A DNA stretch of 53,242 nucleotides, taken from the sequence record KY608966. One strand, 5' to 3'. Within the stretch, counting starts at the first letter, position 1; every line of letters starts with the position of its first letter. Both the position numbers and the translations under genes were made by a program. A model generated the notes under the pieces. It saw only the letters and a program-made list of their open reading frames with translations, was not told where the DNA came from and did no database searches. Of the stretch, positions 1 through 53,242 are shown in pieces. This DNA comes from Escherichia phage CF2.

Positions 1-306
1 AAAAAAATTTACGCCGGCGAAAAATAATAAAAAACCGGATTGATAAATAAATCTGTAGACGTTTACACGACCTTTATATAGATGTTATAATAACTATCTA
101 AAGTCCAGCAAAGGTATTGTAATGAATATACAACAGGAAGTACAAGCTGAATTTGATTATGTTGATGGCATGTTGTATCGTAAACATAGCCACGGTAACG
201 TCAAGCAAGGCGATAAATTTGGTACCGTAGTACCAGCAGGATACATTGAAGGCTTTTTCAAAAATAAGAAGACGTCTTTGCACGTTCTTGTCTGGCAATG
301 GCACAA
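1..306. repeat. Terminal direct repeat, left copy (same as 52937..53242)
   Basis: Bases 1-306 read identically at 52937-53242. The repeat covers a promoter and the first 185 nt of the HNH gene. Confidence 0.9.
62..91 (+). promoter_or_regulatory. sigma70-type promoter TTTACA-18-TATAAT (upstream of HNH gene)
   Basis: -35 TTTACA at 62-67 and -10 TATAAT at 86-91. A second copy lies at 52998-53027. Confidence 0.6.
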
Positions 307-622
307 TGGTGAAATACCGGAAGGTTATGTAGTAGACCACAAGGACCGCAATAAACTCAATTGTAAAATTGATAACTTACGCCTTGCTACAGCTAGCCAG
401 AATCAAGCTAATCGTGGGGTTAATTATAATAGTACAACAGGCGTCAAAGGTTTGCAGGTAACAACACAGCGTGGTTATACTTATTATGCTGCTAAGATAA
501 CTGTCAACGGTAAAAGATTGAGAAAAACCTTTAAATATACGGAAGAAGGCAAAGAATTAGCTATTGCCTGGCTTCAAGAACAACGTCAAAAATTACACGG
601 AGAATTTGCTTGTGATAACTAG
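122..622 (+). CDS. HNH homing endonuclease with AP2-like DNA-binding domain
   Basis: 166 aa. HNH core 'GYVVDHKDRNKLNCKIDNLRLATASQNQAN', then an AP2-like segment 'GVKGL..YYAAKITVNGKRLRKTFKYTEEGKELA'. Confidence 0.8.
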   Translation: MNIQQEVQAEFDYVDGMLYRKHSHGNVKQGDKFGTVVPAGYIEGFFKNKKTSLHVLVWQWHNGEIPEGYVVDHKDRNKLNCKIDNLRLATASQNQANRGVNYNSTTGVKGLQVTTQRGYTYYAAKITVNGKRLRKTFKYTEEGKELAIAWLQEQRQKLHGEFACDN

Positions 623-1052
623 AGCGTCAATTAGAGCGAAAGGACAGAACTTTGAGCGCAAAATGGCTAAGAAGTTCAATAGCTCGTTTGGATTAACTGT
701 TGAGCGCAATCTTCAACAGTCTATTAATGGCGGGGATGACTTGCTGGGTGTACCGTTTTTCAGTGTTGAACTGAAGAAGCACAATACTAAGTCTATCGGA
801 ACATGGTGGAGACAGTGTGCGGCATCGGCAAAGGCTCAGAACAAGATGCCAGTGCTTATATACGAACTACCAAGAAAACAGCCTACCGTGGTGATGAATA
901 AGGCTGATGTGATTGACTGTTTTCCAAGTGGCACGACTTTTAACGAGGCATCGAACCGCCTCTTTGTGGGTCTGGTAGAATTAACATGGGAACAATTTTG
1001 CCGGGTCTACAACTATTACGTTGCGCCCGGCACTCAATATCACGTCAATTAA
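612..1052 (+). CDS. PD-(D/E)XK nuclease, Holliday-junction-resolvase-like
   Basis: 'KGQNFER' and 'GGDD..FSVELKK' (D..ExK) motifs. The frame is open from 564. GTG 612 has GGAG 10 nt upstream, but the start is uncertain (ATG 663 is an alternative). Confidence 0.5.
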   Translation: MITRASIRAKGQNFERKMAKKFNSSFGLTVERNLQQSINGGDDLLGVPFFSVELKKHNTKSIGTWWRQCAASAKAQNKMPVLIYELPRKQPTVVMNKADVIDCFPSGTTFNEASNRLFVGLVELTWEQFCRVYNYYVAPGTQYHVN

Positions 1053-1234
1053 TCTTGTTTCAGCTCGTTACAAATAACACGCTGATTTTTGGCGGGGATA
1101 ATACCAAGATTCAGTAGGGTGTATGGACTATCAGCGACGCATTGTTCAACGGTAGTCCATTCAGGTTTGGATTCAACAATTTCGTAATTGCAGTCGTGAG
1201 TTGCTATACATGTTGCCAGGATTAAGCCAATCAC
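1049..1234 (-). CDS. Small putative lipoprotein or secreted protein
   Basis: 61 aa. GTG start with GGAG 7 nt upstream. N-terminus 'MIGLILATC' resembles a signal peptide with a lipobox. The start overlaps the upstream stop as GTGA. Confidence 0.45.
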   Translation of the reverse strand: MIGLILATCIATHDCNYEIVESKPEWTTVEQCVADSPYTLLNLGIIPAKNQRVICNELKQD

Positions 1235-1410
1235 AAGTAATCTCCATCAACCAGAAACTCAAACAATTGGTTGTAAACGTTGCAACCTTTAGCGAAAGAG
1301 CTTTCAGCAGGTTTACCGTCGCGGACAATCATCATATACTCACCGCCATGGATGTCCACCCAGTATTGCATGCCACCTTTGACCGGATTACGTTGCAGAA
1401 ATTTAAACAT
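1231..1410 (-). CDS. Hypothetical small protein (59 aa, below the ORF-track cutoff)
   Basis: Manual translation gives MFKFLQRNPVKGGMQYWVDIHGGEYMMIVRDGKPAESSFAKGCNVYNQLFEFLVDGDYL. AGGAG lies upstream, and TAATG and GTGA overlaps couple it to both neighbours. Confidence 0.45.
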   Translation of the reverse strand: MFKFLQRNPVKGGMQYWVDIHGGEYMMIVRDGKPAESSFAKGCNVYNQLFEFLVDGDYL

Positions 1411-1655
1411 TATTTACTCCTGACTCCAAGTTTATTCAATAGCCACACTGTCATGTCAACCCAGGTTAACGGTACAGTTTTCGGGGGTTGATAATCCCAG
1501 CAGCTTGCAGTTCTTTGTATTTCTGCTTGGCGCCGCTCCGCTTCGCGTAATACCGCATCGTCAGAAGTGCCGGCAGAAAAAAGATCGGTAACACCAGATA
1601 AATCGCGTTGATTAACACGTCGAGCAATGTCATATAAATCATCCTTAGAAAACAT
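1410..1655 (-). CDS. Hypothetical early protein
   Basis: 81-aa ORF in the leftward operon. Confidence 0.55.
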   Translation of the reverse strand: MFSKDDLYDIARRVNQRDLSGVTDLFSAGTSDDAVLREAERRQAEIQRTASCWDYQPPKTVPLTWVDMTVWLLNKLGVRSK

Positions 1656-1770
1656 AAGCCAATACCATAAGAATTATCAGAAAGATCCCAACCAGCTTCC
1701 TCATAGCCCGACCTTCAGCATATGCAGGATTCACAACAGAATACTCAACAACATGTTTACAGCGGACCAT
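1645..1770 (-). CDS. Hypothetical 41-aa membrane peptide
   Basis: Manual translation gives MVRCKHVVEYSVVNPAYAEGRAMRKLVGIFLIILMVLAYVF. GGAGG lies 5 nt upstream and the C-terminus is hydrophobic. Confidence 0.35.
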   Translation of the reverse strand: MVRCKHVVEYSVVNPAYAEGRAMRKLVGIFLIILMVLAYVF

Positions 1771-1789
1771 AAGGCCTCCACTTGTGGGT

Positions 1790-1834
1790 TAATTCAATCA
1801 TGAGGACTTTTGGCAAATCCTCATTGTTGAATCA
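1790..1834 (-). promoter_or_regulatory. Bipartite intercistronic RNA hairpin HP0 (candidate RNase III or RNA-stability site)
   Basis: Upper stem 1800-1806/1818-1824 (atgagga/tcctcat). Lower stem aattcaa/ttgaat, separated from the upper stem by 2x2 internal loops. Confidence 0.5.
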
Positions 1835-2032
1835 CTCAATCATTATCTGTACTACTATTATACACTCTTTATTGAAGCGGGTAAACACCTTTCCACCATT
1901 GGTGCGTTTAGCTCCGGACTTTAGAGCTGACTGGCACCAGACATGCCACTCCTCAACTGTCAAGAATTTTTGCTCAGCTTTGGGTGGTAGTCCATTGGCA
2001 AGGTCTACCGTAGTAAATTTGACTAGTGGCAT
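1832..2032 (-). CDS. Hypothetical early protein
   Basis: 66 aa. ATG 2032 overlaps the upstream TGA as TGATG. Confidence 0.5.
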   Translation of the reverse strand: MPLVKFTTVDLANGLPPKAEQKFLTVEEWHVWCQSALKSGAKRTNGGKVFTRFNKECIIVVQIMIE

Positions 2033-2421
2033 CACTTGACCTCAAATTTTGACTCGTCATATTCCGGATCAGTCACGTCCCGGGTCGCACAATTTTTGAT
2101 TGCATCCCAGTAACGTTGGGCATCATCGCCATCGACATAAACTGTCCAGTGGCCGTAACCACCTTCAAATCTGTCCCAGGCTTGTTCCCAGACTTTGCCA
2201 TCTTCCAGCTTGTACCAAGTTGGACGACTGTCAAACTCGCGGATTGGATGGTACCCCATCAAAGGATTCATCAGGTCAATAATGTCTTCCCGACTAATCT
2301 CCTGGTTCTCCCACAACACCGTCATGAATTGCTCAAACTTGAAGGCGTTTGGCAGAATTTTGATGACTTCACCATCACAATATACGGTATAGGTGCCATC
2401 TTCGCATTTTGCACTGTACAT
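2032..2421 (-). CDS. Hypothetical early protein
   Basis: 129 aa from ATG 2421, preceded by 'aggagagagaaac'. The longer track start lies inside hairpin HP1. Confidence 0.65.
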   Translation of the reverse strand: MYSAKCEDGTYTVYCDGEVIKILPNAFKFEQFMTVLWENQEISREDIIDLMNPLMGYHPIREFDSRPTWYKLEDGKVWEQAWDRFEGGYGHWTVYVDGDDAQRYWDAIKNCATRDVTDPEYDESKFEVK

Positions 2422-2438
2422 GTTTCTCTCTCCTATTG

Positions 2439-2495
2439 ATATAATTTCAATCATGAACTATCACAACTTTGGATAGTTCATTGTTGAAACTATAC
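2439..2495 (-). promoter_or_regulatory. Bipartite intercistronic RNA hairpin HP1
   Basis: Perfect 10-bp upper stem 2453-2462/2472-2481. Lower 10-bp stem 2441-2450/2484-2493 contains a G.U pair only in the minus sense. Confidence 0.6.
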
Positions 2496-2663
2496 TAACT
2501 TTGTTGCGATCTGAATTGTCAGCCGGAAGTCTTCCATCAAGTTATCAAACTCTTTGGAACCGCCAACCGCATCAGATATTTGGTCTTTCACAATTTGGGC
2601 ATTTGATTCCAGTAATTCAATCAGGTGCGCCAATTCGTCTTCAGTCAATTTCAGATCTTTCAT
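2490..2663 (-). CDS. Hypothetical small acidic early protein (paralogue of 2923..3081)
   Basis: 57 aa from ATG 2663, with an ATGA overlap. N-terminus 'MKDLKLTEDELAHLIELLE' resembles 'MLKIKLTKDQAMALRDMMIELE'. Confidence 0.55.
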   Translation of the reverse strand: MKDLKLTEDELAHLIELLESNAQIVKDQISDAVGGSKEFDNLMEDFRLTIQIATKLV

Positions 2664-2917
2664 AATGCATCCACCCAAGCCATAACTTTTGCCAGTCTTA
2701 CAACGTCTTCATGGTCCCGCTCGCCATCAGAAAATTCGCTGGCGATGATACCCATAATTGACGCCAGATTCATGTTGATGATGTAGGCGTGTTGGCGCAC
2801 TTCATCAATTCCTGAATCTATCACCAGTTCCGCAAATTCTTGTGAACCTTCATCCCATTCAGCCCAATACTGCTCAGCATAAAAGTCCAGTTCTTTTTTC
2901 ATCTCAATATCAGTCAT
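2660..2917 (-). CDS. Hypothetical acidic early protein
   Basis: 85 aa, rich in Asp and Glu. GAGGAG lies 8 nt upstream. Confidence 0.6.
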   Translation of the reverse strand: MTDIEMKKELDFYAEQYWAEWDEGSQEFAELVIDSGIDEVRQHAYIINMNLASIMGIIASEFSDGERDHEDVVRLAKVMAWVDAL

Positions 2918-2922
2918 TTTGA

Positions 2923-3081
2923 TTACTCCTCAGAACCTGAAAATTTGTCGTCAATGGCTTCAACAATATAATCAAGAGTTGAAGTGTGAGAACTATCAGA
3001 AAAAGTGCCCATCTTCTCTAACTCAATCATCATATCCCGCAAGGCCATCGCCTGGTCTTTGGTCAGTTTGATTTTAAGCAT
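2923..3081 (-). CDS. Hypothetical small acidic early protein
   Basis: 52 aa from ATG 3081, preceded by 'caggagagaaac'. Confidence 0.5.
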   Translation of the reverse strand: MLKIKLTKDQAMALRDMMIELEKMGTFSDSSHTSTLDYIVEAIDDKFSGSEE

Positions 3082-3101
3082 GTTTCTCTCCTGTTGATTG
3101 T

Positions 3102-3151
3102 GAATAATTTCAATTGATGGCACTACTTGAGTGCCATCTCAAAAATTACTC
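3102..3151 (-). promoter_or_regulatory. Bipartite intercistronic RNA hairpin HP2
   Basis: Upper stem 3116-3123/3131-3138 (gatggcac/gtgccatc). Lower stem 3102-3110/3143-3151. Confidence 0.55.
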
Positions 3152-3718
3152 TTCAGTAGTTTCTTGTTCTTCAATTTCAGGTTTTTCTTCAGCTTCAGGT
3201 TTTTTGCCTGTTACTGATTTGCCGTCAGTCACTTTACCAGATTTTACATCATTACGGTAGTATGACATATATGACTGGATAACACGTTTTGCTCTAATAT
3301 CATCCGCTTCCATTCCGCAAGCTTTCATCGCATCAGCGAGTGCCAATTTGGAATCTTCTTTATCCATCAAGTTGTAATCTTTGAACACCAGATAGCAAGT
3401 ATCTTTAGTTGATGGACCAGATGACGATTTGCGAGAGCCACCAGCAGATGCTCGTGTTGTCGCAACTTTGACTTCTTCAACTTCCAGTTGGTTCAGCTCG
3501 TCAAACAAAGCCTTCACCAGCACTTCTTTAGAGTCTTTGACACTTACAGAACTTTCATCATTAAGCGACTTAATCATCTTAATGATCTGGTTATTGGCAA
3601 AGTACTGAAGACTATCCATCTGCACTACAATAGTGCCAAGACTTTCAGTAGTCAGACCAGATTTCACAGACTCGACAGAAAAAGCGGAAGTCAGGTAAAC
3701 GTAGTTGATAGTTGTCAT
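3146..3718 (-). CDS. Hypothetical early protein with acidic C-terminal tail
   Basis: 190-aa ORF with a Ser/Gly linker and an 'EEKPEIEEQETTEE' tail. Confidence 0.7.
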   Translation of the reverse strand: MTTINYVYLTSAFSVESVKSGLTTESLGTIVVQMDSLQYFANNQIIKMIKSLNDESSVSVKDSKEVLVKALFDELNQLEVEEVKVATTRASAGGSRKSSSGPSTKDTCYLVFKDYNLMDKEDSKLALADAMKACGMEADDIRAKRVIQSYMSYYRNDVKSGKVTDGKSVTGKKPEAEEKPEIEEQETTEE

Positions 3719-3766
3719 TTGATGTATCCTCGTTGATAGAATTTTTGATAGGTGTCAATCCTTGAC

Positions 3767-3820
3767 AAGTAATTCCAATCATGACAACTTTTATCAAGTT
3801 GTCATTGTTGGAAATTACTT
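3767..3820 (-). promoter_or_regulatory. Bipartite intercistronic RNA hairpin HP3
   Basis: Perfect 10-bp upper stem 3781-3790/3796-3805. Lower 12-bp stem 3767-3778/3808-3820 has one bulge. Confidence 0.6.
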
Positions 3821-4117
3821 CGCGCTTGCGTTTTCAACAGCTTGTACGACTTTCAACAAATGCCTGAAGTCATCATGATAAACTTCATTAAAGCCATCTG
3901 CCGCAAAGTTTTCGCCAATTAAGATCAGTCTTTCGCGGACCAAGTCAATCAAGAGTTTATTGTCAGTTATTTCAGCACCTGTAATAAGTTCAACAAATAA
4001 TTGCTGTACGTTATCATAACAGATGTTGCTTTCAATACACACTTGGCGCATGTCTTCAACTATTGACATGATTGTGACTTGCATTTCTACGTCAGAAGTG
4101 ATGTTATTCAGTTTCAT
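3815..4117 (-). CDS. Hypothetical acidic early protein (first gene of leftward operon)
   Basis: 100-aa ORF. Confidence 0.65.
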   Translation of the reverse strand: MKLNNITSDVEMQVTIMSIVEDMRQVCIESNICYDNVQQLFVELITGAEITDNKLLIDLVRERLILIGENFAADGFNEVYHDDFRHLLKVVQAVENASAK

Positions 4118-4131
4118 AATAGTTACCTTTG

Positions 4132-4186
4132 TATTAGTTTCCAGGCGTGACTACTGATACCAATAGTCACTGGTTGAAACTATTAC
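4132..4186 (-). promoter_or_regulatory. Bipartite RNA hairpin HP4 in the leader of the leftward operon
   Basis: Upper stem 4147-4153/4164-4170. Lower stem tattagtttcc/tgaaactatta. Confidence 0.55.
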
Positions 4187-4333
4187 TAGTGTTACTATCA
4201 ACAAGAAACATGTTACCAAATTGTTAAAGAGCGGTCTGGTACTATTCGACCAGGTAAAGTTATTATTTGCGCATCTTGACGACACGCGCCAGACAAGACG
4301 CTTGACACATTCATCATTCGTCTTGATGTAATA

Positions 4334-4362
4334 ATTATAGGCCAGTCAATCAATGTTGTACA
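4334..4362 (-). promoter_or_regulatory. Candidate leftward early promoter TGTACA-17-TATAAT
   Basis: The minus strand reads TGTACA (4357-4362), a 17-nt spacer, then TATAAT (4334-4339). Confidence 0.45.
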
Positions 4363-4476
4363 TAAAAGAATTGCAAGTTTATGCAAGTTTTTAGAAATGA
4401 TAATCACTTGCGATTGAGAGTGGTTCTCGTATGCAATTGATATAGTTTCACATGTAATTACTCAATCCAAAATGGT

Positions 4477-4530
4477 CGGCAGGGGTTATAATCACATAGG
4501 GGTGCCACTTAAAGGAGCCGGCGAAATTAT
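4477..4530. repeat. Imperfect direct repeat A1 (about 55 nt)
   Basis: 'cggcagggg..aggggtgccac..aggagccggcgaaatt' aligns with A2. The GCCGGCGAAA core also occurs at 14-23. Confidence 0.6.
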
Positions 4531-4538
4531 TTCTAAAA

Positions 4539-4562
4539 ATATAATTTCAATCTGAATTATAG
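4539..4562 (-). promoter_or_regulatory. Minimal hairpin HP5 (lower-stem consensus only)
   Basis: ataatttca-atc-tgaattat. It has the same flank consensus as HP0-HP4 but no upper stem. Confidence 0.35.
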
Positions 4563-4653
4563 ACGCTTTGTGTTATAACGGCCGAAGTAGTTCATACGGT
4601 AATTGTATCAATCGCAATAGTTACCAGGGTAATCGTTTCAATCGAAATAGGTG

Positions 4654-4716
4654 CGGCGGGGGGTAATTTCGCAGGGGTGCTACCTGCCAGGAGCCAGCGG
4701 AATTTTTTTATTTTTT
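4654..4716. repeat. Imperfect direct repeat A2, ending in a T-run
   Basis: 'cggcgggggg..aggggtgctac..aggagccagcggaattttttt'. It contains the hairpin gcagg-ggtgcta-cctgc. Confidence 0.6.
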
Positions 4717-4937
4717 GGTATTTTCTCCTTATCAGGACCAATCATCATCAGAGTAACACGGCAGGAGCTAACCTTTTGCTTATCACAATAATAAGTGAAG
4801 CCCCTCTAAAATTTTTTTATATTTTTCGGAAATTGTGTAGACACTCACTAAAAAGTGGTGTACTTTCTCTCCTCCACGCGCTATCATTAATGTGAATCAT
4901 CAAACGGCCTCACGGTCTCCTACTTGTGGGTAACATT

Positions 4938-5423
4938 ATGAAAATTGTTCAATTAGAGCCATATCCGCCTCAATTGGCTATCGTTTGCAGCGAAAAAGAG
5001 CACGAAGAGCTCCAAAAACTGATGGATTTGCCTGATTTTGGCAACTGGAATGACCGGGAAACACGTAATGCATCTACCTTTACATTCTCTCGCGTTAACT
5101 ATCCGTACCTGTTAATCGTCGTCGAACTGTACCACCCGGACGACCTGAAGTACAACACCATTTCCCACGAAGGCATTCACGTAATGTCATCGCTGATGAA
5201 CTATGTAGGGCTTAAATACGACCCAGAAAACGATGAATGGTACGCATATCAGCATGATTTCATCGTAAATGCCATTTGTAAGGCCCATGACGAGTATATA
5301 GAGCGCCAAAAAACGCCAAAAACTAAGCCAAAAATCGAAACAGGTAACCATCCTGCTATACTGCCACAAGACGTAATGAACTCGCTTTTGACTGACACTA
5401 CTGGGGACTTTTTAGGTGATTAA
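4938..5423 (+). CDS. HExxH-motif protein (putative small Zn-metallopeptidase-like)
   Basis: 'SHEGIHV' motif. ATG 4938 is the likely start, although the frame is open from GTG 4926. This is the first gene of the rightward operon. Confidence 0.6.
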   Translation: MKIVQLEPYPPQLAIVCSEKEHEELQKLMDLPDFGNWNDRETRNASTFTFSRVNYPYLLIVVELYHPDDLKYNTISHEGIHVMSSLMNYVGLKYDPENDEWYAYQHDFIVNAICKAHDEYIERQKTPKTKPKIETGNHPAILPQDVMNSLLTDTTGDFLGD

Positions 5424-6090
5424 TATAATCTTCGCAATGGGCCAAAATGGGGAATTCGGGTTGTCCCCGGAGTTTATGAAGCATCAGGTTGACTCGTGTA
5501 AGACCATGGAAGAGGTCCGTGCGCTTCCTAAATCGGGTCTACCCTGGAAATGTCCGTCAGACATGCTCTTTTTCAGGACTATGACTAATTCAGTTGCGAC
5601 AGAACCAGGCTATAATGCATATCAGCAACTACGTGGACAGTTCCCAAATGACCAGTTGCGAAACATGATAGCAGATGTAACGGTAAAAATGGTAGGGCAT
5701 AGTGTATTGTTAGCCGGTCGTAACACGTATATGACTATGAGTCTGCCTATGTCAGCCCACAGAATACTGCTGCCGGTATCTCGCCAGATTATGGCTTCAG
5801 AAGGCTACAATAATTTGGGTGAGATGGCAGCAGACCTTGAATCCAGAGGTACTGACGTCTGGATTGTAGGTGGTGCCGAATTGATACTTTCGGCCCTTGA
5901 AGAGCATGCAAAAGACTTACTCCGTATCGACAACATGTTTATCAGTACAATCAAGCAATCAGGTCCAAGTGATATTTTAATGGATCGTAGCAAATTAATG
6001 ATGTACATTGATAGCGACTTCACATATAATGATGAATATGTTGATAACAAACAAGTTCTGATACAACGGTATAGGAGTTTACACAAATGA
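5416..6090 (+). CDS. Dihydrofolate-reductase-like protein with insertions
   Basis: 'MINIIFAM', 'LPWKCPSDMLFFRTMT', 'LLAGRNTY' and 'VWIVGGAEL' parallel FolA 'MISLIAAL', 'MPWNLPADLAWFKRNT', 'VIMGRHTW' and 'MVIGGGRV'. Confidence 0.65.
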   Translation: MINIIFAMGQNGEFGLSPEFMKHQVDSCKTMEEVRALPKSGLPWKCPSDMLFFRTMTNSVATEPGYNAYQQLRGQFPNDQLRNMIADVTVKMVGHSVLLAGRNTYMTMSLPMSAHRILLPVSRQIMASEGYNNLGEMAADLESRGTDVWIVGGAELILSALEEHAKDLLRIDNMFISTIKQSGPSDILMDRSKLMMYIDSDFTYNDEYVDNKQVLIQRYRSLHK

Positions 6091-6593
6091 ACATCATAAT
6101 CGAGGGTCCCGATAATGCAGGAAAAAGTACACTTATTGAGTTCCTTAAATCTCGTACTGGCCGCAATGTTATTCATAATACTGTTGATAAGGACCCCGAA
6201 TCGGTCATGGCTAAACAGGCCAAAGAAAACGCGTTGGAAGGCGATTGCATTTATGATCGTAGCGCTGTTATATCTGAGTATATCTATTGCCTGGTTCTTC
6301 AACGTACGCCTGTCATCAATATTAATGTATCACATGTAGCAGATATGTGCGACAACGCCATCGTTATCTTTTGTATGCCGCCTGTTGAAAAGGTACTGGC
6401 AACTACAAAAGACGAAATGCCTGGTGTTGTGGAAAATCTTGAGGCGTTATACAATCAGTATGACAACCTCATTGACGAGCTGGTTATGATGAGTAAGCAG
6501 TTCTTCATCTATGACTGGACTGTTGAAGAAGACGGTCCTGAAGCAGTTCTAGAATACATCAACGAACGTATTAATAAGGAGTGGAACAAATGA
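6087..6593 (+). CDS. P-loop dNMP kinase (thymidylate-kinase-like)
   Basis: Walker A 'IEGPDNAGKST' and Tmk-like 'YDRSAVISEY'. Coupled to the upstream gene by an ATGA overlap. Confidence 0.7.
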   Translation: MNIIIEGPDNAGKSTLIEFLKSRTGRNVIHNTVDKDPESVMAKQAKENALEGDCIYDRSAVISEYIYCLVLQRTPVININVSHVADMCDNAIVIFCMPPVEKVLATTKDEMPGVVENLEALYNQYDNLIDELVMMSKQFFIYDWTVEEDGPEAVLEYINERINKEWNK

Positions 6594-7309
6594 GCCCAGT
6601 ATACAATAGCACAATTACACTGTCAGCAACCGTAGGAGACGTCAACAAGACTGTTACTGTGGGTTCAACTAACCCGAACCTGTCAGGCGAAGACCTGCTG
6701 CGCCTGGCCAAACGTGCTCTTGAAGATAACGAAGTGACTGGTACTGAAGGCGTCAGCATCGAAATTAACGTCGAAGGATGTCCGCACAGCATCAGTATTG
6801 CTACCTCTTCATTGCCGGATGATGAAACTCGTGAACAGCTGGAGACAGACAAGTTCAACGACGAGCTGGAATATCGCACTGGTGAGATGTTCAGCAATGC
6901 GTTAAACTGGTATCTGTGCAAAGCTTCAGGCTACACCGGTGCTCCTATGTCAGACCGTATGTTAGCTGATATGTCAGCACGTGAAATTGCTAAAGGCTGG
7001 GCGCATGTACAGATGCTACAGGAGCGTATCTGCAAACTGGAAAGCTGCAATAAAGATGCGTCTGAGCTTATTACTGCCTATAAGCGACAGATTAACGACC
7101 TGCAGCAACTAATGGGCAAACGCGCTGAAGAATATGAGGCTGAGATTCGTAGCCTTAACGGTACAGCTGTTGCTAACAACCGTGCTTTCAGCGAAGAGCG
7201 TAAAGCGCTTATCGCCCAGCGTGACGCTGAAAAACGTCGTGCAGACGACCTGGCAGACCGTCTCAACTTTATCCGTAAGCATATGGATGCTATGGAAGGG
7301 GTAATCTGA
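6590..7309 (+). CDS. Hypothetical protein with C-terminal coiled coil
   Basis: 239 aa from ATG 6590, with AAGGAG 8 nt upstream and an ATGA overlap. Confidence 0.6.
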   Translation: MSPVYNSTITLSATVGDVNKTVTVGSTNPNLSGEDLLRLAKRALEDNEVTGTEGVSIEINVEGCPHSISIATSSLPDDETREQLETDKFNDELEYRTGEMFSNALNWYLCKASGYTGAPMSDRMLADMSAREIAKGWAHVQMLQERICKLESCNKDASELITAYKRQINDLQQLMGKRAEEYEAEIRSLNGTAVANNRAFSEERKALIAQRDAEKRRADDLADRLNFIRKHMDAMEGVI

Positions 7310-7599
7310 TGGACCTGTTCGATATGGTCGAACATCCTGAAGTAAACAGCTTGGCGGAAGCTAAGCCTTTTAGCTGGGATGAATTCGTAGCAGGCAAACC
7401 TGCTGTAACCCACAACGGGCAGATTGCATATTACGGAGGCCATAGCGAACATCCGATGTGCACTCACCTGTACAACGCTATCACAACCATATCCGACGAA
7501 AACGTTATTAAATACGGAAAAGATGTAATGCCTTTTCTTGTAGATGAGCGCGGTTACTTCGAAGGTAAATGGTTCCCGTTTCTGGTAGAAATGGCCTAA
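7309..7599 (+). CDS. Hypothetical protein
   Basis: 96-aa ORF coupled to the upstream gene. Confidence 0.55.
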   Translation: MDLFDMVEHPEVNSLAEAKPFSWDEFVAGKPAVTHNGQIAYYGGHSEHPMCTHLYNAITTISDENVIKYGKDVMPFLVDERGYFEGKWFPFLVEMA

Positions 7600-7715
7600 A
7601 AACCGGATAAATATAAAGGCGTCTAAGCTAGTTCTTCATCTATATAAGCTACTTATTCGCCTTTCTACTGTAGACTTTCTCATCATCTCTCTAGACACTT
7701 CATTTTTATATTCTG

Positions 7716-7744
7716 TTTACTTACTTCGCGTAACTCGTTATAAT
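7716..7744 (+). promoter_or_regulatory. sigma70-type promoter TTTACT-17-TATAAT (terminase operon)
   Basis: -35 at 7716-7721 and -10 at 7739-7744. Confidence 0.65.
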
Positions 7745-7776
7745 CCCGACTATCCGGATTAACGAGGACGATACCA

Positions 7777-8067
7777 ATGGCAAAACCGAAAAAAACCCGT
7801 GAGGCAACAGAAGAGCTGTTGGCCACTATGCGACGTATCCAACTGGACCCGTTGGAAGTTATGCAACGAGCTATCATCCTTGCTGAACGTGAAGACGACT
7901 ATAAAGCAATGATGGATGGTGCGCTTGGTGTTATGCCGTACATGTATCCTAAGCTGAAAGAGTCCGTTGTTAAAGCTGACATCGACCAGAACTTGTCTGG
8001 TAACGGCGTCAACCTGAATATTACAATCGGTGACCAGAAAGTGGTAGACGTTACTGAGGAAGAGTAA
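7777..8067 (+). CDS. Putative terminase small subunit
   Basis: 96 aa with a basic N-terminus 'MAKPKKTRE', immediately upstream of the large terminase. The call rests on position. Confidence 0.5.
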   Translation: MAKPKKTREATEELLATMRRIQLDPLEVMQRAIILAEREDDYKAMMDGALGVMPYMYPKLKESVVKADIDQNLSGNGVNLNITIGDQKVVDVTEEE

Positions 8068-8070
8068 TAA

Positions 8071-9519
8071 ATGAACCTTGACTTTCACCTGCATGACAGA
8101 CAAGGTGCCGCTCTGCAGTCTCAGGCAACTGAGATTCTGTACGGTGGCGCCGCTGGTGGTGGTAAGTCTCACCTTATGCGTGTAATGTCAATTATCATGT
8201 GCTGCATGATACCTGACTTGCAGATTTACCTTTTCCGCCGAAACTATAACGACCTTACGGCTAACCACATGGTTGGCCCCACAAGTTATCCTGCCTTGCT
8301 GGATGGTATGTGCAAAGCTGGCAAGTGCAAGATTAACTACTCGAGCAACACGATTAAATTCTGGAACGGTGCGAACATCAAACTCTGTCACCTCCAGTAC
8401 GAAAAAGATATTTATACCTACCAGGGTGCGGAGATTCACGTTCTGCTGATGGATGAGCTTACTCACTTCACAGAAACGATGTACCGCTTCTTGCGTAACC
8501 GTGTCCGACTCGGTGCTCTTAAAGTCCCTGAGAACTTTTTCCGGCCACTACCACTCATCTTTTGTGGGTCAAACCCCGGTGGTGTTGGTCACAACTGGGT
8601 TAAGCGTACTTTCGTAACTGCTGCTCCTCCGATGAAAATCGTTAAGCAGGATAAACGCGAAGGCGGTATGGCTCGTCAGTACATTCCGGCTAAGATGACT
8701 GATAACCCTACGCTGATGGAAAACGACCCTGACTACGGTGACCGTCTTGAAGGTCTTGGCGACCCGGCGCTTGTTGCGGCGATGAAAGAGGGTGACTGGG
8801 ATATTGTTGCAGGTGGTGCACTAGACGACGTATGGTCAACTAAGTGCATTCTGCCGCGTATGCGTATTCCTAAAGGCTGGACTATCGAACGTTCTCTTGA
8901 CTGGGGATCTACTCACCCGTTCTCTGTTGGTATCTGGGCTATTGCAAATGGTGCCTCGCTTACAGACGACGAAGGCAATGAGTACTTTATTCCGCGTGGT
9001 TCAATTATACGTATAGCTGAATGGTATGGGTGCTCTGAAAAAGAAGCTAACAGGGGTATTAAGCTATCTGCTGCCGAAGTCGCTCAAGGTGTTCTTCGCC
9101 TACAGGAAAATCTGCAGGCTGGTGGCTGGATTCAAAGCAACGTTAATCCTGGTCCGGCAGATAGTCAGATTTATGCGTGCAAAGAAAAAGACGTTGAGAC
9201 TATCGCGAAAAAAATGGAAGACGAAGGCGTAACCTGGGTCAAGGCCGACAAGTCGCAAGGTTCGAGAATAAATGGCTTAGAGCTATTCCGTCAGCTTCTG
9301 AAAAATGTTAAGATGGACGAAACGGAAAAGCCGGGCATTTATTTCATGGAAAACTGTCCAGCAGCCATAAACACGTTGCCGGTTCTGCCGCGTGACAAGA
9401 ACAACACGGAAGATGTCGACACGAACTCTGAAGACCACGTATACGATGATTGTCGTTACATGGTGTTGCGTGGCATCAACCGTTATACTACCAAGCTCAA
9501 AATAAATATGGGACGGTAA
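8071..9519 (+). CDS. terL: Terminase large subunit
   Basis: Walker A 'GGAAGGGKSH' and Walker B 'VLLMDELTHF', with a C-terminal nuclease-type region. Confidence 0.9.
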   Translation: MNLDFHLHDRQGAALQSQATEILYGGAAGGGKSHLMRVMSIIMCCMIPDLQIYLFRRNYNDLTANHMVGPTSYPALLDGMCKAGKCKINYSSNTIKFWNGANIKLCHLQYEKDIYTYQGAEIHVLLMDELTHFTETMYRFLRNRVRLGALKVPENFFRPLPLIFCGSNPGGVGHNWVKRTFVTAAPPMKIVKQDKREGGMARQYIPAKMTDNPTLMENDPDYGDRLEGLGDPALVAAMKEGDWDIVAGGALDDVWSTKCILPRMRIPKGWTIERSLDWGSTHPFSVGIWAIANGASLTDDEGNEYFIPRGSIIRIAEWYGCSEKEANRGIKLSAAEVAQGVLRLQENLQAGGWIQSNVNPGPADSQIYACKEKDVETIAKKMEDEGVTWVKADKSQGSRINGLELFRQLLKNVKMDETEKPGIYFMENCPAAINTLPVLPRDKNNTEDVDTNSEDHVYDDCRYMVLRGINRYTTKLKINMGR

Positions 9520-9520
9520 A

Positions 9521-11083
9521 ATGTCGATAACCCCAAGCAGCACGCCGAACGTCGGATACCAGCGTCCTGAGCTGACTAAGAACGCTGGTAAGTACCGAAT
9601 GATTAAGGACTGCATCGAGGGTCAGGAAGCTGTTAAAGCACGCGGTGATTTCTACTTGCCCCGTCCTGACCCTACGAACTGCACAGAAGAAAACATGATG
9701 CGGTACAATTCGTACTTGCGTCGCGCTGTGTTCTACAACGTACTACAGCGAACTCTTTCGGGTATGACTGGTCTGGTATTCCAGCAGCAGCCTGAGATGT
9801 TGATGCCTGACGATATGGAAGTGCTGAAAGTAAATATCGACGGCGCAGGCATTGGCGCTATTCAGCAAATGCGTAAGTGCTTCAAGTCTGTTCTGGCTTT
9901 TGGTCGCGCAGGTCTGCTGACTGACTTCCCTAAAGCACGTATCGGTGAGTTTGGCGAGTCCATTGGCTTTACCCGTAAAGAGCTGATGGACGGAGATGTA
10001 CAGCCGACTGTAACGCTGTATATGCCATGGCAGATTATAAACTGGCGGGAAGAGTATCGCAATGGTAAAGTGATGCTCACTCAAGTTGTCATTTGCGAAC
10101 AGATACCGGGGGTTACTGATGGCTTTCAGCAAGACTACACACCCGTGTGGCGTCACCTTTACCTGGATGAAGAAGGCAATTGCAACCAGTCTTTGTGGGT
10201 CAATAAGGGCGACAAGAATGCGCAGAACGTCTCCGGTGGTGCGTTGTATGTCACACAAGAAAATGTTGTCTTACGCGACTCCAATGGCTTACCGTTGAAG
10301 TTTATTCCGTTCCAGTTTATTGGTTCTGAAACAAACAGCGCTGAGATTGACCCTCCGCCGATGTACGACTTAGCTGTGCTTAATATTGCACACTACCGTA
10401 ACTCTGCTGACTACGAAGAGTCATGCTTCGTAACAGGTCAACCCACAGTATGGGCGTCTGGTCTTACTGAGGCATGGGTTGAAGATGTTCTGAAGGGTGA
10501 ACTGCGACTCGGTTCGTTTGGTGGTATTCCGCTGCCGGCTAACGCCGCTGTAGGTATTATTCAGACCAACCCTAACACCCAGCCGTTTGAAGCGATGAAG
10601 CAAAAAGAAGCGCAGATGATTGCAATCGGTGCTCGACTGATTCGTGAGAATGGTAAGGTAGAACGACGCGAAGTTGAGATTAAGAATGAAGCGGCGTCTG
10701 AAGCTTCGCTTATCGTAACTGTTGCGCAGAACGTTGAAGCTGCTTATCGTAAGGCAATCGAATGGTGTGGCCTGTTCTACGGACACCATAAAGAAGAAAT
10801 TACGATTAACCTCAGCTACAACTTTATCTATAGCCAGTTGACTTATCAAGAACGTCAGCAGCTGGTTAACGAATGGATTGCCGGTGCTATCACGTTTAGT
10901 GAGATGCGTAGCAATCTTAAACAGGCTGGCATTGCTAAGCTCACCGACGAAGAAGCCAAGAAGCTAATTGATGAAGAGCTGGCTGAACGCGATGCGCGTG
11001 AGGTAGCAAAAGAAGCAGAAAAGAACGCTCAAGCAGCTAAGAACAGCGATGGGCAGGAAAATAATCCAGAAAAAACTGAATAA
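9521..11083 (+). CDS. Portal protein
   Basis: 520 aa, directly downstream of terL, with an acidic and basic C-terminal tail. Confidence 0.8.
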   Translation: MSITPSSTPNVGYQRPELTKNAGKYRMIKDCIEGQEAVKARGDFYLPRPDPTNCTEENMMRYNSYLRRAVFYNVLQRTLSGMTGLVFQQQPEMLMPDDMEVLKVNIDGAGIGAIQQMRKCFKSVLAFGRAGLLTDFPKARIGEFGESIGFTRKELMDGDVQPTVTLYMPWQIINWREEYRNGKVMLTQVVICEQIPGVTDGFQQDYTPVWRHLYLDEEGNCNQSLWVNKGDKNAQNVSGGALYVTQENVVLRDSNGLPLKFIPFQFIGSETNSAEIDPPPMYDLAVLNIAHYRNSADYEESCFVTGQPTVWASGLTEAWVEDVLKGELRLGSFGGIPLPANAAVGIIQTNPNTQPFEAMKQKEAQMIAIGARLIRENGKVERREVEIKNEAASEASLIVTVAQNVEAAYRKAIEWCGLFYGHHKEEITINLSYNFIYSQLTYQERQQLVNEWIAGAITFSEMRSNLKQAGIAKLTDEEAKKLIDEELAERDAREVAKEAEKNAQAAKNSDGQENNPEKTE

Positions 11084-11088
11084 AGCTA

Positions 11089-11117
11089 TTTACTTTCGGT
11101 TTACCTGGCTATATAAT
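11089..11117 (+). promoter_or_regulatory. sigma70-type promoter TTTACT-17-TATAAT (scaffold/capsid)
   Basis: -35 at 11089-11094 and -10 at 11112-11117. Confidence 0.65.
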
Positions 11118-11260
11118 CCTTCATGTCAACCGCGCAACAGCCGGCCACGAGAGTCTGCAGGGCTCAGTGGATTTCGGATGGCTGGCTGCGCGGTTTGACC
11201 CAAACCTGTTCGGAGCCCACTTGAGTGGATTGAGCCCCTCTCATATAGGATTGTAAAATT

Positions 11261-11974
11261 ATGGCACTTAAAACAGTTGTAACTGACCTTAACGAAGTTG
11301 ATGAAGGCTTCCGTGGCCTGTATATCAAAGACGACGCGTCCGGTGCGTTTCGTTTGGATGTTGAACCAGACGAAAAAACGCTGAAAGAATTAGAAGACCT
11401 GCGCAAAGAAAAACAGCGTATGGAGCAGCACACCAAAAAACTTCTCGAAGAGAAGAAAAAAGAAGCTGAACGTGCTCGCCTCGCTGAAGAAGAACGCGCA
11501 CGTCGTGAGCGTGATGTTGAATCTCTTGAGCGTTCAATCAAAGAGAAGCATCAGGCTGAACTTGAACAGTATACCAGTCGTCAGGCACAGCTGCAAGCAC
11601 AGCTGGAAGCGCAGATGGTTGATAACATCGCGTTGAACCTGGCTAACCAACTCTCTGACACCCCGGCATTAATTATGCCACACATCAAGGCCCGACTGCG
11701 CGCTCAGGAAATTGATGGTAAGTGGCGTACTATCGTCGTGGATGTTATGGGTAACCCGACTGCTACAACGCCAGATGAGCTAGTGGAGCATATGCGCGCT
11801 GATAAGCAGTTTGCACCTCTTGTGCGTGGAACCAAGGCTGGCGGTGGCGGTGCCAACGGCGGCGGAGCTAATCCTGGTGGGAACGGCGGTGGCGAACAGC
11901 ACACTTTCGGGGGCGGGGATGACCGCATAGCACGTGCTCGTGCTAAAATCCAAAACACACAATGGGGCAAATAA
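11261..11974 (+). CDS. Scaffolding protein
   Basis: 237 aa. Highly charged coiled coil (EEKKKEAERARLAEEE) and a Gly-rich C-terminus, lying between portal and capsid. Confidence 0.7.
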   Translation: MALKTVVTDLNEVDEGFRGLYIKDDASGAFRLDVEPDEKTLKELEDLRKEKQRMEQHTKKLLEEKKKEAERARLAEEERARRERDVESLERSIKEKHQAELEQYTSRQAQLQAQLEAQMVDNIALNLANQLSDTPALIMPHIKARLRAQEIDGKWRTIVVDVMGNPTATTPDELVEHMRADKQFAPLVRGTKAGGGGANGGGANPGGNGGGEQHTFGGGDDRIARARAKIQNTQWGK

Positions 11975-11977
11975 GTT

Positions 11978-12955
11978 ATGTCACTGTATATTTTTAACGA
12001 ACAAGTACGTTCTACCGCCACCGAACTGGTCGACCAGGACGTACAGAAGTTCAACGAAGCTTCTGCAGGTACCCTTATCCTGGGTAACCAGTACGTAATT
12101 GGTGATTACGTTGAGCAGGCAATGTGGCAGCTGGTTGACGGCATCGCTACTCGCCGTAATGCTTACGCAGGCACCAACAAAGTTGATGCACAGACTCTGG
12201 GTCAGATTCTGGACCGCTCTGTTAAAATCGACGGCCGTGTTGGTCCTCTGAACATTACCGGTACCATGATGCGTCGCATCGGTGCAGGTGATACTGAACC
12301 AGCAGCTGTTGTTGCTGCACAGGCTTCTGCTGCAATGTTCCAGGATTACCTGAACACCACTGCTGCATGTCTGGTAGCTGCTATCGGTGCAAACGCTGAT
12401 GTTGTTCTGGACGTAACTTCAGGCTCCGGTGCTGCTGCAAACATCACCATGCAGAACCTGAACAAAGTCAACGCGAAGATGGGTGACCGTTCTCAGCAGA
12501 TTCGTGCGTACATCATGCACTCTACTGCGTTCCACTCCCTCATCGACCAGGCTATCAACAATACAGAACACCTGTTCCAGATTGGTGACCTGAACGTGTA
12601 CAAAGACTTCCTGGGTCGTCGTTATGTCGTTTCCGACATCCCAGCTCTGGTTGATGGCGCCGGTGCTTCCGCTAAGTACCGCACTCTGGGTCTGACCCCG
12701 TCTGCTGCAATCGTTCAGGTCGGCGGCCTGTACGATATGGTTACCTCCGAGCAAACCGGTGGTGAAAACATCCTGCGTCAGATGCAGGGTGAATACGACT
12801 TCAACGTGTCGCTGAAAGGCTACAGCTGGGTCGGTCACAAAGCTGGTCAGTCTCCGACTGATGAAGACCTGGCTGCTCAGGCGTCCTGGTCTAAAGTTGC
12901 GACTTCCAACAAAGACACCGCTGGTGTTATGCTGCTGGCTAAGTCTGCAATCTAA
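11978..12955 (+). CDS. Major capsid protein
   Basis: 325 aa, with codon usage typical of high expression, located after the scaffold gene and followed by a strong terminator. Confidence 0.8.
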   Translation: MSLYIFNEQVRSTATELVDQDVQKFNEASAGTLILGNQYVIGDYVEQAMWQLVDGIATRRNAYAGTNKVDAQTLGQILDRSVKIDGRVGPLNITGTMMRRIGAGDTEPAAVVAAQASAAMFQDYLNTTAACLVAAIGANADVVLDVTSGSGAAANITMQNLNKVNAKMGDRSQQIRAYIMHSTAFHSLIDQAINNTEHLFQIGDLNVYKDFLGRRYVVSDIPALVDGAGASAKYRTLGLTPSAAIVQVGGLYDMVTSEQTGGENILRQMQGEYDFNVSLKGYSWVGHKAGQSPTDEDLAAQASWSKVATSNKDTAGVMLLAKSAI

Positions 12956-12977
12956 CCCACAAACGGGACTAACAAAA

Positions 12978-13005
12978 GGCGAGCTGACGAGCTCGCCTTT
13001 TTTTA
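12978..13005 (+). terminator. Rho-independent terminator after the capsid gene
   Basis: Stem ggcgagc/gctcgcc followed by T7. Confidence 0.85.
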
Positions 13006-13034
13006 TTTACACGTATAAAGTTCTGGTATATAAT
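13006..13034 (+). promoter_or_regulatory. sigma70-type promoter TTTACA-17-TATAAT
   Basis: -35 at 13006-13011 and -10 at 13029-13034. Confidence 0.65.
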
Positions 13035-13060
13035 CGGACTAAACTTGCTGGAGGCTTTCT

Positions 13061-13561
13061 ATGGCATACACACTTGTTGTGGAAGACGGTTCAATTGTTC
13101 CGGGTGCTAACTCGTATGTTAGCACTGCAGAAGTTGATGAGTTTATCACTAACGAAGGTATTCTCATTCAACCAGGAACTGACCCGTACTACCAAGCTGC
13201 CAAAGCAGCTATCCGACTTGATAACCAGTTTAACTGGCTAGGTCGTAAGGTCAGCAAAACACAGAGCATGGCTTGGCCCCGTACTGGCCTCGGTGCATGT
13301 AATGTTGACATCGCTGAGTCTGTAATTCCGCGAGAAGTTAAGCTGGCACAGCTTTATATGATGGCCAGTGTATTGAGCTACGACGGTGAAGAAGGTGTGC
13401 GTAGCGACCAGGCCTTGCGCCGTAAGAAAGTTGGTAACCTGGAGATTGAATACTTCGACTCCAAATCAGGCGTTACCGGTGCAACTGACCTTTGGACGTC
13501 AGACGTCAAGGCCATGCTCAAGCACCTTGTGGGTGCGTCCCTGAGAACGCGGAGAGTATAA
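13061..13561 (+). CDS. Head-tail connector (gp6-like adaptor)
   Basis: N-terminal 'GANSYVSTAEVDEFI' signature typical of the gp6-like connector family. Confidence 0.6.
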   Translation: MAYTLVVEDGSIVPGANSYVSTAEVDEFITNEGILIQPGTDPYYQAAKAAIRLDNQFNWLGRKVSKTQSMAWPRTGLGACNVDIAESVIPREVKLAQLYMMASVLSYDGEEGVRSDQALRRKKVGNLEIEYFDSKSGVTGATDLWTSDVKAMLKHLVGASLRTRRV

Positions 13562-14049
13562 TGATTCGCATACGCCTTGAACGTCGCGACAAACAAAAGT
13601 TCGAGTTCACCTACCGTGCCTTTAAGTCGTTTGAAGGTCAAGGCGTATCAGTAGGTGTTCATCCAGAGCACAACATACGTATAAATCCCAGGGACCGTAT
13701 AACAAACGCCGAGCTAGCAATGGTGCATGAGTACGGTCTTAACGGTCTGCCAGAACGAAGCTTTCTTCGTAGTGCTGTTGGTGGCAGGGGTAAAGGCCGA
13801 CAGGCAATAAACAAAGCTTTCCGCGATAATGTACCTGCTGTTCTCAGAGGAAGCATGACTGCGCATGAGCTTAACGACAAAATAGGTCGTATGCTTGTTG
13901 ACGCTGTTCACGACAGAATGGACAGTGACGTGCCACCTCCTAACACCGAGCTGACAGAAGAACGCAAACGCGGGCCAGGTACGCTTAGAGAATCTATGCA
14001 GTTGTATGATTCGATAGGGTACAAAGTTGGCAGAAACTGGAGGCTATAA
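13561..14049 (+). CDS. Head-tail joining protein (HK97 gp10-like)
   Basis: 162 aa from ATG 13561, with a TAATG overlap and GGAGAG upstream. The call rests on position in the neck module. Confidence 0.5.
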   Translation: MIRIRLERRDKQKFEFTYRAFKSFEGQGVSVGVHPEHNIRINPRDRITNAELAMVHEYGLNGLPERSFLRSAVGGRGKGRQAINKAFRDNVPAVLRGSMTAHELNDKIGRMLVDAVHDRMDSDVPPPNTELTEERKRGPGTLRESMQLYDSIGYKVGRNWRL

Positions 14050-14426
14050 TGCTCAAGATAACTTCGCTAATGAAGGATAAAACCTTTGTAGCATTAACAG
14101 ATGTTCTTCTCCGAAATGATTCACGCTTACCAAACGGCGACTTCGAAGACGAATATACAGCTGCAAAGTATCTGTGTAACATTCAACCTGGTGCAGCTAC
14201 TAACCAGCCTAACCTGTTGACTAAAGACGATGGCGAGCATGAGTTCCCACGTATTGCGATATACTGTGGACAAGAACTAAAGCTCGGAGACTTCGTTATA
14301 TACGAAGACCAGCCATACCGTGTATTCCGTATCGACCCATGGAGTCGTCATGGCCACTACTACGTTACAGCAATTCTCCATAAAGGACCTCAGGGAGCTC
14401 GTTCAGAAGCTTTTAACATTACCTGA
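14049..14426 (+). CDS. Hypothetical neck or tail-completion protein
   Basis: 125 aa, coupled by a TAATG overlap. Confidence 0.5.
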   Translation: MLKITSLMKDKTFVALTDVLLRNDSRLPNGDFEDEYTAAKYLCNIQPGAATNQPNLLTKDDGEHEFPRIAIYCGQELKLGDFVIYEDQPYRVFRIDPWSRHGHYYVTAILHKGPQGARSEAFNIT

Positions 14427-14877
14427 CGGTGCATGCATTATTGGTGAAGAGTCTGGTACAGTTGATGGTACGCCGTATGTTTATCTGCGTCCTGGTGATG
14501 CTTATGACTTCGGACCTCCTAGAACCAGACAAGGCTCTGACGGCTTTGAGTACGTCAGCAAGCCAATGATGACAGCTGTACGTATTACAGCTGTCGGTAA
14601 GAATGCTGCTGAGCTAATGCGTAAGCTACACATAGCGCTGGGTAGTTCACCAGCTAAGCAGTTTAACCGTTTACGGCATTATGCAATAACCAAAATATCG
14701 AAGATTGATAATGTCGGTGGTGCTATTGGTGCAGGCTATGCTCAGAAGTCAATGCTGACTGTTGATATTAGCTATGTGCATAAAGTTAAAATTGAGCAAC
14801 CGTACATCTACAAGGTTGACATCACTTGTATGGATGACAACGGTAACAAAGCGACTGGTACAGTAGAGGAACCGTAA
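14350..14877 (+). CDS. Hypothetical structural protein
   Basis: ATG 14350 has GGAG 6 nt upstream. It overlaps the upstream gene by 77 nt. Confidence 0.5.
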   Translation: MATTTLQQFSIKDLRELVQKLLTLPDGACIIGEESGTVDGTPYVYLRPGDAYDFGPPRTRQGSDGFEYVSKPMMTAVRITAVGKNAAELMRKLHIALGSSPAKQFNRLRHYAITKISKIDNVGGAIGAGYAQKSMLTVDISYVHKVKIEQPYIYKVDITCMDDNGNKATGTVEEP

Positions 14878-15500
14878 TGGCAACTGAAGTAGACCCGGAA
14901 CTGCAAGCGCAGCTGGATAAGCTAACCACTGCTGTCCAGCTCATTCATGACTTCGGTATGTCAGGCGACCCAAACATCCCTAACCCGGAAGGCGGTGTCA
15001 TACGCACACTCGAAGGCATTAACGCTGCAATCAACGAAGCTATACCAAACTTTGAAAACGCTAACGAAGCTGCTATCCAGGCGCGTGCTGCTCGTGACGC
15101 GGCTATTGCAGCCAAAGAAGCTGCAGAAACGGCAGCTGAACAGGCCACAGTAGCTTCGACGTCAGCAATCTATGAGTACGGCAACGTTGCAAGTGCAGCT
15201 ACAGTGACTATACCAGCTGCGTCTAAAACAATTGTCAGCCTTACTCTTAACCAGCCAAACACCGTAATTAATATCGGTGGTGTATCTGACCCGTCTACTG
15301 TTGCGCGTCAGATTACTATTGCTATTAAGCAAGGCACTGGTTCTAACAAGGTGACTTCTTGGGATCCAAGAATAAAATGGGCCAACAACAGGAAGCCCGT
15401 TCTGTCATTCCTTGTGGGTTACACAGATGTTGTTACGTTGCTGACCTTTGACTCAGGCGCAACTTGGATGGGTTTCTTTAACGGTGGATGGATTAAATAA
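14877..15500 (+). CDS. Hypothetical virion protein with Ala-rich coiled coil
   Basis: 207 aa. 'ANEAAIQARAARDAAIAAKEAAETAAEQA' resembles a fibre N-terminus. Confidence 0.5.
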   Translation: MATEVDPELQAQLDKLTTAVQLIHDFGMSGDPNIPNPEGGVIRTLEGINAAINEAIPNFENANEAAIQARAARDAAIAAKEAAETAAEQATVASTSAIYEYGNVASAATVTIPAASKTIVSLTLNQPNTVINIGGVSDPSTVARQITIAIKQGTGSNKVTSWDPRIKWANNRKPVLSFLVGYTDVVTLLTFDSGATWMGFFNGGWIK

Positions 15501-18457
15501 TGCACACGATGTTGCTTAAAGACGGATCAGACCATCGAGCTAATGTCGAAAGCCTTATCGAAGGTCACCACCATTTTCTTGAGCGCAATACTGGCAGAAC
15601 TGACGACGCTACGCGTCAGCACTATATCTTCAATCCAGAAGGAGTAGTGTCGAACAACCGCCATTTTATTGCACACACCATGATGGAGTATCAACCTAAC
15701 GGTGATGCTCCGTCTGAAAGTCAGTCGCTGCTAATACTCGGCGAAATTCACGCGTACCTTGCTACTAAGGAACAGCGGTACCTTGACAAAGCAATTGAGT
15801 ACTTCAATGCTTACGTCAAGTACTATTACGAGGGGGACCCAATCCCTGATACTCCTCGTCGCTGGATCGCTAACTGGCTTTGTAATGGCAAAGAGCCTGT
15901 GCTAGCCAGCTTCCCAATCAACCCTGATTCACCAACACAAGGCGGCTATAAAAATGTGCCAGTTAAATTTGTTAACGGCAAAGCACAAATCCCTCATGGT
16001 TCTCCTTTCTGGGGCGAGTACCTGGATGTTGCTACTTGGGCCCACAGGGGACACATGGCTTGGCCTGCTATTAATGGTGGTGTCCGTGTTATTAAAAATA
16101 AAGTTGACTGGGACGATATTTACAACAATTATCGCATCACTACCATGCCAGCTGACCCGTGGAATCAGTTAGCCTGGATTGACTGGCCGAGGTATCTGGG
16201 TGAACCAAGCTACACTGTGGACTGGTCAGCAGCTGAACCTCCTGTACATCTCATCGAGTATATTGTTGCATGGACCAATAACAAGATTGGTGTTCTACCT
16301 GGCAAAAACGATGAGCTATGGGGAGGCGAGATTCTTGAGACTGGACTGCCTGACTCTCGCAGAGGTGAGATTCAGCTACGTGACCATACTATCAACGGTG
16401 TGTACCTGCTTAACTATGCTGTTAAGCTTCCTGTTGAACATGGTGGTTATTTGCTTAAGCGAAATGAAGTATGGCACAACAGACCGGTAAACGTTCCATT
16501 GTACGGCGAGCTTCAACGCGGTAATGCTGCTGATGCTGAGTTGTGGTTCTGTGACTGCTGCTATATGCTGTGGCGAATTACTAACGAGCAAAAGTATTAC
16601 AACGCTTGGCAAGCTGTCCTGTTTACACTGGAGGAGTATATTGACATCGATAAACAAGACCAGTTCTTCCGACAAGACACTCACGCGTCGTCTCCGTTTA
16701 CTGATGGCATCTCTTATGATTGGTCTTATCCTGAACTGGCACAAGCTATATATTCACGTGATGAAAATGGTTATATAGTTCTACGTCAGAACGAAAAAGC
16801 TCAATCATCTCTGGAGCAGCAGGCTGTATGGTTTAAGTGTAAGCCAACAGCTAAGATACGTACAGAAGTTGGTGGCAAAGATGATGCTGGTCAGAATATC
16901 AGTGTCAAGGTGGAAATGTACATGAACCGTGAAAAGGTTGACGTCGAGCAAAACATCTATCGTTTTGTCACACAGCTACCTGCTCTTGGTGCTTCACCTG
17001 CTAACTACGACATTCCATTAAGCGATTTTGTCGCAGGTACTAAGCCAGATGGTTCTGAGTATATCTTAGCTGATATTCGTTCATCCACTGACTATGGCAA
17101 TGCCACTACTGCAGTGTCTTACCGTACTGACATACTTGACAACAGACGTGGCAACACTGTCCGTATGACAATACCGGATAGTTCGTCAGGTGCCATTATA
17201 GGCTTTTGGCTACTGGAATCTTCCCAGGCACCTTTAAACTCGCTGACGTATACTTCTACAGGTCCGTTGTGCATCAAAGTAACTGACGCGCAAGGCTGGA
17301 GTTGGGTACGTGATTTACCTGCCGCACCAGGATGGGTAACTCAGCAGATTCGCACCTGGGAGTTCAGGCTGGCGTCATACCAGGAAAACACAGGTACACC
17401 ACCAGCTAGCCCACAATTCGGCGAGATTAAGCAGTTCTCGTTTGTACTGCCTGACGGCGTTAATACGTCGACAAGTATTAGCTGGTACTGTGTGAATGAT
17501 GTTCCGCCTCGCTATAACTGGCCAATTGGTTATACGATTAAGTATCGTCTTACTTTCTCGGCTGATAACCCGTACACAGCTAGGCTTGGCGACTGTACTG
17601 TGCTGGACTATGAGAATGATAACCTTGCTTACACGCCAGGTGTTATTCCGTTCTCCAACATTTATAACCCTGATTCTAAGCAGTTCGATGGTTGGCACGG
17701 TATACCTTACCCTGGCTATCAGTATCCGTTTGTCTTTACGCATGACGATACTGCAGCAGGTACAATCAGGCTGAACAACATGGTTAACTTTTTGTACGAT
17801 TCTCAGCAATGGTACTATAAGAAGTTCGGTCAGCTAGGTCCTGGTGCATCTGCTTTTATCTGGAACCGTTGGGATAACTTTAAATACGGTGTACCTGATA
17901 CGTTTACCATGTATCACTGGGGTAATGGTAGTGCATGGTCAGGTTACCAGCCTCGTGCTTACTTCTCCGCAGCACGTGGATGGTATGAGCTAGTAAACCG
18001 TGGTAAGCCGGTTCCGAGTAAGCTTATTGCTTATGTGGATAACTGGTCAAAATGGTTGCTTGACTTCATGGAAAGGTCAGGAGGTGTGTCGCCTTCTAAC
18101 TTCCCACAAGAAGGTGTTGCTCTGCCAGTCCCTTCAGACTTCACAGGTCACATGTGCGGGCTATGGCTTGCTGGTGCAGCTATGTCAGCCCTTTGTGGGT
18201 CAACAGTATCAGGACTGGATAAGCTGATGGACATGCTTGTCAATGAGCTGGAAGACCATTACGACATAACTGGTATTCCGGGGCATGTAATGGATGGTGG
18301 TTGGTCACCAGCGTTACGCCTTGAAACTGGTTCAGGACCTGAAAGCAACGCCATGTACTATGGTTTTTACTCTGGCGAAATATTACGAGGGTTGGGCTTA
18401 TACCTGCTGTACAAAAACAAAGGGGCTAAAGCAGATATTTATGATTTAGGCCCGTAA
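15500..18457 (+). CDS. Large (985 aa) virion-associated protein of unknown function
   Basis: Uninterrupted ORF coupled by TAATG. Rich in Trp and Tyr. I recognise no catalytic motif. Confidence 0.7.
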   Translation: MHTMLLKDGSDHRANVESLIEGHHHFLERNTGRTDDATRQHYIFNPEGVVSNNRHFIAHTMMEYQPNGDAPSESQSLLILGEIHAYLATKEQRYLDKAIEYFNAYVKYYYEGDPIPDTPRRWIANWLCNGKEPVLASFPINPDSPTQGGYKNVPVKFVNGKAQIPHGSPFWGEYLDVATWAHRGHMAWPAINGGVRVIKNKVDWDDIYNNYRITTMPADPWNQLAWIDWPRYLGEPSYTVDWSAAEPPVHLIEYIVAWTNNKIGVLPGKNDELWGGEILETGLPDSRRGEIQLRDHTINGVYLLNYAVKLPVEHGGYLLKRNEVWHNRPVNVPLYGELQRGNAADAELWFCDCCYMLWRITNEQKYYNAWQAVLFTLEEYIDIDKQDQFFRQDTHASSPFTDGISYDWSYPELAQAIYSRDENGYIVLRQNEKAQSSLEQQAVWFKCKPTAKIRTEVGGKDDAGQNISVKVEMYMNREKVDVEQNIYRFVTQLPALGASPANYDIPLSDFVAGTKPDGSEYILADIRSSTDYGNATTAVSYRTDILDNRRGNTVRMTIPDSSSGAIIGFWLLESSQAPLNSLTYTSTGPLCIKVTDAQGWSWVRDLPAAPGWVTQQIRTWEFRLASYQENTGTPPASPQFGEIKQFSFVLPDGVNTSTSISWYCVNDVPPRYNWPIGYTIKYRLTFSADNPYTARLGDCTVLDYENDNLAYTPGVIPFSNIYNPDSKQFDGWHGIPYPGYQYPFVFTHDDTAAGTIRLNNMVNFLYDSQQWYYKKFGQLGPGASAFIWNRWDNFKYGVPDTFTMYHWGNGSAWSGYQPRAYFSAARGWYELVNRGKPVPSKLIAYVDNWSKWLLDFMERSGGVSPSNFPQEGVALPVPSDFTGHMCGLWLAGAAMSALCGSTVSGLDKLMDMLVNELEDHYDITGIPGHVMDGGWSPALRLETGSGPESNAMYYGFYSGEILRGLGLYLLYKNKGAKADIYDLGP

Positions 18458-18463
18458 CCACTA

Positions 18464-18492
18464 TTTACTTAACCGAGGCGCCAGCCTATAAT
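18464..18492 (+). promoter_or_regulatory. sigma70-type promoter TTTACT-17-TATAAT with its -10 inside an 8-bp GC palindrome
   Basis: -35 at 18464-18469 and -10 at 18487-18492. The palindrome gcgccagc/gctggcgc lies at 18478-18485/18495-18502. Confidence 0.65.
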
Positions 18493-18524
18493 AAGCTGGC
18501 GCACCCAATAAGAGGATTCTCCAG

Positions 18525-19163
18525 ATGGCAAATCGTACTACAGCCAACCGTCCTGTTAAAGACGCAGACCTGCGTCAAGAGTCGGTTACTCAGTTCCCGT
18601 TATCCAAGCCAACCAAGCTTGACGAGAACGGAAAATTCATTCCAACCCCAGTTACCGGTGTAACTGCTACACCTAAGGCTAAGTCAATTGCTGTTGGTGA
18701 GTTTACAACTCTGTCAGCAGCAGTAGCCCCGGTAGACGCGGACGACGTTACTGTATTGTGGGAAAGCAATGCGCCTGACAAAGCCACTGTTGATGGTTCA
18801 GGTCGTGTTCAGGGTATTAAAGTTGGTTCAGCAACTATTACTGCTAAATCCAAGCTTGACCCTTCCAAAACCGATACTGTAGCAATTACGGTAACTGCTC
18901 CGCCTGTAGCCGTCACTGGTGTTACGTTAGCGCCTAAGTCGCCAAGTGTTGTAGTAGGCTCTACTGTACAGCTGACTGCAACTGTACTGCCTGCTGGCGC
19001 TACTAACAAAGCTGTTACCTACGAATCAAACGACCAGGCTAAAGCTACCGTTAGTGCAACTGGTCTGGTTACCGGTAAAGCAGCTGGTGTCGTCACCATC
19101 ACTGTCAAAACAGCTGATGGCAGCTTCACTGACACCGCGTCAGTAACTGTTACTGCTGAGTAA
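18525..19163 (+). CDS. Ig-like (Big_2) domain protein, two domains
   Basis: 'VTGVTATPKAKSIAVGEFTTLSAAVAP..TVLWESN..ATVDGSGRV' and a second copy of the same pattern. Confidence 0.75.
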   Translation: MANRTTANRPVKDADLRQESVTQFPLSKPTKLDENGKFIPTPVTGVTATPKAKSIAVGEFTTLSAAVAPVDADDVTVLWESNAPDKATVDGSGRVQGIKVGSATITAKSKLDPSKTDTVAITVTAPPVAVTGVTLAPKSPSVVVGSTVQLTATVLPAGATNKAVTYESNDQAKATVSATGLVTGKAAGVVTITVKTADGSFTDTASVTVTAE

Positions 19164-19174
19164 GGAGCTGATTG

Positions 19175-21304
19175 ATGTCGCTTCCACTTAATGAGGTTGT
19201 CGACGTCCAGTTCAGTAAGAGCAACGGGGGTAAAGGTTTTACCCCCAATGTTCCGCTGGAAGGTATAATGCTTTCCAACTACGAGTACTCAATCGTCGCG
19301 GGTGATGACCCTGTTCAGCTAGTTGTGCGTTACATTCCAACCAACGCTACTGAGCGTGGTATGGCATGGAAATCTAGCGACCCGGACGTTATCACTGTTG
19401 ATGAGCTCGGATTTGTGAAGCCACTGGCGGAAGGTGTTGCATACGTGACTGGTACGTCTGTTGACGGCGGTTATACAGTACGGGCAAAGTTTAACATTGC
19501 TCGGGCACCTATCCTTGTTGAATCTGTTACAGTGTCTCCCACAAGTGTGACACTTGAAGAGGGCAAGACTCAACGCCTGACATACACCTATTTACCTGCT
19601 AACGCAGATAATCCTGATTTCTACTGGATTTCAGATGATGAGTCTGTTGCTGTCGTTAGCGACAACGGGCTTGTCACTGCCATTGGAGATGGCGAAACAA
19701 CTGTAAACGTACAGTACGGTGTTGACAGCTCTATATTCGATAGCTGTACAGTAACTGTTATTCCTCCTGTTGTGCACGTTACAGGAGTCGAGTTTCTTAC
19801 TCAGTCACCTCTTAACGTTAATATCGGAAGCACAGCTGGTACTAGTATTCGTATATCGCCAGAAGATGCCACTGACAAAACAGTGACATACGAAAGCAAT
19901 GCACCTACTATAGCAACTGTGGACACTGACGGAAATGTTACTGGTATTGTAGCTGGTAATGCCACTGTTACTGTTAAGACGAATGACGGTGATAAGACTG
20001 ACACTCTTGACATTATAGTCAGGGTGCCTGCTGTAAATGTTACCGGTGTAAGTATTGACGAAGGCGATACAGCTTCCATGGAAGTTGGTGACACTCTTCA
20101 GCTACATGCCACTGTGACTCCTGAAAATGCTACTGACCCATCTGTTGTATGGAGTGCTCCTGTATCAGAAGTTGCGTCTGTTACTGAAGCTGGTTTGGTA
20201 ACCGCTAACGCTGCAGGCTTAATTGATGTTACTGTTATCACTAATGACGGGAACTTTACAGATAGAATCGAGGTTAAAGTTACAGACCCTAGCATCGCAG
20301 TTACGGATGTTGCATGGGCTCCTGACTCTCCGACTAAAGTAAGCGCTGGCCATCAGGTGCAGACTAAAATTGTTATAACACCTGACAACGCAACCAATAA
20401 AAAAGTCAGTTACAATAGCTCAAATCCTGACGCTGTTACTGTTGACACTAACGGAGTTATATACGGTCAATCTCCTGGAACTTCGACTATTACAGTTACA
20501 ACAGACGACGGTGGACTTGAGGCTTCATTTGTAGCTACTTGCACGGAGGTGGCTGTTATTACACCAGATGGTCTTGGTGGTATCCCAATTGGTGGTACTC
20601 AGCAGCTCACTTATACTGTTAGTCCGTCTGACGCTGAGCTGACTAATATTCGTTATGAGTCTGCTGACCCAGCTATTGCAACTGTTGATTCGTCTGGCGT
20701 TGTAACTGGTGTTGCTAGCGGCGGATGTAACATCTGGATTTACGCAACTAGCAATGGCGCTGACATTAGTGCAGCCACTTGGGCACAAATCTCTGAGAAG
20801 GTACAGGTATATCCTCAGTACGCCGAATGGCTTGTGGGTAACACCAAACAGCTTGATGTTGAGATTTATCCGTCGGACTCTAAGAGCGTTACCGTTACTT
20901 ATGAATCGTCAAATGACGCTATCATTAGTATAGATGCAAATGGTTTGATGACTGCTAAGTCTGAAGGTTCAGCAACTATTACTGCTAACGTTGTGATGAA
21001 CGGTGTTGCTGCGTCTGGTACAACATCTCCTTACGTGTCTGAGCTTTCTGTTACTACTGATTCGCTGCCTGCACTTACTGTTGGCAACACGCAGCAGCTG
21101 GTTGTAACTGTTAGACCTGAATACGCTAAGACAGACCCAGGCTATAACATTCAGTATACAACTACAGACGATACTGTCGCTACTGTAAGTACTACCGGTG
21201 TTATTACTGGCGTTGGTAACGGTGGATGTCGTATTGGTGCCACAGTAACTGTGAGAAATGCTACAGCGTCGGACAGCTCTTATCAGTCCGTCGATGCAGC
21301 ATAA
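19175..21304 (+). CDS. Ig-like (Big_2) repeat protein, about 8 tandem domains
   Basis: Eight units of roughly 85-90 aa of the form 'VTGV..VG.T.QL.ATV.P.NAT...V.Y.S....ATVD..G.VTG...G.ATITV'. ATG 19175 follows AAGGAG. Confidence 0.8.
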   Translation: MSLPLNEVVDVQFSKSNGGKGFTPNVPLEGIMLSNYEYSIVAGDDPVQLVVRYIPTNATERGMAWKSSDPDVITVDELGFVKPLAEGVAYVTGTSVDGGYTVRAKFNIARAPILVESVTVSPTSVTLEEGKTQRLTYTYLPANADNPDFYWISDDESVAVVSDNGLVTAIGDGETTVNVQYGVDSSIFDSCTVTVIPPVVHVTGVEFLTQSPLNVNIGSTAGTSIRISPEDATDKTVTYESNAPTIATVDTDGNVTGIVAGNATVTVKTNDGDKTDTLDIIVRVPAVNVTGVSIDEGDTASMEVGDTLQLHATVTPENATDPSVVWSAPVSEVASVTEAGLVTANAAGLIDVTVITNDGNFTDRIEVKVTDPSIAVTDVAWAPDSPTKVSAGHQVQTKIVITPDNATNKKVSYNSSNPDAVTVDTNGVIYGQSPGTSTITVTTDDGGLEASFVATCTEVAVITPDGLGGIPIGGTQQLTYTVSPSDAELTNIRYESADPAIATVDSSGVVTGVASGGCNIWIYATSNGADISAATWAQISEKVQVYPQYAEWLVGNTKQLDVEIYPSDSKSVTVTYESSNDAIISIDANGLMTAKSEGSATITANVVMNGVAASGTTSPYVSELSVTTDSLPALTVGNTQQLVVTVRPEYAKTDPGYNIQYTTTDDTVATVSTTGVITGVGNGGCRIGATVTVRNATASDSSYQSVDAA

Positions 21305-21329
21305 AAATTAATTAACTTTGCACTGGCCA

Positions 21330-21358
21330 TTTACTTGGTTAAACTTACTGAGTATAAT
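21330..21358 (+). promoter_or_regulatory. sigma70-type promoter TTTACT-17-TATAAT (tail operon)
   Basis: -35 at 21330-21335 and -10 at 21353-21358. Confidence 0.65.
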
Positions 21359-21390
21359 GGCCGGAAAGTCCACCCAAGAGGTAAACAAAA

Positions 21391-22530
21391 ATGCCGTTGA
21401 ATGTAAACCAGATTGTAAACGTTCAACTGAACAACACTCCAACTGGTATCAGCAAAGGTGACTTCGGTAAGCTGGCTCTTTTAACTCAGGACCCTGGCAC
21501 TGCTTTTCCTGACAGCGACAACGGACACTATGTTGAAATCGGCAGCTACTCTGAAGCCGAGTCTTATTGGGGTACTGGTTCAGTTGTACTTGGCGCGCTG
21601 AAGATTTTCTTTGCACAATCTCCGCGTCCTCGTTCAGTAGTTATCGCCTCATGGAGCAACACCTCTACTCTGGATGCGGCTATTAAAGCATTCAACGATG
21701 TGTATCCTGACTGGTATGTTCTGCGTCCGCTTCCGCCTACTGGCGAGCTGTCTGACGATGACATCAGTTTGCTGGCGTCAACTGTTGCTGCTTACGATAA
21801 AAAACGTTGCAGCTACACTACCACTAAAGCAACTCATATTGAAAACAGCGACTCCAACCCGATTAAAGTTCTGGCTGGTAAAGGCTACAACAATATGTGG
21901 CTTCAGTACGATAAGAACAACCAACACTATGCAGACATTTCTGCTATGGCGCGTGCTCTGTCTGTTAACTTCTCTGGTAACCGCACTACGATTACCATGA
22001 AGTTCAAACAAGAGCCTGGTATTACACCGAACAACACTTTAACGCTCACTGAAGCTAACAAGTGTAAAGCGCTGGGTATTAACTGGTACACCTACTACAG
22101 CACCTTTGCTATGCTTGCAGAAGGTACTGTCCTCGGTACGTCCAAGCCGCCGCGCTTCTGGGATGAAGTACATGGTCTCGACTGGTTCTGTAACGCTGTC
22201 CAGACTTATGTCTTCAACTCAATCGCTACGTCACCCACGAAGGTGCCGCAGACGAACAAAGGTCACGAGCGCCTTACCGGTGCTGCAGCTGTTGCTTGTC
22301 AGCAGGCTGTCGACAACGGCTTGGTTGCACCTGGTATCTGGTACGGTGATGAGTTTGGTACACTGTCTTATGGTGACCGACTCGAAACAGGTTTCTACAT
22401 CTACATCCCTGACGTAGATGACCAGCCTCTGGATGAGCGTGAAGCTCGTCAGGCCGTTGTAATGCAAATCGCGATTAAGCTGGCTGGTGCAATCCACTCC
22501 AGCGACATCCTGATTAACTTCACTCGCTAA
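21391..22530 (+). CDS. Putative tail sheath protein
   Basis: 379 aa with its own promoter. It is followed by tube, frameshifted chaperone, tape measure and a contractile-type baseplate. The call rests on synteny. Confidence 0.6.
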   Translation: MPLNVNQIVNVQLNNTPTGISKGDFGKLALLTQDPGTAFPDSDNGHYVEIGSYSEAESYWGTGSVVLGALKIFFAQSPRPRSVVIASWSNTSTLDAAIKAFNDVYPDWYVLRPLPPTGELSDDDISLLASTVAAYDKKRCSYTTTKATHIENSDSNPIKVLAGKGYNNMWLQYDKNNQHYADISAMARALSVNFSGNRTTITMKFKQEPGITPNNTLTLTEANKCKALGINWYTYYSTFAMLAEGTVLGTSKPPRFWDEVHGLDWFCNAVQTYVFNSIATSPTKVPQTNKGHERLTGAAAVACQQAVDNGLVAPGIWYGDEFGTLSYGDRLETGFYIYIPDVDDQPLDEREARQAVVMQIAIKLAGAIHSSDILINFTR

Positions 22531-22541
22531 GGAGCAGATCA

Positions 22542-22973
22542 ATGATCATCGATTCTTCTGAATGCGTGTTGAGCCTGAATGGTGTTCAGCTGTCCGACTG
22601 GGCAGACGGTGCCGATGTCATTGACGTGCAATGGGTGGACCCGGCTTCCACCTATCTTGCAGGTGCAGATGGCAATGGCATTCAGATTATGAACCCGTCC
22701 AAAGCCATTAAGCTAACTATCAAGGTTAAGCAAAATGGTCCGGATGCCAAATGGCTTAACGACCAGTACAACCTGCAGCGTAACAACATTCGTGGATTCG
22801 TCCCGTTTGTGCTGCAAGCCAAAGACCTGCTAAACCAGGATTTGGCATGGGGTAAAAAAGGTTACTTTACCGATGGTTCCCCGTGGACTCGCGGTAACGG
22901 CCATAACCCGACTACCTTCGCTATTGTGTTCCACCAAGGTGGTATGCAGTTGACTGAAGGCTTTGACCAGTAA
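22542..22973 (+). CDS. Putative tail tube protein
   Basis: 143 aa, between the sheath and chaperone genes. Confidence 0.55.
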   Translation: MIIDSSECVLSLNGVQLSDWADGADVIDVQWVDPASTYLAGADGNGIQIMNPSKAIKLTIKVKQNGPDAKWLNDQYNLQRNNIRGFVPFVLQAKDLLNQDLAWGKKGYFTDGSPWTRGNGHNPTTFAIVFHQGGMQLTEGFDQ

Positions 22974-22991
22974 CAATAGAGGAAAGCACAA

Positions 22992-23420
22992 ATGACTGAG
23001 CCCAAATCATTTGACATCGACGACGTAACGTACAACATGACACTCGCAAACGCGCTACAAGCCTGGACAGTTCTGAAAAAAGCAGGTAAGCTGTTCAAAG
23101 GCATTGGCAACGCGGACATTGTGGGTAAAGACGGCAAAGTGGACGGTAAGAAAGCAATGCTGGTCCTGTTGGACGCTGTTCTGGAGAACGCAGGTTCTGA
23201 CGAGATGACAGCTATTGAGGAACTAATCTTCCGCAATACTGTTGTTGTAGTTGATGGCAAACCGCGTAAGCTGTCTGACTGTAAAGACCAACACTTCAAC
23301 GCACATCGTAGCCATATCTTCGGTGTGCTCAAGGAGGGATTGGTGTATCAGTTCGCGGATTTTTTCAAAGGGAATGGCCTGTCAGGTCTAGCGGGTCTAG
23401 CCACGCCCTTGACGAAATAA
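22992..23420 (+). CDS. Tail assembly chaperone (G-like, zero-frame product)
   Basis: 142 aa, directly upstream of the tape measure gene, and containing the slippery heptamer. Confidence 0.65.
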   Translation: MTEPKSFDIDDVTYNMTLANALQAWTVLKKAGKLFKGIGNADIVGKDGKVDGKKAMLVLLDAVLENAGSDEMTAIEELIFRNTVVVVDGKPRKLSDCKDQHFNAHRSHIFGVLKEGLVYQFADFFKGNGLSGLAGLATPLTK

Positions 23421-23602
23421 AACGCAAGCAACAGTCAGGGACGCAAGAAACTGACTGGTTCGTTTGGCTTCCTATTCTCAAGGGTCATGTGACCCTTGCA
23501 GAATTAAAGTCGTCATACAGCTTGTGTGATTTGTGCGACCTGCATATTGCTATTCTGGACTATGCCGAGTTAGAGGAAATCCATGGCGACCATAATCGAT
23601 AG
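22992..23602 (+). CDS. Tail assembly chaperone, -1 frameshift isoform (GT-like, about 203 aa)
   Basis: T_TTT_TTC at 23360-23366 is in the X_XXY_YYZ phase. The -1 frame stays open to TAG 23600-23602 and encodes '..DWFVWLPILKGHVTLAELKSSYSLCDLCDLHIAILDYAELEE'. Confidence 0.55.
23360..23366 (+). promoter_or_regulatory. Candidate -1 programmed ribosomal frameshift site
   Basis: Heptamer TTTTTTC in the correct phase of the chaperone ORF. Confidence 0.55.
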
Positions 23603-25265
23603 CTTTCTGGTAACGCTTGAGAGTAAAGCTGATAGTTCTGGCTTTGACCTCTTCGACCAGCTGTCCCGCCGTTTTGTGATTACCCTCGGCGATGTGATCA
23701 ATCTTGCTGAGCGTGCCGCTGGTGCGCTTGGTAAGATGTTTGCGCCTGCGTTAGAGGCTGACGTACTCGCCGCCAAGATTAAAGGCTTCGGCTACGACGT
23801 TGAGTCGACGTGGAAAACGCTGATGGATATGTCTCTGCAAATGGGTACACCATTCCAGGAGGCACTAGACGGCTTTACTAAACTTAAATCGTATGGCGTT
23901 GACCCGTTAAACGGTTCGCTACAAATGCTCAAAACAATCACTGCTGCAACAGGCGGTGATTTGGCACGTACCATTGTTGCGTATGGCCAGGCGTCTGCGA
24001 TGGGTTCATTGCAGGGCCAGGAAAAGAACCAGTTCATTAACGCCGGTGTTGACATCTGGGGCGCATTGTCCCGCTACACTGGTAAGAAGCTTGGCGAGCT
24101 TCAGGATATGATGCGGCAGAAGCAAATCACTGCCGACATACTGACTAGCGCGCTCAAACAAGAAGCCGAGCGTTTAAAACCAATTGCCCACGAAGTGTCT
24201 CAGACACTCAAAGCGCAGTTAACTAACCTGAGCACAATTTGGTATGCTGCTCGTTCTAAGATTGCCCAGACCAGAGTATGGGATGAGGTAACTAAAGGTG
24301 CGATAGGTATGGTTAAGTCACTCACAGCAGTGCTTAACGATACCACACTTACTGCGGCATTTAAAAAGTTCGACGAAGTTGTATTCAATACAATTGAAAA
24401 CGTAAAACGACTTATCTACGTTATCGGGGATAACTTCCCGTTAATGGTTGCGATAACCTCATACGCACTGCTGTCACTTATTCCCGTGCTGGCGGCGCTT
24501 ATTCCCTGGCTAGCTAAGGTCGGCAACGCCTTTGTGGGTTTAGCTACCAAAATGCTTATGAATCCGCTCACGTGGTTCGCACTGGCTATCGGCACAGTTG
24601 TTGCTGTACTCACTGACCTCGATGACGCTCTGGCAGGACGTGAGACAGTTGTTAAGTGGTCAAAAGATGTTGTAGCCGCATGGGGAATTGTCAAGCAGTA
24701 TATCGTAGTTATTGCAGACTTTATTCTGTCAATATTTGACGGTCGCTTATGGAACAAACTCGGTAACTGGTGGCAAGGTTTCCTTGTTGAAGTTAAGCAA
24801 GGCATAGAGCAGATAAAGCTTTGGTTGTCTGAAGCACTTTACCAGCTGCCTGGTGGTAAGTTCCTGATGGCGTTGTTTGGTAAGCTCGATTCTACACTGG
24901 GCTTTGCTGGCAACAAACTTGTGGCAGGCGCTGAAGCTACTGCTAATGCTGTATCACCTACAACTGAACGGGGCGGAAGCTTCTGGCGTAGGGCACTCAA
25001 CTGGTCTATGCGTAACTTCAACCCTATTACAGGGGAGATGACAGCTGGAGGCCAGGCTATGCAGTCAGCTATAAATACAGCTAAGCAAAACCAACAACAG
25101 AACGCAACTGTTATCCATCAGGACAATAGCGTTAAAGTTGATGCTACTATTACCGGTGTACAAAACCCACAAGAAGTAGGTCGTGAGGTCAACGACCAGG
25201 TCAAACAGGCGCAGAAAGAGAATGCTACTGTAAGGGCTAACAACAAAACGGCGGTAACACAATGA
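23583..25265 (+). CDS. Tape measure protein
   Basis: 560 aa with central hydrophobic segments ('LMVAITSYALLSLIPVLAALIPWLA'), located after the chaperone. Confidence 0.8.
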   Translation: MATIIDSFLVTLESKADSSGFDLFDQLSRRFVITLGDVINLAERAAGALGKMFAPALEADVLAAKIKGFGYDVESTWKTLMDMSLQMGTPFQEALDGFTKLKSYGVDPLNGSLQMLKTITAATGGDLARTIVAYGQASAMGSLQGQEKNQFINAGVDIWGALSRYTGKKLGELQDMMRQKQITADILTSALKQEAERLKPIAHEVSQTLKAQLTNLSTIWYAARSKIAQTRVWDEVTKGAIGMVKSLTAVLNDTTLTAAFKKFDEVVFNTIENVKRLIYVIGDNFPLMVAITSYALLSLIPVLAALIPWLAKVGNAFVGLATKMLMNPLTWFALAIGTVVAVLTDLDDALAGRETVVKWSKDVVAAWGIVKQYIVVIADFILSIFDGRLWNKLGNWWQGFLVEVKQGIEQIKLWLSEALYQLPGGKFLMALFGKLDSTLGFAGNKLVAGAEATANAVSPTTERGGSFWRRALNWSMRNFNPITGEMTAGGQAMQSAINTAKQNQQQNATVIHQDNSVKVDATITGVQNPQEVGREVNDQVKQAQKENATVRANNKTAVTQ

Positions 25266-26158
25266 GTGACATCTTTGCTGGAATTACTGATGCTGCCAAC
25301 GACTTGTACCAAGATGCCCGTGACAGACTCATGGGCGACGGTACAACCACCTTACGCTTCCGCAACTGCGGAGGCATTAAGATGGATGCTGTCACTAACG
25401 AAGAACATCAGTCTGACCTTGACATCGCTGACAACGAACTTGAGTCCGGGGCTAAGGCTTCGGACCATGCCGCTGTACAACCGAAAGTTATTACAGTCAC
25501 TGGCGTGGTAGTTGGTTATATCGACGAGTCAATTCAAGAGTCAACAATTAAGGATGTAACCGGTCTACGGTCTATGGATTTCTTGGATGATATTCAGCTT
25601 CCACAGGTAGTGTCTACTGTCCTCGAAGGAACAAGGGACTTTGCTGTTAACAAGCTAGTCTCATTCATAGACTGGGGCGGTTTAGACGCCACCATTTCAC
25701 GCTCTTTAGTTCCATGGCTTCCTGACTTTAGTATAGCTGAACAACTTAAGTCTTCGGACAACATGAGGATTGAACAGGTATACCGTACACTGCTGGATTT
25801 ACAGAAAAACGTTATTTACTGTGACGTTGATACTGGTATCTTCAAGTATACGAATATGCTTTTGAAGTCTGTTCGTGTTGTGCAGGAGAAAGATGGTTCA
25901 GCTACGTTTACCCTTACGTTCCGTGAAGTCATTGAAGTACCGATTGTAGTTACAAACGCTGTAGCCGCTAAGTCGACAGGTCGCCCTGCTAATAACGGCA
26001 CTAAGAAAAGCGGACGTGCACAAGGTCAGGGTGATGCCACCAGTAAGAAGGACATAAACACAACTACACCGATTAGCGAGAAACGTGTAAACGATAACCG
26101 CGGTTTTGGTGTAACGCTCGGTGACATGTTTGGTTTTAACTTACGAGGCATATTCTGA
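25262..26158 (+). CDS. Tail or baseplate protein (DNA-circulation-protein-like position)
   Basis: 298 aa, coupled by an ATGA overlap, between the tape measure and hub genes. Confidence 0.45.
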   Translation: MSDIFAGITDAANDLYQDARDRLMGDGTTTLRFRNCGGIKMDAVTNEEHQSDLDIADNELESGAKASDHAAVQPKVITVTGVVVGYIDESIQESTIKDVTGLRSMDFLDDIQLPQVVSTVLEGTRDFAVNKLVSFIDWGGLDATISRSLVPWLPDFSIAEQLKSSDNMRIEQVYRTLLDLQKNVIYCDVDTGIFKYTNMLLKSVRVVQEKDGSATFTLTFREVIEVPIVVTNAVAAKSTGRPANNGTKKSGRAQGQGDATSKKDINTTTPISEKRVNDNRGFGVTLGDMFGFNLRGIF

Positions 26159-26550
26159 TGATATTTACCACAACTGCTTTCCTTGACATTATAGGTAATG
26201 ATGGTTCTGGTATTTACGACTTGGAACCTACCTCCGAAGGTAAGCAATCAATATCAATTTCTATCGCTGGATATACGTATAACATTGAGTTGTACTATAA
26301 CACGGTAGGTCAGCTCTGGCAGGCTACAGTGACTGACATATCAAGTAATGCTGTACTTTGTTCCAGTTATGCTTTACAATATGGGCGTATTGCTTTTGGT
26401 AACTGGGACACGCGTATAGCGTTGCTGGTAAGTGACAAATCCTCCAGCCGCATCGGTCCTATGACTACAGATGACATGGGAGGACGTTGCAGTGTCTACA
26501 TCGTCGACAAAACAGCCTACCCGTCAGTTTGGCCGCGCGTTAAAGCTTGA
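26158..26550 (+). CDS. Hypothetical baseplate or tail protein
   Basis: 130-aa coupled ORF. Confidence 0.45.
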   Translation: MIFTTTAFLDIIGNDGSGIYDLEPTSEGKQSISISIAGYTYNIELYYNTVGQLWQATVTDISSNAVLCSSYALQYGRIAFGNWDTRIALLVSDKSSSRIGPMTTDDMGGRCSVYIVDKTAYPSVWPRVKA

Positions 26551-27451
26551 GGTCAGCAACGGTAAAGATGAAGGCATAATCATCTCAAATCTTCGTGTTA
26601 CCTTTGACATTCAAAAGGGTAACACGAAGCATCCAAATAAAGCGACAATCACAGTGTTCAACTTGACTGAATCCAACCGTTATAAGTTGGCGTCAGGTAC
26701 CTGGGATTACGTCCGCCTCTCTGTGGGTTACGGTCTTGACAACATAGTTTATCGCTTGATATTCGAAGGCGATATTACTCGCGCTAATGACCAACGAAAC
26801 GGCCTTGATATTCAGACTGTTCTCGAATGTGGCGATGCCCGTAAGTCTTACAACGATGGCTTTGTTAATACGACGCTGGCCGCTGGCTCTACGTATGACA
26901 GTGTTGTTGACGTTTGCCTGGCTAGTATACCAAACGTTGAAGAAGGGTACGTCTGCCTTGACAGCAACAAACCAGCTTTCCTGAGAGCACGTACTCTGTT
27001 CGGACAAACGCACAGCATACTCGACCAGGTTGCTGCTGCCAACAAGGCTACCTGGTCTATACAAGACAATAAACTCAATATCATTCCTAACGACTCTGTT
27101 ACTGACTACGACGTTGTTGTGCTGTCAGAATCGTCTGGTATGATTGGTGCTCCTCGCGGCACAGACAAAGGTCTTGAGGTTACTTGCAACCTGAATCCTT
27201 CTCTGGCCATCGGTGGTCTTGTACAAGTAAATTCTATGTTTACACAGTACAACGGACAGTATAAAATCGACACTATAAGATTTCGGGGTGACAATAAACC
27301 GAAAGGACCGTGGCGTGCTGACTTGACGGTTCTCGGTGGACAGTTTGCTAAGAAAGTTCGTCGACTCAAGAAGCCACGCAAACTGTCGAAGATTGAGTAC
27401 GACTATGTTACTGAACCCGGTGTTGACCATACAGTAGGCGGAGGTAGCTGA
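26471..27451 (+). CDS. Baseplate hub protein (Mu gpP / P2 gpD-like position)
   Basis: About 320 aa. An alternative start is GTG 26492, with GGAGG 8 nt upstream. Confidence 0.5.
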   Translation: MTWEDVAVSTSSTKQPTRQFGRALKLEVSNGKDEGIIISNLRVTFDIQKGNTKHPNKATITVFNLTESNRYKLASGTWDYVRLSVGYGLDNIVYRLIFEGDITRANDQRNGLDIQTVLECGDARKSYNDGFVNTTLAAGSTYDSVVDVCLASIPNVEEGYVCLDSNKPAFLRARTLFGQTHSILDQVAAANKATWSIQDNKLNIIPNDSVTDYDVVVLSESSGMIGAPRGTDKGLEVTCNLNPSLAIGGLVQVNSMFTQYNGQYKIDTIRFRGDNKPKGPWRADLTVLGGQFAKKVRRLKKPRKLSKIEYDYVTEPGVDHTVGGGS

Positions 27452-28098
27452 TGTCAGCTATTGACTATAATACAGCAACACTTGATGAGGCAATTGAGGC
27501 TGCACTGTTTGCTGCAATGATTGGTAAGCGCCACTGTTTACCTGGCCGCATAGTATCGTTTAACAGCAACCTACAGACTGTTGTTGTTGAACCTATGGTC
27601 AGTGCTGAAAACGAAGATGGTTCAATGAGACCGCTACCACCAGCAGCTGATGTTCCTTTGTTCCAGCTAGGCGGTGGTGATTTTGTTATAACGCTTGAAC
27701 CAAAGAAAGGCGACCCGTGCTTACTTCTTGTTGCTGACAGATGTATTGACGTATGGTATGAGCTGGCTGAAAACGCTATACCAGGTGACTTCCGACAGAA
27801 CGACCTGTCAGACTGCTTCTGTCTTGTGGGCTTCAGACCTAAGCCTCTGAAGATAACAAACTGGATGGAAGGTGTAACTATCCGTAAGGTTGACGGAAGT
27901 CACTATATCAATATTAATAATGCTGGCAAGGTATCGATAAAGGCTACAGCAGTGGACTTGCTTGATACACCAACACTTAATGCACCAAACACAGAAGCCA
28001 AGTTTAAAGAAGTTGACATTGGCGGCGTTAAGATGTCCAAACACAGACACCAAGAAAACGGTGACGGTGGCGGTATTACTAATGGCCCGCAAAACTAG
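27451..28098 (+). CDS. Baseplate central spike (gpV / gp138-like)
   Basis: 'CLPGRIVSFNSNLQTVVVEPMV' OB-fold-type N-terminus and a Gly-rich C-terminal tip 'HQENGDGGGITNG'. Confidence 0.6.
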   Translation: MSAIDYNTATLDEAIEAALFAAMIGKRHCLPGRIVSFNSNLQTVVVEPMVSAENEDGSMRPLPPAADVPLFQLGGGDFVITLEPKKGDPCLLLVADRCIDVWYELAENAIPGDFRQNDLSDCFCLVGFRPKPLKITNWMEGVTIRKVDGSHYININNAGKVSIKATAVDLLDTPTLNAPNTEAKFKEVDIGGVKMSKHRHQENGDGGGITNGPQN

Positions 28099-28108
28099 GT
28101 AACCCACA

Positions 28109-28480
28109 ATGCGAACTAGACGACTCGATTCAAACTGGGACTGGAATTTTGGGCGTGGCAGACTTGACTACGCCGATACGTCTGAGTCCATTGAACAACG
28201 CATCGTGCAGATACTCCGCTGTTATACTATGGACTGGGTACATGACCTGGACTATGGCATTGACTGGTTCGGACTAATGGAGAAGCCTGTTCGATGGGCT
28301 GACCTGGAGGCTGCAATCAAGACAGCAATACTTGCGGAGTATGGAGTTAGTTCTATCGAGAGCTTTACCCTAAGCTTCGACCCTGACTCACGTCACGCTG
28401 TTTATTCGGTTGAGGTTAATGATATTTACCACAACACAACCTCTATTAACAGAAGTATTAATTTAACCGGAGAAAACTGA
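28109..28480 (+). CDS. Baseplate wedge protein (gp25 / gpW-like)
   Basis: 123 aa, 'SIEQRIVQILRCYTMDWVHDLDYGIDW'. Confidence 0.55.
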   Translation: MRTRRLDSNWDWNFGRGRLDYADTSESIEQRIVQILRCYTMDWVHDLDYGIDWFGLMEKPVRWADLEAAIKTAILAEYGVSSIESFTLSFDPDSRHAVYSVEVNDIYHNTTSINRSINLTGEN

Positions 28481-29652
28481 TGGGCTCTGTAACTAGCACA
28501 GGCTATGTTCCCGTCAAGCTCGACGACTGGATCAGCAGATTCGAAACGCTTTTCCGTCGGGTGTATGGCGCGGATATTGATTTGTCAGCTAAGTCTGCTG
28601 ACGGACAAATGGTTGGTATTCTGGCGCAGATGTTTGCAGACCAGGACGAGCAAGTTGCAATTCTGTTTTCTATGCTTGACCCTAACCAGGCATCTGGTGT
28701 ATACGTAGACCAGTTCCTTGCCTACGTAGCGCTTCAGCGTAAAGGCGAGATGTCAACGCTGTTGACCAGGGTTAAGATTGAAGGTGACCGTAACACTATT
28801 ATACGTACTCCTTACTATGTAACTGACAGCTCGAATAACGTGTACCAGCTTAACTCCACTGTTGCGCTGGATGATAACGGTGTAGTCGAAACAAGCTTCA
28901 GTTCTGTTAAGACTGGCCGCTTTGTCGTACTTGCAAACGATGAGCTTAAACCACAGACCATCGTTTCTGGTGTGCGTAAAGTTACCAACATGCAAGTGTC
29001 GTCTGGCGGTGCGTCCACTGAGCTTGACTCTGAGGCTATAGACCGTGCGTATAACTCTTACGGCAAACCTGGCACGAACAGCTTAGACGGTATTGTTGCT
29101 GAGATTCGTCAGATGACTGATGTTATCGCTTGTAACGGTTACGAGAACGAAGAAGATACTCGGGACCCGTTAACTGGCTTACCTCCTCACAGTATGCAGA
29201 TTGTTGTGGATGGTGGTTCGCCTGCTGCTATTGCTGACTGTATCTTCCGTCGTAAGACTAATGGCTGTAAGCAGATTGGCACTGTGTCTTATCAGATTAC
29301 GGATAAGTCAGGTACACAGCGCACAATGAAATGGAGTCAGCCTACTTATGTTGAGGCTTATGCTTCACTTGTTGTAGCCCGTAAGGAACTGTTTACCGAC
29401 GTTTCCGAGGAACTTATTAAGAATGCTATTCTGTCCAAGGTATACAATATCGGTGAAGAGGTATCAACCTATGAACTTGGCCAGCTGATTCAAGAAGCGA
29501 ATGGCGTAAGCCCCAACTTCTACATCAAAACTTTCTTTGTGGGTAAATCAGCTAATCCGTCGACAGATACGATTCTGCGTATCACTGCTCTTGAGCGTGC
29601 AATATTCACTGCAGACCGTATCACTATTGCAGTGGTGAATGCTGATGGCTGA
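28480..29652 (+). CDS. Baseplate J-like protein
   Basis: 390 aa, immediately after the gp25-like gene. Confidence 0.6.
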   Translation: MGSVTSTGYVPVKLDDWISRFETLFRRVYGADIDLSAKSADGQMVGILAQMFADQDEQVAILFSMLDPNQASGVYVDQFLAYVALQRKGEMSTLLTRVKIEGDRNTIIRTPYYVTDSSNNVYQLNSTVALDDNGVVETSFSSVKTGRFVVLANDELKPQTIVSGVRKVTNMQVSSGGASTELDSEAIDRAYNSYGKPGTNSLDGIVAEIRQMTDVIACNGYENEEDTRDPLTGLPPHSMQIVVDGGSPAAIADCIFRRKTNGCKQIGTVSYQITDKSGTQRTMKWSQPTYVEAYASLVVARKELFTDVSEELIKNAILSKVYNIGEEVSTYELGQLIQEANGVSPNFYIKTFFVGKSANPSTDTILRITALERAIFTADRITIAVVNADG

Positions 29653-30298
29653 ATATCATAAACTACTTATTCAACAGTACGCTGATAAGCCAAAAGCTGT
29701 TGCAACTATTAAGGGCTTCGATGATGCAATTCAGGGTATCTGGGACGGCGCCCAACAAGTTGTTGATAGCCTTAATATCGATAAAGCTTTCGGTAAAGGT
29801 CTTGATAATGTTGCAGCCCGCGTCGGCGCATCTCGTGTTCTCAAGAAAGGCGTAGACCGTAAGTTCTTCGGCTTTACCAACAAAGTACCAGATGTGCTTG
29901 GCTTCGGTGGTTCGTCTGGTAATAAAGGTGGCCCGTTCTATCGCTACGGTGCATCAGTATGGGACCCGGTAATTCTTGACGACATTGACCTGCGTACTTA
30001 CATCAAGATGAAAATCTGGAAGAACATGCAAGACGGTACTATGCCGTATCTAATTGACTTCCTGATTGAATTCTTCGGAATGAATAACTTCGTTATAACT
30101 GACAACGAAGATATGACAATGACTCTGGAGATATACAGTACTCTGACACCACTTAAGCAAGTGCTGATTCAGAACTACGATATACTTCCGCGCCCCACAG
30201 GGGTAAAGATTGAACTTAACACGAGCGTTGACGTTACGGATAGTCTGTACCGTTACGCTACTGTAAACTTACCAGCACAGGTGAATGTATATGGCTGA
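29639..30298 (+). CDS. Baseplate/tail protein (gpI / Mu gp48-like position)
   Basis: 219 aa, between the J-like and fibre genes. Confidence 0.5.
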   Translation: MLMAEYHKLLIQQYADKPKAVATIKGFDDAIQGIWDGAQQVVDSLNIDKAFGKGLDNVAARVGASRVLKKGVDRKFFGFTNKVPDVLGFGGSSGNKGGPFYRYGASVWDPVILDDIDLRTYIKMKIWKNMQDGTMPYLIDFLIEFFGMNNFVITDNEDMTMTLEIYSTLTPLKQVLIQNYDILPRPTGVKIELNTSVDVTDSLYRYATVNLPAQVNVYG

Positions 30299-31625
30299 TG
30301 TACAAACAAGACCCGACAACGACATCTTCGCCAGCTCCGCGGGTACTGGTGAACTGCTGCCGTTCGGTGACCTTGCTCGTGGCTGGGGTGCAACCCTTGG
30401 CTACTCGGAAGGTATTCCTCCGATGGAGTGGTTTAACTTTATCGGTAACCGTACTGACAAAGGTATCCACTACATCCTTCAGCAGGGTGTTGATATATGG
30501 GTAGAAACTGAGACCTACCCGGTTGGTGCACTGGTTAAAGTTAACGCCGACAATATGCTGTACCGTTGTCTGGTGCAGAACATTAATATGCCACCGTCTG
30601 CTAACCCTACTCAGTGGCGCCCTGTTCTCGACCTGACTGCGGCAACTGCTGCAGCACGACAGGTTGGTAAAGCCTCTGGTAACGTAATCCAGGTCGGTGC
30701 ATTTGGGCTAGGTGGCAACGCTGAGGTAGTTACTAATGCTAACAGCATTGTAAACGACGGTATCTACCAGCTTCCAGCGTCAGGTACTGGCGGACCTACT
30801 AACGGCGTTGAGACTGAGATTCTGCATATCAACTGGGATGCGAAAAACGCTTCACAGTGGGGACGCACCAAGGGTAAGCGCGTAATAGCCATGCGCGAGA
30901 AGGTTAATAATACCTGGGGCGGATGGTCATACTCTTACGGGCCTGATAATAAACCTACGGCATCTGAGCTGGGCATTAACCAGGACTTCATCCCTATGGA
31001 TGGTTCTGACTCAATCCGCGGCAACTTAGGTACTGTAGGCTGGTTACATATTGCACGTACTACTTCCGACTTGCTACGTGCTGCTAACTCCGCCGGTGTA
31101 GGTACTGTTGAGTATTCTGGTAACATCGCAGGCGGTACTGCTGTTCAGGAGTTGCTGACTTCAGTTTCTGTAGCGGCTAACAGTAATGTTGTCACTGCTG
31201 CTCGCTGGGGATCTGTGCCTATGTCGCACATCCAGCACATCCTTGTGGCTGGCGGTGCTACACAGATTAACATGGCAGTATGTCGCCCTGGTGGTATTGC
31301 CGACCGCCGTACAGTAGCTTTGCAGGTGGATGGCCTTAACAGCCGAGTAACTACCACAAATAGCTTTATTTTATGTGAGAATGGTGTTAGAGTATATTCA
31401 CCTAACAACCCGCAGCCTATCGATACTTCAGCCGGTAACGTTCGGGGTATTCGACTTGGCGCTCGTATTGCTGCTGGTGTATCCGAGTCAACGTTCTACC
31501 CTGGGCATGTAATGACTGGCTGGCGCTTCGGCAATAAGAAAGAGCTGCGCGGTGGTACATACTGGTCAGCGCCGTTACAGTATTATATCAACGGCACTTG
31601 GATTAACGTAAGCAACGTATCGTAA
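30285..31625 (+). CDS. Tail fibre protein
   Basis: Fibre-type N-terminus 'LARGWGATLGYSEGIPPMEWFNFIGNRTDKGIHYILQQGV..W'. The start is ATG 30285 or 30291. Confidence 0.75.
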   Translation: MYMADVQTRPDNDIFASSAGTGELLPFGDLARGWGATLGYSEGIPPMEWFNFIGNRTDKGIHYILQQGVDIWVETETYPVGALVKVNADNMLYRCLVQNINMPPSANPTQWRPVLDLTAATAAARQVGKASGNVIQVGAFGLGGNAEVVTNANSIVNDGIYQLPASGTGGPTNGVETEILHINWDAKNASQWGRTKGKRVIAMREKVNNTWGGWSYSYGPDNKPTASELGINQDFIPMDGSDSIRGNLGTVGWLHIARTTSDLLRAANSAGVGTVEYSGNIAGGTAVQELLTSVSVAANSNVVTAARWGSVPMSHIQHILVAGGATQINMAVCRPGGIADRRTVALQVDGLNSRVTTTNSFILCENGVRVYSPNNPQPIDTSAGNVRGIRLGARIAAGVSESTFYPGHVMTGWRFGNKKELRGGTYWSAPLQYYINGTWINVSNVS

Positions 31626-31634
31626 AGGTTTATT

Positions 31635-32177
31635 ATGACTAAGCATAAGGTGTTCCGTAACTTTACCATGTACCATCCTGAGGTAACAGAAGAGAACGAG
31701 AACATTGTAAATGCTGGTGCAATCTTCCTCAAGGACGAGGAAGGTCGCGACTGGTACAATCTCGCAAAAGAGTTCGCTATCAAATACGAAGGCGCAACGT
31801 TCTTGCAGGTAGATAAGAACGGAGTTGTAATTGCCGCACATACCGACCCGACTATGTTCCATCCTGTGGGCTGCGATATGGTAGTAACATACGACCCGCC
31901 TTTCAACATCTTCGAGACTGTTGGCGAATGGCTGTTCGACGGTAAAGAGTTTACGCTTAACGCACCAATGATGAAGGAGATTGCTCGTGAGCGTAAAGAA
32001 CAAGCTCTGTCCATCGCTTCGTCCAAAGTCAGTGTTTTACGCGACACAGTTGATAGTGGCAATGCTACCGATGAAGAAAAAGAGCTATTTGCTAAATGGC
32101 GTGATTACAGGATTGCTGTCAATCGTCTTGACATTAACCTTGGTTCCGCTATGGTTGTTCCACCTATGCCGGAGTAA
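31635..32177 (+). CDS. Tail fibre assembly protein (Tfa) 1
   Basis: C-terminus 'WRDYRIAVNRLDINLGSAMVVPPMPE' is typical of Tfa chaperones. Confidence 0.7.
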   Translation: MTKHKVFRNFTMYHPEVTEENENIVNAGAIFLKDEEGRDWYNLAKEFAIKYEGATFLQVDKNGVVIAAHTDPTMFHPVGCDMVVTYDPPFNIFETVGEWLFDGKEFTLNAPMMKEIARERKEQALSIASSKVSVLRDTVDSGNATDEEKELFAKWRDYRIAVNRLDINLGSAMVVPPMPE

Positions 32178-32180
32178 ACC

Positions 32181-32684
32181 ATGCAACTGTCATTTTTCAA
32201 CTTTACAGAATACAACCCACAAAGGACGGCGGAGACACTTCCGCTGATTAAGCAAGGCGTTGTATTCATCAAGGATAACAACGGTAATGACTGGCGCAAG
32301 CTGGCTAAAGAGCTGGCTAAGAATAAAGAGCTGGTTCATTACATTGTTGTGGACAAGTACAATGCTGTTGCCGCGTATGCTAACGATCCTACGCTACTGT
32401 TTCCTGTTAATTGCGATTTGCATATTGTTGAGTCTGTCCCTGTTGCTAAGTTTGCGGATTGCTATTACGAATGGTCGTACGTTAATGGCAAGTTTGTTAA
32501 GCACTCTGAACTGCAGAAGGTGATTGCAGAAGAACGCCTGCAGGAAGAACAGGCTTGGGTTGAAGGACAACTCGACACTGAAGAAGATGAGGAACGTATT
32601 ATCGCTCTCCATAAATTCCGTGCCGATTTGTTGCTGCTTGTTATGTCAGATGCGCCGCATATCGACTGGCCTGTACGACCGTAA
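32181..32684 (+). CDS. Tail fibre assembly protein (Tfa) 2, paralogue
   Basis: Collinear similarity to Tfa 1. C-terminus 'FRADLLLLVMSDAPHIDWPVRP'. Confidence 0.7.
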   Translation: MQLSFFNFTEYNPQRTAETLPLIKQGVVFIKDNNGNDWRKLAKELAKNKELVHYIVVDKYNAVAAYANDPTLLFPVNCDLHIVESVPVAKFADCYYEWSYVNGKFVKHSELQKVIAEERLQEEQAWVEGQLDTEEDEERIIALHKFRADLLLLVMSDAPHIDWPVRP

Positions 32685-32691
32685 CTAATTG

Positions 32692-32731
32692 CTACCAGCA
32701 AGCTTGTGCAGTTGCTGGTAGTGTTTCTTTT
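32692..32731 (+). terminator. Rho-independent terminator after the fibre module
   Basis: 10-bp stem ctaccagcaa/ttgctggtag followed by 'tgtttctttt'. Confidence 0.75.
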
Positions 32732-32752
32732 ACGCTTGAGTCGTGCTATAAT
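32723..32752 (+). promoter_or_regulatory. Extended -10 promoter (TGcTATAAT) for the lysis cassette
   Basis: TATAAT at 32747-32752 with TG at 32744-32745. The -35 element is weak. Confidence 0.5.
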
Positions 32753-32786
32753 CCACTCTGGGTATACAATAAACCGGAGATATGGG

Positions 32787-33047
32787 ATGTTTGACTACAA
32801 CGACAAGTCTTCCCTTATTGGCCAGTTTGTGGCTTGGGTAACAATAACAGTAAGTACTTTATCACTAAGTGATTGGGGTACTCTTATCGGTATACTCAGT
32901 TCCTTGGTGATGCTGATTGTTGTTACGTATAACCAAACACGGCGAACCAAAATTATGTCGGATTATTACAATCGTAAGAAGCCGATAGAGGATGAAGTCG
33001 CATCTAAAGAAGAGGTGTTGCGTGAGTCTGAAATCAGCAGCGACTAA
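32787..33047 (+). CDS. Holin (two transmembrane domains)
   Basis: 86 aa from ATG 32787. TMDs are 'LIGQFVAWVTITVSTLSL' and 'WGTLIGILSSLVMLIVVTY', and the C-terminus is charged. Confidence 0.65.
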   Translation: MFDYNDKSSLIGQFVAWVTITVSTLSLSDWGTLIGILSSLVMLIVVTYNQTRRTKIMSDYYNRKKPIEDEVASKEEVLRESEISSD

Positions 33048-33567
33048 AGGAGGTTGCAGCGTGCTCGCTATCATCGGGCTTGTTCTGTCGATGACAAGTA
33101 CGCATGTACGTACTAATAAAGAAGGCCTTGAAATAATCGGTAATGCAGAAGGTTGTATGCGCAACCCGTATGTATGCCCTACTGGCTATTTAACAGTTGG
33201 CATTGGTAGCCGCATCTACAGCGATGAGCCCGCTGTACGGCGCGAAGGCTTGACAGACCAGGAGATTGCTGACCGCTGGGTCAAGAATATTCAAGAGGCC
33301 GAAAAATGTGTTAATGACTGGTTCCACGGTAAAGATATGAACACGAACCAGTTCAGTGCCATGACCTCTATGGTATTTAACCATGGTTGCACTAGACTCC
33401 GTAAGAACAAGGATGGTTCACCTACCAAAATATATACTGCTGCTCGTAAACAAAACTGGACTGAAATGTGTAACCGCATAACGGACTGGGATATGGGTGG
33501 TAAGTACAGGGGCTTGACAATACGTAAGCAAAAGGAAAAAGCGCTATGTCTAAAACCGGTGCAATAA
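33022..33567 (+). CDS. lyz: SAR endolysin, P1 Lyz-type lysozyme
   Basis: 'KGGCSVLAIIGLVLS' SAR domain followed by 'VRTNKEGLEIIGNAEGCMRNPYVCPTGYLTVGIG'. This closely matches P1 Lyz as I recall it ('VRTNQAGLELIGNAEGCRRDPYMCPAGVWTDGIG'). GTG 33022 is preferred over ATG 32992. Confidence 0.85.
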   Translation: MSLKSAATKGGCSVLAIIGLVLSMTSTHVRTNKEGLEIIGNAEGCMRNPYVCPTGYLTVGIGSRIYSDEPAVRREGLTDQEIADRWVKNIQEAEKCVNDWFHGKDMNTNQFSAMTSMVFNHGCTRLRKNKDGSPTKIYTAARKQNWTEMCNRITDWDMGGKYRGLTIRKQKEKALCLKPVQ

Positions 33568-33875
33568 TTGCAGTTATTCTCGGCCTCGCCATTGTGTTCC
33601 TGTCTTTGTGGGTACGTGAGCTGAAAGGCGATATTACCGACCGCGACGGTATAATCAAACAGCTTAACAAGACTAATGGCGAGTTGTCTGCTGCTAATCA
33701 AACGCTGATTAATTCTGTAAAGGATGAACGTGAGGCCTCAGCCAAACGCGCCAGTAAGATAGCTGAACTTGAACAACAACTGCGTGATAAGAAGGGTAAA
33801 TATGACGAAGCGACAAAATATGATTCGTGCGCTAATACCGTTGCTCCTTCTGCCGTTCTTGAACTCATGCGCTGA
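33546..33875 (+). CDS. i-spanin (Rz-like)
   Basis: N-terminal TMD 'GAIIAVILGLAIVFLSLWV' followed by a coiled-coil periplasmic domain. Confidence 0.75.
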   Translation: MSKTGAIIAVILGLAIVFLSLWVRELKGDITDRDGIIKQLNKTNGELSAANQTLINSVKDEREASAKRASKIAELEQQLRDKKGKYDEATKYDSCANTVAPSAVLELMR

Positions 33876-34077
33876 TAAGCCTGAAGTTGTTTATGTTGAC
33901 AGGGTAGTCAAGGTTTATCCGCCTGGTGCGTACCTGGTTAAATGCCATAAGCCTGAATTAACAGGTAACACCTGGAAGGCAATAGGTCAGTTAGCTATTG
34001 AACGTGGAACAGCTCTTGATGATTGTGCAGACAAGATGGACAGCATAATTAACTGGAGTAACAAAGGGGCCGAGTGA
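33802..34077 (+). CDS. o-spanin (Rz1-like lipoprotein), overlapping architecture
   Basis: Starts inside the i-spanin gene in another frame and extends beyond it. Signal and lipobox 'MIRALIPLLLLPFLNSC'. Confidence 0.7.
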   Translation: MTKRQNMIRALIPLLLLPFLNSCADKPEVVYVDRVVKVYPPGAYLVKCHKPELTGNTWKAIGQLAIERGTALDDCADKMDSIINWSNKGAE

Positions 34078-34093
34078 TGGCCCCTTTATTTAT
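34065..34093. terminator. Bidirectional terminator between convergent late (+) and replication (-) units
   Basis: Stem ggggcc/ggcccc (34066-34071/34079-34084), flanked by an A-run and a T-run. Confidence 0.7.
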
Positions 34094-34317
34094 TAGCGTT
34101 TTCCTTTCAGCTCGTTATACTGCGCACATGCAGCACACAGCACTGTACCGGGTAAAAGCTGACGTCGTTTTTCTTCAATGTCTTCCCCACACTGGTAGCA
34201 CGTCAGCGGGCTTACTCCGGTGTATCTTACTCTGTTCGATAGTGCTGCGTCCCGGGCAACTTGTTCAGCTTCAGAAGCCATATCAGTAATGTCCGATGTG
34301 CGCATAGTCTCAATCAT
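34093..34317 (-). CDS. TraR/DksA-family C4 zinc-finger protein
   Basis: 'CYQCGEDIEEKRRQLLPGTVLCAACAQ'. Confidence 0.8.
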   Translation of the reverse strand: MIETMRTSDITDMASEAEQVARDAALSNRVRYTGVSPLTCYQCGEDIEEKRRQLLPGTVLCAACAQYNELKGKR

Positions 34318-34592
34318 TATTTTCCCTCTTCTTCACAATACAGGGTTTCTAATTCATCGCATAGCTGTTGCGTCCAGTAATCATCCTCGCCACGTATCTG
34401 GAAGCACAGCACAGGAATATCCTGTCGTAAAATATCGCTCTTGTAAATCTTTTTGGCAACAGCTTCTGGTTCTTCCTGGAATATCTTCATAAACCAGTCC
34501 AGTCCTGACGTACAGCCTGAGGCGTCTAGTATCTCCTTCGCCCTTAACTTAAGCGTTTCATCTGCCTCATACTCTAAACCTATCTTAGACAT
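34317..34592 (-). CDS. Hypothetical protein
   Basis: 91-aa ORF with a TAATG overlap to the downstream gene. Confidence 0.55.
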   Translation of the reverse strand: MSKIGLEYEADETLKLRAKEILDASGCTSGLDWFMKIFQEEPEAVAKKIYKSDILRQDIPVLCFQIRGEDDYWTQQLCDELETLYCEEEGK

Positions 34593-34607
34593 ATTATAGA
34601 CCTTTAA

Positions 34608-36575
34608 TTAGTGTGCCTCTGCCCAGTTACTTTCTATCTTAGCATCAGTAAGAACAGGCACACGAAGCGGTAACACAGTTTCCATGACCCGTACGAAATC
34701 ATAGAATCCATCTTCTGCTTGCTTACCAGACGGTAGAGAGAAGTTAAGCTCATCGTGTACAGTCAGGCGAGGTACGCCAATAACGTCAAAGTAACCGTCT
34801 TCATACCCTTTCAGCATTGCAGACTTCATCTGGTCTGCTGACGACCCTTGCAGCACTCGGTTGATTGCCTTGTGGGTGTCTGCCAGTTTAATGTTCGGAC
34901 CGTACTCCTGACGTGCTTCTTCAAATGGCAAAGGCATCTTACCGAATCCACCACGCTTTGGAACCCATTTGTTGAACCATGTCTTCCGGCCCATAAAGGT
35001 TTCTACGTACCCCTGGCTATAACATAAATCTTCATAATGCTTCATGGTAGCACCAATGAATGGTGCACCCTGATGATACGCTTTCAGAACAGGTTCCGCT
35101 TCTTCAGGCGTCATTGCTAACTTACGGGCAAGAGCATTAAGCATCATGCCATACAACAAACCAAAGTTAATGGTCTTAGCCGGTTTACGCTCTATAACGT
35201 GACCTGAGGCTTCCTTGATAATATCGACCATAACATTGTGGTAATCTGCTTCCGGGTTAGCCGCGAAAATTGCTCGTAACTCATCAGCGCCCGGGCCGAC
35301 TGCAAAATGCGCCATGAATCGATATTCAATTTGGGCGTAGTCTGCTGATCCCCATCGGTGTCCGACATCCGGTACGAAACAAGCACGAAGGAGTGGTCCC
35401 AGTATTTTGTGTCGAGACGGTATATTCTGCAGATTAGGGTCAGATGAGCTAAACCGACCACTAACGGTTCCACCGTCATCACCGCGCATTTGATGGAATT
35501 GACCGTGAAGGAAGCCATTTGTATTCATCCCCAATATATAGCCACGAATAAACGTGGACTGGATTTTCTCATAAGACTTAATCTCAGACACCAGTTCCGC
35601 GAACGGATGGTGCAAGCCTGCTAAGAAGTCTGCCGTAAACGACGGATTGCCCGCCGCTGTTCTGAAGTACTCCAGACCTAAATGGTCAAATGCAAGAGCT
35701 AAGTCCGGACCTGAGTTAACGTTAATGTTAAAGCCAATCTGGTCTTTAATCTGCTGGTGCATTTTCCTTATTTCAGCGCTAAGCGTATCATCCGCTTCTT
35801 TTGCCTTGTCAAGGTCAACACGCACACCCGCAAAACGCATCTTAAGCATTAATGGAATGAGCTTGCACTCCATATAGAATACGTCTGTTAAACACCAGCG
35901 ACTTAACAAAGGCCACTGGGCTTTGATAATGTGTATTGGTAAGTCGGCGTCAGATTCAGCATAGTAACCCACAAGACGAGGAGGTGTTTTGTAGATGTAC
36001 TTTCTGGCTTCACCTGTTGGCTTACAGCCATAAGCATCTGAAATCCATTGGTACATCTCGGCTGAGTCTTTACCTTCGCCTACATACTTTCGTCCAAGTC
36101 CTTCAAGTGCAACACGCGCGCCTGGGTCAAGTAATGCTTCCGCGAATTGTACATCCATGCACAATCCTTTAACTTCCACGCCTTCTGCTGCAAGCCAGCC
36201 CAAGTCATATGTGATGTTAGCACCGACTTTAACTTGGTTAGGTCGCGAGAGTTCGAGCCGAAGCCAACCAAGTACTTCCTCAGCTGGAAGGTTATCCTCT
36301 TCGCCGAGCTCGTGTCTGATTGGGTAGTAAGCTTTGAAGCCGTTGTCCGTAGCGATACTAACTCCAACGATATGACCCTCCCTCCTGGCCCAACCACTAC
36401 CATTTGTATCCATCCCTGGGTCGTATGTTTCACAATCAAGACCGATAATCTTTGCAGAAGACAAGTCCGGGTAATGCGCGCGCGGCCGCCATCCAGTATC
36501 CCTGACGTACGGTATAGGACGGTTGATAGGTTTAACATTCTTTGCACCTTCGAAGCTATCGAATAAAAAGCTCAT
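34608..36575 (-). CDS. Family A DNA polymerase with 3'-5' exonuclease domain
   Basis: Exo I 'IGLDCETYD', motif A 'ADYAQIEYRFMAH', motif B 'KTINFGLLYGM' and motif C 'TVHDEL'. Confidence 0.92.
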   Translation of the reverse strand: MSFLFDSFEGAKNVKPINRPIPYVRDTGWRPRAHYPDLSSAKIIGLDCETYDPGMDTNGSGWARREGHIVGVSIATDNGFKAYYPIRHELGEEDNLPAEEVLGWLRLELSRPNQVKVGANITYDLGWLAAEGVEVKGLCMDVQFAEALLDPGARVALEGLGRKYVGEGKDSAEMYQWISDAYGCKPTGEARKYIYKTPPRLVGYYAESDADLPIHIIKAQWPLLSRWCLTDVFYMECKLIPLMLKMRFAGVRVDLDKAKEADDTLSAEIRKMHQQIKDQIGFNINVNSGPDLALAFDHLGLEYFRTAAGNPSFTADFLAGLHHPFAELVSEIKSYEKIQSTFIRGYILGMNTNGFLHGQFHQMRGDDGGTVSGRFSSSDPNLQNIPSRHKILGPLLRACFVPDVGHRWGSADYAQIEYRFMAHFAVGPGADELRAIFAANPEADYHNVMVDIIKEASGHVIERKPAKTINFGLLYGMMLNALARKLAMTPEEAEPVLKAYHQGAPFIGATMKHYEDLCYSQGYVETFMGRKTWFNKWVPKRGGFGKMPLPFEEARQEYGPNIKLADTHKAINRVLQGSSADQMKSAMLKGYEDGYFDVIGVPRLTVHDELNFSLPSGKQAEDGFYDFVRVMETVLPLRVPVLTDAKIESNWAEAH

Positions 36576-37570
36576 CAGTCCCCTCTCACATACGCAATTA
36601 CAACTGTACGAGTTGAGTTTTCCATTTTGAGCGCCTGACTACCCAGTCCTATTCTTTCCATGCCTTTAGCCAGTTTACTCATCTGACTAATAACACAGTT
36701 GAACGGTTTACTAAACTTAGTCGACTGGAACTTAATGTCGACGGACATCTTTGGAATAATCTTATCTGGTAAGTCTGCCTTTGCAGTTGACTCGCCTGTT
36801 ATCTCCAGAATAGCCTGACCTTCGTCGTACCCAGTAAGCTGGTCCATGACTTCCAGGAACTCAGGAGTGATGGCCTGCATATCCATTTCCATATTGAAGA
36901 ACTTCGATACGTCTGGCCATTTGGCTGCTAGTACCGGAGCATCCATCTGTACACCATCCGCAAAGCCGAAGAACATCTGGCCGCGGGCGTAACCTACACT
37001 TGTGGGTTCCATCTTCAGCTTAACCAGAGCCTCAAGCATTGGTTTGGCTATGGCACATTCAAATTCAAAATCTACATTCAACTTCTCGCGTATCATATAC
37101 TTACCGTTAGTTGCGTAAGCATAACCATCGCGCAGAAGTAAAGATGTTGCCCATATCTGCGGTGCTTCGTTAGGTACCCACTTGGCTAAGGCGGTTAATA
37201 CCGGGAGTAATTCGCCATGTGCTGAATACCAGTTGTTAACTGTAGCAAGCGGCGGTAATGGTTCATTAAGCGCTTGCATTCTTGTTTTAAGTACGCCTGC
37301 TGTGACTGTGAGGTTTCCAGCGGCTGTAATGTTAAAAGTAATCTGTTCAGTTCTTGCCGCATTAACGGCCTTACGAAATGATTCAGCATCCACTTGCAGG
37401 TCTGGGAATCCTTTACATGGCGCTCGTAGTAATACGTTCTTGTAGTATGAATGGATTGTTTCGTTTGCAATCCATATTTTACCCATAAGACCGCTATCAG
37501 TATACTTGATGGGACGAGCTTGTTGAACGGCAGTCTGTATTTGTTTGGTGTCATAGTTAAACTTGCTCAT
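36575..37570 (-). CDS. Putative sliding-clamp (DnaN/beta-like) protein
   Basis: 331 aa. By-eye collinearity with E. coli beta: 'ATNGKYM' with 'ATDGHRL', 'KWPDVSKFF' with 'RFPDYRRVL', and a similar N-terminus and C-terminal strand. Stop and start overlap the polymerase gene. Confidence 0.4.
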   Translation of the reverse strand: MSKFNYDTKQIQTAVQQARPIKYTDSGLMGKIWIANETIHSYYKNVLLRAPCKGFPDLQVDAESFRKAVNAARTEQITFNITAAGNLTVTAGVLKTRMQALNEPLPPLATVNNWYSAHGELLPVLTALAKWVPNEAPQIWATSLLLRDGYAYATNGKYMIREKLNVDFEFECAIAKPMLEALVKLKMEPTSVGYARGQMFFGFADGVQMDAPVLAAKWPDVSKFFNMEMDMQAITPEFLEVMDQLTGYDEGQAILEITGESTAKADLPDKIIPKMSVDIKFQSTKFSKPFNCVISQMSKLAKGMERIGLGSQALKMENSTRTVVIAYVRGD

Positions 37571-37593
37571 AATATAACGGGGCCGAAGCCCCG
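37571..37593 (-). terminator. cUUCGg-tetraloop hairpin (attenuator or RNA stabiliser)
   Basis: The minus sense reads cggggc-UUCG-gccccg followed by 'ttatatt'. The U-tract is weak. Confidence 0.45.
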
Positions 37594-37600
37594 CTCCATC

Positions 37601-38485
37601 TTATACGGCCATTTGGAGTTTGATGTTCGGCATTGGTTTGTACTTCTCAACCATTGGCGCAACATCGGCAGGAGTGAAGTCAAATACTGACACGTCGTAA
37701 ATCGCGTTAATGTCAGGACGGCCTTCAAAGTTAGTGTCCAGGGTAGAATCAGAATTGCTTACGATACGTTGCAGGAAAATCTTTGCCGCGTCGATATGAT
37801 TCTGATAGATGTGATAATCACCCAGCGTAACAGTCATGTCGCCAACACCAGTGCCCAGCTCAGCAGCAATGGTAATCTGCAACATCTGATGAAGCAGGAT
37901 GTCATGTGGCAGACCAAGGATAACGTCCGCACTACGCATATGGAACATCAGCTCTAATTCATTACGGTTGTTAATGAACAGCTGAAAACCATGGTAACAA
38001 GGCGGAAGGGCCATGGCGTCCATCTCTTGTGGGTTCCATGCCGTAATGTATGCCCGGCGGTCAGTAGGCTTAACCTTCAACGTTTCAATAACGTCTTTAA
38101 GCTGGTTAGTAAGAACACCATTCTTATAGAAAGGCTTAACCCATTGTACGCCGTATACAGGACCTAAGTCACGGTTGTCTGGTGTACCCCAACGTTTGTT
38201 TGCGTCTTGCAGGTTACCTTCCCACCAGTTGCAGCCAAAGCCTTTGAGCGTGTCGACGTTTGAAATGCCGTTTATAAAGCAATAGAGCTCAGCAGCAACA
38301 GCTTTGATGTTAACAGGTTTAAACACAGGCACCATCAGTTTGTTGTCGTTGAAAGCCAGCTTAAATGCTGTACCAAAACAACGGCGGGTACCAACACCTG
38401 TACGGTCTACAACATCCTCACCTTTACGCAGGATAAAAGAAATGATGTCGCTGTAAAGAGAATCGATAGTGCTGTATGTTTTCAT
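37601..38485 (-). CDS. Thymidylate-synthase-family enzyme with Asp at the ThyA Asn177 position (predicted dCMP-specific methylase or hydroxymethylase)
   Basis: 'DLGPVYGVQW', 'DRRAYITAWN', catalytic 'ALPPCY' and 'GDYHIYQNH' are ThyA-like. 'HMRSADVILGLPHD' aligns without gaps to ThyA 'YQRSCDVFLGLPFN' and T4 gp42 'NMRSNDVVFGFRND'. Confidence 0.75.
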   Translation of the reverse strand: MKTYSTIDSLYSDIISFILRKGEDVVDRTGVGTRRCFGTAFKLAFNDNKLMVPVFKPVNIKAVAAELYCFINGISNVDTLKGFGCNWWEGNLQDANKRWGTPDNRDLGPVYGVQWVKPFYKNGVLTNQLKDVIETLKVKPTDRRAYITAWNPQEMDAMALPPCYHGFQLFINNRNELELMFHMRSADVILGLPHDILLHQMLQITIAAELGTGVGDMTVTLGDYHIYQNHIDAAKIFLQRIVSNSDSTLDTNFEGRPDINAIYDVSVFDFTPADVAPMVEKYKPMPNIKLQMAV

Positions 38486-39078
38486 TAAAACAGTTCCTTT
38501 TGAGCCGGGTTAACGTGTGCGTCGATGATTGCCTGGATGTCAGGTGCTTTCCATCCCTCAGGCTTAACAATATCCTGACCGGACTTATGCTTGCTGTTGC
38601 TTGCATCAGGCTTAGCGCGTTCTTTCGCCATGTTAGCAGCCTGTACCGCATCCCATGCTGCGTCAAGTGGCCAGTTGTTGTTTGCACACCAGGTAATCAG
38701 GTGGATAATTAACTGGGCCAGACGGTCGCAATGAGTGTCTTCAGTATCCTTAACGTATACAATAAGGCCATCAGCATCGAAACGGTCCATAAATCCGCAT
38801 GGCGTAGTTAACAGAATCGGATACTCAAATTCGTTGGTGAACCATGCGGTCTGGTCATACAGGTATAACGTACCTGCAGCAATGTAAATTAAATCTACAA
38901 TACCGTCTAAGAAGCCAGCTTTGTCGCCGTCCTTCTTAGCTTGTTTAATTTCTTCCATCTCCTCAATAAGACGGTCGTAACGAAGCTTGAACTCAGGTTT
39001 ACCGCCTTGACTAACAGGCTTGAGGTCAAACTTCTCATGAAAAGCGGTAACGCCTGCAGCAATTTTACTGAATCGCAT
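38485..39078 (-). CDS. MazG-like nucleotide pyrophosphohydrolase
   Basis: 'RLIEEMEEIKQA..FLDGIVDLIYIAAG' (the EExxE...D..D pattern). AAGGAG lies 7 nt upstream. Confidence 0.65.
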   Translation of the reverse strand: MRFSKIAAGVTAFHEKFDLKPVSQGGKPEFKLRYDRLIEEMEEIKQAKKDGDKAGFLDGIVDLIYIAAGTLYLYDQTAWFTNEFEYPILLTTPCGFMDRFDADGLIVYVKDTEDTHCDRLAQLIIHLITWCANNNWPLDAAWDAVQAANMAKERAKPDASNSKHKSGQDIVKPEGWKAPDIQAIIDAHVNPAQKELF

Positions 39079-39463
39079 TTCGTAACTCCTTACAAACAGT
39101 TTCGATAAACTTACGTTTAATTTCTGTAGACCAGATAATATGACGAGCCTGTTCTAAAGTGTCCCAACGTTCTTTACCCACAGGAAAGGGAACAATGAAA
39201 AGGCCGGTACGGGATATGCGCTTGATAAACGGGAATTTACAGCGCATGGTTGTTTCAAACTTGATAAAGTTTGTTTGCACATCGCGTGTAAACTTGACCT
39301 TATCAAATTCATGTTCAAGAGTTTGAGCAATGTTGCATACTTCCTGGAAAGAAGATGCAGGCAAGTAATCTTCGCGGCCGACGGTGTTCACGTAGTCGAT
39401 TTGGCCTTCTAGCCGAAGTATCCAAATCCTGTAATAAGCTTCAGCAACACGTTGTAGGTTCAT
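39065..39463 (-). CDS. Hypothetical protein
   Basis: 132-aa ORF, first gene downstream of the promoter at 39490-39518. Confidence 0.55.
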   Translation of the reverse strand: MNLQRVAEAYYRIWILRLEGQIDYVNTVGREDYLPASSFQEVCNIAQTLEHEFDKVKFTRDVQTNFIKFETTMRCKFPFIKRISRTGLFIVPFPVGKERWDTLEQARHIIWSTEIKRKFIETVCKELRNAIQ

Positions 39464-39489
39464 TGTATCTCTCCTCTAAAAGATAACTT

Positions 39490-39518
39490 ATTATACCACA
39501 TCACTCTCTAGTGGTAAA
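39490..39518 (-). promoter_or_regulatory. sigma70-type promoter TTTACC-17-(TGg)TATAAT
   Basis: The minus strand reads 'gctTTTACCactagagagtgatgTGgTATAAT'. Confidence 0.7.
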
Positions 39519-39537
39519 GCACTTTTTACGCTTCTGG

Positions 39538-39573
39538 TAAAAATAAAAAGGACCAGCGTTAACTGGTCCTTTT
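39538..39573 (-). terminator. Strong rho-independent terminator ending the structured RNA locus (bidirectional shape)
   Basis: Stem aggaccag/ctggtcct (39549-39556/39563-39570). The minus-sense downstream run is 'tttttattttt'. Confidence 0.85.
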
Positions 39574-39832
39574 GGCAGGGTGGCGTAAGGAGATACAAGG
39601 CATCGTAACTATGCAACCAGGCAGCGCATATGAGATTGGCCAAAAGATTTACCATTTTAATCCCCGCGACGAGACGAAAAGGAGGTGTCATCTAGTAGCC
39701 AATCACATATGCGTTACTTGCTGTGTGCTCTCACCGCGGAAAGTATAGAGCGTTGCACTTATCACACCGATGGAGTGGCAAAAGCACACAGCAAGTACAA
39801 CCTTAGTTGTGGTGTCTTAGCACCTGAGTTAT

Positions 39833-39841
39833 TGTGGATAA
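39833..39841 (-). other. Perfect DnaA-box consensus TTATCCACA (single copy)
   Basis: The plus strand reads tgtggataa at 39833-39841, inside the small hairpin gttat/ataac. Confidence 0.3.
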
Positions 39842-39956
39842 CCTGCACCCGACGGGTGTCAAAAAGATACGCCAAAACACCACAACTAAAATTGTGACCG
39901 CCGTCTACACCAGGCGCCTGGGGTCAAGGTAGCGAGCCAATACCCTTTTCAGCGTC

Positions 39957-39973
39957 GGAGGAATCGAACCTCA
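39957..39973 (-). other. tRNA T-arm-like hairpin (GAGG-TTCGATT-CCTC)
   Basis: The minus strand reads 'gaGGTTCGATTCCtc'. No 7-bp acceptor stem can be formed around it. Confidence 0.5.
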
Positions 39974-40007
39974 CACATCACGGCTTTTACCAAATCTCGG
40001 TCAGCGA

Positions 40008-40022
40008 GCAGAATTGAACTGC
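40008..40022 (-). other. Second T-arm-like hairpin (GCAG-TTCAATT-CTGC)
   Basis: 4-bp stem with a 7-nt TTCAATT loop, 49 nt upstream of the first T-arm-like hairpin. Confidence 0.4.
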
Positions 40023-40101
40023 ATTCACTGGACACCCTCACTGTTTCAACACACCAGGCTTAATTGATTGTTGATAAGAAGAGAGATGTAAGGATGTCCA
40101 T

Positions 40102-40129
40102 TGAATGCACCTCCGTAGAGGTGCGTTCA
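40102..40129 (-). promoter_or_regulatory. Stable hairpin with cUACGg tetraloop just after the 40141 stop
   Basis: gcacctc-tacg-gaggtgc in the minus sense, extended by tgaa/ttca. There is no U-run. Confidence 0.45.
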
Positions 40130-40140
40130 GATCAGCGCTA

Positions 40141-40608
40141 TTATTCAGCAACTTCTTCGTTGTCGCCTTCGATCGCGCCAGCCAGTTTAGCAGCTTCAGC
40201 TTTAGCAGCTTCTGCTTTCTGGCGAGCTTTTTCAGCTTTCTCTTCAGCTTTGCGAATCTGCTCAGCAGCTTTCGCTTCGGCTTTTTCAGCTTTGATGCGA
40301 GCACGCTCTTCAGCTTTACGCTGTTTTTCAGCGGCTTTAGCAGCATCGCGTTCTGCTTTAGCGGTATCAACACGCTTAGCCAGAACTTTACCAGTGGCTT
40401 TACGCCAGTAGGTCAGCTGGGAAGAAACAGTACCACGGGACATTTCGGTAGTGGCAACAACTTCGTCCATAACGTCAGAGCTGGACTTGCCTTCTTCATG
40501 GGCTTTATCAGCCAGGTCCCATACGTAACGTGCGCCAGTACCAGCTGCCGGATACAGTACGCCGTTAACTTCTTCTTTACCAGTTACAAAAGTCAGTTTC
40601 TCACTCAT
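40141..40608 (-). CDS. Putative DNA-binding protein with Ala/Lys/Glu-rich (histone H1 / KfrA-like) tail
   Basis: 155 aa from ATG 40608; the upstream ATG 40668 lies inside the promoter. The tail reads 'AKAERDAAKAAEKQRKAEERARIKAEKAEAKAAEQIRKAEEKAEKARQKAEAAKAEAAK'. Confidence 0.55.
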   Translation of the reverse strand: MSEKLTFVTGKEEVNGVLYPAAGTGARYVWDLADKAHEEGKSSSDVMDEVVATTEMSRGTVSSQLTYWRKATGKVLAKRVDTAKAERDAAKAAEKQRKAEERARIKAEKAEAKAAEQIRKAEEKAEKARQKAEAAKAEAAKLAGAIEGDNEEVAE

Positions 40609-40656
40609 AATTTTTTCCTCGTCTACAGGGCTTAATGTTTGTTCGTTACGTGAGTT

Positions 40657-40685
40657 AATATACGTCATTTAAAAGAGTGTGTAAA
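40657..40685 (-). promoter_or_regulatory. sigma70-type promoter TTTACA-17-TATATT
   Basis: The minus strand reads 'gtgTTTACAcactcttttaaatgacgTATATT'. Confidence 0.6.
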
Positions 40686-40714
40686 CACCTTTTTTAAACT
40701 TTTTTCATTAGTGT

Positions 40715-40936
40715 CTAGAAAGGCACATCATAGTCAAAAAGTTTACATCCGGAAGACAGGACTGCCGGCGGTGGTGTTTTGCCTCCGGATAACAGGCAAC
40801 CTCCTGCCTGAAAACTACGGCAGTTTGCACAGCTCATATCCTGCAAGTATATAATAAGCTGTCGGCGAACATGCCGTGGTAAAGCTTTAGCCTGGGTTGC
40901 TACCCGTTCAAATAGTTCTCTGTCATCGAGCGCCAT
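40715..40936 (-). CDS. Hypothetical Cys-containing small protein
   Basis: 73 aa with 'CANCRSFQAGGC..GC'. Overlaps the helicase gene end by 14 nt. Confidence 0.5.
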   Translation of the reverse strand: MALDDRELFERVATQAKALPRHVRRQLIIYLQDMSCANCRSFQAGGCLLSGGKTPPPAVLSSGCKLFDYDVPF

Positions 40937-42593
40937 AGCCGTTTCCCCAGTCGTAGTTCATGATTTGTGGGTAGGGTCGTTTAATCCATACCTTGATGCG
41001 CTTAGGAATAGCCAGCTCACCCTTACGGCGGATAAACTCATCGCATGTTTCAGGCGGTTCTGTTCCTGCAGCATTACGCCACCAGGCGTCTGCCATTTGC
41101 TTAGCATTACCATGGGCCTCTATATTTACCCATGTTGTATACACTTCCAGGTTTGAGTAGTACACAACCTTTATACTGTCAGGTCGTCCCTGCTTCTGGA
41201 ATAAAGAATAGTTTACCAGCGTAACATCTTTATCCACAACACGAAGCTGACCGTTAGTCATTACCTCTTCTTCTGATGAAGTGAAGGCAATAGCAGGTCC
41301 GTTAACTGTAAACTCAAACTCATGCCCGCACATCGGATATACACCATTCTCGTCTGGCGTACTTCCTTTAGCCGGATGCTTACACGTACGAGCAGCATAG
41401 CCACTTACCTGGTGACAGATAGGACACTCTTTACCGCCAGGTGTTTTCTCTGACCGTTTCTTTTTCTTCTTACCAAGACGTGGCGGAACAGCCGGGTCGT
41501 CAATAGGTCCAAGGTCAATGGTGTTAGACGTGAAGTCCATAACAAGACAGTCATGCTTGCCAGGCGCTGTACGTAATCCTCGACCGAGTATCTGCACCCA
41601 CAAAGCAACAGACGTGGACGGGCGCAAGATGCCGAGCATATCAATTTCAGGATAGTCAAATCCTGTCGTCAATACGCTTACGTTTACACAGACCCGTGCT
41701 CGTCCGCTTGTAAACTCTTCCAGTGCGGCTTCACGTTCTTTCTTTGTAAGACCGCCATGCACAACTACAGTCTGCCAACCTCGCAGATTAAACTCGTCTG
41801 CTATGTTGTGGGCGTGCTCAACACTTGTGGCAAATACAAGAACGTGGTTCCTGTCTTTACCGTAGTGCATCATCTCACGAATAGCCGCGACTGTTATACT
41901 ATGTTGGTTGGCTACCTTCTCAAGCTCTGACGGTATGTAGTCACCCATCCTTTCACCAACATTACTGGTGTCAATCTTGGTTAACACTTTCTTGTTGACC
42001 AGGCGTGACAGGAAGCCTTCATTTACCAACCTGGTGAATGCGTCAGGTGTTGTAAGGTCATAGCATATGTCGGTAAATATACCACAGTCCAGCAAGTGAC
42101 CACCTGCAAGGCGATATGGAGTTGCTGTGAGTCCTGTTACCTTTACCTTAGGATTAAGCTCTTTGAAGTGAGCAATAACCTTACGGTATGTTGTTTCAGA
42201 CTTCTCAGGAACAAGATGGGCTTCGTCAATGAATATAAGATTAAACTTACCTGCTTCTTCCAGGTTCTTAATAATTGACTGTACCGATGCTACAACGATA
42301 CGGCCTGAAAAGTCTTTATGTCCTGCACCTGAAGAGTAGATTGATACTGGTGCTTGTGGCCAGTGACGAACAATTGCTTTGGCGTCTTGTTCAACCAGCT
42401 CCTTGACGTGAGTCAGTATAAGAATACGCTGACGGGGATAGCTGGTAAGAATATCCTTCATCAGCATACCAAGCACAGGTGATTTGCCTGAACCTGTTGG
42501 CATGACAATAAGTGGGTTACCACTATAAGAATTGAAGTACGACCACCAAGCTGTGACCGCTTCTTGTTGATACCAGCGAGCTTCAAAAGCCAT
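40923..42593 (-). CDS. SF2 DEAD/DEAH-box DNA helicase with C-terminal zinc ribbon
   Basis: Motif I 'MPTGSGKS', motif II 'FIDEAHLV', motif III 'GLTATPYR' and 'CPICHQ..CKHP'. Confidence 0.85.
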   Translation of the reverse strand: MAFEARWYQQEAVTAWWSYFNSYSGNPLIVMPTGSGKSPVLGMLMKDILTSYPRQRILILTHVKELVEQDAKAIVRHWPQAPVSIYSSGAGHKDFSGRIVVASVQSIIKNLEEAGKFNLIFIDEAHLVPEKSETTYRKVIAHFKELNPKVKVTGLTATPYRLAGGHLLDCGIFTDICYDLTTPDAFTRLVNEGFLSRLVNKKVLTKIDTSNVGERMGDYIPSELEKVANQHSITVAAIREMMHYGKDRNHVLVFATSVEHAHNIADEFNLRGWQTVVVHGGLTKKEREAALEEFTSGRARVCVNVSVLTTGFDYPEIDMLGILRPSTSVALWVQILGRGLRTAPGKHDCLVMDFTSNTIDLGPIDDPAVPPRLGKKKKKRSEKTPGGKECPICHQVSGYAARTCKHPAKGSTPDENGVYPMCGHEFEFTVNGPAIAFTSSEEEVMTNGQLRVVDKDVTLVNYSLFQKQGRPDSIKVVYYSNLEVYTTWVNIEAHGNAKQMADAWWRNAAGTEPPETCDEFIRRKGELAIPKRIKVWIKRPYPQIMNYDWGNGYGAR

Positions 42594-42619
42594 TTAACGT
42601 CTCCTCATTAACTTCATAT

Positions 42620-42648
42620 ATTATACCACTTCCTTGTGGTGATGTATA
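42620..42648 (-). promoter_or_regulatory. sigma70-type promoter TATACA-17-(TGg)TATAAT
   Basis: The minus strand reads 'agTATACAtcaccacaaggaagTGgTATAAT'. Confidence 0.6.
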
Positions 42649-42651
42649 CTT

Positions 42652-43529
42652 TTATTTTAAGGAAAGTTTAACGGGCTCCTCATCCTGTGGGAAGACATCA
42701 GCAGGGCGATACTCATCGCAAGCCGCTAATTGCTCTTCGATTGTTTCGAGCTCTTTCTGGTGCTTGTTGCAATACCACACTTTGCCCTGAAGCGGTTTAC
42801 TGTAATGGCAGGTTCTGCAGTTCCTGTCGGGCATTGCTCCTTTGTGGCACAAGTGGTGGTACTCACACATTCCTGGCTTGCACTCCCACCAGATAGGCGA
42901 TTCAGAAATCTTCGGCATATCCAAACCAGATTCCGCATATACAACAGCCTCCGCTTTACTCAGTTGTATGTCGCTTTCCAGTAAGTCAATCTCGACCACT
43001 TCAAAATACATCTCGTCGGTGTTCTTGTTGATTGCAATATACACAGCTTGGTTCAGCTTAAGCTTCCGCATGTATACCTGCATCTGGGCGTAGTGTACCG
43101 GCTTACTTGCTTTAACAGACTTGAGCTTGACTAACTCTTTAAACGACTTATCGCCATGCGTCTTGAATTCAGCAAGTGCCCATACGCCTTTGTATTTGAT
43201 CACACAGTCACAAGACCCAGAGAAAATGCCATTGAATTCATGTATGCGCCATTGCTTACCAGTCTTAGGATTGACGTCCAGCACTTCGTCACATACGGAA
43301 CGAAGCCATTTTATAATTCTGCTTTCTTCAAGGTTACCGCGTTCAAACAGACGAAGTTGCTTAGCTGTAAACTTCTCCTTGAACGACCAATGCAGAACGT
43401 GCCAAAGATAGCGATAGCAGTTGTGTCCTATCTGCGATGCTCCAAGATGCCCGCGTCGTTCTTCTCTTTCGTGGGCTTCGACTATCTTGATGTCAATACG
43501 TTTCTGCAGGTCGTCAAACGGACTGGACA
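42652..43529 (-). CDS. PD-(D/E)XK exonuclease, Cas4/YqaJ-like with Cys cluster
   Basis: 292 aa from ATG 43529, with GAGGAG upstream. Contains 'GASQIGHNCYRYLW', 'CDCV..ALAEFKTH' (D..ExK) and C-terminal 'CKPGMCEYHHLC..CRTC'. Confidence 0.7.
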
Positions 43530-43999
43530 TTGTTAAACTCCTCAACACTGAATTCATCGTACACAATATTATGTGCCCACAAATGAGCGACGGCATTTGC
43601 CATGCTATCCTTCCATTTGGATTGTGAAGCTGTATGTGCCAATGCAACTACACGTACCAGGTTAAGGTTGGCTATCAGCATGTCAGCACAATGTTCGCAC
43701 GGCGGGTAGGTTATGTAGATGGTAACAGGGCCTAAAGAAGGAGTGTCTAACTCACTCCTTATGTTAGCTAAGGTGTTTATCTCGCTATGAATAGTTAGAG
43801 CGTTCTTGAGGCTATTAGGCACTATTCTTATAGAGTCTAACTGCGTAGGCAGACCGTTATATCCAGTGGAAATAATACGCTTGTTCTGGTCCACAAGAAC
43901 GCTACCGACTTGACGTTTCGGGTCCTTCGACCAGCTTGCAACTTCACAAGCTATGCGCATAAACCGCCTGTCCCACTTGTCCATCTTCTTCTTTTGCAT
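43514..43999 (-). CDS. dCMP deaminase (zinc cytidine/deoxycytidylate deaminase fold)
   Basis: 'HSEINTLAN' (HxE) and 'PCEHCADML' (PCxxC). Confidence 0.85.
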   Translation of the reverse strand: MQKKKMDKWDRRFMRIACEVASWSKDPKRQVGSVLVDQNKRIISTGYNGLPTQLDSIRIVPNSLKNALTIHSEINTLANIRSELDTPSLGPVTIYITYPPCEHCADMLIANLNLVRVVALAHTASQSKWKDSMANAVAHLWAHNIVYDEFSVEEFNNVQSV

Positions 44000-44013
44000 G
44001 GTAGTCTCCGTAT

Positions 44014-44040
44014 ACGAAAATAGGGGCCGAAGCCCCTATT
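44014..44040 (-). terminator. cUUCGg-tetraloop terminator after the SSB-like gene
   Basis: The minus sense reads ataggggc-UUCG-gcccctat followed by 'tttcg'. Confidence 0.6.
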
Positions 44041-44060
44041 GAATATCTACTCGGCAGGGA

Positions 44061-44606
44061 TTATTCTTCCCAAGGAGCTGCTGCACCGTCATCAGCACCA
44101 GGTGCCGTTGCAGTAGCACTCGCCTTCGTTGAAGTACCCGCACCTGCACCTACTTTCTTCGTCGTCGATGCAGTTGCTTGAGAATGACCACCTACTGCAG
44201 TAGTTGCTTCAGTTGACGCTTTGTATTCGCGAATATCGTTCTGCGGGTCATACTCACCAGTCTTGTCAACACGAACACCGACTTTACCAGCTACGATACG
44301 GTTTTCCAGCAGATCAGTAGAAGTCAGTTCGACAATACCCAGTGCACGACACAGCGCAGACAGTTTGCGATGACCGATTTCAACAGCTTGTGCATTAGGG
44401 TTGGAGTAGGTAATCATGTCAAATACAACACGGTTAGCGAACTCACCTTCCTGCACTTTCAGACGCAGGGACAGGTAAGAACCAGTGCCTGCTTTAGTCG
44501 GCTTCAGCTCAACCTCTTCAATCATGAAGTTGTACCAGCCTTTCGGGATCGGGTCAAAAGACTGTTGCGGTTCGACGGTAGAGCTGTTGAAGTTTAATTC
44601 AGCCAT
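44061..44606 (-). CDS. DUF669-type single-stranded-DNA-binding-like protein
   Basis: 181 aa with a low-complexity Ala/Thr/Gly linker and an acidic tip 'APWEE'. Adjacent to the Sak4-like ATPase. Confidence 0.55.
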   Translation of the reverse strand: MAELNFNSSTVEPQQSFDPIPKGWYNFMIEEVELKPTKAGTGSYLSLRLKVQEGEFANRVVFDMITYSNPNAQAVEIGHRKLSALCRALGIVELTSTDLLENRIVAGKVGVRVDKTGEYDPQNDIREYKASTEATTAVGGHSQATASTTKKVGAGAGTSTKASATATAPGADDGAAAPWEE

Positions 44607-44678
44607 TGTTTGGTATCCTGTTTAAGTTTAATTTAATTTCGTTTAACGCTTTACCGGCAGCGTTCGGCCGTGATGCTT

Positions 44679-44708
44679 ATTATACGCCACTTTTTATCAT
44701 GGCGTAAA
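44679..44708 (-). promoter_or_regulatory. sigma70-type promoter TTTACG-18-TATAAT
   Basis: The minus strand reads 'gtgTTTACGccatgataaaaagtggcgTATAAT'. Confidence 0.6.
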
Positions 44709-44713
44709 CACTT

Positions 44714-45598
44714 TTATTCGCTGGTTCCTTTCTCAGCTTGAGCGGCTTTCTTCGCCATCCAAGCTTGGTGCTTCTCTTTCGATTCGTCTGAACCGATTTT
44801 AGTAAGCTGCACGTTCGGGTCTTCGTTCTGCATCTGTTCTGCAGCTCGACCTGTCAGAAGCAGGTAACTGTCTGACTCCGGATGGTAGTACCACAGCTGG
44901 TAAGGATGATAGCCTTGTAGCTTATCATAAATCCAACCAAGATCTGCAGGTTCACGTGCATCCAGCTCACGACCTGGTGCGTTACGGCACTTAGCTTCCC
45001 ATTGGTAGTCAGGCTGGGTCTGGATGTAGCGCTCGCTGTTACCGTTGGCGTCAGGCGCAGTCATACGTAAAGCAAGCACCGCATCCATCAGGTACGGCAA
45101 CTGCTTAGGTAGCTGTTGGCCAGGCATAAGAGGTGAGTACAGCATTGCACCAGTAACCTCGTCCTTGTTCTTCTCAAGCTTGCACAAGTATGCAACGCTG
45201 AAAGGCAGGTCACGGAACTGACGCATGATGTACATCATCTTGTCGTTGGTGTTACCATACGCCTGTCGTTTGTCATTAACCTGCGACTTCTCATAGTCCA
45301 GACAAACTTCAGCCACATCTGACAGCGAATCGAAAATCAGATGTTCATACTTCTGCGCATCCTTACTTTCGGTAAGCCATTTGTACAACGCCAGAATGTC
45401 GTTGAACGTATTGATTGGTGTAGAGTCGATGTCAGCATCTGCAATCGACATCAAACCGCCTTCAGCGTTAATAACAAGAACCTTATCGTGAGGCAAGGTC
45501 TTAGCCAGGCTGGTTTTACCAACACCTGATGCGCCGTAAATAGCGACCTTAGGTCGCTTATTTTCTACGGCTTGTTTAGTAGATACAATCTGAACCAT
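44714..45598 (-). CDS. Sak4-like / AAA_24 RecA-fold ATPase (recombination)
   Basis: Walker A 'IYGASGVGKTSLA' and Walker B 'HLIFDSLS'. Confidence 0.7.
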   Translation of the reverse strand: MVQIVSTKQAVENKRPKVAIYGASGVGKTSLAKTLPHDKVLVINAEGGLMSIADADIDSTPINTFNDILALYKWLTESKDAQKYEHLIFDSLSDVAEVCLDYEKSQVNDKRQAYGNTNDKMMYIMRQFRDLPFSVAYLCKLEKNKDEVTGAMLYSPLMPGQQLPKQLPYLMDAVLALRMTAPDANGNSERYIQTQPDYQWEAKCRNAPGRELDAREPADLGWIYDKLQGYHPYQLWYYHPESDSYLLLTGRAAEQMQNEDPNVQLTKIGSDESKEKHQAWMAKKAAQAEKGTSE

Positions 45599-45828
45599 TA
45601 GTGATAGTCCTCATAAAGTGATTCTTCATCGCAGTACATACGATAAAGAGCTTCTTCGGCTTCTTCCAGGGTGTCAAACTCCTCGCCACAGACGGAGTAT
45701 TTTGTGGGTTCATCGAATGACTCGACGATGTGCCAGTCATGATGAATACCGTATGTCCACAAGTCGCAGTCGTCTTTTGCAACAAGCTTACGTGTGGAAC
45801 GAAATTGTGCTAGAGTATTGATGCTCAT
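45598..45828 (-). CDS. Hypothetical protein
   Basis: 76 aa from ATG 45828, with AGGAG upstream. The longer track start would include the promoter. Confidence 0.5.
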   Translation of the reverse strand: MSINTLAQFRSTRKLVAKDDCDLWTYGIHHDWHIVESFDEPTKYSVCGEEFDTLEEAEEALYRMYCDEESLYEDYH

Positions 45829-45855
45829 ATTCTCTCTCCTCATGTGTATAGATGT

Positions 45856-45885
45856 ATTATACACCACTTACATGGGGTAAGTACA
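45856..45885 (-). promoter_or_regulatory. sigma70-type promoter TGTACT-18-TATAAT
   Basis: The minus strand reads 'gtagTGTACTtaccccatgtaagtggtgTATAAT'. Confidence 0.5.
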
Positions 45886-45888
45886 CTA

Positions 45889-46335
45889 CTATTTTACACT
45901 AACAGCTTGACACGATAGCCGCGACAAACCGAGGTTGGCTATGACGCCATCGAGCAATACTCCTGCATGTTCTTCGTTGTATGCTTCTACCCACAAAGGG
46001 ATGGTGACGCCCTTCAGATGGTCGCTATACACGTTGAACCTATATACCTGTTTGTGTGCTTTGTCAACACGTACAACAGTAAGGTTACCATCTTCGTAAG
46101 GAGGAAGCTCAACGCCTTTCTTACTCCAGAAGTTACGGAACTCAGCACTATTAACAATGCCGTGTACAACACGTTCTGTAAGCTCTGTTTTGAGGTCAGC
46201 ACGTGCCTTTGTACTGATAAAGAAACGACAAGAGAAGAAAGCATTGACGTTTAACACATCAACCGCGTACACAACGTTATGCTCTTCAGCAGTTGGTGCT
46301 TTATAAACAATATATTTAGTTTTGAACAGGTCCAT
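45889..46335 (-). CDS. Hypothetical protein
   Basis: 148 aa from ATG 46335, with GGAGAG 5 nt upstream. Confidence 0.55.
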   Translation of the reverse strand: MDLFKTKYIVYKAPTAEEHNVVYAVDVLNVNAFFSCRFFISTKARADLKTELTERVVHGIVNSAEFRNFWSKKGVELPPYEDGNLTVVRVDKAHKQVYRFNVYSDHLKGVTIPLWVEAYNEEHAGVLLDGVIANLGLSRLSCQAVSVK

Positions 46336-46383
46336 AGTACTCTCCAGGGAGGAAGACTGGCGGGCTTGCACCCGCCTAAGTTA

Positions 46384-47289
46384 TTACAGCAGTTCTGCTT
46401 TCAGGGCAGCGATACCATCAAGCAATGCTTTGATGTCCGGATTAGACGCTGCCAGGTCTGCAACAACAGACTGGCGACGACGTTCCAGCTCTTTCTCAAC
46501 TTCCAGGTCGAGGCGTGCTGACGCTTCACGCAGTAAGTCTTCAACCTGCTGACGACGCTGATACTTGTTAAAGTCAGGCACATCAACCAGCCATTTGAGA
46601 GTTGCAGTGTTGTAGCCAGAAGTATTGGCTGCACTTACAGACACAACATCAACAAGCTTGGTACCGTTAAGCTCCGGATAATTAACATTGCGAACGTCAA
46701 CAACAGCTTTGTCACCTACACTTACTTTGCCGATGTACTTGTAAGTGTACACACGACCATTCGGTTCAAACTTAACACCTACAAACTTCAGTTTGTCGTC
46801 AGCAATAACTTCTTCCTCAACTTTGAAGCTGATTGCAGTGTTCTTGACAGGTGCAGCCGCTTTGAGCTTAGCAACCATGTACTGTTCGGAATGAGACGGA
46901 CGGCACAGACGGAAGACGTCTTCATTGTAGGTCAGCCAGTTACCGGTCTCATCCACGCATGCAATCTGATTAGTGCCATCCAGTGAACGAACACCAGGGC
47001 GATTCTTCTCAACACGATACAGCTTACCTTCTTTCAGGTTAGCGTAAGAACGGCGAGCGATACCCCAGTTGTGTTTTTCAGATTCGTACTTAGCGAAACG
47101 ATCAACGCTGAAGTTCTGCTTCAGACCACGGTCGTCAATTACCCATAAGTTATCGTAAGCACCGCCGAAAGAACCCAGGTTGGCATACACTTTGCCCTGC
47201 GTCAACAGGGAAGTGTTTCCCTCGTCAACACAGATAACAAAACCCAGAGCTTCGTGTGCTTTACCGCTGCGGTCAAATACTGTAGTCAT
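46384..47289 (-). CDS. Hypothetical protein with internal repeats and C-terminal coiled coil
   Basis: 301 aa with recurring 'GK(V/L)Y..' beta-rich units. Confidence 0.6.
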   Translation of the reverse strand: MTTVFDRSGKAHEALGFVICVDEGNTSLLTQGKVYANLGSFGGAYDNLWVIDDRGLKQNFSVDRFAKYESEKHNWGIARRSYANLKEGKLYRVEKNRPGVRSLDGTNQIACVDETGNWLTYNEDVFRLCRPSHSEQYMVAKLKAAAPVKNTAISFKVEEEVIADDKLKFVGVKFEPNGRVYTYKYIGKVSVGDKAVVDVRNVNYPELNGTKLVDVVSVSAANTSGYNTATLKWLVDVPDFNKYQRRQQVEDLLREASARLDLEVEKELERRRQSVVADLAASNPDIKALLDGIAALKAELL

Positions 47290-47371
47290 TTCTTGTTTCC
47301 TTGTATACCAGTTTGATTGTATGCCAGAGTTATTCCCTGCGCATGTGCTTTATTGCTTAACCGTTAAAGAC

Positions 47372-47400
47372 ATTATATCATTAGTGAGTGGTGACGTACA
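47372..47400 (-). promoter_or_regulatory. sigma70-type promoter TGTACG-17-TATAAT
   Basis: The minus strand reads 'gtgTGTACGtcaccactcactaatgaTATAAT'. Confidence 0.55.
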
Positions 47401-47403
47401 CAC

Positions 47404-47694
47404 TTATTTTAAGGCAGAAGTGCAAATAGCATCACACAAACAATAATGAGCACGGTCGTAGTCTTCAAACAAGAACACTTCGCCATTGGCGACAACTTCA
47501 TTACTGTTGACCTGCAGGCTAATACCTGAATGCAGAAGCACATCCATAGCCTGGTCCTTATTCTTGTACGGGTCCCAAATAAGCTGGAAGCCTGACCCAC
47601 AAAGGAGACATCCCTTGAGCTCCGGAAGAGTTGACTCCTTCACAGTCACATTACAAATCTTAGCCAGTTTAGCACGAGAATCGAGAGTACTCAT
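47404..47694 (-). CDS. Hypothetical protein
   Basis: 96-aa ORF with an ATGA overlap to the upstream gene. Confidence 0.55.
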   Translation of the reverse strand: MSTLDSRAKLAKICNVTVKESTLPELKGCLLCGSGFQLIWDPYKNKDQAMDVLLHSGISLQVNSNEVVANGEVFLFEDYDRAHYCLCDAICTSALK

Positions 47695-47981
47695 TTACGT
47701 TTACCTTTACGTTTGTGTAGCGGAGTATATGTTTTCTTTGACACGCCAAACATGGCCGCATATGTACCGACTTCTTTCTTTGTTGGCTTATCCACAATCT
47801 CGTCAATCACGATTAAGTCATGGTTGATATTGCGAAAGACTTCAGCCGCTCTTTTCTCAACAGGAGTAAAGTCAATAACCAGCTCTTTGCCTATCAGGCT
47901 TTCTTTGAACTTGTCAAACAGCCATTTGTCTCGCGGACCAGGATTGCCCATAAACATAACACGCATCTGCTTATTGTCCAT
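47691..47981 (-). CDS. Hypothetical protein with basic C-terminus
   Basis: 96-aa ORF ending '..HKRKGKRK'. Confidence 0.5.
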   Translation of the reverse strand: MDNKQMRVMFMGNPGPRDKWLFDKFKESLIGKELVIDFTPVEKRAAEVFRNINHDLIVIDEIVDKPTKKEVGTYAAMFGVSKKTYTPLHKRKGKRK

Positions 47982-48049
47982 GGATGATATACCCCGTTAT
48001 TTGTGTTGCCAGGTACAAGCCGTATACCACACACCCAACGAGTATGGCA

Positions 48050-48388
48050 TCAAGAATCAGATGAGCTATCTTCACGTTTGACCTCCGGAAGTAATGAGTT
48101 ATCAACCTTGATCAGTACGTTACGGCTGTTAACCACTTCCAGGCTGGTGCCATCCTTTTTGTGGGTTACACGAATAAATGCAACACCCTCAGCCTGTGCC
48201 TGCTCGATAGCTTTATCCAGCACAACATTATCCTGTACCATATGGCGTACGCGAGGAAGGATATTGCAAAGAGGTTCCATCTCATCCATTCCTGCAGTAC
48301 GCATGACTGACTTGAGAATGCCAAGATGATGCTTATAACGGTCTTCAAGATTATACTTCTTGCTGTTATGCTTTAGTTCTGATGCCAT
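48050..48388 (-). CDS. Hypothetical protein
   Basis: 112 aa from ATG 48388, with GGAG 6 nt upstream. Confidence 0.55.
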   Translation of the reverse strand: MASELKHNSKKYNLEDRYKHHLGILKSVMRTAGMDEMEPLCNILPRVRHMVQDNVVLDKAIEQAQAEGVAFIRVTHKKDGTSLEVVNSRNVLIKVDNSLLPEVKREDSSSDS

Positions 48389-48396
48389 GTAAGTCT

Positions 48397-48427
48397 CCAA
48401 AAGTTAAGGGGCTTGAGCTAAGCCCCG
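48397..48427 (-). terminator. Rho-independent terminator or attenuator
   Basis: Stem ggggctt/aagcccc (48408-48414/48420-48426). The minus-sense tail is 'ttaactttt'. Confidence 0.5.
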
Positions 48428-48432
48428 TTTAA

Positions 48433-48882
48433 TTACTCGGCTTCTTCCGTAGCTGCCGGGGTGAATGTTACAGTCGGAATACCAGGCGAGGTCTTCACAA
48501 CAGGGTCGACGATAGCCAGTTGTTCTGGTGTCAGGTTACGGTATGCAGTAACTGACATTTCATATTTGGTTTTAAACAGCTTGGCAACAACAGTCTTCGG
48601 TAACTTCTTCATTACGTCAGGCACAAGCTTCTGGTCTAGTGAGCGGTTAACCTTCTGCTCAACCTTGAGTTTACCAGGTACGCCATGCAGGCTAAACTCA
48701 ACCGTTTGTGTACCTTCTTTACCACGATTGATAATCATGTCACGTTCAAGACGTGCTTTAATGGTCCGGCGCAACGTCTCCTGGTCAGCTTTCGCTTGTG
48801 CCATCCAGCGGTTCAGATTCGCCAGCTTGTCGTACAGCTGTTCCGTGTCCATCGATTCCAGTTCTTGTGGGTTCAATGCCAT
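48433..48882 (-). CDS. Hypothetical protein (coiled-coil N-terminus)
   Basis: 149 aa from ATG 48882, with GAGGA upstream. Confidence 0.55.
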   Translation of the reverse strand: MALNPQELESMDTEQLYDKLANLNRWMAQAKADQETLRRTIKARLERDMIINRGKEGTQTVEFSLHGVPGKLKVEQKVNRSLDQKLVPDVMKKLPKTVVAKLFKTKYEMSVTAYRNLTPEQLAIVDPVVKTSPGIPTVTFTPAATEEAE

Positions 48883-49153
48883 CAGTTGTTTCCTCAGGTT
48901 GCATGTGCATAGTTGCACCAATTAGTAGACAATAGTTATTGAACATTGTACGTAGTGCCTGGCCCGCAACAATATCCGTTATGTCTATTATACCACTTTT
49001 AGTGGTGACGCGTAAAGCTTTTTCTTTCTTTGTTTTTTCCACGAATGCAATGCTGATGATTTCTTCCGCATGAATTACGTGGATAGTACCTGCAAACTCA
49101 CCAGTCTTAGCTGGTGCCTGGTACACTAACGACATAGACGGTTGGTTACTCAC
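48785..49153 (-). CDS. Hypothetical protein (3' part overlaps a promoter and the next gene)
   Basis: GTG 49153 has AGGAG 7 nt upstream. It overlaps 48433..48882 by 98 nt, so the true extent is uncertain. Confidence 0.35.
   Translation of the reverse strand: MSNQPSMSLVYQAPAKTGEFAGTIHVIHAEEIISIAFVEKTKKEKALRVTTKSGIIDITDIVAGQALRTMFNNYCLLIGATMHMQPEETTDGIEPTRTGIDGHGTAVRQAGESEPLDGTSES
48987..49016 (-). promoter_or_regulatory. sigma70-type promoter TTTACG-18-(TGg)TATAAT
   Basis: The minus strand reads 'gcTTTACGcgtcaccactaaaagTGgTATAAT'. Confidence 0.6.
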
Positions 49154-49163
49154 TTAATTACTC

Positions 49164-49601
49164 CTATTTATATAAGTCCATCCAGTTACGATACTCATCA
49201 TAGAACCGGTCAAACTCGTTTTTGGTGAGTGCAATAGCAACACCATTTACCAGATGCATGGTTCTTGTTTTGATGTTGACATACATGACGTTGCTGTACG
49301 GGAACAAGCTACCGTCATTGTCAGTGAAGTAAGTCGGTGTAATATGAAGCGCATCGCGCAATGCAACCAGCGCTTCAACAGCTTCTGCATGACCGTCACG
49401 GCGGAATGTCATACAAGGCGGTGCACCGTCTTCGTCCTGGGTACCGCGCAAAGTAAGGTACACAGTTTCAGCAACATCATTGTGTACGACTACGCTGATG
49501 TCAACGATGTCACTGGTACGGAAAGTAACAAAGTGCTGTACAATTACCTGTTCGTCGGTATTAGGACTGACGCCCTGAAAGGTCTTGAGTGTGTGAAACA
49601 T
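49164..49601 (-). CDS. Hypothetical protein (first gene of the leftward replication-side unit)
   Basis: 145 aa from ATG 49601, with AAGGAG 8 nt upstream. Confidence 0.6.
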   Translation of the reverse strand: MFHTLKTFQGVSPNTDEQVIVQHFVTFRTSDIVDISVVVHNDVAETVYLTLRGTQDEDGAPPCMTFRRDGHAEAVEALVALRDALHITPTYFTDNDGSLFPYSNVMYVNIKTRTMHLVNGVAIALTKNEFDRFYDEYRNWMDLYK

Positions 49602-49632
49602 TGGTTGTATCTCCTTAACAGAATGTAAGTCT

Positions 49633-49661
49633 ATTATGTATATAAAGGAGGGGAAAGTAAA
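49633..49661 (-). promoter_or_regulatory. sigma70-type promoter TTTACT-17-CATAAT
   Basis: The minus strand reads 'ctaTTTACTttcccctcctttatataCATAAT'. It is divergent from the promoter at 49695. Confidence 0.55.
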
Positions 49662-49694
49662 TAGATATAAATGTATAAAATACATAAAAGTCTA

Positions 49695-49724
49695 TTTACT
49701 CTGGTTTAATAACGTGTATATAAT
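49695..49724 (+). promoter_or_regulatory. sigma70-type promoter TTTACT-18-TATAAT
   Basis: -35 at 49695-49700 and -10 at 49719-49724. Confidence 0.6.
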
Positions 49725-49754
49725 GAGAGCCTCACAAACAAGAGGAGAGACTCA

Positions 49755-50087
49755 ATGATAAAGCCAAAACTGTTGCGGCATATTCGCAACGGTATTAAGC
49801 TACTCGCCGAAGGCAATGAATATGCCTGCAAGCAACGCGGTATTACAAAAGTCGGCCTGTTCAATAAAGAGTTACCGACTCGCTACTTTACCAAATCACC
49901 ATTAACACTCGTACCTGCAGCGGAGTATTATAAAGACCCCGAAGCAGCTCGGGCTAAAATCAAGGAAGGTCTTGACCGACTTGTAGAGGAAGGCTATTTG
50001 ACAGTACGTCAACACACTGAATCATCTTATTACTACAAGCCAACTTCTAAGGTAACCAGCAATGACAATGACGAGTCAGCCGAGTGA
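49755..50087 (+). CDS. Hypothetical protein (possible winged-helix DNA binder)
   Basis: 110 aa with an AGAGGAGAGA RBS, directly upstream of the primase-helicase gene. Confidence 0.55.
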   Translation: MIKPKLLRHIRNGIKLLAEGNEYACKQRGITKVGLFNKELPTRYFTKSPLTLVPAAEYYKDPEAARAKIKEGLDRLVEEGYLTVRQHTESSYYYKPTSKVTSNDNDESAE

Positions 50088-52596
50088 TATTCTCGGTCTG
50101 AAATACTTTAAGCCAGAAGGGATTCCACAAGTCTTCAAAGATATGAAGCGCTGGGCTATTTTTGAGCTGACGTACGAAGACGAGACTCTCGAAGTTCAAT
50201 CCAAACCTAAGAAACCTGCAAGAGCGCCATCAGGCCGTTCCTTCAGCACAACAGTGCCTGAAGAGTGGATGACTTTCGACGACGCCCTGACACGTTGTAT
50301 CCGCAATCGTGAAATGAAGATTAAAGCTGTACAGGGTAACATCACCTTTGTGCCGGCTTTGATTGTTCCTCGCCAGTGGTACTTTGTTGACCTGGACAAC
50401 CATGAAGATAATCCAGACATTGAAGCTACCCACAAAGCGATAATTGAGGGTACCCGTGGTGCTTATGCAGAGACGTCAATCTCTGGCAAAGGTCAACACA
50501 TCGCAATCCCTTTACCCTGGACCGCAGCAACATCTAAAGAGAAAGACGACCAGCTGGACATCAAAATCCAGAAGGCTGAGATGTTCCTGGTAATGACAGG
50601 CAATGTGTTGAGTGAGTTCAATGCTAATCCTGTTTCAGCCCGTGAATGGCATGCAGCAATTGAGAAGTTCTTTCTTGAATCAAGCGCACCTGATATTGAT
50701 GTTGAGTTTGAGCAAGACGAAGACCGTGGCGAAGAGTATGACAAAGAGCTGTACGAACAGTTAGCCGACAATACTCGCTGGGCCTTAGAACACTATCTGA
50801 ATGAACATGCACCAGACGGTGTTGGTGTGAGTAATGACGGTTCCGAACGTTTAAGCCGCATACTCAAAGACTTGCTTCGTGTAACCCGTAACTATGAAGT
50901 TACACAACGCATCTTCATGGCCAGCAAAGCTGCAGCATACGAAGGTCGCAGACCAAGCCGACACAACTTGTCTGTTGACAAGTACCACCAGTGGTTCAGC
51001 CGTGTTGGTAAGACTGTGCTGAAAGAGATGCAACGTGACGGCTTATTCGTTAAGACCAAGTTTGCTCTTGACATCAACAAAGAGTTAGCCAAGAATTCAG
51101 GTGTCTCCCTGGCTGAGAACGTTGAGTTCAAGGTCAACGACGACATTCTGCCTTCTGATGTATTCGTCAGGACGGCTCCGTCCGGGTTTAAACGGCTTAT
51201 TGCTGAGATACAGGATAACATATCTCCGGCTAACAGGGTTAACGACTATGCAATCGGCACAGCTCTTAACATACTGAGCAACTGCGCCGGTCGCAAGTAT
51301 GTTTGTCCAGTAGGCGGTCATGCTAACTTCCTGGTAACCAACATCATTCTTGTGGGTGGTTCATCAATCGGTAAATCCCTGTATACCGAAATGTTCCCAC
51401 AAATCCAGGCAAGTGTGCCAGACACATCGCCTATCAGCCTTAACCGTATCCCAAGGGAACAGACTTTTGCAACCAGGACGTTTGCTGAACTGATGTCCAA
51501 CCCGTCATACCATTCAGTCCAGTTGTTCTACCCTGAATTTGGTCTGGCTTTAGGTTCAGGCTTACGCATGAATCCTAACAACCCGGACAACTTTCAGAAA
51601 GCTCTGATGGACGCTTCAACCAAGCGTAAGGTTGGCGGTATACTGACAGGTATCAAACGTGCTAATGCTGACAATGATGTCAAGACAGTAAGCGAACCGT
51701 GTTACTCTATCCTGGGTGACTCCACTCAAGAGCTTATCCTTGACAACACCCGGAAGCAAGACTTCTCAAGTGGCTTTTTGCCCCGCTTCCTGTTCATCCC
51801 GAACTACGAACGAGCGGAGTTTGCCAAACCTGAGAAGGTAGGACGTCGCCAGCAGATTCGCCGTACGTCCTTTTCAAAGGAGCTGATTGAGAAGCTGGAA
51901 GCAATCGCTTATGTGAATGCTATCCCGCCTAACGGTAAACTAAGGCACGACCCGATTCCTATTTACGATGAGTCGGACGATGATGACTTCCTGTACGAGT
52001 ACCAGTGCAATATTAATGACATGCGCCAGTATTACAGGGACAACGAAGTAGCATCTGCCTTTGTGGGCCGAATGGGTGAGTATGTATTCAATATAGCAGC
52101 ACTGATTGGCTTACTCGACAACTGGGATGCTCCTGTAATGACCAGGGACAACATCGAATGGGCTTACAAATACGTTCTTCGTTGTATAACCGCCTGGGTC
52201 AATAACACAAGCAGAATAGTCGCACCTCCGACTACCAACGCTGAAGTAGTTGACGGCTTCCTCAAAGTCTACAGGGACATTTTGGCCCTTTACGCCAAAA
52301 GCGGATGGAACGGTATTGTTAAGCATTATCCTGAGGGTGTTGTGAGAAGTATTCGAGAAGAACACCTCCAGATGAATGGTTTAAGCATATATGCTATTCG
52401 TCAATCTTTAAGCTGGTTTAAATCAAATTATGGTTTTAATATCACGGCTAATAATAAAGTCATTGACGGAATGCTACAGGACATGATTGACCAGGACTAT
52501 TTAGCGGTTCAAATATATAAGCCCACAAGAGGCCGAACTGCTAACATTTACTGCCTGACAGAGCGAGGATATGACACTGCTAAGAAACTAAAATAA
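50062..52596 (+). CDS. Bifunctional AEP primase-polymerase / D5-like SF3 helicase
   Basis: AEP motifs 'YFVDLDNHED' and 'ETSISGKGQHI'. Walker A 'VGGSSIGKS' lies in the C-terminal half. Confidence 0.8.
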   Translation: MTMTSQPSDILGLKYFKPEGIPQVFKDMKRWAIFELTYEDETLEVQSKPKKPARAPSGRSFSTTVPEEWMTFDDALTRCIRNREMKIKAVQGNITFVPALIVPRQWYFVDLDNHEDNPDIEATHKAIIEGTRGAYAETSISGKGQHIAIPLPWTAATSKEKDDQLDIKIQKAEMFLVMTGNVLSEFNANPVSAREWHAAIEKFFLESSAPDIDVEFEQDEDRGEEYDKELYEQLADNTRWALEHYLNEHAPDGVGVSNDGSERLSRILKDLLRVTRNYEVTQRIFMASKAAAYEGRRPSRHNLSVDKYHQWFSRVGKTVLKEMQRDGLFVKTKFALDINKELAKNSGVSLAENVEFKVNDDILPSDVFVRTAPSGFKRLIAEIQDNISPANRVNDYAIGTALNILSNCAGRKYVCPVGGHANFLVTNIILVGGSSIGKSLYTEMFPQIQASVPDTSPISLNRIPREQTFATRTFAELMSNPSYHSVQLFYPEFGLALGSGLRMNPNNPDNFQKALMDASTKRKVGGILTGIKRANADNDVKTVSEPCYSILGDSTQELILDNTRKQDFSSGFLPRFLFIPNYERAEFAKPEKVGRRQQIRRTSFSKELIEKLEAIAYVNAIPPNGKLRHDPIPIYDESDDDDFLYEYQCNINDMRQYYRDNEVASAFVGRMGEYVFNIAALIGLLDNWDAPVMTRDNIEWAYKYVLRCITAWVNNTSRIVAPPTTNAEVVDGFLKVYRDILALYAKSGWNGIVKHYPEGVVRSIREEHLQMNGLSIYAIRQSLSWFKSNYGFNITANNKVIDGMLQDMIDQDYLAVQIYKPTRGRTANIYCLTERGYDTAKKLK

Positions 52597-52607
52597 GTAA
52601 GTAAATC

Positions 52608-52650
52608 AAGGGCTTGGGTAATTGTAAAAATCCTAAGCCCTTATTTTTTA
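52608..52650 (+). terminator. Rho-independent terminator after the primase-helicase gene
   Basis: 11-bp stem aagggcttggg/cctaagccctt followed by 'attttttaa'. Confidence 0.75.
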
Positions 52651-52690
52651 AGCTTATTTTACAAACTGATTAATATTTAAACTATAATTA

Positions 52691-52750
52691 AATATATGGG
52701 CTATAAGAGTATGATTTTATTACTCTTTTACTAACCATAATATATGGGCT
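52691..52750. repeat. Direct 12-mer repeat AATATATGGGCT x2 (48-bp spacing) flanking the hairpin aagagta/tactctt
   Basis: Copies lie at 52691-52702 and 52739-52750. Confidence 0.7.
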
Positions 52751-52764
52751 CCTTATAAAAGATT

Positions 52765-52809
52765 AAGGGGGTAAAAAAGGGGGATACAAGACCCGGATAA
52801 AAGGGGGTA
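52765..52809. repeat. Iteron-like AAGGGGG(T/A) x3, spaced 12 and 24 bp
   Basis: Copies begin at 52765, 52777 and 52801. A CCGGATAAA motif lies between them. Confidence 0.65.
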
Positions 52810-52817
52810 TATATTTA

Positions 52818-52840
52818 TTTATTATTATTATTATTATTAT
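52818..52840. repeat. (ATT)n microsatellite in an AT-rich tract
   Basis: 'attattattattattattat'. Confidence 0.8.
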
Positions 52841-52936
52841 ATATTATTAATTATATTAGAAGTAATAAAAACAGCTACTTAGAGGCGTCTATATGTATGA
52901 TCCGGTTTATCTCTTTATTAATATCAGAACCGGATG

Positions 52937-53242
52937 AAAAAAAAATTTACGCCGGCGAAAAATAATAAAAAACCGGATTGATAAATAAATCTGTAGACGT
53001 TTACACGACCTTTATATAGATGTTATAATAACTATCTAAAGTCCAGCAAAGGTATTGTAATGAATATACAACAGGAAGTACAAGCTGAATTTGATTATGT
53101 TGATGGCATGTTGTATCGTAAACATAGCCACGGTAACGTCAAGCAAGGCGATAAATTTGGTACCGTAGTACCAGCAGGATACATTGAAGGCTTTTTCAAA
53201 AATAAGAAGACGTCTTTGCACGTTCTTGTCTGGCAATGGCAC
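52937..53242. repeat. Terminal direct repeat, right copy
   Basis: Identical to 1-306. The window ends inside the duplicated HNH ORF. Confidence 0.9.

Follow-up and report, generated by a model that had tools for sequence, protein, structure and literature searches.

Cytosine replacement by thymidylate-synthase homologues

In Xanthomonas phage XP12, which belongs to the Pamexvirus/Bosavirus group, 5-methylcytosine (5mC) fully replaces cytosine, and its module comprises a dihydrofolate reductase (DHFR), a dCMP deaminase, a thymidylate synthase (TS) homologue, a pyrophosphohydrolase, a helicase, and a Pol I. In canonical TS, Asn177 reads the O4/N3-H of uracil, and His147 belongs to the water network to O4. 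TS mutants of the N177D/N229D type lose their dUMP preference and become dCMP methylases according to three reports (PMC8670742; bioRxiv 10.1101/2024.12.05.627091; PMC13326640), and the product of the XP12 enzyme is given as 5mdCMP in two of them (PMC8670742; bioRxiv 10.1101/2024.12.05.627091). Positions 177 and 147 had the strongest association with modified-cytosine contigs in MetaGPA (PMC8670742), and roles of positions 143 and 147 are described in several papers (PMC13326640, PMC6400193, PMC8670742).

The TS-type reaction is reductive and is the only one in which dihydrofolate (DHF) is formed; the C-terminal tail of TS closes off the folate site so that hydride can be transferred, and T4 gp42 is devoid of it (PMC6400193). 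The dCMP hydroxymethylases are marked by a water-activating Asp or Glu at the third position ahead of the catalytic Cys, by Ser94/Tyr96, and by the loss of the C-terminal tail (PMC6400193). Flavin-dependent 5-hydroxylation by a ThyA homologue has also been described, the 5-hydroxylase type having Glu at the position of L143 (PMC13326640). That phage TS homologues can carry N177D is established, and the locus presented here extends known biology without adding a new kind.

Genome and identity of the ThyA-family protein

The window, that is, the whole stretch of 53,242 nucleotides (53 kb) analysed here from Escherichia phage CF2 (KY608966), is a complete Rosemountvirus genome, in which tblastn found one ThyA-family gene (37601..38485, minus strand); the plus-strand reading of the same interval is riddled with stops. 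Its 294-aa product, a predicted deoxycytidylate 5-methyltransferase on the grounds of PF00303, the residue table, and the AF2 model, had been recognised as ThyA-like from the letters alone, and the motifs then cited (DLGPVYGVQW, DRRAYITAWN, ALPPCY, and GDYHIYQNH) are all present in the minus-strand translation. It has a full-length match to Pfam Thymidylat_synt (PF00303) over residues 11-294 (E 1.7e-62; 211 bits, cut-off 24.3). It also scores 172 bits with the NCBIfam thymidylate-synthase equivalog TIGR03284 (cut-off 108) and stays below every cut-off of the NF0024xx equivalogs (in one case, 187 where 327 is required), all of these models being blind to a single-residue switch. The AF2 model has a pLDDT of 94.5 and the TS fold, and its best 50 PDB matches are canonical thymidylate synthases throughout (TM ~0.82). 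The protein is ~33-36% identical to true TS, ~26-29% to the XP12 enzyme, and ~21-23% to T4 gp42, and its annotation in all 61 phage records found is thymidylate synthase.

Asp195 and other active-site residues

Asp195 (codon GAC, 37901..37903, minus strand) stands in the column of Asn177, the pyrimidine-specificity residue of E. coli ThyA, as the sequence-only reading had proposed. Three independent alignments agree on this without gaps, namely, a phmmer comparison with PDB thymidylate synthases, in which the Asp of LGLPHD is placed with top posterior probabilities, a MAFFT alignment with E. coli ThyA, the XP12 enzyme, and T4 gp42, and a 55-sequence alignment. The placement thus derives from sequence and profile alignments, the structure comparison bearing on the fold and not on a residue-level superposition. 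Two further points of the same reading held as well: the spacing of 32 residues to the H-x-Y motif is equal in the two proteins (Asp195-Tyr227 and Asn177-Tyr209), and T4 gp42, which reads NMRSNDVVFGFRND in the alignment, has Asp at this position. Asp occupies column 177 in 29 of 31 cluster representatives of the clade, down to 48% identity, whereas Asn is found in 20 of 20 cellular TS outgroup sequences and Asp in none of them; for this reason, Asp195 is neither a chance substitution nor a sequencing error.

His147 is replaced by Tyr164 in the window protein and by Tyr throughout the clade, and the active-site stretch L160-P-P-C163-Y164 (37994..38008, minus strand; residue table) thus combines Leu at L143, the catalytic Cys163, and Tyr for His147. 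The protein also departs from canonical TS in having His for Phe176, Trp for Ile79, and Met for Val262. The catalytic Cys146, R21, E58, Y94, R126/127, R166, D169, H207, and Y209 of TS are kept, and all phosphate- and folate-binding residues are retained. What a reductive methyl transfer requires is TS-like throughout, namely, Leu160 at L143, the PVY of GPVYG, and the tail IKLQMAV, whose end, ...Q-M-A-V plus stop (37601..37612, minus strand), is of the TS type by the alignments and PMC6400193.

Compared with the known classes, the enzyme has neither Asn177 nor His147 of the canonical dUMP-specific TS (EC 2.1.1.45), their places being taken by Asp195 and Tyr164, and it shows the XP12-type combination (EC 2.1.1.54) of Asp at N177, a non-acidic residue at L143, and a closed folate site. 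The marks of a T4-type dCMP hydroxymethylase (EC 2.1.2.8) are absent, with Leu160 instead of Asp/Glu, GPVYG instead of Ser-x-Tyr, and the tail present; of the N177D + L143E pattern of the RB69-type 5-hydroxy-dCMP synthase, the Asp is found together with Leu at 143. The enzyme shares with E. coli ThyA and T4 td the fold, the dimer-type active-site arginines, the catalytic Cys, L143, and the C-terminal tail, but differs in Asn177 to Asp, His147 to Tyr, and a predicted substrate of dCMP rather than dUMP. With T4 gp42, it has in common the Asp at the specificity position, and its genome offers conceptual parallels to gp56 (dCTPase), gp1 (dNMP kinase), and cd (dCMP deaminase); the differences are that the signatures Asp145, Ser94, and Val85 of gp42 are missing from it, that its C-terminal tail is present, and that a DHFR is encoded without a separate TS.

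The operon and accessory genes

The TS homologue shares an operon, preceded by a promoter-like site, with genes for a MazG-like protein, a clamp, and PolA. The putative sigma-70-like promoter (39490..39518, minus strand; TTTACC-17-TATAAT with an upstream TG) matches in position an annotated promoter of BP63. The first gene (39065..39463, minus strand) encodes a 132-aa protein (phrog_36727) that has homologues in phages S144 and fHy-Eco03 and no match in the relatives L006 and L008, and it overlaps the start of the MazG-like gene by 14 nt. The latter (38485..39078, minus strand) encodes a 197-aa MazG-like, all-alpha NTP pyrophosphohydrolase and candidate dCTPase (PRA-PH 1.9e-7, phrog_671 1e-24); its stop overlaps the start codon of the TS homologue (TAATG), it adjoins the TS homologue also in the relatives L006, L008, and L013, and its product shares 38% identity with a portion of the hydrolase that adjoins the TS homologue in XP12. 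A GC-rich stem-loop (GCGGGGC-TTCG-GCCCCGT; 37576..37595, minus strand), whose pairing is preserved by compensatory changes in S144 and fHy-Eco03, separates the TS homologue from the gene for the clamp-like DNA polymerase processivity factor (36575..37570, minus strand; phrog_947 1.8e-46, synteny), followed by that for a family A DNA polymerase, PolA (34608..36575, minus strand; BP63 annotation, DNA_pol_A in relatives). The synteny of deaminase, MazG-like protein, TS(Asp), clamp, and PolA is kept down to 44% identity. In modified-cytosine contigs, a TS homologue closely coupled with a MazG-like pyrophosphohydrolase is the typical arrangement (bioRxiv 10.1101/2024.12.05.627091).

Of the other enzymes that had been listed from the sequence, the MazG-like pyrophosphohydrolase, the deaminase, and the DHFR were recovered by profile searches. 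The dCMP deaminase-family protein (43514..43999, minus strand; 161 aa; PF00383 3.3e-21, phrog_174 7e-37) has intact HxE (HSE) and PCxxC (PCEHC) motifs, is 34% identical to the XP12 deaminase, and by analogy may be a 5-methyl-dCMP/dCTP deaminase yielding thymidylate or an ordinary dCMP deaminase; a sequence rule for calling a deaminase 5mC-selective was sought, but none exists, the trait being polyphyletic. The 224-aa DHFR-like protein (5416..6090, plus strand) is a divergent DHFR by PF00186 (30.6 bits, cut-off 25), phrog_316 (1.9e-26), and its PDB matches, all of which are DHFRs, and it has weak homology to the XP12 DHFR (29% identity). The proposed Tmk-like kinase (6087..6593, plus strand; 168 aa) fared less well: phrog_761 'thymidylate kinase' matches at 1.7e-26, but the Pfam match is below cut-off and covers the P-loop only, with no significant PDB match, so that its assignment as a P-loop (d)NMP kinase-like protein and candidate 5-methyl-dCMP kinase is weak. 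No second TS, ThyX, glycosyltransferase, DNA methyltransferase, or dioxygenase was found by tblastn and by Pfam/PHROG scans of non-structural ORFs (those of <90 aa partly covered), in agreement with the earlier remark that no glycosyltransferase could be recognised.

Comparison with XP12 and metagenomic systems

The companion genes of the XP12 type, DHFR, dCMP deaminase, and nucleotide pyrophosphohydrolase, are all present in the window. XP12 is a better fit than the T4-like enzyme set of the earlier analogy. Like XP12, the window phage has Asp at the N177 column, a DHFR, a TS homologue adjoining a MazG-like hydrolase, and PolA nearby, and its relatives share with XP12 the pattern of restriction resistance. 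The accessory set is the same in the modules of XP12 and AXL1, with detectable homology in the TS homologue (28%, E 1.6e-23), the hydrolase (38%), the deaminase (34%), and the DHFR (29%). Unlike XP12, with whose enzyme only ~26-29% of residues are shared, the window protein has Leu143 and a MAV tail, in place of which Asn and another tail are found in XP12; the window DHFR and kinase lie ~21-32 kb from the TS gene; and the window belongs to an enterobacterial myovirus of 46% GC (45.9%) whose base is a prediction, whereas XP12 is a siphovirus of 68% GC.

The deaminase-associated TS homologues of MetaGPA/IMG-VR, makers of 5mdCMP that occur with 5mC-selective deaminases (Yang et al. 2021, 2024), agree in the diagnostic residues 177 and 147 and in a neighbourhood of Thymidylat_synt, dCMP_cyt_deam_1/MafB19-deam, PRA-PH, DNA_pol_A, and DNA_pol_A_exo1 (bioRxiv 10.1101/2024.12.05.627091), but the window deaminase lies ~5 kb from the TS gene instead of adjoining it. 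D177 and L143 occur together in 22 of the 58 nearest representatives outside the clade. The searchable text of Yang et al. 2021 and 2024 makes no mention of Salmonella, 'Escherichia phage', or BP63.

Restriction behaviour of related phages' DNA

The same enzyme is encoded by the relatives fHy-Eco03 and S144, in versions 61% and 73.5% identical to that of the window, and digests of their DNA have been published. One of 10 enzymes, ScaI, cut fHy-Eco03 DNA (PMC8145870), and SspI and PacI, with their AT-only sites, were the only enzymes to cut that of S144 (PMC7432712). The 5mC DNA of XP12 resists NcoI, NotI, SphI, AflII, EagI, Sau3AI, SmaI, XhoI, KasI, SacII, and PspOMI and is partially cut by ScaI, and the 5hmC DNA of T4gt is ScaI-resistant (PMC7653180 and its tables). 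The pattern on XP12 5mC DNA is matched by each of the eight enzymes that the fHy-Eco03 report names and by every S144 enzyme with XP12 data, the discrimination of 5mC from 5hmC resting on one enzyme, ScaI, which cleaves XP12 DNA 'partially'. The near-total resistance of these phages would be explained by 5mC replacing cytosine. The fHy-Eco03 authors found known methylation sensitivities inadequate for their digests (PMC8145870), and the S144 authors, who found no modification gene, assigned the accessory genes to the canonical path that leads from dCMP over dUMP and dTMP to dTDP (PMC7432712). The papers on LPSEYT, swi3, SPLA, SPHG1, ETEC, and the Durham Collection held nothing relevant on DNA modification in this phage group.

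Guanine modification (7-deazaguanine) was considered as a cause of the resistance and set aside, no such genes having been seen in the course of the general scans. Palindrome avoidance, a possible indirect sign of protected cytosines, had no discriminating value: genome-wide, the observed/expected ratio of palindromes is 0.88 for 6-mers containing C/G and 0.95 for AT-only ones, an XP12 control being similar, and only GATC and GATATC stand out. The window has 29 GATC, 141 CCWGG, and 12 ScaI sites. GATC depletion is common among enterophages.

Predicted pathway and alternative explanations

The window enzyme is probably a folate-dependent dCMP C5-methyltransferase, acting in a predicted pathway by which 5mC replaces cytosine in the phage DNA. 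The sequence-only reading had likewise expected a 5-modified cytosine, with 5-methyl-dC of the XP12 type favoured, and the residues, the fold, the gene set, and the restriction data of relatives are all concordant with it. As the pyrimidine-reading Asn has become Asp, dCMP would be bound instead of dUMP, and as the whole hydride-transfer apparatus is kept, the products would be 5-methyl-dCMP and DHF. In the proposed sequence of steps, the co-translated MazG-like pyrophosphohydrolase would deplete dCTP and supply dCMP, which the Asp195 enzyme would convert with CH2-THF to 5-methyl-dCMP and DHF; the DHFR-like protein would restore tetrahydrofolate, and the P-loop kinase together with the host NDP kinase would raise 5-methyl-dCMP to the triphosphate. 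The phage PolA would then incorporate the modified dCTP, with 5mC for C, and the resulting DNA would be shielded from most type II restriction enzymes. The dCMP-deaminase homologue may turn part of the 5-methyl-dC nucleotides into thymidylate, a step that has been proposed for XP12 as well; for the MazG-like protein, the kinase, and the deaminase, the suggested roles follow from analogy. The deaminase may thus act on 5-methyl-dCMP to yield dTMP instead of turning dCMP into dUMP, which may account for the absence of a second, dUMP-specific TS. Counterpoints to this scheme include the following. At the L143 column the XP12 enzyme carries Asn and thus lacks a hydrophobic side chain there, so the published L143 rule is not absolute, and a TS homologue with a dCMP deaminase, a DHFR, and a Tmk-like kinase is also the textbook dTMP pathway.

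The latter counterpoint leads to an ordinary thymidylate synthase that boosts dTTP with the deaminase, DHFR, and Tmk-like kinase, the restriction resistance being otherwise caused. The closest sequence and fold matches are indeed true TS, the TIGR03284 cut-off is passed, all 61 records carry this annotation, two clade members have Asn, and the accessory genes suit the route from dCMP through dUMP and dTMP to dTDP, which is the argument of the S144 authors (PMC7432712). This explanation is nevertheless very unlikely: none of the 20 cellular TS sampled departs from Asn177, against Asp in 29 of 31 clade representatives with His147 co-changed, and N-to-D mutants of real TS lose their dUMP preference and methylate dCMP. 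Moreover, no other candidate modification gene emerged from the genome scans or was named by the S144 authors (PMC7432712), and the close MazG-like coupling is of the kind typical for modified-cytosine contigs. A dCMP hydroxymethylase of the T4 gp42 type, whose DNA would contain 5-hydroxymethylcytosine or a derivative made by unrecognised genes, is unlikely. The Asp at the N177 column is common to gp42 and the window enzyme, the candidate dCTPase (MazG-like) and dNMP kinase parallel gp56 and gp1 of T4, many phage proteins have no known function, and 5hmC DNA is also resistant to most enzymes tried on S144 and fHy-Eco03; against these points, none of the published signatures is present (Leu before the Cys, PVY, and the tail retained), identity to gp42 is only 21% with fold matches to canonical TS, and a DHFR is encoded without a second TS needing one. 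Pfam/PHROG scans found no glycosyltransferase or other tailoring enzyme, and ScaI cleaves fHy-Eco03 DNA, not the 5hmC DNA of T4gt.

It is very unlikely that the enzyme is dCMP-specific and the final base is neither 5mC nor 5hmC, through partial replacement or a new C5 adduct. The fHy-Eco03 digests are, according to their authors, unaccounted for by known methylation sensitivities (PMC8145870), several conserved proteins of unknown function lie in the replication module, and flavin-dependent 5-hydroxylation sets a precedent for unexpected chemistry in ThyA homologues (PMC13326640); yet all eight fHy-Eco03 enzymes and the S144 enzymes with XP12 data act as on fully 5mC-substituted DNA, the active site is TS-like at every hydride-transfer position, and the Glu at L143 of the 5-hydroxylase type is absent. 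Equally improbable is a C5 derivative made by an unknown-function protein of the replication module from the product of the TS-like enzyme or from its exocyclic-methylene intermediate.

Implications and reversion within the phage family

In biocontrol and therapy directed at Salmonella and E. coli, Rosemountviruses and Loughboroughviruses are among the commonest phage isolates. In the papers on fHy-Eco03 and S144, a modification was reported, and the responsible gene was not found or was taken for an ordinary thymidylate synthase. If the 5mC pathway holds, such genomes would contain ~23 mol% 5-methyl-dC and no dC, which would explain their restriction resistance and predict sensitivity to McrBC and to GmrSD/BrxU-like modification-dependent systems, a sensitivity that bears on host range and cocktail design. 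It would also have consequences for the sequencing, cloning, and engineering of these genomes, and it would provide a genetically tractable enterobacterial model for complete 5mC substitution and the 5mC-to-thymidylate deaminase route, as well as a possible source of 5mC-selective deaminases.

In a neighbour-joining (NJ) tree without support values, cellular TS and the window clade group together to the exclusion of the XP12 enzyme, and the two Asn-type members (P0013 and P0020; SRR13494277 and SRR14236019) are nested within the Asp clade, giving indications only of an origin independent of XP12 and of their being revertants. The Asp-type phages would obtain thymidylate by deamination of 5-methyl-dC nucleotides, not from dUMP. 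That cytosine replacement was switched off again within the phage family is more likely than a novel C5 derivative, and beside the putative Asn-type revertant of the clade the MazG-like gene is decayed, a natural control that speaks for the predicted pathway.

Aspartate at the specificity position of the thymidylate synthase homologue

The minus strand of 37601..38485 translates into an ORF of 294 amino acids; the plus-strand reading has stops throughout. Over its full length the protein belongs to the thymidylate synthase (TS) family (Pfam PF00303, E 1.7e-62; phrog_160, 4e-80), and it comes from the only ThyA-family gene in this genome. Its top PDB sequence matches are thymidylate synthases throughout (~1e-40), and canonical TS accounts for all top 50 PDB matches of its AF2 model (pLDDT 94.5). 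The sequence-only reading had placed an Asp where E. coli ThyA has Asn177. This was borne out by three independent alignments that put the Asp of MRSADVILGLPHD there: phmmer against PDB TS, MAFFT with the authentic E. coli ThyA, XP12 enzyme and T4 gp42 taken from their records, and an alignment of 55 sequences. No gap falls between the RS-D-LG-P and H-x-Y motifs relative to E. coli ThyA. The specificity residue is Asp195 (codon GAC, 37901-37903, minus strand), and the enzyme of Xanthomonas phage XP12 and T4 gp42 also have Asp in this column of the MAFFT alignment. The homologue belongs to the ThyA superfamily and, judged by its residues, is not a canonical TS, the defining Asn being missing. 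Because profile scores are blind to a single specificity residue, it still reaches 172 bits on the NCBIfam equivalog TIGR03284, above the cut-off of 108. The gene is annotated as "thymidylate synthase" in 61 of 61 GenBank/RefSeq phage records found; should the prediction of a dCMP methylase developed below be right, this label would be a systematic misannotation.

A search of 5.8 billion proteins recovered 31 cluster representatives (48-98% identity) that form a sharply set apart clade; most are on phage-sized contigs of 45-54 kb, and beyond the clade scores fall to ordinary TS at no more than 37% identity. Asp occupies position 177 in 29 of the 31 representatives and Asn in all 20 cellular TS sampled; Asp195 is conserved rather than accidental. 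Further changes common to the clade are H147Y, F176H, I79W, D81E, and V262M. MetaGPA linked precisely 177 and 147, both changed in this clade, most strongly to contigs with modified cytosine (PMC8670742).

Two Asn-bearing members, P0013 (L011, 1-1571) and P0020 (L012), are nested inside the Asp clade in a neighbor-joining tree without support values, and their key codon, AAC, differs from the GAC of the window by a single transition. Upstream of P0013 lies a MazG-like gene whose product is only 25% identical to that of the window (38485-39078) and has lost the EExxE...D metal-binding and AANMAK...KPEGW motifs common to the window, XP12, and metagenomic relative L006 proteins. On this one contig, the pattern suggests that the enzyme went back to ordinary TS and that its candidate dCTPase partner decayed, and it looks like co-loss of the pathway.

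Gene neighborhood

The window is an essentially complete Rosemountvirus genome (53.2 kb, 45.9% GC); a 4-kb region compared with Salmonella phage BP63 is 98% identical. In a minus-strand operon starting at a promoter-like site (39518-39490, minus strand), the TS homologue comes third; directly upstream of that site, a strong terminator-like hairpin with a 12-bp stem followed by a T-run (39546-39573, minus strand) marks a transcription-unit boundary. The first gene encodes a 132-aa protein. The second, for the MazG-like pyrophosphohydrolase, ends in a stop codon that shares bases with the start of the TS homologue (TAATG). A conserved hairpin, a clamp gene, and a PolA gene follow, the last two joined by an overlapping TGATG. 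This hairpin (37576-37595, minus strand) lies between the TS-homologue stop and the clamp start; it is rich in GC, and its loop is TTCG. Compensatory changes preserve the stem in phages S144 and fHy-Eco03. Distant relatives, in which the clamp gene directly adjoins the TS homologue, do not have it. Possible roles are in attenuation, processing, or mRNA stability.

The partner genes listed in the sequence-only reading were largely recovered. Besides the MazG-like gene, the window has a dCMP-deaminase homologue, its zinc motifs intact, 5 kb upstream of the TS homologue and, at 5.4-6.6 kb, a divergent DHFR and a kinase; the latter had been called Tmk-like and is named here only as a P-loop kinase. 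Pfam/PHROG scans of the non-structural ORFs and tblastn turned up no glycosyltransferase in the window, as that reading had noted, and no ThyX, dioxygenase, or DNA methyltransferase either.

The metagenomic relatives L006, L008, and L013, whose enzymes are 53%, 48%, and 44% identical to the TS homologue, keep the gene order deaminase, nuclease, helicase, (other genes), MazG-like, TS(Asp), clamp, PolA. The XP12/Pamexvirus module comprises DHFR, dCMP deaminase, "thymidylate synthase," nucleotide pyrophosphohydrolase, helicase, Pol I, and a Cas4-like nuclease (PMC9206674). The window carries the same gene set (XP12 record; PMC9206674), and four of its proteins have detectable homology to XP12 counterparts. 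The TS homologue is only ~26-29% identical to the XP12 enzyme. The same Pfam domains form the typical deaminase neighborhood on modified-cytosine contigs, where such TS homologues were shown to make 5mdCMP and linked deaminases can prefer 5mC (Yang et al., bioRxiv 10.1101/2024.12.05.627091).

The interval from the MazG-TS operon to the helicase holds the gene of a 175-aa protein (40141-40668, minus strand) with a long, Lys/Ala/Glu-rich, low-complexity C-terminal half and an N-terminal part with 64-66% identity in L006 and L008; XP12 has a "TolA protein" gene at the equivalent position, between hydrolase and helicase. An HNH_3 endonuclease domain (2.8e-20) occurs in the window's first ORF of any size (122-622, plus strand), and in fHy-Eco03 an annotated HNH homing endonuclease (L009 13583-14131, minus strand) lies between the exonuclease and dCMP deaminase genes; homing endonucleases therefore seem to be mobile in this phage group.

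Methyl or hydroxymethyl transfer

In the ternary complex of T4 dCMP hydroxymethylase (dCH), the hydroxymethylase signature is an Asp three residues ahead of the catalytic Cys, together with Ser94-x-Tyr96 and Val replacing Trp83, and dCH lacks the C-terminal tail, which in TS closes off the folate site (PMC6400193). According to Lee et al. (2026), a bulky hydrophobic residue at L143 is predictive of methyl transfer and Asp/Glu of hydroxymethyl or hydroxyl (PMC13326640). The TS homologue has Leu160 at this position, the motif GPVYG, and the tail IKLQMAV (IKAPVAI in E. coli); together with the TS fold matches, these features make its active site that of a cytosine-reading TS. All sequence-level features of an XP12-type dCMP methylase are present, and neither the hydroxymethylase nor the 5-hydroxylase signature is; the predicted products are 5-methyl-dCMP and dihydrofolate (DHF). 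The L143 rule is not absolute, since the XP12 enzyme itself has Asn in this column.

In an exhaustive HMMER search, in which the clade collapses to one 50% representative, 22 of the 58 nearest outside representatives examined combine D177, L143, and a TS-type tail, and the closest of these is located in the same gene module. The clade therefore forms a branch within a widespread group of predicted dCMP methylases. The neighbor-joining tree without support values groups the TS homologue with cellular TS and not with XP12 or gp42, which hints at convergent switching.

Restriction of DNA from relatives

Kasurinen et al. (2021) digested DNA of the Rosemountvirus fHy-Eco03 with 10 enzymes having 3-14 sites each; only ScaI cut, and an unknown modification was concluded (PMC8145870). 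DNA of S144, from the sister genus Loughboroughvirus, was cut by SspI and PacI only, which have AT-only sites; its authors suggested that cytosine is modified, identified no gene for this, and took the TS-homologue gene for an ordinary TS (Gambino et al., 2020; PMC7432712). Comparison of both genomes showed fHy-Eco03 and S144 homologues 61% and 73.5% identical to the TS homologue, with the same D177/Y147/L143/MAV signature, adjoining a MazG-like gene with the deaminase close by. Fully 5mC-substituted XP12 DNA is cut partially by ScaI and blocks NcoI, NotI, SphI, AflII, EagI, Sau3AI, SmaI, XhoI, KasI, SacII, and PspOMI, and in 5hmC-containing T4gt DNA ScaI is blocked too (Flodman et al., 2020; PMC7653180). 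By these tables, every enzyme named for the relatives behaves as on 5mC DNA; the fit to 5hmC is poorer. No paper linking these restriction results to the TS-homologue gene was found in the literature searched.

Peptides of the TS homologue, MazG-like protein, PolA, helicase, and other replication proteins are recorded from fHy-Eco03 phage particle preparations (LC-MS/MS), so these proteins are expressed; the "virion-associated" label probably reflects lysate carry-over.

Proposed pathway

The earlier proposal that cytosine is replaced by a 5-modified base is supported by the residues, the gene set, and the relatives' restriction patterns, and it is probable that this interpretation holds with 5-methylcytosine as the most likely base. 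The MazG-like enzyme would hydrolyze dCTP to dCMP, which the Asp195 enzyme would methylate with methylene-THF as donor of both carbon and hydride; the DHFR-like protein would recycle DHF, the kinase and host NDK would yield 5-methyl-dCTP, and PolA would use this for DNA synthesis. Thymidylate may come from 5-methyl-dC nucleotides through the deaminase, which would explain a phage without a dUMP-specific TS; for XP12, this route was proposed from isotope labeling and a 5-methyl-dCTP deaminase activity. Alternatively, the deaminase could feed dUMP to host ThyA. The principle is already known; for this phage group, the assignment would resolve two published puzzles, the DNA modifications of fHy-Eco03 and S144, and correct the systematic annotation as thymidylate synthase.

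Enterobacterial phages often have few GATC sites, which is connected with Dam and MutH. The whole window is very poor in GATC, with 29 sites against 158 expected (z = -13, maximal-order Markov model) and no GATATC against 11.5 expected, with other C/G-containing palindromes near expectation. MboI and DpnII cut XP12 5mC DNA and EcoRV cuts 5hmC T4gt DNA (PMC7653180); GATC and GATATC are therefore sites that would stay unprotected by a C5 modification.

Follow-up and report, generated by a model that had tools for sequence, protein, structure and literature searches.

The core of the minus-strand locus described here is a 132-nt RNA element with two T-arm-like hairpins (39895-40026), which belongs to a family present in unrelated phages and whose helices covary across them. 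It lies in the window, the whole 53,242-nt stretch of Escherichia phage CF2 DNA (KY608966) that was analysed. We read the locus as a non-coding RNA cassette that occupies the 3' part of an Ala/Lys-rich gene's transcription unit; its core would be the gene for a tRNA-derived small RNA of ~130 nt acting as a mimic of the tRNA elbow. We put the probability of this reading slightly above even, at about 0.55. A first-pass annotation of the same DNA had proposed a tRNA-like RNA from two T-loop hairpins. The idea is strengthened by the occurrence of these T-arms in a conserved family of many unrelated phages, but the hairpins are not isolated and form one element.

Structure and transcription of the locus

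The region from 39546 to 40140 on the minus strand, the strand of all features below, is an untranslated, strongly structured 3' region of a Rosemountvirus gene. The minimum free energy calculated with RNAfold was -246.6 kcal/mol for the minus strand (z = -10.05, compared with z = -3.93 for the plus strand), and stem substitutions among the relatives compared yield G.U pairs solely on the minus strand. A sigma-70-like promoter of the upstream Ala/Lys-rich gene, TTTACA-17-TATATT, is found at 40657-40685, where BP63 also has an annotated promoter. Because this is the only promoter-like site upstream of the locus, the RNA probably shares a transcript with the Ala/Lys-rich gene. The transcription unit is closed by an intrinsic terminator (I6, 39546-39573), recognised by terminator criteria as a 12-bp stem followed by the U-run TATTTTT, and the next promoter beyond it lies at 39490-39518. 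The first-pass annotation had named the terminator (as 39538-39573) and the promoter at 40657-40685. Its view of the locus as non-coding, structured on the minus strand, contained in the transcription unit of the upstream gene and different from a normal tRNA gene is supported. In checks it had proposed, ARAGORN returned 0 tRNAs and no Rfam 15 family matched the locus at or near its gathering threshold, the best match being mir-957 with 23 bits against a threshold of 66, reflecting hairpin shape only.

Directly after the stop codon lies a short hairpin without a U-run, I7 (40102-40129; GCACCUC-UACG-GAGGUGC), which is kept in all lineages with compensatory changes such as GCUCCUC/GAGGAGC and GCCCCU/AGGGGC. 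The long hairpin I3 (40020-40109), identified by inverted-repeat search and from its variants, has a stem of ~20 bp always closing with CAUUC...GAAUG and an interior containing GCCUGGUGUGUUG. It occurs in element-bearing, tRNA-bearing and empty loci, and the same long stem is predicted for all 22 distinct variants, many of its pairs being covarying or G.U. Both I3 and I7 had been missed in the first-pass annotation.

The three inverted repeats which that annotation did describe were confirmed, and a comparison of relatives, also suggested there, showed their stems to be kept via compensatory and wobble changes. Helix 1 (I2, 39797-39895; 39797-39821 paired with 39871-39895) has a stem of up to 25 bp and encloses two small hairpins, one of which, GUUAU-CCACA-AUAAC, contains the DnaA-box sequence TTATCCACA at 39833-39841. 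Compensatory double changes were found at seven pairs of helix 1, together with many G.U pairs. Only the Rosemount, Loughborough and fHy groups have helix 1, and its place in the fHy (fHy-Eco03) group is 5' of the element. Helix 2 (I4, 39715-39797; 39715-39729 paired with 39783-39797) is perfect over 14-15 bp with a 53-nt interior and is shared with Loughboroughviruses; the changes seen in them make U.G or G.U pairs if the minus strand is read, and only then. Helix 3 (I1, 39618-39720; 39618-39648 paired with 39690-39720) has a 16-bp core stem with one mismatch and is restricted to Rosemountviruses. Its stem is constant and its interior, which holds GACACCTCCTTT / GACACCUCCUUU at 39678-39689, is variable including 1-nt indels. 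Helices 1 and 2 are missing in the relatives L014, L022 and L034, and helix 1 also in all type A and type C relatives. The three long hairpins had been presented as the core of the locus; they are instead lineage-specific additions.

A stem of RNase III type, about two helical turns in length, is provided by I3 (~20 bp) and helix 1 (up to 25 bp), while helices 2 and 3 are shorter (14-16 bp). The flanking hairpins are probably processing or stability elements. Searches of the phage for targets of GCCUGGUGUGUUG and GACACCUCCUUU in trans gave chance-level matches. Two other origins for the hairpins were considered and rejected. The IMG/VR matches to CAGGTTATCCACAATAAC outside the phage group were coding sequence, which does not support helix 1 as a mobile element found elsewhere, and the sole E. 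coli and plasmid matches were whole-phage records, which does not support a host or plasmid origin.

The two-T-arm element and its family

From 5' to 3' the element consists of T-arm A, UCGCU, a 4-bp long-range helix NNCC/GGNN (P1), a D-loop-like strand GAGAU..GGUAAA, arm B and variable hairpins. The two T-loop hairpins reported in the first-pass annotation are present, as GCAG-TTCAATT-CTGC and GAGG-TTCGATT-CCTC and, as judged from the sequence, both are parts of this one discrete unit. T-arm A (40008-40022; GCAG-UUCAAUU-CUGC) has a 4-bp stem, a 7-nt T-loop and a closing pair of the G53-C61 type, and its stem covaries across the family (GC38/AU18/GU6/CG3 at one pair). The linker UCGCU (40003-40007) is followed by the 5' strand of P1, GACC (39999-40002), both placed from sequence and alignment, and then by the D-loop-like strand GAGAUUUGGUAAAA (39985-39998). 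This strand has A, G, GG and A at places that we infer to correspond to A14, R15, G18, G19 and A21 in tRNA numbering. Arm B (39958-39972; GAGG-UUCGAUU-CCUC) is the second T-arm-like hairpin, whose stem covaries with variants CUGGG/CCCAG (S144), GCCUG/CAGGC (fHy) and ACCGG/CCGGU (L014). The T-loop of arm B breaks the C56 rule in close relatives (UUUGAGU, UUGGAUU), which fits a relaxed role for this loop. A further hairpin, GGGU...ACCC with a conserved GGCUCGCUACC in its loop (39921-39945), is present only in Rosemount, Loughborough and fHy-type versions of the element, with stem variants ACCGG/CCGGU, ACAGG/CCUGU, GGCAG/CUGCC and GGCGG/CCGCC. The element is closed by the 3' strand of P1, GGUC (39896-39899), which pairs with 39999-40002 to give a helix of 4 bp, the size of a tRNA D-stem.

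Members of the family were collected with sequence patterns and a covariance model. A 19-nt core motif matched 18 IMG/VR stretches in varied contexts, and the strict pattern GTTCRAN{6,7}TCGCTNNCCGAGAT matched 79 IMG/VR contigs. A loose pattern, GCTCGCTNNCCGAGAT, gave largely chance matches in GC-rich coding DNA and was therefore replaced by a pattern including the T-loop. Covariance model R1 found one copy in the window (99.2 bits, E ~1e-25, full length 1-122), a score obtained with a seed alignment that included the close relatives of the window. Unrelated members held out of the model were recovered with 68.5 bits (L039), 59.2 bits (L036) and 61.6 bits (L050). There were 74 matches to the model, 66 of them distinct, with GC contents of 0.40-0.68. 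The model also detected the element in two phages without an exact match to the search pattern, RHph_N38 of Rhizobium (59.6 bits) and phi19:3 of Cellulophaga (50.2 bits). The element is present in unrelated phages of Gamma- and Alphaproteobacteria and of Bacteroidota, often with a U-run at its end. The seeming invariance of UCGCU and CCGAGAU is partly ascertainment bias because the members were gathered with sequence patterns.

In a MAFFT alignment (A3), 95.6% of the cells were paired compared with 32-50% when the partners were slid, and none of 500 shuffles reached the observed covariation score. The P1 pairs in this alignment were GC19/AU3/GU2/UA2 and GC15/AU12. A larger alignment (A5) gave 99.1% paired cells and P1 pairs GC43/UA11/AU4/GU4/CG2 and GC34/AU30, values to be read as those of an alignment fitted to the model, since a CM-derived alignment is biased towards the structure of its model. 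There is covariation, too, between the second position of P1 and the nucleotide that follows GAGAU, as partners in an alternative helix (AU22/GC21/GU14/other 9). The fold of the element may therefore differ from the one proposed here or switch between two forms; with its P1 strand pairing in either way, the element could be a two-state RNA. The minimum free energy of the isolated element is not better than that of shuffled sequence (z = +0.5 to +1.6). tRNAs likewise typically show minimum free energies no better than shuffled sequence, their folds being dependent on tertiary contacts.

The window copy of the element has no annotation by PGAP or in GenBank, and no Rfam family matched there at E<=10. 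Rfam searches of the unrelated members matched adjacent tRNAs only, and no recurrent protein partner gene was seen among the listed ORFs of the unrelated phages or in the BP63 annotation. We found no description of this RNA in the literature; a large catalogue of candidate phage RNAs exists (PMC10690425) and stood outside the comparison.

The element has no acceptor stem, CCA end or anticodon arm and, by eye, no partner strand for an acceptor. ARAGORN found 0 canonical tRNA genes in the window and in L001-L003, the Rfam tRNA model gave no match at E<=10, and neither ARAGORN nor the Rfam tmRNA models found a standard or permuted tmRNA in the window. Neither 7-nt loop is an anticodon loop with U33 and purine 37: both follow the T-loop pattern G-UUCRANY-C, and position 6 is U in the window. 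An anticodon-arm reading of arm B had been suggested by Ser anticodon loops (CGA, UGA, GGA) in close relatives and by a class II D-arm-like UGRCCGAG..GGU upstream, and was rejected on the strength of the canonical UUCGAAU/UUCAAAU loops in unrelated members, the non-purine 37 and the lack of an acceptor stem. T-arm A as the remaining 3' half of a tRNA-Pro was rejected because of the same arm with downstream UCGCU..CCGAGAU in unrelated phages. A minihelix CAGUGA/UCGCUG stacked on T-arm A is unconserved in relatives, and a permuted tRNA with an acceptor strand pairing with UCGCUGA has no partner present.

Genomic slot, function and competing explanations

In Rosemount-like phages, the slot of the element is taken by tRNA-Pro(UGG) and tRNA-Gln(UUG) in seven related loci and is empty in two. 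The locus types interleave on the tree of the flanking protein, and the element is kept across lineages in which this protein is only ~40% identical. ARAGORN calls a tRNA within 60 nt of the element in 14 of the 66 distinct copies, some of the calls overlapping the element itself; eight of these 14 calls are tRNA genes beside the element, six of which end 1-2 nt upstream of it. In Rhizobium phage RHph_N38 the order is tRNA-Pro, tRNA-Gln, element.

The most likely function that we infer for the element is that of a tRNA-core mimic which would engage a conserved tRNA-binding factor. The primary transcript would be cut at the long hairpins, whose stems of 14-25 bp are RNase III-like, and by tRNA-processing nucleases, leaving a stable tRNA-like RNA. 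This RNA would display an elbow, with a T-loop docked on the GG-containing strand, and would be neither decodable nor chargeable. It could then bind a universally conserved factor that recognises the tRNA core and act in infection as a decoy, sponge or adaptor. Candidate partners are RNase P, TruB/TrmA-type enzymes, the ribosomal tRNA site, a stringent-response factor or a tRNA-targeting defence nuclease.

Other explanations must be weighed against this one. The presence of tRNA-Pro and tRNA-Gln at exactly this position in sister phages, the similarity of T-arm A to the tRNA-Pro T-arm (GCAGGUUCGAGUCCUGC) and the gene order in RHph_N38 could mean that the locus is a decayed tRNA cluster, with the T-arms as functionless remnants of the sister phages' genes. 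The first-pass annotation had named a degraded tRNA cluster as the finding that would speak against its proposal, and it nearly applies because sister phages hold these two tRNAs. It is rejected because the element recurs with the same architecture in at least 79 unrelated contigs with covarying helices; its stem substitutions are compensatory and it is conserved despite a flanking protein that is only ~40% identical among lineages. We therefore consider decay very improbable: ancestry from a tRNA, possibly of class II, is plausible, while loss of function is not. It is unlikely, though by no means far-fetched, that the element and the long hairpins are tRNA-like processing and stability signals acting in cis, with no function of their own. 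RNase P, Z or E would cut the tRNA-like fold and RNase III the long stems, which would part the upstream mRNA from the downstream RNA and protect its 3' end, with the element replacing the tRNAs of sister phages. The shared slot, the element abutting tRNA 3' ends in other phages, the RNase III-like shape of the 14-25-bp stems and the retention of I3 in all locus types, the empty ones included, agree with this. However, many copies elsewhere are genes on their own that end in a U-run and lack an mRNA in need of processing, RNase P or Z would find no acceptor-like stem to measure, the strong conservation of the single-stranded UCGCU and GAGAU..GGUAAA exceeds the needs of a cleavage signal, and the empty (type C) loci do without the element.

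The first-pass annotation had noted an anti-SD-like CCUCCU in helix 3. It is present (39678-39689) and is confined to Rosemountviruses; the CU-rich motif found across lineages is CUCCUU at 39587-39592, located 14-19 nt upstream of the terminator in the window. By eye, each of the 22 distinct tails, whatever the locus type, has a YCCUU-type motif that precedes the terminator by 15-30 nt; a stricter scripted pattern matched in 10 of the 22. The product of the locus might thus be a 3'-end-derived sRNA, made of the CU-rich motif, the terminator hairpin and a U-tail, that represses translation by SD pairing, assisted in Rosemountviruses by the helix-3 copy and with the rest of the locus as scaffold. 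We find this rather improbable, given that a 5-6-nt CU motif is weak evidence, that the phage search gave no specific complementary target beyond generic SD sequences and that the surroundings of the lineage-specific helix-3 copy vary with indels; the conserved tRNA-like element would also be unexplained. Such regulation is compatible with the elbow-mimic reading and could act alongside it, as the CU-rich tail and terminator may separately yield an sRNA of this kind. Little credence is given to a role at the DNA level, in which the hairpins would form in single strands or as cruciforms at a DnaA-using origin of replication or priming site. The perfect DnaA box at 39833-39841, reported earlier and confirmed here, is kept in three genera, DnaA boxes are enriched in the genome (four compared with 0.49 expected) and the locus lies inside the replication gene block. 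Yet the locus, with a GC content of ~0.46, has one box only, in a small RNA hairpin whose stem tolerates an A-to-G change making a G.U pair; helix 1 is absent from the relatives named above, and the skew switch is at ~34 kb and not at the locus. Strand-asymmetric wobble and the family-wide tRNA-like element favour RNA, and the origin-associated role considered in the first-pass annotation is not upheld. That the locus encodes small proteins, such as the 66-aa ORF at 39491-39691 or the short ORFs annotated in relatives, is scarcely credible. Short hypothetical proteins are annotated here in several GenBank records, but they vary from record to record without conservation, near-identical phages differ by 1-nt indels that break the ORFs, and no ORF of the locus belongs to a Pfam or PHROG family; the 66-aa ORF spans the terminator and the next promoter and lacks an SD sequence.

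Taking the elbow mimic as the preferred explanation, we propose more tentatively, as something possible rather than probable, that there is a widespread, so far unnamed class of tRNA mimics in phages, of which this element would be the founding member, from a cultured coliphage. These "elbow-only" RNAs with two T-arms would be interchangeable with real tRNA genes and capture a conserved host factor that recognises tRNA. One candidate target is a tRNA-cleaving anti-phage nuclease, which would be absorbed or blinded; a factor that processes tRNA or is associated with the ribosome is a second candidate.

Rosemount- and Loughborough-type phages are under development for biocontrol of Salmonella and E. 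coli and have been described as lacking tRNA genes (PMC7432712, PMC9343928). They carry a conserved tRNA-like RNA gene overlooked by standard annotation. Since the element is found in phages of at least three bacterial classes and in tRNA arrays, and swaps with genuine tRNAs, it is probably part of the contest between phages and the tRNA-directed functions of their hosts, probably including tRNA-cleaving defences, tRNA repair and translation control. The window copy is in a genetically tractable coliphage, so this widespread orphan RNA is directly testable.

Comparison with known systems

Hairpins processed by RNase III are known from early transcripts of phages, such as the R-sites of T7 and the N leader of lambda. 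The hairpins of the present locus resemble these in having stems of ~20 bp with internal loops, placed between functional units of a polycistronic phage transcript, directly past a stop codon and beside tRNA-type genes. They differ from simple RNase III sites in their unusual interiors of 41-53 nt with conserved sequence and small hairpins, and cleavage here is predicted from the shape of the stems.

The element shares with phage tRNA genes its genomic slot (tRNA-Pro, tRNA-Gln) and the T-loop and D-loop signatures. Unlike an ordinary tRNA, it has no 7-bp acceptor stem, no discriminator or CCA and no anticodon loop with purine 37. A likeness to class II tRNAs is seen in GC-rich members, on which ARAGORN forces tRNA-Leu(CAA) or tRNA-Ser(CGA). 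In these forced readings arm A takes the place of the anticodon arm, UCGCUNN/nnGGURA that of the variable arm and arm B that of the T-arm, while the acceptor and D arms are mismatched. tmRNA, which is sometimes phage-borne, likewise mimics tRNA through a T-arm and a degenerate analogue of the D-loop, but the element lacks an acceptor stem with G3-U70, a tag reading frame and pseudoknots, and ARAGORN finds no tmRNA, permuted forms included.

YrlA, which is also carried by phages, is a non-decoding tRNA mimic like the element, with a T-arm and a GG-containing D-type loop and without a free CCA end or anticodon loop (PMC4201824, bioRxiv 10.1101/312249). In both RNAs the T-arm comes first and the D-type segment follows, as in a circularly permuted tRNA. 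The order described for YrlA (PMC4201824) is found here as the UUCRA T-arm A (40008-40022) followed by the GG-containing GAGAUUUGGUAAAA (39985-39998). In YrlA the T and D arms are separated by a closed acceptor-like hairpin, whereas the element has the 5-nt linker UCGCU instead; a possible UCG/CGA hairpin of 3-4 bp between the arms of the element overlaps the covarying P1 strand. In the element, the 3' end of the RNA closes the D-type helix, and there is an additional, inserted T-arm. YrlA also has a terminal stem with the Ro60-binding motif GNCGAAN0-1G, and its gene adjoins rsr. The motif is absent by eye upstream of T-arm A in the window, and the compact members of the family start 1-2 nt after a tRNA. 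No TROVE, RtcB or other RNA enzyme appears in the RefSeq annotation of BP63, and the neighbours are PHROGs of unknown function.

A last comparison is with rnaC and rnaD (species 1 and 2) of phage T4, small stable RNAs of unknown function at the end of a phage tRNA cluster. Homology was not supported, since covariance model R1 gave at most 9.3 bits on the T4 locus, from bare T-loop matches. There are nevertheless resemblances to the motifs of the present locus, as rnaC has a canonical T-arm at its end and rnaD contains UCGCUACCGGUAAG. The element may help to illuminate the purpose of stable non-tRNA RNAs in phage tRNA clusters, rnaC and rnaD among them.

The locus and its transcription unit

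The untranslated stretch (39546-40140, minus strand) is bordered by the stop codon of the Ala/Lys-rich gene (40141-40608, minus strand; 155 aa), and the conserved 132-aa gene on its other side (39065-39463) is preceded by a terminator-promoter pair; both proteins belong to PHROGs of unknown function. Since the only promoter-like site upstream of the locus is at 40657-40685, the stretch would most simply be the 3' part of the transcription unit of the Ala/Lys-rich gene. Compared with shuffled sequence, the minus-strand RNA is far more stably folded (z = -10.05), and the plus strand stands out much less (z = -3.93). The three inverted repeats, both T-loop hairpins, the CCUCCU string, the single DnaA box and the terminator reported by the first-pass annotation were all found in place. 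Its view that this is not a normal tRNA gene also held, with ARAGORN returning neither tRNA nor tmRNA in the locus, and an Rfam 15 scan of the locus in E-value mode gave only hairpin-shaped noise. A coding region was rejected because the ORFs are unconserved, broken by indels and without a family, and one crosses the terminator.

The window is the genome of a Rosemountvirus, and its locus is 99.9% identical to that of Escherichia phage BEC1-17 and 99.3% to that of Salmonella phage BP63. Host origin was rejected, since E. coli and plasmid DNA matched only in entries that themselves represent the phage. Two entries of 52-53 kb labelled as E. coli 'plasmids' seem to be the genome of this phage, and the same Rosemountvirus sequence occurs in a 'Listeria phage' record and a Bacillota MAG contig (records concerned: NZ_CP067310.1, NZ_JBVNBN010000003.1, PP583539.1, JAEWER010000021.1 and MW413353.1). 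In phage SPHG1 the locus is scattered over seven places, which suggests mis-assembly.

An origin-associated role, raised earlier for this transcript, was rejected: there is one DnaA box in the locus and no skew switch, and many relatives lack helix 1, the long hairpin at 39797-39895. Within helix 1 the box sequence covers the 5' stem strand and the loop of a small hairpin, GUUAU-CCACA-AUAAC, which tolerates an A-to-G change making a G.U pair, and the box looks incidental to this RNA hairpin. The 53-kb genome has four perfect DnaA boxes (TTATCCACA; 18034-18042 and 39833-39841 on the minus strand, 41230-41238 and 47788-47796 on the plus strand) against 0.49 expected, a number reached by none of 100 shuffles. 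Host DnaA may be used somewhere by the phage.

A tRNA-like element and its slot

The flanking gene is common to about 60 sequenced phages, and 16 further divergent loci were added through protein searches and contig look-ups. Among these related loci the spacer takes three forms. Type A, known from seven loci of sister phages (L004, L009, L023-L025, L030 and L031) including Erwinia phage SOI901, carries bona fide tRNA-Pro(UGG) and tRNA-Gln(UUG) at the exact slot. Type B has two T-loop hairpins in place of the tRNAs and includes the window, the Loughboroughviruses (S144, ZCSE2, SE4), the fHy-Eco03 group and several metagenomic phages. Type C, found at two loci, has neither tRNAs nor T-arms. All three share the post-stop hairpin, the long hairpin I3, the terminator and a CU-rich motif 15-30 nt upstream of it. 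The types are interleaved on a neighbour-joining tree of the flanking 132-aa protein and its orthologues, which indicates that the slot swaps cassettes between related phages, through recombination or repeated replacement. In L031, about 190 nt of additional sequence are inserted between I3 and tRNA-Pro.

Type B carries a tRNA-derived RNA element that is both conserved and structured and lies on the transcribed strand, interchangeable with tRNA genes at this slot and embedded in tRNA arrays of other phages. All type B lineages conserve the sequence running from GAAUGCAG to CGGUCA, yet share only about 40% identity in their flanking proteins. A 19-nt piece, CTGCTCGCTRRCCGAGATT, matched 18 stretches in IMG/VR, 13 of them in phages of unrelated gene content and GC content, and a stricter pattern that included the T-loop matched 79 contigs. 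A covariance model, R1, was built from a MAFFT alignment of 27 sequences. Its single match in the window is at 39895-40026 (minus strand; 99.2 bits). It also recovers members outside its seed, and finds no copy in loci of types A and C or in the tRNA region of phage T4. Over the fetched loci R1 gave 74 matches, 66 of them distinct (72-137 nt, GC 0.40-0.68), and it picks up copies in two cultured phages that lack an exact match to the search pattern. The unrelated N4-like Rhizobium phage RHph_N38 has its copy just downstream of tRNA-Gln with tRNA-Pro near, the element adjoining the same Pro(UGG)/Gln(UUG) pair; in Cellulophaga phage phi19:3 the copy lies just downstream of tRNA-Cys. Because members were gathered with sequence patterns, ascertainment bias accounts in part for the apparent invariance of UCGCU and CCGAGAU, and these two phages already depart from it.

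ARAGORN calls a tRNA within 60 nt of 14 of the 66 distinct copies, some calls overlapping the element itself; eight of the 14 are tRNA genes beside the element, and six end 1-2 nt upstream. A U-run directly follows the element in 11 of the 66. GenBank annotates none of the copies, and PGAP placed nothing at the window's copy in the two 'plasmid' entries that represent the phage.

Fold of the element and its flanking hairpins

Read 5' to 3' on the minus strand, the element consists of T-arm A (40008-40022, GCAG-UUCAAUU-CUGC), a linker (40003-40007, UCGCU), the 5' strand of the closing 4-bp helix P1 (39999-40002, GACC), a D-loop-like strand (39985-39998, GAGAUUUGGUAAAA), a second T-arm, arm B (39958-39972, GAGG-UUCGAUU-CCUC), a lineage-specific hairpin (39921-39945) with GGCUCGCUACC within its loop, and the 3' strand of P1 (39896-39899, GGUC). 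Of the cells in the MAFFT alignment, 95.6% pair, a share that falls to 32-50% with partners slid by 1-3 columns, and the covariation score was reached by none of 500 shuffles. Variable P1 pairs are GC19/AU3/GU2/UA2 and GC15/AU12 in this alignment, and GC43/UA11/AU4/GU4/CG2 and GC34/AU30 in the larger alignment A5, which is fitted to R1 and leans towards structure. Since P1 has the size of a D-stem, a D-like strand follows it and a T-arm stands just 5', the parts of a tRNA elbow would be present without an acceptor or anticodon stem; in the strand after P1, A, G, GG and A would match tRNA A14, R15, G18, G19 and A21. The isolated element is thermodynamically ordinary (z = +0.5 to +1.6), and T-arm A, P1 and arm B are recovered in its MFE or centroid folds, as expected for a tRNA-like core with tertiary contacts. 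In phi19:3 (L223, 600-720) UAUU...AAUA may stand in for the otherwise constant CC/GG of P1, which would be a compensatory change of two pairs; how the model aligns the 3' strand here is uncertain.

Arm B covaries strongly within the Rosemount-like group (GAGG/CCUC, CUGGG/CCCAG, GCCUG/CAGGC, ACCGG/CCGGU). Position C56 of its loop does not follow the T-loop rule in the close relatives L002, L003, L022 and L034 (UUUGAGU, UUGGAUU); the stem covaries in close relatives, and the loop is canonical in unrelated phages. The Rosemount-like group retains arm B, though perhaps with its T-loop chemistry relaxed.

An alternative helix, UCGCUNN/nnGGURA (39992-40007; A5 columns 24-30 with 38-45), competes with P1: the second variable P1 base covaries with the first base after GAGAU (AU22/GC21/GU14, 9 unpaired or other). 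Two mutually exclusive pairings therefore each have partial support, which might reflect a switch between conformations or else a base triple. In the GC-rich loci L136, L186, L207 and L208, an ARAGORN class II 'tRNA-Leu(CAA)' or 'tRNA-Ser(CGA)' overlaps the element. This forced reading makes T-arm A the anticodon arm, the alternative helix a long variable arm and arm B the T-arm, with mismatched acceptor and D arms. The use of the alternative helix as 'variable arm' hints at class II tRNA ancestry or a two-state fold; the calls suggest such ancestry or a family systematically mis-annotated as tRNA.

Two hairpins missed by the first-pass annotation flank the element on the minus strand: a short one (40102-40129) next to the stop codon and I3 (40020-40109). 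In all 22 distinct variants I3 has a stem of about 20 bp that closes with CAUUC...GAAUG, and compensatory and G.U pairs are numerous in it. The stem of helix 1 (minus strand) reaches 25 bp and has seven pairs changed on both sides. In the fHy-Eco03 group the helix 1 module lies 5' of the element, not 3', its interior conserved and its stem diverged yet paired. Helix 2 is common to Rosemountviruses and Loughboroughviruses, and helix 3 is found in Rosemountviruses only. Near-identical phages differ by substitutions and 1-nt indels in helix interiors, the stems staying constant, and a base that does change within a stem yields G.U pairs only when read on the minus strand. The three long hairpins first noticed are therefore real structures at the RNA level, though lineage-specific additions outside the element core. 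Flanking stem lengths fit putative RNase III substrates. Every lineage keeps the motif GCCUGGUGYGUUGG(UGUA) (40045-40060) unpaired inside a long hairpin. The hairpin that carries it varies, being I3 in the window and a separate post-tRNA hairpin in types A and C and in L022 (downstream of tRNAs or the element in L004, L009 and L022); no complementary target was found within the phage.

Possible function and comparison with known RNAs

The flanking hairpins and tRNA-processing nucleases would release the element from the transcript, and the released RNA, a non-decodable mimic of the tRNA core, would bind a conserved tRNA-recognising factor. The element spans hosts of three bacterial classes, which argues for a universal partner, and no protein gene recurs beside its copies, which argues for a host factor. 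The chief competing reading is that the element serves only in cis, as a processing or punctuation signal standing in for the tRNAs. A 3'-end-derived sRNA from the conserved CU-rich tail would be a compatible side function. A degraded tRNA cluster, considered from the start, was rejected because the architecture recurs in unrelated phages and covaries.

Mimics of tRNA are an already known kind of RNA. This architecture was absent from Rfam 15, tRNA finders and every GenBank record inspected, and no publication on it turned up in our searches; it may be among the 10,006 candidate phage RNAs catalogued in 2023. The Y RNA YrlA, like the element, has T-then-D gene order and lacks CCA and an anticodon. 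Unlike the element, YrlA has a closed acceptor hairpin, a Ro60-binding motif and a neighbouring rsr gene, and identity with it was rejected on these grounds. No relationship with T4 rnaC or rnaD was detectable, R1 giving no match to rnaD. T4 rnaD (L170, 2054-2172, minus strand) contains GGGUCGCUACCGGUAAG, which resembles both the UCGCU..GGUAAG core of the element and the window's loop motif GGCUCGCUACC (39928-39938), a likeness that may be coincidence or very distant kinship.

Follow-up and report, generated by a model that had tools for sequence, protein, structure and literature searches.

The 53,242-nt sequence of Escherichia phage CF2 (KY608966; the whole stretch that was analysed, hereafter the window) is probably a collapsed Rosemountvirus genome unit, assembled as a circle whose opening lies 15 bp left of where the virion DNA really begins. 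CF2 would carry a long direct terminal repeat (DTR) and be cut at the same positions as its relatives, a reading to which we assign, from sequence comparison, a probability of about 0.8. The packaged DNA would run from 5'-GGCGAAAAA (position 16 = 52954) to ...GGAGCC-3' (4695), and each virion would hold about 57.6 kb of DNA with a 4,680-bp direct terminal repeat. The 304-bp redundancy between the two ends of the record would be the overlap of two contig ends, and in replicating concatemers the unique sequence would end, ahead of the repeat, with positions 52597-52953. The terminus itself is of a known kind; what is new is a modest amount of cis-element detail.

Termini of related phages and their counterparts in CF2

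By its sequence, the window is a Rosemountvirus, a BP63-like Salmonella/E. coli myovirus, and Rosemountvirus records match it at 80-97% identity. In Escherichia phage vB_EcoM_fHy-Eco03 (fHy-Eco03; MW602648), PhageTerm gave a DTR of 3,699 bp that restriction digests confirm, according to its authors (PMC8145870), and the features of this record carry both repeat boundaries, which can be located in the sequence. The record of vB_SalM_Sz (Sz) contains an exact 4,263-bp repeat. When aligned, fHy-Eco03 and Sz have their boundaries at homologous positions at both ends, coincident to the base. Klebsiella phage AEV23, which is 97.2% identical to S144, has a DTR of 3,915 bp by PhageTerm (PMC12918118); in the S144 sequence, we computed a distance between the left boundary (L) and the right boundary (R2) of exactly 3,915 bp, in agreement with AEV23. 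For this phage group, a terminal repeat of about 4 kb is ordinary.

Both boundaries have counterparts in the window (here, ^ marks a cut or an edge). The left one lies at ...TTTACGCC^GGCGAAAAA, 52953^52954 = 15^16, and CF2 virion DNA is predicted to begin at window position 16. Window positions 52946-53029 align base for base with fHy-Eco03, Sz and 14 others, and hold, downstream of the primase-helicase gene, YGCC^GGCG followed by an A-run, GYCGGATTG and an early promoter. Of the 17 compared sequences, 15 have CC^GGCG; Sz and LPSEYT read CT^GGCG. A preliminary description made from the letters of the window had named this region as a candidate genome terminus and/or origin, and the aligned boundary bears the terminus out, 15 bp inside the end repeat reported there. 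The right boundary, expected 3.7-4.7 kb to the right, has its counterpart at window 4654-4716, which reads ...GGAGCC^AGCGGAATTTTTTT (4695^4696). This R2 site aligns with the right DTR boundary of fHy-Eco03. Against Sz, the window shows full identity over a stretch that begins at least 50 nt ahead of the annotated right boundary and reaches 80 nt past it. The conserved sequence at 4695^4696 leads us to expect a repeat of about 4.7 kb, which would contain genes for an HNH and a RusA-like protein and, pointing leftward, a cluster of small early genes. The window holds one full copy of this predicted repeat and duplicates just 304 bp of it, as expected if the assembly collapsed the repeat.

How relatives' records begin and end fits these positions. 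The AEV23 record joins unrelated DNA to phage sequence exactly at L (^GGCGG). Relative to L, the records of SB2, AEV23 and PEA2-3 open at -1, +7 and +12, respectively, and that of LPSEYT begins at R2 +6 nt; this clustering near L may partly reflect authors re-orienting their genomes to relatives. Four raw contigs of relatives run unbroken across L and R2, which is expected from assemblies with a collapsed DTR. A protein-guided scan of IMG/VR returned only four already-known isolates and no metagenomic relatives, and a scan with a promoter 14-mer gave more than 100 unrelated chance matches and was uninformative.

The restriction map of S144 places a fixed, non-cohesive end in the R2 gap (PMC7432712); the DNA of relatives withstands many restriction enzymes. 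Two published results point the other way. In the SspI digest of S144, a 12.6-kb fragment is replaced by two bands of 5-7 kb (PMC7432712). These bands fit a single end at R2 (5.66 + 6.94 kb), whereas a long DTR predicts 5.66 + 10.86 kb, so the pattern counts against the long-DTR explanation. PhageTerm called the ends of the Rosemountvirus vB_SenM-1 'COS' (PMC7503781), which also counts against a long DTR.

Sequence elements around the predicted cuts

The non-coding region that follows the primase-helicase gene is the junction of unique sequence with the DTR, and that gene is the last of the unique segment (Table 1). The protein has a weak DUF3987 match, and in relatives it is annotated as primase or primase/helicase. 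The motifs listed for this region in the preliminary description are all present and statistically confined to it. The two AATATATGGGCT 12-mers, 48 bp apart at 52691 and 52739, occur nowhere else in the window; the 7-bp hairpin pairs AAGAGTA (52705-11) with TACTCTT (52721-27); the three AAGGGGG boxes lie at 52765, 52777 and 52801, at spacings of 12 and 24; and the (ATT)n run corresponds to (TTA)13 within the A/T-only tract at 52808-58. The CCGGAT(A/T) set needed some adjustment. CCGGAT itself stands at 52793, 52930 and 52973 (=35) and inverted at 52900; the previously given positions 52928 and 52899 are starts of longer AACCGGAT matches, and the copy at 52930 reads CCGGATG, breaking the (A/T) rule. 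Four CCGGAT copies fall within 186 bp, against 21 in the window on both strands (about 0.07 expected; post-hoc Poisson P of about 1e-6, by hand arithmetic), at offsets from L of about -24 and +20, with the inverted copy at about -54.

Table 1 Features of the CF2 window near the predicted virion DNA ends (^, predicted or homologous cut; strand left empty where none applies)
Feature	Position	Strand	Remarks
Left overlap copy	1..304		15 unique bp, then bases 1-289 of the predicted real DTR
Predicted true DTR	16..4695		4,680 bp; homology to both Sz and fHy-Eco03 repeat boundaries
HNH homing-endonuclease gene	122..622	+	Pfam HNH_3, E = 2.8e-20
R1 module: G-boxes (CAGGGGTT, TAGGGGTG), then GGAGCC^GGCGAAATT	4477..4532	+	4519^4520; R2 paralogue, 176 bp left of R2
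R2 module: G-boxes (GGGGGGTAAT, AGGGGTGC), then GGAGCC^AGCGGAA, T-runs	4654..4716	+	Predicted right virion end 4695^4696
Primase-helicase gene	50062..52596	+	844 aa; PHROG 3022 'DNA primase', E = 8e-187
Intrinsic terminator of primase gene	52608..52649	+	11-bp stem (52608-18/52632-42), 13-nt loop, A + T6
Two AATATATGGGCT 12-mers flanking 7-bp hairpin	52691..52750	+	12-mers at 52691-702 and 52739-750
G-box cluster, AAGGGGG(T/A) at 52765, 52777, 52801	52765..52808	+	CCCGGAT (52792-52798) between boxes 2 and 3
A/T-only tract, 51 nt, with (TTA)13	52808..52858		Longest such tract in window
Conserved block AAAACA-NNN-ACTTAG	52868..52882	+	Unique in window
Inverted repeat ATCCGGT-N22-ACCGGAT	52900..52935		19-54 nt left of cut
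Right overlap copy	52939..53242		Exact prefix/suffix identity
Palindrome CGCCGGCG with predicted left cut	52950..52957		Homologous to annotated fHy-Eco03 and Sz left DTR boundary
A-run + CCGGATTG inside left end	52966..52980	+	Third direct CCGGAT copy (=35-40 in left copy)
Sigma70-type early promoter TTTACA-N18-TATAAT with TG	53000..53029 (= 62-91)	+	11/12 matches

Conservation varies along the junction. The primase terminator (dG -20.5 kcal/mol, z -3.96, equalled by none of 200 shuffles) keeps both arms, each with changes, in 12 relatives; this terminator and the 11/12 promoter are additions to the motif list of the preliminary description. Yarpen-type relatives have another sequence in place of the sub-region with the 12-mers, and elsewhere the two AATATATGGGCT copies diverge independently of each other. 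AAGGGGG occurs in three copies in total on either strand of the 53 kb, with about 2.9 expected genome-wide, and the cluster is the densest 60-bp RGGGGK window of the genome (5 matches). Box 1 is conserved; at boxes 2 and 3, ZCSE2 and fHy-Eco03 read AAAGAAAT/AAGAGAAT, without the G-runs, and across relatives the spacing and purine richness are kept. The A/T-only tract, labelled 'repeat_region' in the brunost, birk, yarpen and rivia records, varies in repeat number and measures 46-66 nt in 17 of 18 relatives' regions and 31 nt in that of KE25. The AAAACA-NNN-ACTTAG block is near-invariant in 12 relatives and also occurs in Erwinia phage SOI901. Of the inverted repeat, conservation is limited to the right arm (GA(A/C)CGGAT). 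The blocks nearest L are near-invariant across 17 genomes, including SE1_KM and SOI901, whose primase C-terminal regions are 42% and 40% identical to that of CF2, respectively (298-aa query); A6-8 G(Y)CGGATTG, for instance, is near-invariant in Rosemountvirus, Loughboroughvirus, SE1_KM and SOI901. Just inside, the early promoter (its -35 box starting 46 nt from the left end) reads into the HNH and RusA-like genes, and its GTAGACGTTTACA and TAYAAT are invariant among relatives. Folding 52680-52960 as single-stranded DNA gave z = 0.06, indicating that it is without overall structure, and an Rfam search of the whole window found no match.

The same kinds of elements recur at the right boundary. 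R1 and R2 form a 176-bp duplication; no record ends at R1, and R1 is kept in Sz, yarpen, SE13, ZCSE2, fHy-Eco03 and L150/L151. On the + strand of the window, GCCRGCG is limited to four sites, L, R1, R2 and one more, and the three densest RGGGGK windows genome-wide are the L junction, R2 and R1. Conserved sequence and repeated motifs of the kinds expected around a fixed cut are common to L, R1 and R2. A pattern with a fixed gap from G-box to cut matched nothing, because the spacing differs between sites. We considered the unit TAAGyCCTTrTTTT...ACTCTTTT as a phage promoter and rejected it, as it does not recur elsewhere in the genome.

Together, these elements suggest how the ends might form. 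What would be the last unique sequence contains the primase terminator, the G-boxes, the 51-nt A/T tract and AAAACAnnnACTTAG, CCGGAT repeats lie to either side of the predicted cut, and the first ~75 bp inside the left end contain a strong early promoter able to fire from injected DNA. We infer that the conserved elements direct the terminase, or an associated nuclease, to the cut at GCC^RGCG, a core that recurs after G-box pairs at R2 and at the paralogous R1. That CF2 uses the cuts of its relatives, like the functions given here to the motifs, is deduced from sequence. The terminase large subunit (TerL) gave only spurious repeat-protein matches against PDB sequences, and its weak Pfam match to Terminase_6N is uninformative on packaging type.

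The end overlap and alternative readings

Positions 1-304 of the window are identical to 52939-53242, and prefix equals suffix at k = 304 only. The redundancy is thus as real and exact as the preliminary description held, with its length and start (given there as 306 bp, 1-306 = 52937-53242) to be corrected: nine As stand at 52937-45, and the window starts inside this run and keeps seven of them. Its right edge, previously put at 185 nt into the HNH ORF (122-622), falls at 183 nt, the first 183 nt of the gene being repeated at 53060-53242. The left edge (…GGATGAA^AAAAAAA) lies in a homopolymer, 15 bp off the conserved GCC^GGCG cut, and the right edge (…GGCAC^AATGG) lies inside the mobile HNH gene, at no cut-site motif. 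Neither edge sits at a conserved, specific cleavage position; instead, exactly identical ends have edges unrelated to biological landmarks. With near certainty, the redundancy arose where the ends of a collapsed circular contig overlap in the assembly and is not a biological terminal repeat, which justifies the doubt already voiced about taking a repeat that stops within a gene for a true short DTR. SB2 has an analogous overlap of 264 bp, on the opposite side of the boundary, which likewise looks like an effect of assembly and not biology. The HNH gene is an insertion that separates the early promoter from the RusA-like/PDDEXK gene; in birk, SB2 and fHy-Eco03 this site is taken up by Bro-N or other small genes. 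LPSEYT apart, all listed relatives begin to match the window only at ~630 and therefore are without the HNH gene. A length of 304 bp is a non-standard k-mer overlap, which counts against the assembly reading.

Could the 304-bp repeat nonetheless be a genuine short, T7-like direct terminal repeat of CF2? It is exact, relatives have a known terminus no more than 15 bp away, and the authors of S144 proposed short repeats for the sister genus (PMC7432712). We consider this extremely improbable, given a left edge in an A-run that misses the conserved cut, a motif-free right edge in a gene missing from every listed relative but one, an R2 boundary sequence that remains intact at 4695 and identical to Sz, and the similar overlap of SB2 on the other side of the boundary. 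A headful mechanism with circularly permuted DNA would also make the overlap a circular-assembly artefact and would leave the conserved region with transcriptional roles only, as terminator, early promoter and regulator sites. The clear terminator and 11/12 promoter suit it, as do the G-box clusters on the right side, which sit between divergent promoters, and the raw contigs of four relatives that are unbroken at the region. It is nevertheless very unlikely, since PhageTerm found fixed ends in two relatives, with digests backing fHy-Eco03 according to its authors (PMC8145870, PMC12918118), restriction mapping gave S144 a fixed, non-cohesive end on the R side (PMC7432712), the Sz and fHy-Eco03 boundaries agree to the base, and the mis-join in AEV23 falls exactly at L.

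A replication origin formed by the A/T tract and its flanking phased boxes (52691-52858) is possible, though less likely than not, and may coexist with the terminus. In that case the primase-helicase, whose gene lies just upstream, would be the protein that binds the repeats and melts the A/T tract. At least three direct repeats in helical phase do lie beside an A/T-rich tract: the AAGGGGG boxes are phased at 12 and 24 bp, the two 12-mers stand 48 bp apart, and the longest A/T-only tract of the genome, 46-66 nt in the regions of nearly all relatives, adjoins the boxes. The region is directly 3' of the primase-helicase gene, a layout that recalls the iteron origins beside initiator genes in P4 and SaPI/PICI elements. 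However, iterons are expected to co-vary, and here the G-runs of boxes 2 and 3 are gone in ZCSE2 and fHy-Eco03, the 12-mers drift independently and their sub-region is swapped in yarpen-type phages. G-box clusters of this kind, together with GCC^RGCG, also mark both cut sites on the right side, and this speaks for end formation or packaging as their function more than for initiation. The GC-skew minimum lies near 3-5 kb, away from the junction, with the limit that cumulative skew tracks the direction of transcription and is uninformative for origin position. Nor does the primase-helicase C-terminus have a demonstrable DNA-binding domain: the protein had no match among PDB sequences, a homologue search with its C-terminal 218 aa found none, and an AF2 single-sequence model of its last 140 aa reached a pLDDT of 38; a winged helix there is our guess. 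A related and doubtful idea is that one modular cis-element (G-box pair, GCC^RGCG, A- or T-run) sets the concatemer cuts, with R1 as a spare and the L region doubling as an origin. If so, R1, 176 bp inside the right boundary, could yield a second, shorter repeat length, and initiation and end formation would be physically coupled just downstream of the primase-helicase gene.

Comparison with known systems and consequences

The collapsed unit with a long repeat is closest to fHy-Eco03, Sz and AEV23, with which CF2 shares the order of primase-helicase gene, junction and a repeat starting 5'-GGCG. As in the fHy-Eco03 type, the repeat would hold the early promoter, the RusA-like gene and the leftward small-gene cluster, and the right boundary reads GGGGGGTAAT...GCC^RGC followed by T-runs; both boundaries are in the window. 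CF2 differs in that the window contains just 304 bp of the second copy and in the greater predicted length of its repeat (4,680 vs 3,699-4,263 bp), which is due partly to the HNH insertion. End overlaps of circular or collapsed contigs are scored as 'DTR' by tools such as CheckV, and the identical prefix and suffix of CF2, with edges at no biological landmark, resemble these. At 304 bp, the CF2 overlap is longer than a typical de Bruijn k-mer overlap, and one of its edges is unusually close, at 15 bp, to the predicted physical end, a closeness similar to that in SB2, PEA2-3 and AEV23.

Among better-known phages, the predicted CF2 repeat resembles those of the T5/SPO1 type, which are exact, of kilobase scale, carry early or host-takeover genes, have position-specific ends with a short sequence common to both, and collapse in assemblies to circles with arbitrary opening points. 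T5 and SPO1 repeats measure ~10 kb and ~13 kb, respectively, and the CF2 repeat would be shorter than either. In SPO1-like Bacillus phages the ends share a fixed, inverted motif, AGGTTTT/AAAACCT (PMC5418689); the proteins and the motif are unrelated to those of CF2, where GCC^RGCG is in direct orientation. With T7 and T3, CF2 would share fixed, non-permuted ends, an early promoter close to the left end and concatemer cutting that requires either duplicating the repeat or discarding alternate genomes, whereas the T7 repeat is 160 bp long and non-coding. A hairpin intermediate has been proposed in the processing of the T7 concatemer junction. We rejected such a hairpin at L, as RNAalifold found no conserved pairs in the 70 nt upstream of L among 11 relatives. 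P4 (ori/crr) and SaPI/PICI elements have iteron-type origins beside primase-helicase or Rep genes. CF2 resembles them in its phased short direct repeats and A/T-rich tract directly 3' of a primase-helicase gene, but its repeats do not appear to be kept as a co-varying array in relatives and similar boxes stand at the other DTR boundary.

For users of the record, the collapsed-unit reading means that CF2 should not be taken as circular or as bearing a 304-bp terminal repeat. A genome map should start at window position 16 with a 4.68-kb repeat, which would place the HNH, RusA-like and small early genes twice in each virion. Many Rosemountvirus and Loughboroughvirus records are opened arbitrarily or describe their ends inconsistently (COS, short DTR, circular), and the conserved boundary sequences would let all of them be re-oriented without reads. 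How kilobase-long exact repeats are generated is poorly understood; the short core common to the cut sites and the site-restricted G-box clusters offer concrete targets in candidate terminase recognition.

End overlap and the mapped ends of relatives

The window has the same 304 bp at both of its ends (1-304 = 52939-53242). A preliminary description gave the length of this exact repeat as 306 bp, probably a miscount caused by the run of nine A (52937-45) inside which the window starts, and placed its right edge 185 nt into the HNH endonuclease ORF (122-622); the edge does fall in that ORF, at 183 nt. Since every motif it listed near the repeat was also found in the window, the original observation holds with slightly corrected coordinates.

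Physical ends have been mapped in relatives. Phage fHy-Eco03 has a 3,699-bp direct terminal repeat (DTR) of 11 genes determined by PhageTerm; its authors state that restriction digests confirmed it (PMC8145870). It is annotated in record MW602648. In Klebsiella phage AEV23, PhageTerm gave a repeat of 3,915 bp (PMC12918118), and in the vB_SalM_Sz (Sz) record (57,020 bp) both ends bear an exact 4,263-bp repeat. The left boundary is the same homologous base in fHy-Eco03 and Sz, and their right boundaries coincide too, which locates the predicted left (L) and right (R2) cuts in the window. In S144, a close relative of AEV23, the two boundary motifs are exactly 3,915 bp apart, the length of the AEV23 repeat, supporting both cut sites. 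Furthermore, phage sequence in the AEV23 record meets unrelated DNA exactly at /GGCGG (slash, cut), the sort of false junction that a physical end would be expected to produce, and a non-cohesive physical end of S144 was mapped to the gap that contains R2 (PMC7432712). The foreign part of the AEV23 record (OR810919, 54,080-55,637) consists of ~1.5 kb with 'IS5 family transposase' and 'methyltransferase' annotations and of a repetitive GCTGGCGGG... tail; it meets the phage sequence at precisely the left-end base. It looks like DNA from the host or a contaminant that was attached in error to the physical end during assembly; the record, at 55,637 bp, lacks a second repeat copy.

Two reports somewhat lower confidence in long-repeat ends. 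PhageTerm called vB_SenM-1 'COS' (PMC7503781), and S144 is described as giving two SspI bands of 5-7 kb in place of a 12.6-kb fragment, its authors favouring short repeats (PMC7432712). When we located the SspI sites in S144, a single end at R2 predicted fragments of 5.66 and 6.94 kb, and long repeats 5.66 and 10.86 kb. These conflicts weigh less than the two PhageTerm results and the one record, which are mutually consistent and match the motif positions. DNA of S144 and fHy-Eco03 is resistant to most restriction enzymes (PMC7432712, PMC8145870), S144 being cut only by SspI and PacI, both with A/T sites (PMC7432712). This suggests base modification in this phage group, which could matter for end recognition because the cut-site core (GCCGGCG) is G+C-rich.

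We rejected the 304-bp overlap itself as the biological repeat: on the left it starts within a homopolymer, 15 bp outside the conserved cut; on the right it stops in a mobile gene that most relatives lack, at a point with no similarity to the cut sites; and the right-boundary module at 4654-4716 is intact. Salmonella phage SB2 (OP745622) has an exact 264-bp end overlap that, on the side of the unique sequence, stops one base short of the same DTR boundary; here too an untrimmed overlap lies beside a physical end. Other records open 12 nt (PEA2-3) and 7 nt (AEV23) past the left boundary or 6 nt past R2 (LPSEYT), and four raw contigs of relatives (Logan, ENA, bacterial assembly) run unbroken through both cut sites. 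DTR genomes assemble as collapsed circles (PMC5418689). From the displaced overlap edges, the intact R2 module, the SB2-like cases and the unbroken contigs, we conclude that the window represents a circle collapsed in assembly, opened near the end and left with its overlap untrimmed. Virion DNA is predicted to measure 52,938 + 4,680 = 57,618 bp, near the 57.0 kb of fHy-Eco03 and Sz.

Sequence elements at the two boundaries

Features of the left junction (52597-53030) and the repeat boundaries (slash within sequence, cut)
Feature	Position in window	Remark
Intrinsic terminator	52608-49	dG -20.5, z -3.96
Variable stretch with both 12-mers and hairpin	between terminator and G-boxes	different sequence in yarpen-type phages
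AATATATGGGCT 12-mers	52691, 52739	no other copy in window
7-bp hairpin	52705-11/52721-27	
G-box cluster	52765-808	
AAGGGGG boxes	52765, 52777, 52801	sole three copies on both strands of the 53 kb
(TTA)13 run in 51-nt A/T-only tract	52808-58	longest such tract in window
AAAACAnnnACTTAG	52868-82	
ATCCGGT-N22-ACCGGAT	52900-35	
CCGGAT	52793, 52930, 52973 (=35); inverted 52900	
A-run, then palindrome CGCCGGCG	right of 52935	holds the cut
Left boundary, window	52953/52954 (15/16 in left copy)	...ATTTACGCC/GGCGAAAAATA
Left boundary, fHy-Eco03		...GTTATTGCC/GGCGCAAAAAG
Left boundary, Sz		...ATTTACGCT/GGCGAAAAAAA
A-run and CCGGATTG, then GTAGACG	inside left end, ahead of promoter	
Promoter TTTACA-N18-TATAAT with TG	53000-29	11/12 matches
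Right boundary, Sz and window	4695/4696	...CCAGGAGCC/AGCGGAATTTTTTT
Right boundary, fHy-Eco03		...TTAAGCCCC/GGCAAATTTTTT

We judged conservation of the left junction on an alignment of 12 relatives and on 17 boundary sequences. Its last ~110 bp are the best conserved, being kept even in SE1_KM and Erwinia phage SOI901, where the primase C-terminal regions are 42% and 40% identical; such strong conservation of non-coding DNA argues for an essential cis-acting role. Among 18 relatives' regions, the A/T-only tract is 31 nt long in KE25 and 46-66 nt in the other 17. A unit TAAG(Y)(C)CTT(R)(W)TTTT...A(T)ACTCTTTT, whose first copy is the terminator 3' arm and T-run, is repeated two or three times 3' of the primase gene (window 52634-52730; 2720-2870 in L149, a relative's record). 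It occurs in all relatives, including SOI901, with no further copies elsewhere in the window genome.

At the right boundary, R2 (4654-4708) and a paralogous module to its left, R1 (4477-4532), form a 176-bp direct duplication conserved across the genera Rosemountvirus and Loughboroughvirus. Each contains two G-boxes, then GGAGCC/RGCGRAA and an A/T-rich run, and a weaker third unit follows R2 at ~4759-4834. The boundary lies within a series of two or three related modules in tandem (4462-4834): R2 is 176 bp from R1, and the weaker unit 105-111 bp further on. R1 (GCC/GGCGAAA, ~40 A/T-rich nt, TAGACG) matches the left cut site better than R2 does and may be an alternative or ancestral cut site; none of the records ends at R1.

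The + strand has GCCRGCG at L, R1, R2 and 40764 only. RGGGGK has 18 copies on the + strand against two on the - strand, and its densest 60-bp intervals genome-wide are the L junction (5), R2 (3) and R1 (2), all others holding at most one. G-boxes therefore mark repeat boundaries in general and are not confined to the primase-proximal region. GGGGG is also asymmetric (10 on +, 1 on -), and the RGGGGK/GGGGG asymmetry persists outside the boundary clusters. In the structural gene block, two further copies of GGGGGTAA in inverted orientation (19226/19239) possibly form a terminator.

Genes flanking the predicted left end

The window is 80-97% identical to Rosemountvirus records (BP63, yarpen, brunost, Sz, LPSEYT and others); none of the records compared matches it completely. 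The primase-helicase is the ORF ending at 52596 (PHROG 3022, E = 8e-187). Its start is overlapped by 26 nt by a 110-aa ORF (49755-50087) of a family with no assigned function (PHROG 28429) and with no Pfam match, and this gene pair is kept in all relatives examined, down to SOI901. The HNH ORF (Pfam HNH_3, E = 2.8e-20), followed by a RusA-like/PDDEXK nuclease gene, is absent from all listed relatives but LPSEYT, homology ending at ~53006 (=68) and resuming at ~630. An insertion hot spot lies between the early promoter and the RusA-like gene (window 62-660 and 53000-53242), holding the HNH gene in the window and LPSEYT, a Bro-N domain gene in Birk, a gene with an apparently similar start in SB2, a small ORF in fHy-Eco03, SE1_KM and L152, a further relative's record (65 aa in fHy-Eco03 and L152), and ~1.5 kb of foreign DNA in AEV23. 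The HNH cassette carries its own -10 region, homology with relatives breaking directly after GTTTACAC. With its insertion the RusA-like gene appears to have lost its original ATG; the internal ATG at 664 (MAKKF) is the likely start.

Packaging, possible origin and the predicted repeat

In the best-supported reading, replication would produce concatemers with one repeat copy per unit, and terminase, directed by the conserved elements that flank the sites, would form the left end at L and the right one at R2. Early genes of the injected DNA would be transcribed from the promoter ~45 bp inside the end. Duplication of the repeat might involve staggered nicks followed by strand displacement, or the sacrifice of alternate genomes; a conserved T7-like junction hairpin was not found. 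The left junction is also a possible replication origin because of its phased boxes, A/T tract and adjoining initiator-type gene. However, boxes 2 and 3 decay and the 12-mers are unconserved in relatives, G-boxes of the same kind lie at the right boundary, and no DNA-binding domain is demonstrable in the primase-helicase; GC skew is uninformative on this question.

Published work already describes long repeats ending here in the group, so the window is another case, its second copy represented by the 304-bp overlap only. The shared cut-site core, the R1/R2 duplication and the boundary-specific G-box clusters are absent from the relatives' papers cited here, constituting modest, testable additions. 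The predicted repeat (16-4695) has a G+C content of ~39-43%, versus 46% overall, and contains a leftward small-gene cluster driven by a promoter-like site (4362-4334, - strand, 10/12 matches). One gene of this cluster, gp05 of fHy-Eco03, is toxic to E. coli (PMC8145870). Genes of the predicted repeat would be present in two copies per virion.
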